Positions 1-64,000 of a DNA stretch of 64,000 nucleotides are shown one piece after another. The translations under genes were made by a program, and so were the position numbers. The DNA is from Octopus vulgaris (Eukaryota), in NCBI GenBank assembly GCA_951406725.2, contig OX597815.1, positions 16,368,001 to 16,432,000 on the forward strand, in the 5' to 3' direction. Each line of letters starts with the position of its first letter. Within the stretch, counting starts at the first letter, position 1. The notes below the pieces were generated by a model. That model was not told the DNA's origin. It did not search any database and saw only the letters and a list, made by a program, of their open reading frames with translations.

Positions 1-153
1 TTATCATCATCATCATCATCATTTAACGTCCGCTTTCCATGCTAGCATGGGTTGGACGATTTTGACTGAGGGCTGGCGAACCAGATGGCTGCACCAGGCT
101 CCAATCTTGATTTGGCAGGGTTTCTACAGCTGGATGCCCTTCCTAACACCAAT

Positions 154-239
<86 letters not shown>

Positions 240-245
<6 letters not shown>

Positions 246-484
246 CACGTAAAAAGCACCAACCGATCGTGGCTGTTGCTAGCCCTGCCTGGCACCTGTG
301 CCGGTGGTATGTAAAAAGCACCCACTACATTCACGGAGTGGTTGGCGTTAGGAAGGGCATCCAGCTGTAGAAACACTGCCAGATCAGACTGGAGCCTGGT
401 GCAGCTTCCCGGCTTCCCAGACCCTGGTCGAACCGTCCAACCCATGCTAGCATGGAGAACGGACGTTAAATGATGATGATGATG
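240..484 (+). mobile_element. Retroposon family A with (GAT)n tail; copies at 1-150 (-), 5499-5720 (-), 6060-6570 (+, internal ~58-bp tandem units) and 6765-7024 (+)
   Basis: Shared GGAAGGGCATCCAGCTGTAGAAAC...CAACCCATGCTAGCATGGA...GTTAAA(C/T)GATGATGAT. Confidence 0.85.
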
Positions 485-727
485 ACACACACACACAGAT
501 ATACAGAGAGAGAAAGAGAGAGATGGATAGCAACGAAGATGGTAAGGGTAGAGGTGAGAAAGAAAGAGAGACTGAAGACTAACAATGTAACGGGATAATG
601 AGATGGGGATTGAATACAGATAGATCCCTTGTTATCCCTCATTACACTGTGATCGGAAAGAGAGGGGTAAATGCGAGGGTAACAAAGAGAGAAGAGGCCA
701 GTGGAATTCCATTCAAGAACAATATTG

Positions 728-1114
728 AGTGGAAGCACTCCGTCGGTAACGACGATGAGGGTTCCGGTTGATCCGAATCAATGGAACAGCCTGCTCGTGA
801 AATTAAAGTGTAAGTGGTTGAGCACTCCACAGACACACGTACTCTTAACGTAGTTCTCGGGGATATTCAGCGTGACACAGAGAGTGACAAGGCTGGCCCT
901 TTGAAATACAGGTACAACAGAAACAGGAAGTAAGAGTGAGAGAAAGTTGTGGTGAAAGAGTACAGCAGGGATCACCACCATCCCTGCTGGAGCCTTGTGG
1001 AGCTTTTAGGTATTTTTGCTCAATAAACACTCACAACGCCCGGTCTGGGTATTGAAACCGTGATCTTACGACCGCGAGTCCGCTGCCCTAACCACTGGGC
1101 CATCGCGCCTCCTT
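728..1114 (-). mobile_element. tRNA-derived SINE (family T), full length
   Basis: tRNA-like head with A/B boxes on the minus strand (GGCCCAGTGGTTAGGGC...GGTTTCAATACC). Flanking direct repeat AACAATATTG at 718-727 and 1118-1127. Confidence 0.9.
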
Positions 1115-1200
1115 AAAAACAATATTGTAACCCTAAGAAAAAGAAAATATGCAATGTGTTTGTTTTTTTTTATGTACTTATGCATGTTACCAATTTAAAG

Positions 1201-1330
1201 GAAACGGTGAAAGAAGAAGATCGCCTGGCATCTGTGGTGTTGGATATTGACGATGATGTGAGAATAGTTCCAAGAGGCAGTTTTATGTATACACCAACAG
1301 GGAAAGTTGTGTTAAATCCCAGTTTTAAGG
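1201..1330 (+). CDS. RSPH9: Radial spoke head protein 9, internal coding exon (upstream exons outside the window)
   Basis: AG acceptor at 1199-1200 and GTAAG donor at 1331. Encodes ETVKEEDRLASVVLDIDDDVRIVPRGSFMYTPTGKVVLNPSFK(G), matching the RSPH9 KEExRL...I(I/V)PRG segment. Phase-1 end fits the next exon. Confidence 0.93.
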
Positions 1331-1676
1331 GTAAGTTTGTCCATTATTTTATATGTGTCGTCTCTTTTGCTTAAAGCATGCTTATAAGGGAAAAATCTAT
1401 GGAGTCACTAAACTTGCTAGAAGTAGCAGCCAATTCTTCATTAGATGACACTCTGCTGTCATTTAAAAGGAAAGGGTACATTAAATGATGTGATCTTAGA
1501 TACACTATTCTTTAGTTTGTTTCAGTCTTTGAACTGCAGCCATGCTGGGGAATAATCTTCAAGAGTTTTAGTCTACTGTGCTGACCCAGAATTTATTTCA
1601 TTCAAGTGCTTAATATTGATCTCTGTTTGTCAAGTCACTAAGTTTTTACCTTTTTTTGATATATGTTATGTTTTAA

Positions 1677-2044
1677 TCTCTATATAAATAAACGGCAAAA
1701 TGTCTGTCTGTGTGTGTGTCATTTATACAAATTCACAATTTTTCAGTTAGAGGGCTCGCACTTTCTATAGTCATTCAAAACCATCCAAGGGTGGTCGTTC
1801 ACATCTTTACATTTCCCCAGTCACCCCGCAAAGCCATTAAAAAATCAATAGAAGTGACTTTTTTGTGAATTTTCTATCCAAAACCCAATCAAAATGCCCG
1901 AAACTTGATACGCCAATTGAATGTCAGCTAGCTGTATGTGATTGGTCGGAGATTTGGACAGTACTAGCGTATATGTGTGCACGCATGCAGCTGTATATGC
2001 ATGCACTAGCACTATGACCCAGCATTGCCGGGTCACAGTGCTAG
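1677..2044 (+). mobile_element. Non-autonomous Helitron
   Basis: 5' TC, 3' CTAG, subterminal hairpin GACCCAGCATTGCCGGGTC, inserted between A and T, no TSD. Confidence 0.8.
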
Positions 2045-3118
2045 TACCAAATTATTTTGGTGACAATACAATGCAATATATACTCAAAAATGCACGCTAA
2101 TTAAAGCAGAACTTAAAAATCCACGTGCAAAATATATCATGCCATTTACGAAACAAACCAGTATGCAAATTAGAAGGCAGTCAAAAGGACACAAAGTGAA
2201 TGCACGAAATAAAGCAGAGTCATTAAGCTTAGTTTGATACTTAGTCAGAACATAGAATTAAATTAGAGCAATATAACAATGTATGAATATACACCAGGGC
2301 ACACAAGCACAGATATGGATAGAGAGAGACACATACTCACAATACATGACATGTAAATATTCCTACACACACACACACAACCTACACCTACACAATACAC
2401 ACAATGCACATTCACACATACATACATGCATACATACACACACATACATTGTGAAGCTACAGTGGAAGACACCCAATATCTCATGTAGTGGGATCAAACA
2501 TGTAGCAGCCACATGGCTGCTAAGCAAATAATTTCTTAACCACATGGCTATACCTGTGTCAAAAAAAAAAAATGATGGCATAGGTGTGCTTGATCAGCAT
2601 ACCTGGGAGCTAAACAACAACAACAGCAACAGCAGCCGTTCAAGAATTTGGACCTGGAGATATCCATTTCCAGCAACTTTGAGGGCCATTTCCCAGTGGT
2701 GTCGGGCGTCAACGAAGAGCCCTCGACTACAACAAGACGACCAAAGTTTTTTTTTTCTCCAAGGTCTGGGGTCTCCTGCTCCTAAGCCCTAGACCATCAC
2801 CTAATCACCCTTACCCATCTTGTTGCTTAACAACAACAACAACAACAGTAAAATATGAGTCAAACCTCTACATTTCTTTTGTCATCTTTACAAATTAGAT
2901 CAAGTTGAGCTATGACCTGTGCTGAGGGTCAGCACAGAATGGATGGTGTAAAATTTGAACTTTTGCTCTTCTATTTAATTATCATGTTCTATTTAATTGT
3001 TATGCTTTATTAATTACCATTTGTATTTAATTAATCAGGATGATATTGAATTATTATTTCTATCTAATTATGATCGATTCTATTAATTAACCTCTTTTCT
3101 TTTTTATTTTCTTCTAAG

Positions 3119-3265
3119 GATTGTTTGCAAACGATGCTTCTAAACTTTATTCATACATGCACTTCCGACCAGCTGTTCTGCTGAGTAAGAAACCCATAAT
3201 TGAAAGATCAAATATGGACAGATCCTTGGATTTCATGGATATTATTGAAGATGATATTCCAAAAG
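3119..3265 (+). CDS. RSPH9: RSPH9 penultimate coding exon (not in ORF track)
   Basis: Polypyrimidine tract plus AG at 3117-3118, GT donor at 3266. 147 nt, phase 1/1. Encodes (G)LFANDASKLYSYMHFRPAVLLSKKPIIERSNMDRSLDFMDIIEDDIPK(G), with the RSPH9 SYxHFR and SLDFMD...DIPKG motifs. Confidence 0.93.
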
Positions 3266-3511
3266 GTAAAATGCAGTTTAAGCCATTAGTTTGACAAATA
3301 GTGTTTTGTATCCGGTGTTTAAGTAAGTAAATTAAACAGCAACATATACTCTTTTACTCTTTTACTTGTTTCAGTCATTTGACTGCGGCCATGCTGGAGC
3401 ACCGCCTTTAGTCGAGCAAATCAACCAACTGGGGTCTGTGAAGCCAGAAGGCTGCATCAGGCCCAGTCTGATCTGGCAGTGTTTCTACGGCTGGATGCCC
3501 TTCCTAACACC

Positions 3512-3547
<36 letters not shown>

Positions 3548-3918
3548 CGACAGGCTTCTTTCAGTTTCTGTCTACCAAATCCACTCACAAGGCATTGGTC
3601 GGCCCGGGGCTATAGCAGAAGACACTTGCCCAAGATGCCACGCAGTGGGACTGAACCTGGAACCATGTGGTTGGTAAGCAAGCTACTTACCACACAGCCA
3701 CTCCTGTGCCTATAATTATAATTTTGAAATAATTTTGTATTCCTTCTCAGATCAGTCAATGAAAGCATTTCAGGATTGTAGAATATCTTATTCAGAGCAA
3801 TAATCTCTTGCGTATAACACTGCAACATGTTTAAAATATTGTGTTTTGTATATGAATACAGTTACATATGGAAAGATAAATATTTGCCGTCGTTTCAATC
3901 TCAGCCTTCTCGTTTCAG

Positions 3919-4079
3919 GCTGCTGGAGTTTCCAGTTCGAGCGTGGCTGTGGCATGGTTATAATCCGAAGCTTACTTTGGCCTGGATATACATTCTATGC
4001 AAGACCTGGAACACCAAAATTTGGTTCACTTTATTTTGGCACTGGAGAAAAAAACCTTGATCTGCCATTCATGTTGTAA
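3919..4079 (+). CDS. RSPH9: RSPH9 terminal coding exon
   Basis: TTTCAG acceptor ending at 3918. Encodes (G)CWSFQFERGCGMVIIRSLLWPGYTFYARPGTPKFGSLYFGTGEKNLDLPFML*, the characteristic RSPH9 C-terminus (RSLLWPG...GTGEKNxDLPFML). Confidence 0.95.
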
Positions 4080-4390
4080 AAAACAAAAAGTGAGCTGAAT
4101 GAATTGTTTCAAATAAAACACCATGAATACAGTTATAACTTAACCCATTTATCGTCAGTTCATCCAGCCATTTATTTATTGATTCTGTCCCAACAAGATA
4201 TGTTTTTTTCTATCTATCTATTGGCCTACCTGTTTACCAAGGATCTGTCAACCTATGAACTTACCTACCTATCTACCTACATAATAACCTATTTATAATA
4301 CGTATCTATATATCTATTTCTCTATACAAGTTTTGTAGTTGCTTTAACTCATTAAAGTTACAACAATATTGACAGCTTCATATTTTTATT

Positions 4391-5170
4391 TGTGTGTGAG
4401 CCTATGTGCTTTTGTGTGTGTGTGTGTGAGCCTGTGTGCTTTTGTGTGTGTGTGTGAGTGAGCCTGTGTGCTTTTCTGTGTGTGTGTGTGTGTGTGAGCC
4501 TGTGTGCTTTTCTGTGTGTGTGTGTGAGCCTGTGTGCTTTTCTGTGTGTGTGTGAGTGAGCCTGTGTGCTTTTCTCTGTGTGTGTGTATGTGTGTGAGCC
4601 TATGTGCTTTTCTGTGTGTGTGTGTGAGCCTGTGTGCTTTTCTGTGTGTGTGTATGAGCCTGTGTGCTTTTCTGTGTGTGTGTGTGTGTGAGCCTGTGTG
4701 CTTTTCTGTGTGTGTGTGTGAGCCTGTGTGCTTTTCTGTGTGTGTGTGTGAGCCTGTGTGCTTTTCTGTGTGTGTGTATGAGCCTGTGTGCTTTTCTGTG
4801 TGTGTGTGTGAGCCTGTGTGCTTTTCTGTGTGTGTGTGTGAGCCTGTGTGCTTTTCTGTGTGTGTGTGTGAACCTGTGTGCTTTTCTGTGTGTGTGTGTG
4901 AGCCTGTGTGCTTTTCTGTGTGTGTGTGTGAGCCTGTGTGCTTTTCTGTGTGTGTGTGTGAGCCTGTGTGCTTTTCTGTGTGTGTGTGTGAGCCTGTGTG
5001 CTTTTCTGTGTGTGTGTGTGAGCCTGTGTGCTTTTCTGTGTGTGTGTGTGAACCTGTGTGCTTTTGTGTGTGTGTATGAGCCTGTGTGCTTTTCTGTGTG
5101 TGTGTGTGTGTGAGCCTGTGTGCTTTTCTGTGTGTGTGTGTGAACCTGTGTGCTTTTGTGTGTGTGTGAG
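4391..5170. repeat. About 30-bp minisatellite GAGCCTGTGTGCTTTTCT(GT)n, roughly 25 copies
   Basis: Directly visible tandem array about 300 bp downstream of the RSPH9 stop codon. Confidence 0.97.
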
Positions 5171-8052
5171 ATGGCGGTGGATTGGTAGTGTCATTGAGGC
5201 TTTGGACAAAATGCTTTGCAGTATTAGTTTTGATTCTTTACATTCTGAGTTTAATGTTATGACATCAGAATCATACCCTAAACCTAACCCTAATCCAAGC
5301 TGAATCAGTCTTTGCTTCCATTAGGCAACACTAATGTTATAGAGTTGAATTGCTGTTTGGGTACCTCATGGCCTTCCATAAAAAAAAACCCTGCACAAAC
5401 CTGCCTCCTGGAGAAAGATTTTCTAGTTGTAAGTACTGGGGTCAACTCTGACTGATGGAGGCGTTAACCCTTTAGCATTCAGATTATTCTGTCCAATGAA
5501 TCGTCGTTGAATGTCCGCTTTCCATGCTAGCATGGGTTGGACGATTTTGACTGAGGGCTGGCGAACCAGATGGCTGCACCAGGCTCCAATCTTGATTTGG
5601 CAGAGTTTCTACTGCTGGACGTCCTTCCTAATGCCAACCACTCCGAGAGTGTAGTGGGTGCTTTTACATGCCACCGCACGGGGTGCCACCAGCACGGCAT
5701 GCCACCAGCACAGGGTGCCATGCATATTTATTCATTTTGTTATGAATTAATCCTGCATTATCTTGTATCGTTGAGATTTTGATGATATGATTGCTTATTT
5801 TAAGAATAACATTGTCAGGTAGAGGAGAGAGGCTGGATCAAACCAGTTTGAATATAAAACAAGTAGAACATTTGGGTCAGATATGGCCAGTTTAAATGCT
5901 AGAGGGTTAAATGTATTGGGTCTCACCAAGACGAGGACAAATGACCAAGATCCTTGGAGATATGCTTTGCTTGAGAAGACCTGGTAAGCCAAGTGAGGCT
6001 GTAACTGTGGCCTGTGCCAGTGCAGCATAACCAGCCCATATTGGGCAATAAACTGCACTTGTGAAGACTTAATGAGTCAAGTGAAGTCATTGTTGTGGCC
6101 GATGACAGTACTTCTTGATTAGCACCCGTGCTGGTGGCAGGTAAAAAGCACCATTTGAACGTGGTTGATGCCAGTGCCACCAGACTGGTTCCATGCCAGT
6201 GGCACATAAAAAGCACCATTCAAGCGTAGTCGAGGCCAGTGCCAGCTGACTGGTTCCATGCCGGTGGCACATAAAAAGCACCATTCGAGCATGGTCATTG
6301 CCAGTGCTGCCTAACTGGCTCCCATGCCAGTGGCATGTAAAAAGCACCATTCAAGCGTGGTCGATGCCGGTACTGTCTGACTTGCCCTCATGCCGGTTAC
6401 ATGTAAAAAGCACCCACTACACTCTCGGAGTGGTTGGCATTAGGAAGGGCATCCAGCTGTAGAAACACTGCCAGATTAGATTGGAGCCTGGTGTAGCCTT
6501 CTGGCTTGCCAGTCCTCAGTCAAACCATCCAACCCATGCTAGCATGGAAAGTGGATGTTAAACGGCAATGATCTCACAAGTGTGTGCGTTTGTGTTTGTT
6601 TGGGATGTTTTATGATTTGTTATTGTTTATCCTTATATCAGCTCTGAGCATTCAGATGTCTTTTTTCCCAGATATAATCTAAGACTTCATTACCCAGTGT
6701 TAGCTTTCCTTCCTTAGAGTATGGTCTGAGTGAGATTTGGCTATTATTTCTACCAGGATTCACTAGTTTGCCGCCTTGACTGGCTTCCGTGCCAGTGGCA
6801 CGTAAAAAGCACCAATCCGATCGTGGCCGTTGCCAGCCTCCCCTGGCACGTAAAAAGCACCCACTACACTCATGGAGTAGTTGGCGTTAGGAAGGGTATC
6901 CAGCTGTAGAAACACTGCCAGATCAGACTGGAGCCTGGTGCAGCCTTCTGGCTTCCCAGATCCCCGGTCAAACCGTCCAACCCATGCTAGCATGGAGAAC
7001 GGACGTTAAACGATGATGATGATGTAATCAGTAACTAAAATGTTGATTGCTTGTGACAGCATATGAATGAGCTATTGATTTCTCAGATAGTTATGTTGAA
7101 TGGTAGTAATTGTCAAATGCTTAAACATTTGGAAGTCAAACTGTCTTCCTTTAGTTTAGAATTTTCTTCTGTTGATGTGAAAAAGAAAATCTTAAGTGTT
7201 GATGTCTTGTTTTGTATGTGCTGTTTTACTCAATGCTATTACAAATTTCTTTAACATTTTCATATCATGTGTGAGAAGATTGTTGCATTATGTAAAGGTT
7301 GTGAAGTCATTGTCATGGCCAATGACAGTACTGCCTGATTGGCACCCATGCTGGTGGCAGGTAAAAAGCACCATGGCCTTTCAAAAGTGGCTTTATTGGA
7401 GTATAAATAGGAAATGTACCTGTTAATGTTATTAACTAATCGTTTTATGATTGACAGTGGGTAGTTGGAACCTATGTTGATGTATGAGGTATCCTCATTT
7501 GGTTTGTGGTAGGGTTTAAACTTGCCTGTACTAATATATAAACTTTAAGATCAGTATTAACCGTAGTTCTTAGATTTAATTGACTATTGGGATTTTATGT
7601 GACTTTTTGTGTTTTAATCCACAATTGAGATGAACACCGATGTTCCATGCAACAAACTTGATAATTGTTAAGGGCTTCCTTAACATGAAACCAATGGTAG
7701 CCTTAATACACAAATAAATAATCTTTATCCACCAATTCGGTGTTGAGCTCTCATTCTCTTTGTTTGATATTTTGTCGATATGATGTACAATAGACTTAAG
7801 TGTAGATATGTATGTGTGTGTGTGTGTGTGAGTATTTGTGTTCATTGTTTTAAAACAGAAGACTAAATATAGTATAAAGAGTCAGAAATGTATTTATCGG
7901 TCCAGAGAGGGTGGCACTGAACTGATAATGGTGTATTTAGACATTTTACTACAAGCAAGTAAACTCCATAGTAAATTGCAATGAAATTGCCTTTACAAGT
8001 TTATTTATATATATATACATATACACACACATACACACACATACACACACAT

Positions 8053-8123
<71 letters not shown>

Positions 8124-8429
8124 CATATATAAACCCCTTTCGACCAAGGATTGCTACTAGAAACTTTCCCTCCGAGGCACAAGTTTGGACAAGGTTGTGT
8201 TATGGAAGATCAACGTCGCCCATGCATATCAGCCTTCCTTCTCTACGCTATCGATGTTATCCAAGGGAAAGGCAAAAACCGATACAGCTTCGCACCAGTG
8301 ACGTCGCAATTCATTTTTACAGTTGAGTGAACTGGAGCAACATGAAATAAAGTGTCTTGCTCAAGAAGCCAACACACAGCCTGGTCCGGGAATCGAACTA
8401 TCTCATGATTGTGAACATTTTCAACAGAC

Positions 8430-9561
8430 ACAACCTAAAGATCTCTTTTAGTTGCGCCCCCCAATACTAAGAGCAGTCTTATAAACACCCCTAGGCCATG
8501 AGCGGAGGCGGGATGTTCATGCAGGGACTACAGTAGATGCCCAGTGGGAAGTCATTGCGAAACAAGGGAGTCGTCTATGAAGCTGAGGTGGTAACTGACC
8601 CTAGTAGGAGTAGCTTTTCTAACGACTACTACACTAACAGGATCTACAGTACCAATAGCAACAGCAGAAACAGTAACAGTACCATCACCAGTAATAGCAA
8701 CAGTAACAACAACGACAGCAGCTCGAAGAGAAATAGCAGCAGAACCATCACCAATAGTAACAATAACAACAGCGACAGCATTACCCACTACGATAGCAAT
8801 ACCAACGACGATGGCTATAACATCAGCAACGTAAGGAACATCGATGATGTCCCTTACGCCAGTATTAACAGCACCGGCACCGGTACCAACACCAACACCA
8901 GTTTTAACAACGCCAACACCAACACCGGCACCAACAACAGCCGGAGCAGCAGCACCAACATCAATAGAAACAGAATCGCCAACACCTGCATATGGAGATA
9001 CATCGGATGTTCCGGTAACACGTTCAAAAGCACCTCTCAAACCACAGATCCTCTTTCAGGATCCCGAAAGAGATACGCTATGTCCTTAGCAAGCCATGTA
9101 TGGCGACTGAAAGACGACGAAGCTCCACACTTAATATCATGGAAGATCCCAGAAAATCCAAGTCCCTACATATATGGGACCAAGCGTTGTAAACTGTGCA
9201 TAGCCGAATGGTCGAGGATACTAAAGGACCTCCATGACTCGGGGGGACATCCTTGACTCCAGGTCGGAGGTCTTCGGACCCTGCTTGCACTTCAGAAAAT
9301 TCCTGCTGCTTCCTCGGATCCACACGCCGAATGGTCAAGTAATAACGGCCAACAGGAGAAAATTTCTTGTTGACATAGAATAACAAAGTCTTCTCCTCCT
9401 CCATTTTCTAGAGAGGCTATAGACCAACGGAATTTAGTGTCCGAAGAAATGCTGTAGAGCTGAGTGCTTTATGTACGTGAAACCCAGGGTAACCCCATAG
9501 GCCGGCCATTACTACTACTCTATAACTCAGTGCTTGCTTCTCTTTCGGATTTCTGATTTAC

Positions 9562-9565
<4 letters not shown>
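8430..9565 (+). mobile_element. Penelope-like element 3' part: GIY-YIG endonuclease relic plus degenerate hammerhead, ending in (TA)n
   Basis: ORF 8537-9256 has GVVYEAEV...YIGCSGNTFK...SLASHVWRLK...ISWKI...CKLCIAE. CCGAAGA (9441) ... GAAACCCAGGGUA (9479-9491). (TA)n starts near 9566. Confidence 0.8.
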
Positions 9566-9596
<31 letters not shown>

Positions 9597-10479
9597 CATC
9601 AAAAGTGAGCTTGAATCTTGCTTGCTTGCAATGTTACCCAGCCAAGCTGGCGTATAATAGGAAAATATTATGAAATAAGTTACCCCTGAAATGTGAATAC
9701 GAACAGAATAAAACTAGTGTCGCATAAATCGGACAACTGGTTATTGAGATATTAGGGGTTTTCGGGGGGGGGGGTATAAAACCCAAAACGGCGCATAATG
9801 GGAAAATACTCCGAAAATAATTTTATCTTGAAAGGGAAGAAACTCTAACCTTTCGATTAGACCCAGTGACTTGACAACGAAAAAATAGTAGTTGTTTTTT
9901 TACAGTAAATGTTTCTATTTTCGATTTTGTTGAATACAATATTTTAATCATTTTGAAATATTTTAAAGTGATCGTGATTTCAAAAATGTACATTGCTTGT
10001 GCTGTAAGTATTTATATTTTAGCTTTCTTTAAGCAGACAACATTCTGATGTTTTTAAAATTATTTTCCAAAAATTTTTTGGCATACTTAAAAAATATTTA
10101 AAAGTGAAAATGACTTACTTTAATCCATTTAGACACCCTGACTGGGCTAACAAGTCTGTCCACAATGATATCAGTCCACAATATGACTCCTCCAGCCTGT
10201 TGTTGACGCTTTAGATGGTCGAGGTCTCACGCTGTGAAATCATCTAATGATGACTCTATTCATAAAGCTGTTGTATGTCATACGATAAAGGATCACTTTA
10301 CAAGGAATTCATAGAACTGCAACTTTAAATACCTTTATTCGAGGTCTCAAATATATATAAATTGAATAATAATTGAAAGAGTTTGATGGTCGTGGTCTTC
10401 TCTTGTAAACTCTTCTGTGTATTACCTCATGTATGCTCGATATCTGCTAGCTGCCGCGTGTGTACGAGAGATAGCTAGG

Positions 10480-11090
10480 TCATGTCTTTACACTCCGGCG
10501 ACTCGATGCGAATGAGGAAGGGGTAAGTGTCCGAACCATAGTGTTGCGTGTGCCCTGTAGTGGCTGGCTATTTAGGCAGCCGCCGTCAGGAGAGATGACT
10601 GCACCTACAACGTAAACGTTGGTGATGCTCATCACCAAAATAGACCCAACCATTTGCCCAACCGTCTGGTCCGTCAACGGTTGCCCTGGTTTCGTCATGT
10701 ACTTTTGAGCCTATTGAAGCCTCAAACTCCTGTGACGGGACGTTAAAGGAGGTAGTTTCAGGGGTTCTCGCACGGAGGCCATGGTCCCGAGGATGCGATT
10801 TCTGGTGGTTTTCTGTACACGAGGAAGTCCGGAGGCAGTGAAAATGGCTTTGCTTGTTTATCCAGGTTTCGAACGAAATTTGCTGTCAATATTCCTTAAA
10901 TCACTAGCTGTGTCAGAGGTCCCACAATCAGATCGTTTCTTCCATGCCAAATGGTCCTTCAGGAATCGTCTAACCTTGTCTACATGACGACCTAACTTCT
11001 CCGCAGTGACATGAAGCTAGGTGCCTTTAGCACTTTCCTTGATGGTGACAGACTTTCTTTCATAATTAAGGCCTTTTCCATGCCTCATTG
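10480..11090 (-). mobile_element. Tc1-like transposase relic
   Basis: Disrupted frames give KLGRHVDKVRRFLKD, PPLTSRHRSLRLQ*AQKYM and DETRATVDGPDGWANGW. Confidence 0.75.
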
Positions 11091-11345
11091 TTCTTCGAGA
11101 GGAGAGACGCTATTAGTGTGGTTCACCCCAAAATTGAAGAATTTGAAATATAAAAGAAAGGACGTCACACGGAATAATTAAAAAAAACATAACATTAGTG
11201 TTGCCATAGCATGAAAACGAGCTGAGAAAACTTTTAGCAAAATCGATTCACCGAAAACCAAGAGATCCTAAATTTCACTCCTAAGCTATTAGCATGGGTC
11301 TATGCGCGCGCGCGCGTGTGTGTGTGTGTATGTGTGTTTATATAA

Positions 11346-11417
<72 letters not shown>

Positions 11418-12229
11418 CTTTGTTGATATACATGTAGGTAGATTTACGTATAGATTTATGTGAGCGTGCGTTTGTGTGTACGTGCGTGCGAGTCTGTGAT
11501 GTGTGCGTGTGTGTGTGTGTTTCTGTATGCGAGTACCTGTGTTCATTGTCTTAAAAATAAATTATGAAGTCAAGGGTTCCAACACTTCGGTTGTGTTGCT
11601 GGTGTTAAGCAAACAGGAAGTAGCATAGTACAGAAGGCGAGAGAGAGAATCAAGTCCTGCTAACATATATGCAAGCTCACGTCCAGCTATGTATTTGCAT
11701 TAACTCTCTTATAATATTGTCATCCTTTTCCCAACTGTTGCAGTTTACAAACTACATTTGTTTAACTGACGGTAAAGAGATCTAGACCTGTTACAAAGTT
11801 TCAATCGAAGCCTTATTCAAAAGAGAGTTAACAATAATTAGTGGGAAAAAGAAAGAAAAAAGGACAATTATGGAAAGAAAACACAGACTAGCAAATCTGT
11901 TGCTTATAAATATATTTAAATACACAGACATAGACAGGTAGCTTTTTTTTAACTAAGCGCGAGCGTCCCACATTTATGGAGGATTGAAGTTGCAAGTGTA
12001 ATGGGGTTCATGATTATCTCATGAATATATTTTCAACTGTATGCGCACACACACACATGCACACATGTTCGTTGTTTAAATGTTGTTCGAATGAGAGAGA
12101 GGCATGAGTTTACGCCTGAAGATTGCAGTGGACGAGAAGCTTGAGTAACGAGACAGACTCTAAGCTTAAGTTCTAATTTTTTAAAAATCTATCTAGCTGT
12201 CTGTAGGTCTTCTTTGTATGTATGTCTGT

Positions 12230-13000
12230 TCTATTTTTTAATTATTATAAACTTTCCACTGAGGAGGGAGCCGGTTTCCAACAAAGATACAAGGCTCCAT
12301 CTTTGGGATGTAGTTAACACAGACAAATTCACATTTGGAACTTGAGAAAAGTCTTGCTTATTTTTACTGTTCCACTCCAAGACTGTACTTGTACGAATTA
12401 ACCGGTCAATTTCTTTCTCTTTCTGAAAATCCCAATTTATCCAGATTCTCTTTTAAGTACTTACTAACAAAACCTAGTGCTCCAATTATTATTGGTATGA
12501 ATATGAATTCGTAGTCTGGATATAGAATCTGGAGGTTTCAAAGCAGTTGTCCACAGATATCCTCTTTTTCTTTGATTTTGAAAGAGATATATGCGCAGGG
12601 CAGCTGACCTCTATGATGGTACATACCTTTGCCCCTCTGTCCCAAACAACAATATCCATTTTACATTTGACAGAGGTTTTGATGGGAATATTCCATCAGT
12701 ATTCCTTGAGTTGGTGTTAATGAATGTATCTCATAACAGAGAGATTTTCTAAGTTTATTTCAGGACAGTCTTTTTTGCAGATGGCATTGTAAATTGTTTT
12801 AGCAACAACATCGTGTCGCATAGGAAGGTAGTACTGTGACGACATTTCAGGACAGCTGCTAATCACTTGCATGATGTCTTCCACAGAAATATGACAGCCT
12901 GCACATGCAGTTGCACCTTGGTATTGCAAGAGCATCACTGTCTCTCTTATCCACCAGGTACTTTGTGGCAATCTCCTATTCCTGGATTGCAAACGCATAG
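12230..13000 (-). mobile_element. RLE-type (R4/Dong/NeSL-like) LINE 3' relic; related pieces at 17050-17445 (+), 30030-30580 (+), 45860-46230 (-) and 63140-63255 (-)
   Basis: CCHC-knuckle region (EDIMQVISSCP..SSQYYLPMRHDVVAK), WNIPIKT, (P)DIVVWDR..IIEVSC and FIPIIIGALG motifs. Confidence 0.75.
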
Positions 13001-13826
13001 CCTTCAAAGTGTGATGTGATGTAGTGGTCTTGTATGTATGTATGTATGTATGTATGTATGTATGTATGTATGTATGTATGTATGTATGTATCAATCAAAA
13101 ACCACAATTATTTTAGCACTAGCGTGTAGTGCGTATTATAAACGAGATAAATTTTTACTGAGATTTCGTTTCCGGGAATTAAAGGTATGCCTTAAACACG
13201 AATGAATATGGCATGCTAATTTATTCAGGTACACTTACAAGATTTCATGCGTCAATTGCTGCCGTAGTTGGACATACAGGCATTGCATATACATGAATGA
13301 CTACCGACTTTATTAATATTCTTGCGTTACACTTTAACGCTATTTAACATTTGTATGTCCAATACTATAAACACAGTAAACTGAATATTCTACAGTTTAT
13401 CCCGTGGTTGCTTCTTTGCACATACAATACCAGTTCTTGATGGCTTCTACTTGGCTATGTCTTCCAGTTTTACTTCAATGAGAGACAATAAGGCACTATC
13501 TATCATAAGCAATTATCAACTTTGGGATTTGTTTAGCTTAATTAGATCTAGTGTTGTTTGTTTCTGTGGTTTAGAGTGTGGACTCACAAGCAAAAACTCA
13601 AGAGGGATACTTAAATATTTTCATACCATCTTTTAGGGACAAAGAATAACCCCATAAAACAGAAATTCTATGATACTTTGTTCTACAATAATTCATACTT
13701 GATACTCAAATGGGTCTGGTATATAATACTATAATAATTGTATATTAAGATACCCAACTATTTCAAACTATACGAGTCCCTTTTTTGACTGACTCATGAA
13801 TTCTTAGACGAATCATCATCACCACT

Positions 13827-13884
<58 letters not shown>

Positions 13885-13984
13885 TTTAAGGTCTGTGTTC
13901 CATGCTGGCATGGTCTTGACGGTTCGACAGGAACTGGCGAGCCTGAGGACTGCGTTTTGTGTGTGTGTGTGTATGTGTGTGTGT

Positions 13985-14031
<47 letters not shown>

Positions 14032-15017
14032 CGCGCGCGCGTGTATTCAACTGTGTAGCTATTTGCAACTTCAGTGACTTCATTTACTGTCTTCCTATAT
14101 CGGTGGCGACAAATTTCGCTTTGGCACGCAGTTAGTTGTTAAGTACATGCTACCGACAATGTCCCGTGAGGAAGAAATGCGTCTAGCGTTCTCATTAGCC
14201 GCTGCTTACACGATTTCCATTTACCTCCGATATTTACTGTGTTTTTAACATAGCACATCTATAAAAGATACTAGCAGTATAGCCCGGCTTTGCCCGAGAT
14301 TAAGTTAAGATTATTAAGCTAATCAAGTTCTTTATTTCAAACCAAACTAAGTAACATCGACGTCAAATTTGAGCGAAATCTGTTGAAATTGGTAAACTTT
14401 TGGTTGAAAATCTGTTGCAGACAACTTGATTGGGAAATCCCATAAGGAATCAGTTTATCGATTTTTTCCACTCATCGATTTTCTTTTTCTGTTTTTGTTT
14501 TTGGAGAACTTAAAGCATTCAAAGATCCCATGAGTCCTAAGTAATGCTGGCATCAAGTTTGAACAAAATACATCAAAATTGGTAGACGTTATGGTTGAAA
14601 ATGGGGTGTAGCCGATTTTATTGGGAAATCTTATAAGGAATCGGTTTAGCGATTTTTAAAAATCCTGATTAAATGGAAAACCCCATAAGGAATCAGTTTA
14701 TTGATTTTTCACCCCAAATAGGACTTAACTGAACACAACATTGCTGATTCAAAAACATCTATATTTATATTTAAAGTTGGTTTTCCCACCCAACTCAGTT
14801 CTGCAGAATCAGTGTCGTGACGGGAGCGCTTGGGTTGGCAGTTTGATCGGCACAGGTGATCAGGTTGCACATGCCAGCCCTTTGAAAACACGACCCCCAT
14901 CATCTAACCCCCTTTGTCCATGGGTTGGGAACCCTTCTAGCAAGGAACATAAAATGCCCAAAAGGGCTCCCGATCCTCTGTGTCAGAAGCGGTTACGTTC
15001 AGATTACAACTAAGTTT

Positions 15018-15048
<31 letters not shown>

Positions 15049-15374
15049 GTGAGGGCGCGTGGCTTAGTGGTTAGGGCATTCGGCTCATGATCGTAAGGTT
15101 GTGAGTTCGATTCCCGGCGACGCGTTGTGTCCTTGAGCAAGACACTTTATTTCACGTTGCTCCAGTCCACTCAGCTGGCAAAAATGAGTTGTACTTGTAT
15201 TTCAAAGGGTCAGCCTTGTCACTCTCTGTGTCACGCTGATTATCCCCGAGAACTACGTTAAGAGTACACGTGTCTGTGGAATGCTCAGCCATTTGCACGT
15301 TAATTTCACGAGCAAGCTGTTCCGTTGATCGTATCAGCTGGGACCCTCGTCGTCGTAACCGGCGGAGTCTTTAA

Positions 15375-15409
<35 letters not shown>

Positions 15410-17619
15410 TACACACACACGTACTACGTACGTACAGCTATTGCATACATGTTCTTTGTACGTATACATGTTCGCGCGCGCGCGTGTTGCCCGTATATCG
15501 ACAAAACACTTAAAAGTCTTACTCGTCGCTAGAAGGGGACTTAACCAGATTTGCAGAAGAATGGTGATGTCTGTACTGAAGTCCATGCTTTTCTCATGAA
15601 TAATAATGGCACAGGTGTAGTGGAATGCTTTCAATTGTGTGTGTGTGTGTGTACGTGTGTATGTGTGCATGTATGTGTGACATACGTATGTTTGTGAGTG
15701 TGTGGGTATGGGTTCGTGTGTGTGAGACACTGATACGATACATTTTATCTCGTATAATCGAAGCATTGATTGGTTGAATCTACACGTCACCATTTCTGTA
15801 ACAATTGTACTAAAGGCAAGGTTGTCTACCTCACGTTCAATCCTCATCCCTTTTTCAGTAGAGCCTGGAACCGGTTATGCCGAGTACCGACCTGGAATTC
15901 CGACGTCGAAAAGGAATCGTAACCTTCTTAAAGGCCCATTTCCGAGTACTGTCCGTCGGAGGTAGCTGAGCCTGAATTTCCCATAAGGTACTATAGTAAT
16001 GTCTGAGGTCATTGCCAAGTAGTAAACAACGGTTAGAAGCTGTCGGAGTTGAGTAGCCTCTGCGAGCTCAGTGTCAGTAACACATTTTTTACCCTCAAGT
16101 GTATCTACAAATCTACATGGACTTCATCGTGCAGTGACATGAGTAATGAGGTCAACTGCATGTGTTTGATGGTGGTCATCCTTGTAAAATGTCAGTAACT
16201 TCTGCGAGAAAGATGTTGGTTCAGATCACGATTTGATGTTAAGTATGATTCGCTAAAAACTAAAGAAAATATAAACAGTAAATACTGAGCAGTCCTTTGA
16301 AGCAGAAGTTGTGTTCAATCAGAGACGGCAAAGAACAATTTTCAAACTTTAAAAAGAGAGTCTAATCGCGTAGGATGGCAGATTTGTTTCCAACAATTTA
16401 TAATGTCAGGTGCTGACGAAGTACAGGAATGAAAATCTAACCGTAACGCGAAATTCTGTAATGTAGAATTAATTTTTCTGTTGATTTTCGTAACATCAAA
16501 TGAGATTGCTTTCCTACAGACATTTTCGAAAAAAAAATGCACAAGAAAATAAAGAACAAACAACACGTTCATCTTTATACATGAAAATATCAATTTCTAA
16601 ACATACACGGTACAATATAGATATTTAGATGGGGTATGTTGTATTCCATTTAATGTGATTCTACTCAGAAGGCTGTAATATCATTTGAGAGGAAACCTTG
16701 TATAAAGAATACATAAAACAAGGCTGTGATTTTATATACCTTTAATGTGGCCACTCGTATATACACAAGCTGAATGATATTATGAAAATGGTTTGATGCG
16801 TGGAGGCCATGGTCTTCTCCTGTGCGTTGTCTCCTGTCTGTGAGAGAGAGACAGTTAGGTTACGTCTTCACAGTTTCGTGTTCCGATGCAGAAAGAGATA
16901 GTCGTAAAGGCTCTAGTGTTTAACGCCATCTAGCTTGTTGAACCCCGCTGTCAAGCGGGGTAACTGCGCCTATAGATACATGAAAGCACAAAAACACATT
17001 TCAAGAGCAAATAAGAACCTACAGTATAGTAGACCCCATAGCCACTCATAATAAGGAGTTCTGGTGGAATATCCCAGTGAAAATCCCCATAAAATGTAAA
17101 CATAATAGACCTGACATAGTGATTTGGGATAGAGAAGAGAAACTGTGAACAAATAGTAGAAATCAGCCGCCCAGCAAATATTAGCATAAAGCTAAAGATT
17201 AGCGAAAAGAAAATACGCTGAACTATTGAGAAATCTGCAGTTACTCTATCCAGATTACAAGTTCAGGTTTATACTTGTAATTATTGGAGCACTGGGATAT
17301 GTAGCACATTGCTTAAATACCGATCTTGAGAAATTAGGCTTCCCAAAACCAGAAAGGAGAAAGCTGATTCGAAGACTACAGATCCAATCAATCACTGGAA
17401 CTGTCAAAATTTGTAAAACTCTCCAGATATTTATCATCTAAGTATATATGCGCATGCCTAGATATGCTCTATGCATAAGAATATATACATAAAACAAAAC
17501 ATATAAATCTGTACCTGCACTGATTTCAAATAATGCAAATATATACACATGCATGCAAAAATTCCCTTAATCCTTAAATCCTTAAAAATGTTTCAGCCTG
17601 AAGGCTGCGGCCATGCTGG

Positions 17620-17900
17620 GGCACCACCGTTGAATGAGCTACACTAGTATGTGAAACCACCTCTGATACGTGGCACTTGATCAACAAGGGAGTTCGATGC
17701 CGCTGCCCGCATCTGTGTTTCCTGCCGAGAGGTAGGTTCATCTGGGACCCCTGACAAGAAGAGATCCAGTTTAGTTTTAAAGAGACCCACATCCACACCA
17801 TGCAGGTCTCTCAGGCATTTAGGAAGGATATTGAAGAGCTGTGGTCCTCTGAACCCCAAGCTGTTGCAGTATCTGGTCCTGTATTTTGATGGTGATATTG
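17620..17900 (-). mobile_element. LINE ORF2 C-terminal fragment (CR1/L2/Jockey-group-like)
   Basis: FRGPQLFNILPKCLRD...FKTKLDLFLSGVPDEP. Confidence 0.6.
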
Positions 17901-19864
17901 TTGATGTTGTTGAAATTTTAATGAAGGTGTCTTGGATCTAGATTAGAAACTGTTTTTTTCTGTTGGCAAGAAATCTTGAAATAAAACTGAATAATGACAT
18001 ACATACATACATACATACATACATACATACATACATACATACATACATACATACATACATACATACATACATACATACATACATACATACATACATACAT
18101 ACATGCATGCATGCATGCATGCATGCATACTGCATGCACGCGCGCGAACACACACACACACACACAAATTTTAGCAGCAGGTGACATACGGATATATTCT
18201 TTCTTGACAAAATATAGAGGAAACATTGTGAAACTACATAAGAACTGTGTTTAAAAACACTCAGTAAAAACACTCACGAATTATTCAAAACTAACAACTA
18301 CAGATTAATATTGAACTAATGTGAAATATATTAATAAAATTCCGACCGACCAATGGATTTTAAAACCCTCCTTTTTTACTGTTCTATTCTGAATGACATT
18401 AGACTTGTTACTAGAATCTTCTTATTCCCCTTGTAATAAACAGATATCATTATATGAAATTTAATCTATCGAATCAAGACTAGTGTAATTAGATAGCGTT
18501 TGTTCAATTAGTTTTAAAAGAGCGACAATTGAAGTTTTCAGTATTCTTTGTGTATGTTCTTATTCTCTCGCTGTCGTCGTCCACGATTTCGGTTTTCTTG
18601 TGATTTCGTGGCGGCCAGATGTTGCTGTTATGTCTGTCTGAATTACGATAAGTATCTAATCTCTTGATGTCGAAGTCGGAGATCGTCTGAAAGGAAACAT
18701 CTGTTTAATTATTACTGTTATTGTTACAACGCTTATTGTTTGTATTGTAACTCTAATCCACACGACAATATAGGGACCATTTTGTGCCTGTTTTTCTGGC
18801 AGTCAGTAGCTGAGCGGAATTCTGCTAAAAGGTTTCCACAGGTGAAGTAACATAGAGAGTTCAGAAACATCTCTATAATCTGCAGATGTAAATATACAAA
18901 CGAATGTGGGTATTTTTCGAGACAGGCGCCTTCCAGTCTGTTTAGCTTTTATTGAGAGATCAATTTGCCGGCTTCGGCTTAATTCACGTTTGTTTCAGTT
19001 AGAATCACACATACAAGAAAAGAAAGCAAAAGTTTCAAGGAAGAAACTTGTTCAAGATAATTTCTTTAAAAGGATACTTAATCTATATTAATACTATATA
19101 TCTCGATAGGTTCTGCCGAAGTTGTCCCGGATTTAATGATATTTTTAAAAGCTTTGAAACAGAGAAATACATATTCTTCATCCATTATTACACTATTTTT
19201 CCGATAGAGAATTATAAATTCTGTCCATCATAATAAACAAAGCTATCAGATAATATTGGACAATAATTTTATTTACATTTTATACTGGTCAGTAAACCAA
19301 CGTGGCCTGTAATAAGCTATGCCGGACATTTTAAATAGTACCCATGTTATGAGGCTTCGATTTCAACAAAAATACACGCAGAATGAATATAAATGTTACA
19401 GATAAACTTGAAGGACTGATTGTTACCGATGTAGGTAACGCTATTTGAAGCAGGTTCGCATGCTCACAAAATATTCGTTGGGGATCAACGACAGTTATCT
19501 GGAACATTCTAGAACATGCCAAGTGAACGTGGTTAGCTCCCCCTTTGTTAACTTACTAAGTGTAACTATGAAACAACACCCAGGAGGGCGCTAGTAGCAT
19601 ATCGCCTATTTAAGAGTGCATCTCGATCGGACTTTTTTTTTCCACGTTTTACATTTACGTATCATTTCAAGCATTGATATTTAGGGTTAGGGTTAGGGTT
19701 AGGAAGGCGGCGAGCTGGCAGAATTGTTAGCACGCCGGACAAAATGCTTTGTGGCACTGAGTTCTGAGTTCAAATTCCACCGAGGTCGATTTTTCCTTTC
19801 ACTCTTTCGGGGTTGGTTAAATTACGTACCAGTTTAGTGCTGAGGCGGATGTGATCGACTTTTC

Positions 19865-20277
19865 GGATCTTTTCGGTTTGAACGGCAGTTTTTTCTAGCG
19901 GTGTCATATGAAATTGTCACCCATAATTATGACCCTAGTATCGATCTATTGCATTTCAATGTTTTAGGGTTAGGGATGGGGGGAAGGGTATCTTTTTTTC
20001 TCCGGAAATGTAAATAAACCCAATCTGTTGCTTAAACGAGGGACATATTCATACGGCACAGAATGTTTTTTTTACCTCAATAGATGTCAGTGATTGGTTG
20101 AAATTGCAGAAATTGAAGAAAAAAAACCCAACAAATATCTTACAAACTATAGAATTTTCTCAATAAAGCCAAGAGAAAAAGATGTTTTATAAACACATTC
20201 TACCAGTATACGAAGTTAAAATTTTTTTAGTTACCTAGAAATTATGTTTAAAACTGCCGTTCAAACCGAAAAGATCC
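19865..20277. mobile_element. MITE with about 28-bp TIRs inserted in a family B SINE
   Basis: GGATCTTTTCGGTTTGAACGGCAGTTTT TIRs; TSD GACTTTTC (19857-19864, 20278-20285). Confidence 0.9.
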
Positions 20278-22847
20278 GACTTTTCCCTTTCCCCAAATTT
20301 CAGGCCTTGTGCCTATAGTAGGAAGGATATTTAAAGAACCCCGAAGCAAAAGAATTTACATAACGATTATATATTTTGTTTCGTCATGCAGTCGGTGGCA
20401 GAATAGCAGACAATCCACAATGTAGTAGTAAGGCACATTTGTCTATGTTCAGAATTTATATTCTACTAGGGTCGCTTTAACTTTCATTAATCTATGGTCA
20501 AAAGGCAGCTAGTCTTTATATTTATCGAACCCTTTCATTCGTTCAGGGATAAAATAAAGTATCAGTCAATAAAGTATCAGATGGTATCGACTAACTCTCT
20601 AAATCAGAACAGTTATTCAAGGGTCGGTTTAACCAAATACTGGTCCTGTAATAAAGTTTACAAATCTATTTTGTGATCGTATATCAATATACGATATTAA
20701 TTTATTGTTAATTTATTATATCAATATAATAAATTAATATTTGAACAATATATCTAATTATTTTCAGATTAGTTGTTAGTATCGATTTCTTGGACTGTCA
20801 ACTTCCTGTTTCTCTATAAAACGCCACGTTGTCTTTTACAAAAGGAAAAACCCGTTGGTTTACTAGAAATAGTAACCAAATCTCTCTGACATCAAATATT
20901 ACCGTCGTAAAACAAAAACAAAAAAACGGCACATTGGATAGTGTAGTCCGAAGCATACCTATTGCTGAAAGAGATGAAATGATTATGGCTTGAATGAATG
21001 TTTTTCATCATTGGCCTACAAGATAAGAGCCAAATCGCAGCGGCTAAATAATAACCCCGTCGAAAAGTTGAGGTTTAAAACACTGAAAAGTTTTCCTTAT
21101 TTTTAGCATTTGTAAACTTCTTTAACCAAAAAGAGAGCAATCCACCAGTGATACTACACACACACACACACACTCTATTTTTTCTTTTCTACTCCAGGCA
21201 CAAGCCCCGAAATTTTGGGGGAGTGGGGCCAGTCGATTAGATCGACTCCAATACGCAACTGGTACTTAATTTATGGATCCCGAAAAGATGAAAGGCAAAG
21301 TCGACCTCGGCAGAATTTGAACTCAGAATGTAAAGATAGACGAAATACCTATTTCTTTACTACCCACAAGGGGCTAAACACAGAGAGGACAAACACGGAC
21401 AGACAAACGGATTAAGTCGATTACATCGACCCCAGTGCGTAACTGGTACTTATTTAATCGACCCCGAAAGGATGAAAGGCAAAGTCGACCTCGGCAGAAT
21501 TTGAACTCAGAACGTAGCGGCAGACGAAATACCGTTAAGCATTTCGCCCGGCGTGCTAACGTTTCTGCCAGCTCGCCGCCTTCAAACACCTGAAATATTA
21601 TGATGTTCTTCATATTATGTATGACATCAATTCCTTTTCCAGATACGCGGCTCCAAACAATGACATTGCTATCCACCAGAATTAACCACCCGATTCATGC
21701 AATCTGGGTGGAACTTTTATTTTGTACGGCGTACTCTCGGCCATCAGAGCCAATTGTTAAATTTTTGATCCATCTGACGAAAGATTTTACAGTAGTCTCA
21801 CAGCATCCAATTGTTATACTCTTCGACACATTGAATGTGTGTATTCTGGTTTTTCATAGAAGCATACGTCTTTTTAATGCACAATGTCCGACAAAACCAA
21901 ATTGTTTTAATCGATTTTTGATGTTAGTGAAACCAATTTGTAAGTAGTATTTGATAAAAGGCGAAGTTGACCTCGGAAGGATTTGAACTATGAATGCAAA
22001 GAGACGTAACTGAAAAGTATTTTGCTGTCGGGCGTCCTACAAATTTTGCCAAATATACTGTTTTTTTAAAATCATAAATAAAATATCTAATCTTGCGCTA
22101 AAATGTTGGTCATTTTTAAGAGTAGCGATGTTCTGTCTGGGCTAAAAGTAAATGAAATTAATCTCAGTCAAAATATCGATCGATTAACCACATTTTCTTT
22201 CTTTCAAAAGTTGTTTTACAACAAATTTAGTGAAACAAATTTTATAGTCGGTGTCTATGTTTTTTTTACGCCACGTTAAGATCAGATCACATCTACTAGG
22301 TGATTTTATAAAATCACTAGTTTGACAAATACGGTAAAATCTGTGCTTTACTGAGGAGGTTTAAAACAGATACATCATGTCCGATGTTGTTCCTCGTACT
22401 TGCTGAAAAAACGAAAATAATATTAATCAGTGATTAATAATGCATTTTCCTAGAGCGGTGAGCTGGCAGAATCGTTAACATACCGGTCAAAATGCTTAGC
22501 GGCTTTTCACCCGCCTTTTCGTTTTGAGCTCAAATTCCGTCGTGGTCGACTTTGGTTTTCATCCATATTTTTTTTGGGGGGGTGGGGTGATAAAATAAGT
22601 ATCAGTTGAGTACTGGGGTCAGTTTAATCGATTCAACCCCTCCCCGAAAACTGCTGGCCTTGTGCCAAAATTTGAAGCCAATATTGTCTTTTCCTCGCCA
22701 CATAATTATTTCTAGGTAACTTTCTTAATGCTTAACTTTATATTTATTTAAATTTTCAAACCACTGATATATTTGTCTAGTCTTAACTGCCTGTACACAG
22801 TTACGAGTTCTATATCACGTCGTGATGTTTTTATAACAAAGGTTTAT

Positions 22848-23170
22848 GGTACTCCGTCGGTTACGATGACGAGGGTTCCAGTTGATCCGATCGACGGAAC
22901 AGCTTTCTCGTGAAATTAACGTGCAAATGGCTGAGCACTCCACAGACACGTGTACCCATAACTAGTTCTCAGGGAGATTCAGCGTGACACACGATGTGAC
23001 AAGGCTGGTACCAGTCATACAGGTACTACTCATTTTTGCCAGCTGAGTGAACTGGAGTAATGTGAAATAAAGTGTCTTGCTCAAGGACACAATCCACTGC
23101 CGGGAATCGAACTTATGGCCTTATGATTGTGAGCCAAATGTCCCTAACCACTAAGCCACGCGCCTTCTCA
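22848..23170 (-). mobile_element. tRNA-derived SINE, sister family with the same tail and a different centre; relatives at 15051-15370 (+), 62640-62965 (+) and 8135-8415 (-)
   Basis: tRNA head, CCTTGAGCAAGACACTTTATTTCAC centre, tail shared with family T. AACAAAGGTT repeated on both flanks. Confidence 0.85.
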
Positions 23171-23465
23171 CAACAAAGGTTATAAAGAGGTATACTGGTG
23201 ATGGTCAGTCTCGGCAACAGTTTGATATCGTGAAGAAAATAAGGTGTAAAATCTCGGGCCTTCCTTTATCATTTAAGTGTAAGAAAATGAGAAAAATCAC
23301 GTGGTGTTGTTGGGGCTGGAGACCACGTGTTTCAGTATGACACTATGAACTCTGATATATATATTCCGTACCGTGTTTCAGGTCGAAAAGAAGAAAAACA
23401 AACAAACAGCTGCTGTTTGTTACAGCCAATAGGTTTAAATCGCCTATTCATTTGTGTCACCATTG

Positions 23466-23852
23466 GATGGAAGCACTCCGTCGGTTACGACGACGAGGGT
23501 TCCGGTTGATCCGAATCAACGGAACAGCCTGCTCGTGAAATTAACGTGCAAGTGGCTGAGCACTCCACAGACACGTGTACCCTTAACGTAGTTCTCGGGG
23601 ATATTCAGCGTGACACAGAGAGTTACAAGGCCGGCCCTTTGAAATACAGGTACAACAGAAACAGGAAGTAAGAGTGAGAGAAAGTTGTGGTGAAAGAGTA
23701 CAGCAGGGATCACCACCATCCCCTGCCGGAGCCTCGTGGAGCTTTAGGTGTTTTCGCTCAATAAACACTCACATCGCCCGGTCTGGGAATCGAAACCGCG
23801 ATCCTATGACCGCGGGTCCGCTGCCCTAACCACTGGGCCATTGCGCCTCCAC
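23466..23852 (-). mobile_element. tRNA-derived SINE (family T), young full-length copy
   Basis: Perfect 13-bp TSD TGTGTCACCATTG (23453-23465, 23853-23865); highly similar to 728-1114 and 37832-38219. Confidence 0.93.
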
Positions 23853-24926
23853 TGTGTCACCATTGCGTAGTATATGAGGGCAATGTCGTTGCAGGACGGT
23901 ATATATAGTTATTAAATCATCGACTCCAAAGTGACCCGAACTGAGTTCAAATACCATCGGGCCGATGAATTAATTACTATCTATCTATCTATCTATCTAT
24001 CTAGTGTAATCGACTTAATCCATTTGTCTGTCCTTGTTTGTCCTCTCTGTGTTTAGCCCATTGTGGGTAGTAAAGAAATAGGTATTTCGTCTGCCGTTAC
24101 GTTCTGAGTTCCAATTCCGCCGAGGGTCGATTAAATAAGTACCAGTTACGCACTGAGGTCGATATAATCGATTTAATCCCTTTGTTTGTCCGCTCTATGT
24201 TTAGCCCCCTGTGGGCAATAAAGAAATAAATATAGGAATAGTCAGAGTAATGACTTGTCAAATTTAGAAGAGCCATGTGATATTTACAATAATTCCCTCT
24301 CATTGTGTTCTGAGTTCGATCCTTGACAAGATTGTTTTTGTCTTTAATACTCTTGGATAAAAAAAAAAAGAGAGTCAAATACTGGGGTTGATTTAAGCGG
24401 CGATACCCTTCTTCGAAATACTGAGCCTTTGTGCCTATGTTAGAAATAATTAAGAATTAATACTAGAACACCTGAAGATTAAAGGTATTTTAGAATGAAA
24501 TGTTATGTTCACGAAAAAGAATCAGTTTTTGATATTAAATAATTTTTAGAGGCAAGCAACATAATTGCATCGCAATGAAATCTGTTAAAAATAATTTTGA
24601 AATTAAGCCACGTCTTATATATGTCTTCGTGAAAAATACCTTTTTTCCTTTTCTTCTCTCATTGTCTCTTAATCTAAGGCAATCAATATTACTCAATAAA
24701 GTATTGTATTCGTTGTTTTTTCAGGCAGTTAAAAATATTTTATTTGCATTGTTCCTGACCTTAAAATTGATTATCATTATGCCTTCTGACGCTTCTGCTT
24801 TTCCTGATCCACATCATTCAGCTGAAGGTGAAGCGTGTGATACTAGAACATATGTCTTAACATTGATCATATCTAATACAATGACAACTCACCAATGAAA
24901 TCTATTGCTTACACACATTCTCTCTA

Positions 24927-26366
24927 ATGATTTCTGTCATGGCTTTAGACAGAAAGTCTCGTTATTTCCTCATCTTTGTAGCTCCACTTTTAACGTATAT
25001 TACTCTCTCAGTATATCTCAAGAAACTCCATCACAAACAACAAACATTGAACCTTAGTACTCAAAAGCAGTTTGAATATGCTCCAACATTATCAAAACGG
25101 AATGAAGTAATTGGCAAAAGAAGAGGTTCACAGCCGGTGGTAGATGTCAGCAAACGAGTTATGGTTGATGAAATACCCAGGGATTTTCGGCGAGAAAATA
25201 ATGATGCCATAGAACAGAACATGCTTGAGTTAAATCAAAAGTTTGCTGAATCTGAAATCAAGAACGAGGAAGCTTTAGAAAGAAACCAGATGGAGGAGAA
25301 GAATATAAATTTATTATCTGAAAATAAGGAAGAGCATATATTTAAAGAAAAATTCATTGAAAAGCCAATTGCCGACCGAGAATTAAAATTGAAGTCCCAG
25401 GAAAAGAGAAAGGGAAAAAGTTATCAGGAAGAGCATATATTTAAAGAAAAATTCATTGAAAAGCCAATTGCCGACCGAGAATTAAAATTGAAGTCCCAGG
25501 AAAAGAGAAACGGAAAAAGTTATCAAATGAAAAATAATCCAATTTTTATAAGAAGAGAACCTGATATGAGATGGTGCCAGAAATACCGTGCGCGAATTTT
25601 GATTTTGATATTCTCGAGACCGGAAAATATTTACGAAAGGCAGATAATTCGAAAGACCTGGCTTAAAGATTTACCCAAAGAAATGTACGTAATATTTGTA
25701 GTTGGAAAGTCGGAATTTGATAAAGATACCTTGGAATCGGAAGAAGAATTTCAGGATATACTTCAGGGGGATTTTAAGGATCACAAACGCTCTGAGACAA
25801 CAAAATTTATGATGACTTTATTTTGGTTTAGTCAATTACAAAATTATTGTAAGGTCCCGAAGTTGGTCCTTAAAACTGTGGATAATATTTACATAAATGT
25901 GGCCGCTTTCCACGAATGGTTACGAACTAAATACACAGCTACTAAAAATGTCTATTTAGGCAGAGTAGTGAAAAATGACCAGCCAAATAGAGATCGTGCA
26001 AACCCCAGGTATGTTCCCAAGATAGCTTTTCATCACTATATTTTTCCGGATTATCTAAACGGACCTCAATATTTATTTTCGGCTGATGTAATCCAGAGAA
26101 TGTCATACGTTTCAAAATTAGTTTTTCCTATTGCTGTTGAGGACGCTTATATAGGTTTGCTTAGCGATCGTCTGCAAATAAAACCAATTCAAGACGAAAA
26201 TTTCCATCTTCTTATGAAGACTGCTAATGTGTGTATCAATGCCAAACTTCTTTTCATTTTCTGTAAATCTGCCAAAGAAATGAACAAATTACACAGGGAA
26301 ATAATTAACAGTAAAAAATCCTTCGAATGCCAGCCACCGCGAAGTCAGAAACATCTTGGGTTGTGA
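24927..26366 (+). CDS. GT31-family beta-1,3-galactosyltransferase/GlcNAc-transferase-like type II Golgi membrane protein, single coding exon (start could be the ATG at 24939)
   Basis: 479-aa ORF. N-terminal TM segment (YFLIFVAPLLTYITLSVYL), charged stem, then GT31 motifs RQIIRKTW, FVVG, DILQGDFKD, KTVDNIYIN, FPDYLNGPQY and EDAYIG. Likely 5'UTR splice acceptor TTTTTTCAG ending at 24724. Confidence 0.9.
   Translation: MISVMALDRKSRYFLIFVAPLLTYITLSVYLKKLHHKQQTLNLSTQKQFEYAPTLSKRNEVIGKRRGSQPVVDVSKRVMVDEIPRDFRRENNDAIEQNMLELNQKFAESEIKNEEALERNQMEEKNINLLSENKEEHIFKEKFIEKPIADRELKLKSQEKRKGKSYQEEHIFKEKFIEKPIADRELKLKSQEKRNGKSYQMKNNPIFIRREPDMRWCQKYRARILILIFSRPENIYERQIIRKTWLKDLPKEMYVIFVVGKSEFDKDTLESEEEFQDILQGDFKDHKRSETTKFMMTLFWFSQLQNYCKVPKLVLKTVDNIYINVAAFHEWLRTKYTATKNVYLGRVVKNDQPNRDRANPRYVPKIAFHHYIFPDYLNGPQYLFSADVIQRMSYVSKLVFPIAVEDAYIGLLSDRLQIKPIQDENFHLLMKTANVCINAKLLFIFCKSAKEMNKLHREIINSKKSFECQPPRSQKHLGL
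25329..25526 (+). repeat. In-frame 99-bp (33-aa) tandem duplication in the glycosyltransferase stem
   Basis: 25329-25427 and 25428-25526 both encode EEHIFKEKFIEKPIADRELKLKSQEKR(K/N)GKSYQ; 2 nucleotide differences. Confidence 0.97.
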
Positions 26367-41702: not shown

Positions 41703-42106
41703 TTTAAAACAAGTACCTCGCTCTTGCTTCTCTTCATTTCACCCAGCTCTATTAAGATATATTTTTAGGAAGTCAGCTACATTCAAACAGTATTCAAAAG
41801 AAATTGAAAGAAGACAGGCTCCTCTTCAAAAAAAGTAGTTCAATGAAAAAGAATGAAAAAAAATATAGATAAATAAGGACATAAAACATGAAGCGTACAT
41901 GATATAAAAAAAACAAAAAGCTCCCGTGAATTTCATTTTTTGTCTCTGGTCAATTTATATGAACTCCATGGACACCAAGGAATTCCTGAAGCAAATCCAG
42001 TAACATATGCAACACAACTGATGTTGAAATCAGGTGGCCAATAACTGTGGACGTGCTTAACAAAGCCTCCTACAAGGTTTATAACCGAATATAATTATAT
42101 ATATAT

Positions 42107-42202
<96 letters not shown>

Positions 42203-42304
42203 AGATAGATATAGATATAGATATTTGAAAGTGTATGAGAATTACTTAATACAGTTTTGAAGTGTACAGGTGATTTAAAAAAATATTTTGTTATAAATAA
42301 ATAA

Positions 42305-42366
<62 letters not shown>

Positions 42367-42409
42367 GATAAATATCAGACTGAGTTATCAACAGTAGCAG
42401 AAACACATC

Positions 42410-42744
42410 GTGATGTAAATATGCCATTTGAATATGGCTAACAAAGTATATTTATTTGTAAAAAGTATATGTATTTGGAAAAAGTATATGTATTTGTAAG
42501 AATGTAAGAGAACCTCCTTCCTATCGACAACTGTGATTGTCACACGCTGATGATAGGTCAATAACTTGAAACTCGGGTCCATGTGTATCATAAGTTGAAG
42601 ACGGGAAGGATGGCTTCCCTTTGCAAATACTGATAGGGCACAGAAAGTGTGTCTATAGCCAGTTGGAGGAGATGTCTTCCTGGGGCTTTAAACTACAGTA
42701 GCATCCACCCTTAGGGGTTAGCCATATTCAAATGGCATATTTAC

Positions 42745-42749
<5 letters not shown>
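42410..42749 (+). mobile_element. Hammerhead-carrying mini-element with a 33-bp inverted terminal duplication, followed by (TA)n
   Basis: 42410-42442 is the exact reverse complement of 42717-42749. Confidence 0.8.
42534..42590 (+). ncRNA. Type I hammerhead ribozyme, intact core, weak stem II
   Basis: CACACG-CUGAUGA (42547-42553), stem II, GAAA (42568-42571), CUCGG-GUC, CAUGUG. Stem I is 5/6 paired and extended by UGAU/AUCA. Confidence 0.72.
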
Positions 42750-42790
<41 letters not shown>

Positions 42791-43484
42791 GTAAGTCCAA
42801 ATTAATCTTGTACGGTATTTAGTATTTGTATGTGTAAGTTTAAAAATAATGTGTGGTTAGAAGTTTGCTTCTCAACCGTATGGTTCCAGATTTGGTCCCA
42901 CTGCGTGGCACCTTGGTAAGTGTCTTCTACTATAGCCTCGGGCCGACCACAGCCTTGTGAGTGGATCTGATAGACGGAAACTGAAAGAAGCCTGTCGTGT
43001 GTGTGTGTATGTGTGTGTGTCTTTGTGTCTGTGTTTGTCCCCCACTAGACTTGACGCCCGGCATTGGTTTGTTTACGTCCCGGTAGCTTAGCACTTCAGT
43101 AAAAAGAGGTCCATAGAATAAGAACCATTGGTTATAAGAAAAACATTGGAATCAGTTCGTTCGACTAAAATCCTTCAGGGCTGTGCTCCAGCATGTCAGC
43201 AGTCTAATGACTGAAACAAGTAAAAGATAAGGCGGCGAACTGGCAGAAACGTTAGCACGCCGGGTGAAATGCTTAGCAGTATTTCGTCTGCCGTTACGTT
43301 GTGAGTTCAAATTCCGCCGAGGCCGACTTTGCCTTTCATCCTTTCGGGGGTCGATTAAATAAGTACCAGTTACGCACTGGGGTCGATGTAATCGACTTAA
43401 TCCGTTTGTCTGTCCTTGTTTGTCCTCTCTGTGTTTGGCCCCTTGTGGGCAGTAAAGAAATATGAAACAAGCAAAAGATAAAAG

Positions 43485-43545
<61 letters not shown>

Positions 43546-44509
43546 CACACATACTTTAAAGACATTTTGTCTTGATGCTATCAATTCTTTAAATCTACCA
43601 CTTTTTAGCAATATTGATTTCGGTTAATGGCACAGGGTCACATTTATATCGCGCTTTGATACATATTCACTTAAATCAACCGCAACAATTTGCTTCTAAT
43701 ATATTTTATCGATCCAAGTTTCTAACAGTCACAAGACACTTACAATGTAAAGATATTAGCAAGAATGATGAAAAACATGCAGAGTAGGATTGTTTGATGA
43801 ACTTTATTTCAGAAAAATATATGAAACCAATAAATCTATGACAAGAGATTTCTTAACTTTTCGCATTGTTACGTTCTCTGGCTGTAAATTTCCAAACCTG
43901 GAACAAAGAGGTGTGAAATGTAATGGTTTAAGACGTATTTTTATTGTCTGCAATGTGACGTAAATGAGAGCTAAATCACCGCCTCGAAAAGTCTTTATTC
44001 TGCCGCAGGTAACTTTCTCACAGAACACTTGGGGTAGATAAGTTGAAGCAACTACCATTTAAAGAAAACCCACGTTATAAAAATCGATAAACTTTTCGAT
44101 CATTTGAAGTCATAGTTTTGAAGAAGAAAATGATAATGTTGATATTGATGATGGTAAAGTCTTAGTCAATTCATCAAGAATCGCAAAAATAAAAGAAATT
44201 TTTGTGGAAATATGATGAGCAAATGATATGGAATCTTCGATAGAAAAGTATCTAATGCTTTGGAGATGAATTGGATGGCGTTGTTCATCACAATATTGGA
44301 TTATGTGGATGGAGTCTCCTACAGAGAATGCGGAAGACATTTGACGAATTCAGTTTTGTCAATACTTTCAGGCAAAGTTCGGTATTTTGAAACAACTCGT
44401 AAATTGTACAAAACCCCTTGCGTATTTGGTTTCCAATGATCTTTTCAATAAGATAATATCTTAAAGTAATTAAACATGCGTGTACGTGTGTGTATGTGCA
44501 TTACATATA

Positions 44510-44620
<111 letters not shown>

Positions 44621-44661
44621 CACACACACACACACATATATATATATACATACATACATAC

Positions 44662-44732
<71 letters not shown>

Positions 44733-45042
44733 CATACACATATATAGGCGTAGGAGTGGCTGTGTGGTAAGTAGCTTGCTTACGAACCACATAGTTCAGG
44801 GTTCAGTCCCACTGCGTGGTACCTTGGGCAAGTGTCTTCTACTATAGCCTCAGGCTGACCAAAGCCTTGAGAGTGGATTTGGTAGACGGAAACTGAAAGA
44901 AGTCCGTCGTATATATATATACATATATGCACAAACACATCCATACAATGTACAATATGTATGTACGTGCTTATTTGTGTAAAGCTATTTGTAATGAATA
45001 TCCTTTGCATCTGCGTACTCCGTCCAACCCCCAGGTGACCAT

Positions 45043-45420
45043 CTACGAACAATGTCTCTCTATTGGTCGAAATGCTGAATGTTTACTACCGAACGTAATG
45101 TGTTGGCGGGAATGTGATTCATCTTTGAAACTGTTCAATCTCTCTCTGTTTGGAGAGGTTTCAGACATCGGATAATCATCGATGTATATCGGTCTTTTGT
45201 TTAATGAACACTGGTGCGTTAACGACAAATGTGGCTGATGTGCAGGAGGTGGAAGAGGTAAGTGATGTGTTGGCATTTCGTTGCCTGTCTTGTCTGACGG
45301 AAGTATCTGCATTGGACTTGATGCTGACGGTGACCAAGGGACCAGTAGGGATGTCGGATATTGAAAAAGTCGAATTCGTTGATGACGTCGCCATTTTGCG
45401 CGACGATTCGAGAACCAAAC
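45043..45420 (-). CDS. eyg: eyegone-class Pax gene, last coding exon
   Basis: TTTCATTTAG acceptor. Encodes VWFSNRRAKWRRHQRIRLFQYP...KHSAFRPIERHCS* (Ser50 homeodomain typical of Pax genes); in frame with ORF 45043-45312. Confidence 0.9.
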   Translation of the reverse strand, partial: VWFSNRRAKWRRHQRIRLFQYPTSLLVPWSPSASSPMQILPSDKTGNEMPTHHLPLPPPAHQPHLSLTHQCSLNKRPIYIDDYPMSETSPNRERLNSFKDESHSRQHITFGSKHSAFRPIERHCS

Positions 45421-45469
45421 CTAAATGAAACAAAGAAAAAAAATTATAAAATAAAAATTTCTATGTATG

Positions 45470-45855
45470 TTCTCTTCTCTTTACTCTCTCGTTTACTCTT
45501 TTACATGTTTCAGTCATTTGACTGTGGCCATGCTTTTAGTCGAGCAAATCGACCCCAGGACTTATTCTTTGTAAGCGTAGTACCTATTCTATCGGTCTCT
45601 TTTGCCGAACCGCTAAGTTACGGGGACGTAAATACACCAGCATTGGTTGTCAAGCGATTTGGGGGGGGGGCACAGACACACAAACACACACACACACACA
45701 CATATATACGACGGGCTTCTTTCAGTTTCCGTCTACCAAATCCACTCACAAGGCCCGAGGCTATAGTAGAAGACACTTGCCCAAGATGCCATGCAGTGGA
45801 ACTGAACCTGGAACCATATAGCTGGTAAGCAAGCTACTTACCACACAGCCACTCC
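45470..45855 (-). mobile_element. SINE family C (CCTTGGGCAAGT core, internal microsatellite); other copies at 3346-3710 (-), 44748-44910 (+), 42850-43230 (+), 49155-49590 (+), 34195-34630 (+) and 61450-61660 (-)
   Basis: Shared GGAGTGGCTGTGTGGTAAGTAGCTTGCTT head, CORE-like segment and CAAATGACTGAAACAAGTAAAAGA tail. Confidence 0.85.
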
Positions 45856-47146
45856 TTTTCTGTTTTTAATTATTTGAATTTTTACCTCTGATAAAGGAAC
45901 TGGCTTCTGACAAAGATACAAAGCTCCATTTTTCGATGGTAGATAACGAAAACAATGTCATATTTTAAACTTGAGAAAAGTCTTGCATATTTTTACTGTT
46001 CCGCTTACATTTGTTATATGCAAGTTATTTGATTTCTTTTCTTTTTGGAAATCTAAGCTTATCCAGACTGTCAGTTAGGCATTTACTTACAGAACCAAGT
46101 GCACAAATCATTATTGGTATAAATATAATTTGTAATCTAGCTTGGGGTTTCGAAGTAGTTGTCCATAGTTATCCTCTTTCTCTTTGATTTTCAAAGTGAT
46201 ATCCACATCAGCAGGACAGCTGACCCCTATGAGGGTACATGCTTTTATGCATGTGTATGTGTGTGTGTATCTTTGTGTTTGTGGTTGTCCCTACAACCAC
46301 TTAACAAATGGTGGTGGTTTGTTTGCGTCCCCGTAACTTAGCAGTTCAGTAAAAGAGATCGATATGACCAGACTTTAAAAAAATAAGTACTGGGGTCAAT
46401 TTGTTCGACTAAATCCTTCGAGGTAGTGTCTCAGCATAGCCACTGTCCAATGGGTGAAACAAGTAACAGATTAGAGAATTCGGTTACATTCCGAGTTCGT
46501 ATCCTTCGGAGTGGACTTTGCTTTTCATCCTTCCGACAAAATAAAGTACTGAAATCAATTTAATCGATTCACCCATTCCATCAAAATTGCTCGTCTTGTG
46601 CCTAAAATTTGAAACAATTTAGTGCGATAGGTTGGAAGAATCGTTAAAGCGTCGGACAAAATGCTTTGCGGTATTTCTTCCAGCTCTTTACGCTCTGAGT
46701 TCGAATTCCGCCGAAGTCAACTTCGTCTTTTCATAATTTCATAAATTCCTAATTTTCATAAATTCATAATTTCGGTGTCAATAAGATAAAGTTACAATCA
46801 AATACTGGAGTTGATGTTATCGGCAAACCTCCTCCCACAAATTTCAGGCTTTTTGCCTATATCAGGAACTAATATTAAAGGCGGTGAGCTGGTAGAATTG
46901 TTAGAGCATCGGACAAAATGCCTTGTTGCTTTTCTTCTGGATCGCTACCTTCTGACTTCAAATCTAGCTGAGGTCAACTTAGCTTGTCACTTCTCCAGAG
47001 TCGATAAATAAAGTATCAATCAAGTACTGGGGCGATACATTCAACTAATCGCTTCCCTTGATACCATGTATTATGTCTATTTTGAGAACAATACATTATT
47101 CTGGTTTTGCAGCTATGATAGAAGCAATTTTTATTTTTATTTAAAA

Positions 47147-47544
47147 CTAGCAGTATAGCCCGGCGTTGCTCGGGCTTGTTTTCTTTTCGACCCTTCACAA
47201 TTCGAATTTTTGAAAAGTAAAAATTTTGTCACTATGTAGCTTGTTATTCTCTTTAAGCGAACATTTTTCTGGTCGAAATACACCGAAAAATGGCGACACA
47301 GCAGTTAAAAATCGTAAAAAATAGGGATTTTCATAGAAAAAAAAAAGCACCTTTTTGATGTAAATAATTTTTGGTGTTAACATGGCCCGATTTGAATTTT
47401 ATCTTCTACGGAAGGAAAAGCAAGCCTTCTATCATACTCTCAATTTTGTTCAACTTGTGTCGCAGGTTCTCGGAGAAGATAGTGTTAGTTGAAGGCTATC
47501 AAACCTGCCATACACAGACAACTTCAACTTTATATATTGAGAGA
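47147..47544 (-). mobile_element. Non-autonomous Helitron in an eyegone intron; a longer relative at 14271 to about 15040
   Basis: CTAGCAGTATAGCCCGGC 3' end and TATATATTGAGAGAT 5' end. Confidence 0.8.
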
Positions 47545-48815
47545 TGTGGATATAGCCGGGCAGAACATAACTGGCTCAGCGTTCCATAATTCATAGTTTT
47601 TATTCCAAATTTCAAAGTTATCAAGATTGCTTTCCCTCTTTCTAGAGTGAGCAATGTAAGTACCAATAAGAGATCGCGTCCACGAATTCGACCTTATTCT
47701 CTTTCTGCTGACAAACTGGAACATTGTGCTAAGAAAAAGCAAGTTCTTACTTTCAAAGCCTTTTCAAGCAATTACCCAAACTAGTTTCTGATATACCACA
47801 TTCTTTTGGAGGGTTAAGACATGTCAATCCATTTACTTATTTCTCAAGTACACATCTAATATAAACATCAAGTAAAACATAAGGCATCAATGAAATCTTT
47901 AGCCACCTCTTTCAGCTTAAACTACATATACATTTCTCTACAATAGCTTTTATAACATGTAACGAGATGAATATACAACTGGATTCATTTTAAACACAAA
48001 ATATACTCCATTAGAGATATTAAAGATACGTTACGTTTTGTACGAGTTCTTATGATTAATTTTTAAACATAGGACTTTAGGGAATCAATAGGTGAGTTTA
48101 CGACGAATCTAATGTTTGACAATATATTTTGTAAAATAATTGAAGTTTAGTTTTGCTGTGTTTGAACACACCGAAACCGAGCAAAGGTAAATACTACAGA
48201 AATGAAAGGTTATAAATTCTTTATAAGTTGTTCGTTGGCACGTTACAATTTTGCTATTGTTCTCAACTCAATATACATAACCTAATATAATTTGCTGGAT
48301 ATTTTATGTTTTTGTTCAATTACCTTCTTGCTGCTAAAGGTTGCTAAACTGGTTTGTGTAGAAATTTTATATTGTAGCGATTCTAATTTTGCTGTCAGTC
48401 ATCCAGCACCGTATTATAGACCCAGGCGCAAAGAAACAAGCGTATTCAAAATACAAGTATTAAGTTTTGCCAAAGATTTCTGTTTAAATAGTTTATTTGA
48501 CAACATACAATAGATTAAGTGATTCAAACATATTTAAGGGACAATGGCTCCTTAATTTGTTCCATTTAAAAGAGCATATAATTATTGGCTGACACAAAAT
48601 ATGGCTCGTGTGGGACTCGAGTCAGAGAAAGAGAGAAATGAACAGTTAGGACATTATTGGCAATGAACAAAAGATAGGAAACACGGAGAGACCATGGTTA
48701 CAACGCCTTCGATAATAGTTCTGTTGGATCAGAGCAGGACTCAGGCTAAACAACAATAATAAAATCAACAACATTAAAACAAAATTTACGAAAATAAAGG
48801 CCAAAATATATTTAC

Positions 48816-49000
48816 CTGAACTCTGGCTTCGGACAAATCCGTCTTCAAGGCTAATTCCTCACGTGTATTTACACTGGGATAATGGGTTCTCTGAAACTCT
48901 TTTTCTAGAATTTCAAGTTGATCAGCCGAAAAAGTGGTTCTGTTTCTTCGTAATCTTGACATGGAATCATCTGATGGTGAGGGCGACAATTCGTCCCTGT
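48816..49000 (-). CDS. eyg: eyegone-class Pax gene, homeodomain exon (helices 1-2 and start of helix 3)
   Basis: AG acceptor at 49002-49001, GTAAAT donor. Encodes (D)[61 protein letters not shown]. The intron falls at the paired-class Q|VWF position. Confidence 0.92.
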
Positions 49001-49294
49001 CTTGAATACGACAATTTATAACAATAATTAATTTTCATAACTAATGATTTTTTTCTAACAATAAATAAAAAAATAAATAAATGGTATGTAGAATAAAAAA
49101 AAGATATAAATTCCGAGAACTAGCATTTTAAATTTTCAAGCCATAATAGACGCATGTGGGACTGTGTGGTTTAAACATGTGGTCTTGGTTCTCTTCCTCT
49201 GCGGGGCACCTTGGGCAAGTGTCTTCTATTTATCCCGGGCTGACCAAAGCCTTGTGAATGGATTTGCAGGACGAAAACTGAAAGAAGCCCGTTG

Positions 49295-49361
<67 letters not shown>

Positions 49362-49630
49362 ATAATGTATATATATCTGTGTTTGTTTTTCTTTGAGATC
49401 GTGCTATGTTTATCTCGCGTCACAGCTTTCCAGCCGAGGTTATTTTTTACGTTCGGCAAAACAGACCGATAGAATAAGTACCAGGTTTTAAAAATTAGTA
49501 CTGGGAGCTGATTTGTTCGACTAAACCCTTCAAGGTGGTGCCCAGCATGGCCGCAGTTCAATGGCTATAACAAGTAAAAGATAAAAGATTTCCAGTTGTG
49601 TGTGTGTGCGCGTGTGTGTGTGTATGTATG

Positions 49631-49694
<64 letters not shown>

Positions 49695-49777
49695 GGTCCC
49701 GGGTTGATTCGGGGTTAACCACAGTAAGTAAGGTACTCAATACATAGCAGAGTAAAATTAATTTATTATATAGAAGG

Positions 49778-49828
49778 AGCTTCTACAGGACTAGTACTGT
49801 TTCATTCAAGAGAAATCTTCAGGAAGCT
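49778..49828 (-). ncRNA. Type I hammerhead ribozyme, exact inverted copy, sense to eyegone pre-mRNA
   Basis: Exact reverse complement of 49899-49949. Confidence 0.85.
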
Positions 49829-49898
49829 ATTTAACAAGAATTGTATTAGCATTTAAACCTGCCTAAATGTATAAATGCTAATACAATTCTTGTTAAAT

Positions 49899-49949
49899 AG
49901 CTTCCTGAAGATTTCTCTTGAATGAAACAGTACTAGTCCTGTAGAAGCT
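49899..49949 (+). ncRNA. Type I hammerhead ribozyme, intact core
   Basis: Stem I AGCUUC/GAAGCU; CUGAAGA at 49905-49911; short stem II UUC/GAA; GAAA at 49924-49927; stem III ACAG/CUGU enclosing the palindrome ACUAGU; GUA cleavage triplet at 49941-49943. Confidence 0.85.
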
Positions 49950-49960
49950 CCTTCTATATA

Positions 49961-50008
<48 letters not shown>

Positions 50009-50331
50009 CTAATATAGGATAGAATTTTTCGAAAAAATTTCTATCCATGGCCAGCATATTAAAAAATACCTTTAAAGGTTAAATTTATAAATAACTTATA
50101 AGTGAGGGCAAAAGAAACGGATTTCATTTAGAAATTTCTGTCGGCATTCTTTGAAACACATGCTTGTAGTGATAAATTACATGGATATTGACGTAGTGTC
50201 TTTTTTCGGCATGTTTAGGCATTAGAAATTTTTTCTTTTGCCCTTACTTATAAATTATATATTCAATATTGCAAAATTGTAAAAATTACAATTAATAAGA
50301 CGTGAAAACAGACTTAGTTGGAATTTCTTTG

Positions 50332-50540
<209 letters not shown>

Positions 50541-50630
50541 GAGACAAAACCACTATTATGCAAATCAAACAAAGAAAGACTTAATCCAATACATAAAAAA
50601 TTTTATATAAATTAAATAAAATTAAGTTAT

Positions 50631-50676
50631 CCACTACAATTGTTTCTTGTCACTTCTAAGGACATTCATCGGGTGG
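50631..50676 (-). ncRNA. Minimal type I hammerhead motif with variant core (CCGAUGA)
   Basis: Minus strand CCAC-CCGAUGA-a-UGUC..GACA-a-GAA-ACAAUUGU-A-GUGG: stems I and II, palindromic stem III, GUA triplet, U4>C change. Confidence 0.72.
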
Positions 50677-50806
50677 TTTTCACACCTTCTATTCAATTAT
50701 TGTTGTAGAGATAGATTGTGGTTGAAATGTGTTTATGTAAGGAACCAAGAATTCAATGGCATGATGAAAGAACGAAAGAAGACAAATTCTTTGATTGGTC
50801 ACTCAC

Positions 50807-51166
50807 CAGAAGATAACGTCAGACCATGATCAGGCGATGAAATGATTATTTCACTATTTGAATCATAATTTCCTGACGATGCATACAATGGAGGCCCCGT
50901 AGAGTGTATTGAGACACCAGCGGCTGCTGCTGCTGCTGCTGCTGCTGCATGAGACGATGAAGGTTGATATTGGAAAGAGTTGATGACTGGTGCGCTGGGT
51001 GTGAGGGAATTTGGGTAACTAGCCACATTCCAAAGAGGAGAGTAGACAGAGTAAAGGGCATGGCTGGCTAGACGAGCGTATTCACCCGCTGCCCGTTCGG
51101 CTGCTTTGTTTCGTAAGATACGGTTTATTGAGCTGACACTTGGTAGAGTGGCTTGAGTGCAAACCC
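50807..51166 (-). CDS. eyg: eyegone-class Pax gene, exon ending the paired domain plus linker with poly-Ala
   Basis: TTTCAG acceptor, GTGAGT donor, 360 nt, phase 1/1. (G)VCTQATLPSVSSINRILRNKAAERAAGEYARLA matches the eyg/toe-type extension (RNRAAERAAAEFAR) after the paired domain. Confidence 0.9.
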
Positions 51167-51210
51167 CTGAAACAGATTGAAAATAGAGTGACACCAAATA
51201 AAGATATTAT

Positions 51211-51634
51211 CTGTTTCTTTACTGCCCACAAGGGGCTAAAAACATAGAGGGGACGAACAATGACAGATAAACGGATTAAGTCGATTACATCGACCCCCAG
51301 TGCGTAACTGGTACTTAATTTATCGACCCCGAAAGGATGAAAGGCAAAGTCGACCTCGGCGGAATTTGAACTCAGAACGTAACGGCAGACGAAATACCTA
51401 TTTCTTTACTACCCACAAGGGGCTAAACATAGAGGGGACAAACAAGGACAGACAAACGGATTAAGTCGATTACATTGATCCCCAGTGCGTAACTGGTACT
51501 TAATTTATCGACCACGAAAGGATGAAAGGCAAAGTCGACCTCGGTGGAATTTGAACTCAGAACGTAACGGCAGACAAAATACGGCTACGCATTTCGCCCG
51601 GCGTGCTAACGCTTCTGCCAGCTCGATCGCCGCC
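51211..51634 (-). mobile_element. SINE family B dimer; other copies at 21180-21581 (-), 24003-24228 (+), 43231-43461 (+), 19705-20330 (+, interrupted), 22455-22680, 28209-28412 and 46480-47050
   Basis: Shared GGCGGCGAGCTGGCAGAA head and GCCTTTCATCCTTTCGGGGTCGAT core. Confidence 0.88.
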
Positions 51635-51662
51635 CCGATATAGTTTTATAATATATAAAATA

Positions 51663-52056
51663 CTAGCAGTATCGCCCGGCGTTGCTCGGGTTTGTAAGGG
51701 AAATAACTATATAAGCATTTTTAGAGAGTTATAGCCAAAAAATAGCAAAAAATGCATTAAAAACGGAAAAGAAATTATGGTAAATTTTTTTTAAATCGTT
51801 GACTCATAGTAGACATTTTTAGAGAGTTACTTCCCTTATATAATAGCGAAAAAATGCATTAAAATGGAAAAAAATTATGGTAATTTTTTTTAAATCGTAG
51901 ACTCATCGTAGACGCGCGCTAATACCCAGAAGGGCTCGATATGAATCACGACTATAAGATACCCGGTTTTGGTTAAACTGCACCGCAAAATGTGGGAGTA
52001 GTTAGGAATCTAAATCGTAGGAGACAGACACACAACTTCACTTTTATATATAAAGA
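51663..52056 (-). mobile_element. Non-autonomous Helitron
   Basis: Minus strand TC...hairpin (CCCGAGCAACGCCGGG)...CTAG at an A|T site; close relative of 61980-62377. Confidence 0.85.
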
Positions 52057-52584
52057 TATATCATCGCTATGGTCAATTTCTCGTGAAATATTTCGTTTAA
52101 GTCAGTAGATGATTTTACCGGACATGTTCTGTTGCAACGTCAGTTTTTGTGGCAATGTCACTTTTTGTTGTAATGTCAAATTTGCACCTCGATTTTGTTG
52201 ACGCAACTACCTTATTTAAATCTGCACCGGAGAAAAATAAAAGGAAATATATTTGGGGTTTGCTCCCACAGCATTGGCAATTTATTTGGCAGATTACTTT
52301 TGATCCAGAAAAATTTATGAAACAGAGTGAACTGACGACGTGCAAGGATCAATCAAATGCTATTTGAATCTCTGCTTCGAATTGGATAGGTTTAATTTCA
52401 AATGATTTCTAATCTAATCCGGGATATGTAGGCTTAACAGTATTTCGTTTTTGGATTTGGTTTGCAAGGTTTTTTATATGAGTTCGTGTGTTGAAGCCTA
52501 TTCTGTTGTGTCTGAGGAGAGCCATTTTCTTTTTGTGCTTTATAATCTAACACACTCACCGGTAAAATTTCCACTTATTTCTTA

Positions 52585-52964
52585 CTAGCAGTATCGCCCG
52601 GCGTTGCTTAGGTTTGTAAGGGAAATAACTATAAAGCATTTTTAGAGAGTTATAGCCAAAAAATAGCAAAAAGATGGAAAAAAATGATGGTCAATTTTTT
52701 TAGTTAAAAAAGGTGGAGTTGCCTCCCCTAGACAGTTTGCGGTTTGTGTTTCTGATTCTCGACCCCAAGTCGAATTTATCGATTTTTTTCAGAACTGGGG
52801 GAACTTTTCAAAATTTTCGCTGCGTTAGTTTTGAATTATGACATTGGGCTATGTGTGTGTCAAGTTTCATCAGAATCGGTTGAAAGCCGTGGTCAGGGTG
52901 AGGGTACAAGCAAACAGACACACAGAAACACGCACAGACAAACTGCCGTTTATATATAGAGAGA
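52585..52964 (-). mobile_element. Non-autonomous Helitron nested in a fold-back element (52494-53109)
   Basis: Same termini as the other Helitrons. Removing it restores a left arm complementary to 52997-53109. Confidence 0.85.
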
Positions 52965-53350
52965 TTTTTATTTTCCTAAAATTTTCGTTGAAAAAGTTGC
53001 AAGACGCAACGAAAATTTTAGGAAAATAAAAATAAGAAATAAGTAGAAATTTTACCGGTGAGTAAGGCACCAAAAGAGAATGACTCCCCAGACACAACAG
53101 AATAGGCTTAACAGATCATCAAATTATTCTTCCATATCTTTGGGTATCACATAAGTCACCATCTTCCAATGTCTCAGCGATTGTTTCAGATTTGGAAATT
53201 ATGAAAAGTTCAGGCGTTTTATGTTGTGCTAATACATTTTGAGTTGCTTAAGGAAAGAAAAAAAAAAAAGGTTTCCTGACTCTCTATGACAAGTTCTTTC
53301 AAGAGCTTCTTTGTACACATACATTCTATCAAGAATAGATTAACAATGAA

Positions 53351-54132
53351 GGCAGCGAGTTGGCAGAAACGTTAGCACGCCGGACGAAATGTTTAGCGGT
53401 ATTTCGTCTGTCTTTACGTTCTAAGTTCAAATTCCGCCGAAGTCGACTTTGCCTTTCATCCTTTCGGGGTCGATAAATTAAGTGCCAGTTGCGCACTGGG
53501 GTCGATGTAATCGACTTAATCCGTTTGTCTGTCCTTGTTTGTCCCCTCTATGTTTAGCCCCTAGTGGGTAATAAAGAAATAGGTATTTCGTCTGTCTTTA
53601 CGTTCTAAGTTCAAATTCCGCTGAGGTTGACTTTGCCTTTCATCCTTTCGGGATCGATAAATTAAGTACCAGTTACGCACTGGGGTCGATGTAATCGACT
53701 TAATCTGTTTGTCTGTCCTTGTTTGTCCTCTCTGTGTTTAGCCCCTTGTGGGTAATAAAGAAATAGGTATTTCGTCTGTCTTTACGTTCTAAGTTCAAAT
53801 TCCGCTGAGGTTGACTTTGCCTTTCATCCTTTCGGGGTCGATAAATTAAGTACCAGTTACGCACTGGGGTCGATGTAATCGACTTAATCCGTTTGTCTGT
53901 CCTTGTTTGTCCTCTCTGTGTTTAGCCCCTTGTGGGTAATAAAGAAATAGGTATTTCGTCTGTCGTTACGTTCTGAGTTCAAATTCCGCCGAGGTCGACT
54001 TTGCCTTTCATCCTTTCGGGGTCGATAAATTAAGTACCAGTTACGCAATGGGGTCGATGTAATCGATTTAATCCCGTTGTCTGTCCTTGTGTGTCCCCTC
54101 TATGTTTAGCCCCTTGTGGGCAATAAAGAAAT
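53351..54132 (+). mobile_element. SINE family B concatemer: one head plus four 184-bp bodies
   Basis: Units start at 53398, 53582, 53766 and 53950. AAGAATAGATTAA occurs on both sides (53331-53343, 54133-54145). Confidence 0.92.

Positions 54133-64000: not shown

What the first reader, a model, noticed from the sequence alone, without database searches (positions are those of the whole stretch)
49692..49966. Self-masked hammerhead: ribozyme and its perfect antisense in a 95-bp hairpin inside an eyegone intron
Seen: an intact-core hammerhead duplicated in exact inverted orientation (95-bp arms, 16-nt loop), flanked by (TA)n, in the 1.8-kb intron between the paired-domain and homeodomain exons. 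On either strand the antisense copy is transcribed first, so the hairpin should trap the ribozyme as it emerges. Inference: this would protect the pre-mRNA from cleavage. The long perfect duplex is also an ADAR/Dicer substrate, so A-to-I editing (extensive in coleoids) could in principle loosen the hairpin or alter the core, making cleavage conditional.
Basis: partly seen in the sequence, partly recalled or inferred. Interest (0 to 1): 0.75.

Follow-up and report, generated by a model that had tools for sequence, protein, structure and literature searches.

The report
Penelope retrotransposon stump, not ribozyme switch
The mirror-image ribozyme in this octopus-type eye-gene intron is real, but it is the clipped end of a young jumping gene that has left well over a thousand such hairpins in the same genome, so the masking is likely a by-product of how it inserts rather than a switch on the gene.

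Summary
Observation confirmed: exact 95-bp arms, 16-nt loop, intact hammerhead core on each strand, (TA)n flanks, inside a 1,806-nt intron of an eyegone-type gene that RNA contigs show spliced. It is a truncated head-to-head insertion of a young Hydra-clade Penelope-like retrotransposon (PLE): the same arm plus 69-nt one-sided tail runs into a reverse-transcriptase/GIY-YIG ORF elsewhere. The genome holds 5,891 exact core matches and 1,448 tight plus 297 wider short inverted pairs. This layout is in print for PLEs, and this scan noted the same kind on other DNA. Folding supports masking (85.8 kcal/mol), but not an ADAR switch: with all 34 antisense adenosines unpairable 27.7 kcal/mol remain, and heavy editing hits the core. 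Published PLE hammerheads cleave poorly alone. Likely mechanism: two separately primed cDNAs joined at a 4-nt microhomology (tail on one arm in 62 of 63 pairs; either arm may be longer). Ordinary; interest 0.15.

The parts
49692..49760 (-). 69-nt PLE tail, on the left arm only; in full elements it continues into the ORF region
   Evidence: 98.6-100% identity to the tail of 20 of 20 fetched copies; leads into the ORF in L051/L105
49761..49855 (-). Left arm: truncated pLTR end, hammerhead in sense to the host pre-mRNA
49778..49828 (-). Type I hammerhead motif, GUA cut site after 49784; stem I 6 bp, stem II 3 bp under a U.U pair, stem III 4 bp with 8-nt loop
   Evidence: same architecture as Hydra-clade hammerheads in File S2 of PMC8557442
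49852..49855 (.). 4-nt microhomology where the two arms are joined (6 nt if the older subfamily is taken as template)
   Evidence: comparison with native upstream sequence of long copies
49856..49871 (+). 16-nt loop = native pLTR sequence kept only by the right arm
49870..49875 (+). TATA box of the pLTR, 29 nt before the first base of the + strand hammerhead (promoter role inferred)
   Evidence: same spacing in 52 of 57 hammerhead copies examined
49872..49966 (+). Right arm, no tail; hammerhead at 49899-49949, cut site after 49943
49623..49691 (.). (TA)n target, left flank
49967..50001 (.). (TA)n target, right flank; no target-site duplication can be read
49001..50806 (-). Host intron (1,806 nt) of an eyegone-type Pax gene, between the last paired-domain exon and the first homeodomain exon

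Best explanation
The 275-bp insert is the doubly truncated, head-to-head end of a young Hydra-clade Penelope-like retrotransposon sitting in a (TA)n tract, likely made by joining two separately primed cDNAs, and its ribozyme is predicted to be buried in the host pre-mRNA as a likely neutral by-product. Shown: identity with a 5,193-bp element encoding an RT and GIY-YIG-type endonuclease; thousands of copies; inverted pairing as the usual layout; tail on one arm only; a 4-nt microhomology at the joint. Inferred: the endonuclease nicks both strands of (TA)n; reverse transcription starts at two sites 69 nt apart on uncleaved element RNA (both lie 3' of the GUA site); both cDNAs stop early and anneal by their 3' ends. 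Most sister hairpins stop at the first base of the hammerhead, 29 nt below a TATA box, likely the RNA's 5' end; this copy read 27 and about 47 nt past that point, so its template was likely a longer, read-through RNA. The intron is spliced out and the ribozyme likely never folds.
For: Arm 100% identical over 95 nt in at least one arm of 19 of 20 fetched long or medium pairs. Arm+tail continue into ORF pieces of 506 and 225 aa with DKT, YRDDG, CxCX5C, YIG, CxxC and CxH motifs, matching the Hydra definition; 1,462 homologs, mostly about 700 aa, two of five scanned hit RVT_1 or GIY-YIG. Counts in own genome, reversed-pattern controls all 0: 1,991 and 5,891 cores; 297 and 1,448 short inverted pairs. 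Tail on exactly one arm in 62 of 63 pairs (64 loci given). Longer arm is the tail-less one in 17 and the tailed one in 10 of 27 resolvable pairs (36 tied or unresolved), which simple snap-back of one tail-first cDNA does not predict. Same or adjacent joint in 4 other loci whose two arms share subfamily letters: made anew each time. Layout described in PMC8557442, PMC3846280, PMC4209133; two RT start sites and use of uncleaved RNA in PMC11167929.
Against: No contig of 8 runs spans this locus, so presence, fixation or polymorphism in other animals is untested. Cleavage was not measured; this motif has a longer stem III than the minimal hammerheads that were inactive in PMC4209133, so it could be more active alone. 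The two-cDNA step and the start-site reading rest on sequence patterns, and my pair searches only see pairs with exact cores. PMC3846280 explains such junctions by self-priming on an antisense template, which I cannot exclude. Pfam gave no RT or GIY-YIG hit on the element's own ORF pieces. The clade call rests on motifs, not a tree; RWK reads RWR here.
Confidence: 0.9

Rival explanations
1. One reading: a protective, ADAR-gated ribozyme switch. Editing loosens the hairpin and frees the hammerhead to cut eyegone pre-mRNA.
For: The duplex is perfect and long enough for ADAR and Dicer (established knowledge, recalled); masking is predicted. Unchecked scan notes report ADAR-type A-to-G marks in other octopus PLE hairpins.
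Against:: unedited cost 85.8 kcal/mol; all 34 antisense A made unpairable 27.7; random editing at 10, 25, 50% gave minima 60.6, 45.5, 21.2 over 60 trials each, with the five core adenosines intact in 40, 13 and 2 of 60. Copy is identical to the youngest subfamily and one of well over a thousand. The isolated motif forms stem II with probability about 0.1.
Confidence: 0.02
2. Passive tolerance: the hammerhead can harm host transcripts, and masked inverted copies are the ones that survive in introns.
For: Masking is predicted for any short pair. The three fixed differences between two subfamilies fall on N7, loop II and loop III (26 copies), as expected if the motif is under selection in the element. 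A preprint reports mild depletion of retrozymes from Xenopus introns (passages).
Against: Inverted pairs are the default genome-wide, so no selection is needed to explain this one; PLE hammerheads are weak or protein-assisted. No gene annotation was available to test orientation bias.
Confidence: 0.1
3. A non-autonomous hairpin family (MITE- or retrozyme-like) that moves as a 275-bp unit.
For: The same loop joint recurs in L002-L004 and L006.
Against: In each copy the two arms share that copy's subfamily letters; the joint uses either of two adjacent sites; L006 has the tail on the other side. No tandem monomers as in retrozymes. Only 1 of 30 loci carrying the loop 20-mer (the window's own) was this fold-back.
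Confidence: 0.04
4. Assembly or library fold-back artefact.
For: Perfect palindrome between microsatellites; no contig bridges it.
Against: The flanks are not mirrored and the tail is one-sided; diverged, imperfect versions exist at other loci; contigs of 4 public DNA-type runs from 3 studies show fold-back joints of this family (table 5).
Confidence: 0.03

Closest known systems
Hydra-clade Penelope-like elements (Craig et al. 2021, PMC8557442; includes Hydra-1_Obim from Octopus bimaculoides)
   Same: C-terminal endonuclease, DKT, CxCX5C linker, CxxC/CxH, (TA)n targets, hammerhead near the 3' end, often with U.U closing stem II; inverted 5'-truncated copy and one-sided tail as described for PLEs
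   Different: Other hammerhead sequence than Hydra-1_Obim and three motifs absent from the held, cut supplement, so probably another family; unit 5.2 kb with a long microsatellite-rich 3' region versus under 3 kb; tail 69 nt versus 30-40
Opposite-strand dual minimal hammerheads of PLE remnants (Cervera and De la Pena 2014, PMC4209133)
   Same: Two hammerheads about 100-700 bp apart on opposite strands, read as truncated PLEs
   Different: Here stem III is 4 bp with an 8-nt loop; masking of the ribozyme is not discussed in the two parts of four that I read
Poseidon PAc of Anolis (Frangieh et al. 2024, PMC11167929)
   Same: Tail lies between two RT start sites; AT-rich targets; both strands nicked and extended; uncleaved RNA is the template
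   Different: Other clade; there the hammerhead overlaps the start codon and was shown to need the protein; untested here
Adineta vaga Penelope inverted pLTRs (Arkhipova et al. 2013, PMC3846280)
   Same: Head-to-head pLTRs, optional tail, TATA in the pLTR, microhomology joints
   Different: Explained there by self-priming on an antisense template; my arm-length data fit two primers better
L1 twin priming (recalled, not read)
   Same: Two cDNAs primed from opposite target strands and joined by microhomology
   Different: In L1 it inverts a non-overlapping part; here both cDNAs copy the same end, giving a palindrome

Membership tests
Penelope-like element (EN+) | RT plus C-terminal GIY-YIG endonuclease in the parent element | tested here: met
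   ORF pieces with YRDDG and YIG motifs; homologs hit RVT_1 (E 9e-6, under cut-off) and GIY-YIG (E 1e-5); no Pfam hit on the pieces themselves
Penelope-like element (EN+) | pLTR-ORF-pLTR partial tandems | tested here: met
   cores 5,193 bp apart in tandem around the ORF in L105 and L051
Penelope-like element (EN+) | Inverted 5'-truncated copy and tail on one end | tested here: met
   72 of 100 cores in diverging pairs; one-sided tail 62 of 63
Penelope-like element (EN+) | Hammerhead in the pLTR | tested here: met
Hydra clade | DKT in place of DKG; CxCX5C linker; CxxC and CxH; no CxC domain at the N-terminus | tested here: met
   read
Hydra clade | N-terminal RWK motif | tested here: inconclusive
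   reads RWR
Hydra clade | (TA)n insertion preference | tested here: met
   TA-rich run directly after the tail-less arm and after the tail in the copies printed
Hydra clade | Placement in the RT tree | not tested
   reference proteins were not available as tool sequences
Type I hammerhead ribozyme | CUGANGA, GAAA, NUH and three helices | tested here: met
   stem II only 3 bp, predicted about 10% formed
Type I hammerhead ribozyme | G10.1-C11.1 pair | tested here: not met
   U.U here, as in many Hydra-clade motifs of File S2
Type I hammerhead ribozyme | Self-cleavage | not testable with these tools
   needs an assay
Non-LTR retrozyme | Tandem monomers of a few hundred bases without ORF | tested here: not met
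   same-strand neighbours within 15 kb were 3 of 40 close pairs; the tandem unit examined is 5.2 kb and coding
eyegone (host gene) | Truncated PAI, intact RED, paired-type homeodomain | tested here: inconclusive
   only PAX positions 63-108 and 106-125 match; relatives named Eyegone 2 of 22; no tree, upstream exons not read

The most novel reading that the evidence does not exclude
Head-to-head insertion is a built-in safety catch: the Hydra hammerhead can cut host pre-mRNA, each paired insertion silences its own ribozyme, and so thousands of live ribozymes persist in cephalopod introns; the TATA box left in this loop could fire an unmasked, self-cutting antisense RNA across the eyegone intron.
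Probability: 0.1. Interest if true: 0.55.

Novelty: new member of a known kind. Interest (0 to 1): 0.15.

Why it matters
As a gene-regulatory device it most likely does not matter. As a population it is a usable record of PLE mechanism, which PMC8557442 calls unresolved: well over a thousand young pairs with a one-sided tail, either arm longer, and ends piled 29 nt below a TATA box give a testable two-primer model and a predicted RNA start. The family is also a large source of perfect intronic double-stranded RNA in an animal group known for heavy editing (recalled).

Tried and rejected
Rfam: no hit at gathering; weak hits are generic hairpin models. Loop 20-mer as a marker of this joint: 185 hits, but 29 of 30 fetched loci were not this fold-back; the motif is native to an older subfamily, so that count was not used. 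Pfam on the element ORF: nothing relevant. Sequencing runs: no RNA holder on record; contigs only; none spans the locus; no A-to-G differences listed in the three probable RNA runs, which contigs cannot show reliably; empty-site test failed because repeats are skipped. DNA record of editing: none of 80 pairs had more than 2 mismatches of one G.T or A.C kind, but exact-core selection excludes hyper-edited copies, so this is no evidence against the earlier notes. A-to-G proxy for inosine understates destabilisation and was replaced by unpairable bases. Atlas search gave only PAX; 45 loci given, 7 without a strict pair, 3 duplicates dropped, tail one-sided in 34 of 35. Literature: octopus+Penelope+hammerhead 5 papers, 4 listed; ADAR+hammerhead+intron 16, 15 listed, no natural ADAR-gated intronic hammerhead evident from titles and abstract starts; twin priming+Penelope+inverted 2, listing only. 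The library lacks most subscription papers; Repbase and Dfam were not searched.

Full report
Observation. The window is G000:C2:16368001-16432000 of a 2.8-Gb genome. The arms 49761-49855 and 49872-49966 are exact reverse complements with a 16-nt loop; each carries a 51-nt type I hammerhead with intact boxes and a GUA site. (TA)n flanks both sides. The gene is on the minus strand, with PAX and homeodomain exons; contigs of two probable RNA runs join the exons, fixing the intron at 50806->49001. Eyegone is likely: 2 of 22 relatives bear that name, most are called Pax-6-like, only the RED half of PAX matches here, and molluscan eyegone genes are mislabelled Pax-6 in databases (PMC5333810, passages; PMC4901127, passages). 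Octopus is my inference from the sequence style and the closest relative (Argonauta, 72%), not a given.

What it is. The exact 33-nt core pattern occurs 1,991 times, a degenerate one 5,891 times, reversed controls 0. Of the first 100 listed cores, 72 lie in diverging pairs 4 nt to 10 kb apart. In 20 fetched pairs at least one arm is 100% identical over 95 nt in 19, and the 69-nt stretch 49692-49760 follows one arm. In L051 and L105 arm and tail run on into an ORF in two pieces (506 and 225 aa), in a tandem unit of 5,193 bp. The protein has DKT, YRDDG, CxCX5C, YIG, CxxC and CxH, the marks of Hydra-clade PLEs (PMC8557442: section 11 read whole, passages, one part of the supplement), with RWR for RWK. 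It has 1,462 relatives among 7,996 scored; of five scanned, one hits RVT_1 and one GIY-YIG. The listed octopus family Hydra-1_Obim has a different hammerhead, and three motifs of ours were not found in the held, cut supplement, so this is probably another family; the part of the supplement not held could change that.

How common the self-masked form is. Short inverted pairs with both stem-I strands whole and a spacer up to 150 nt: 297. Pairs with cores 2-12 nt apart: 1,448. The two sets overlap only at a 12-nt gap. The layout is in print: inverted 5'-truncated copy and one-sided tail (PMC8557442; PMC3846280, passages), and opposite-strand hammerhead pairs 100-700 bp apart (PMC4209133, parts 1-2 of 4). 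Earlier notes of this scan describe the same kind in other genomes and elsewhere in this one; a search by sequence and by place found none for this copy.

How it likely forms. Against native upstream sequence, the right arm continues through the loop and the left arm stops 16 nt short; they overlap by 4 nt at 49852-49855. The tail is on one arm in 62 of 63 pairs (64 given); the tail-less arm is longer in 17 and the tailed in 10 of 27 resolvable pairs. In this copy the loop belongs to the tail-less arm, which one tail-first cDNA folding back on itself cannot produce, whereas two cDNAs whose 3' ends anneal can (inference). This fits the in vitro finding that a PLE nicks and extends both strands, starts at two sites that bound the tail, and uses uncleaved RNA (PMC11167929, parts 1-2 of 4). 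The same or next joint recurs at L002-L004 and L006 with subfamily letters shared by both arms, so it is a hot spot, not a mobile unit. A TATA box lies 29 nt above the first hammerhead base in 52 of 57 copies (not independent: both ends of some elements), and 57 of 98 arms in 49 loci end at that base (the search cannot see shorter arms). I saw the pile-up; reading it as the RNA start came from note e1-9501726 and was then partly tested. Self-priming on an antisense template, proposed in PMC3846280, remains open.

Masking is predicted: all hammerhead pairs at probability 0 for 6 prefix lengths, 85.8 kcal/mol to force the fold. Editing does not release it in the model: 27.7 kcal/mol remain with all 34 antisense A unpairable; random editing of both arms at 10, 25 and 50% gave means of 77.0, 61.1 and 39.2, with the five core A intact in 40, 13 and 2 of 60 trials. 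These are equilibrium energies without proteins. Whether there is anything to mask is doubtful: stem II is about 10% formed in the isolated motif, single minimal PLE hammerheads showed no cleavage and the Anolis one needs its protein. Against that, our motif has a fuller stem III, and the three fixed subfamily differences in 26 copies (27 examined, 1 skipped) avoid the core and stems. ADAR may well edit this RNA, as unchecked notes suggest for sister hairpins, but editing is not switching. One twist: the + arm keeps the TATA box (49870-49875), so an RNA started there would carry an unmasked hammerhead antisense to the gene; untested.

Artefact. Flanks are not mirrored, diverged versions exist, and contigs of four other runs show fold-back joints of the family. 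No contig spans this locus, so it is not confirmed in other animals.

Verdict. Real, correctly described, and ordinary: a stump of a young Hydra-clade PLE. New member of a known kind; interest 0.15. The bolder reading, selection for masked copies in introns (a preprint reports mild intron depletion of retrozymes in Xenopus, 10.64898/2026.07.22.740005, passages; its supplements were not seen), has about 0.1 probability and is testable with an annotation.

Noticed in passing
G000, matches; L051:3686-5838, L105: Many of the most similar young ORF copies share one frame break between the RT and endonuclease parts (open frame 225 aa), while a few have open frames of 680-722 aa. A shared defective lineage, a frameshift signal or a systematic assembly error are all possible. 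24,730 candidates, 150 scored.
   Followed up: no
L051:3223-3414: A small hairpin of the same family sits inside the TA tract of a full-length copy's own 3' region: the element inserts into itself.
   Followed up: partly
loci: Many joints carry short extra letters that repeat nearby sequence, resembling templated insertions of microhomology-mediated end joining.
   Followed up: no
L046 (C1:32138900-32146600): A near-perfect 6.7-kb palindrome (97.9%) of this family with almost no spacer.
   Followed up: no
window 49426-49590 and 50017-50290: Two other very high-copy repeats flank the hairpin in the same intron (summed contig depth).
   Followed up: no
window 51214-51582 and 53398-54133: 184-185-bp tandem repeats of one family in opposite orientations in the upstream intron.
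   Followed up: no
window 27700-27807: Degenerate telomere-like repeat inside the chromosome arm.
   Followed up: no
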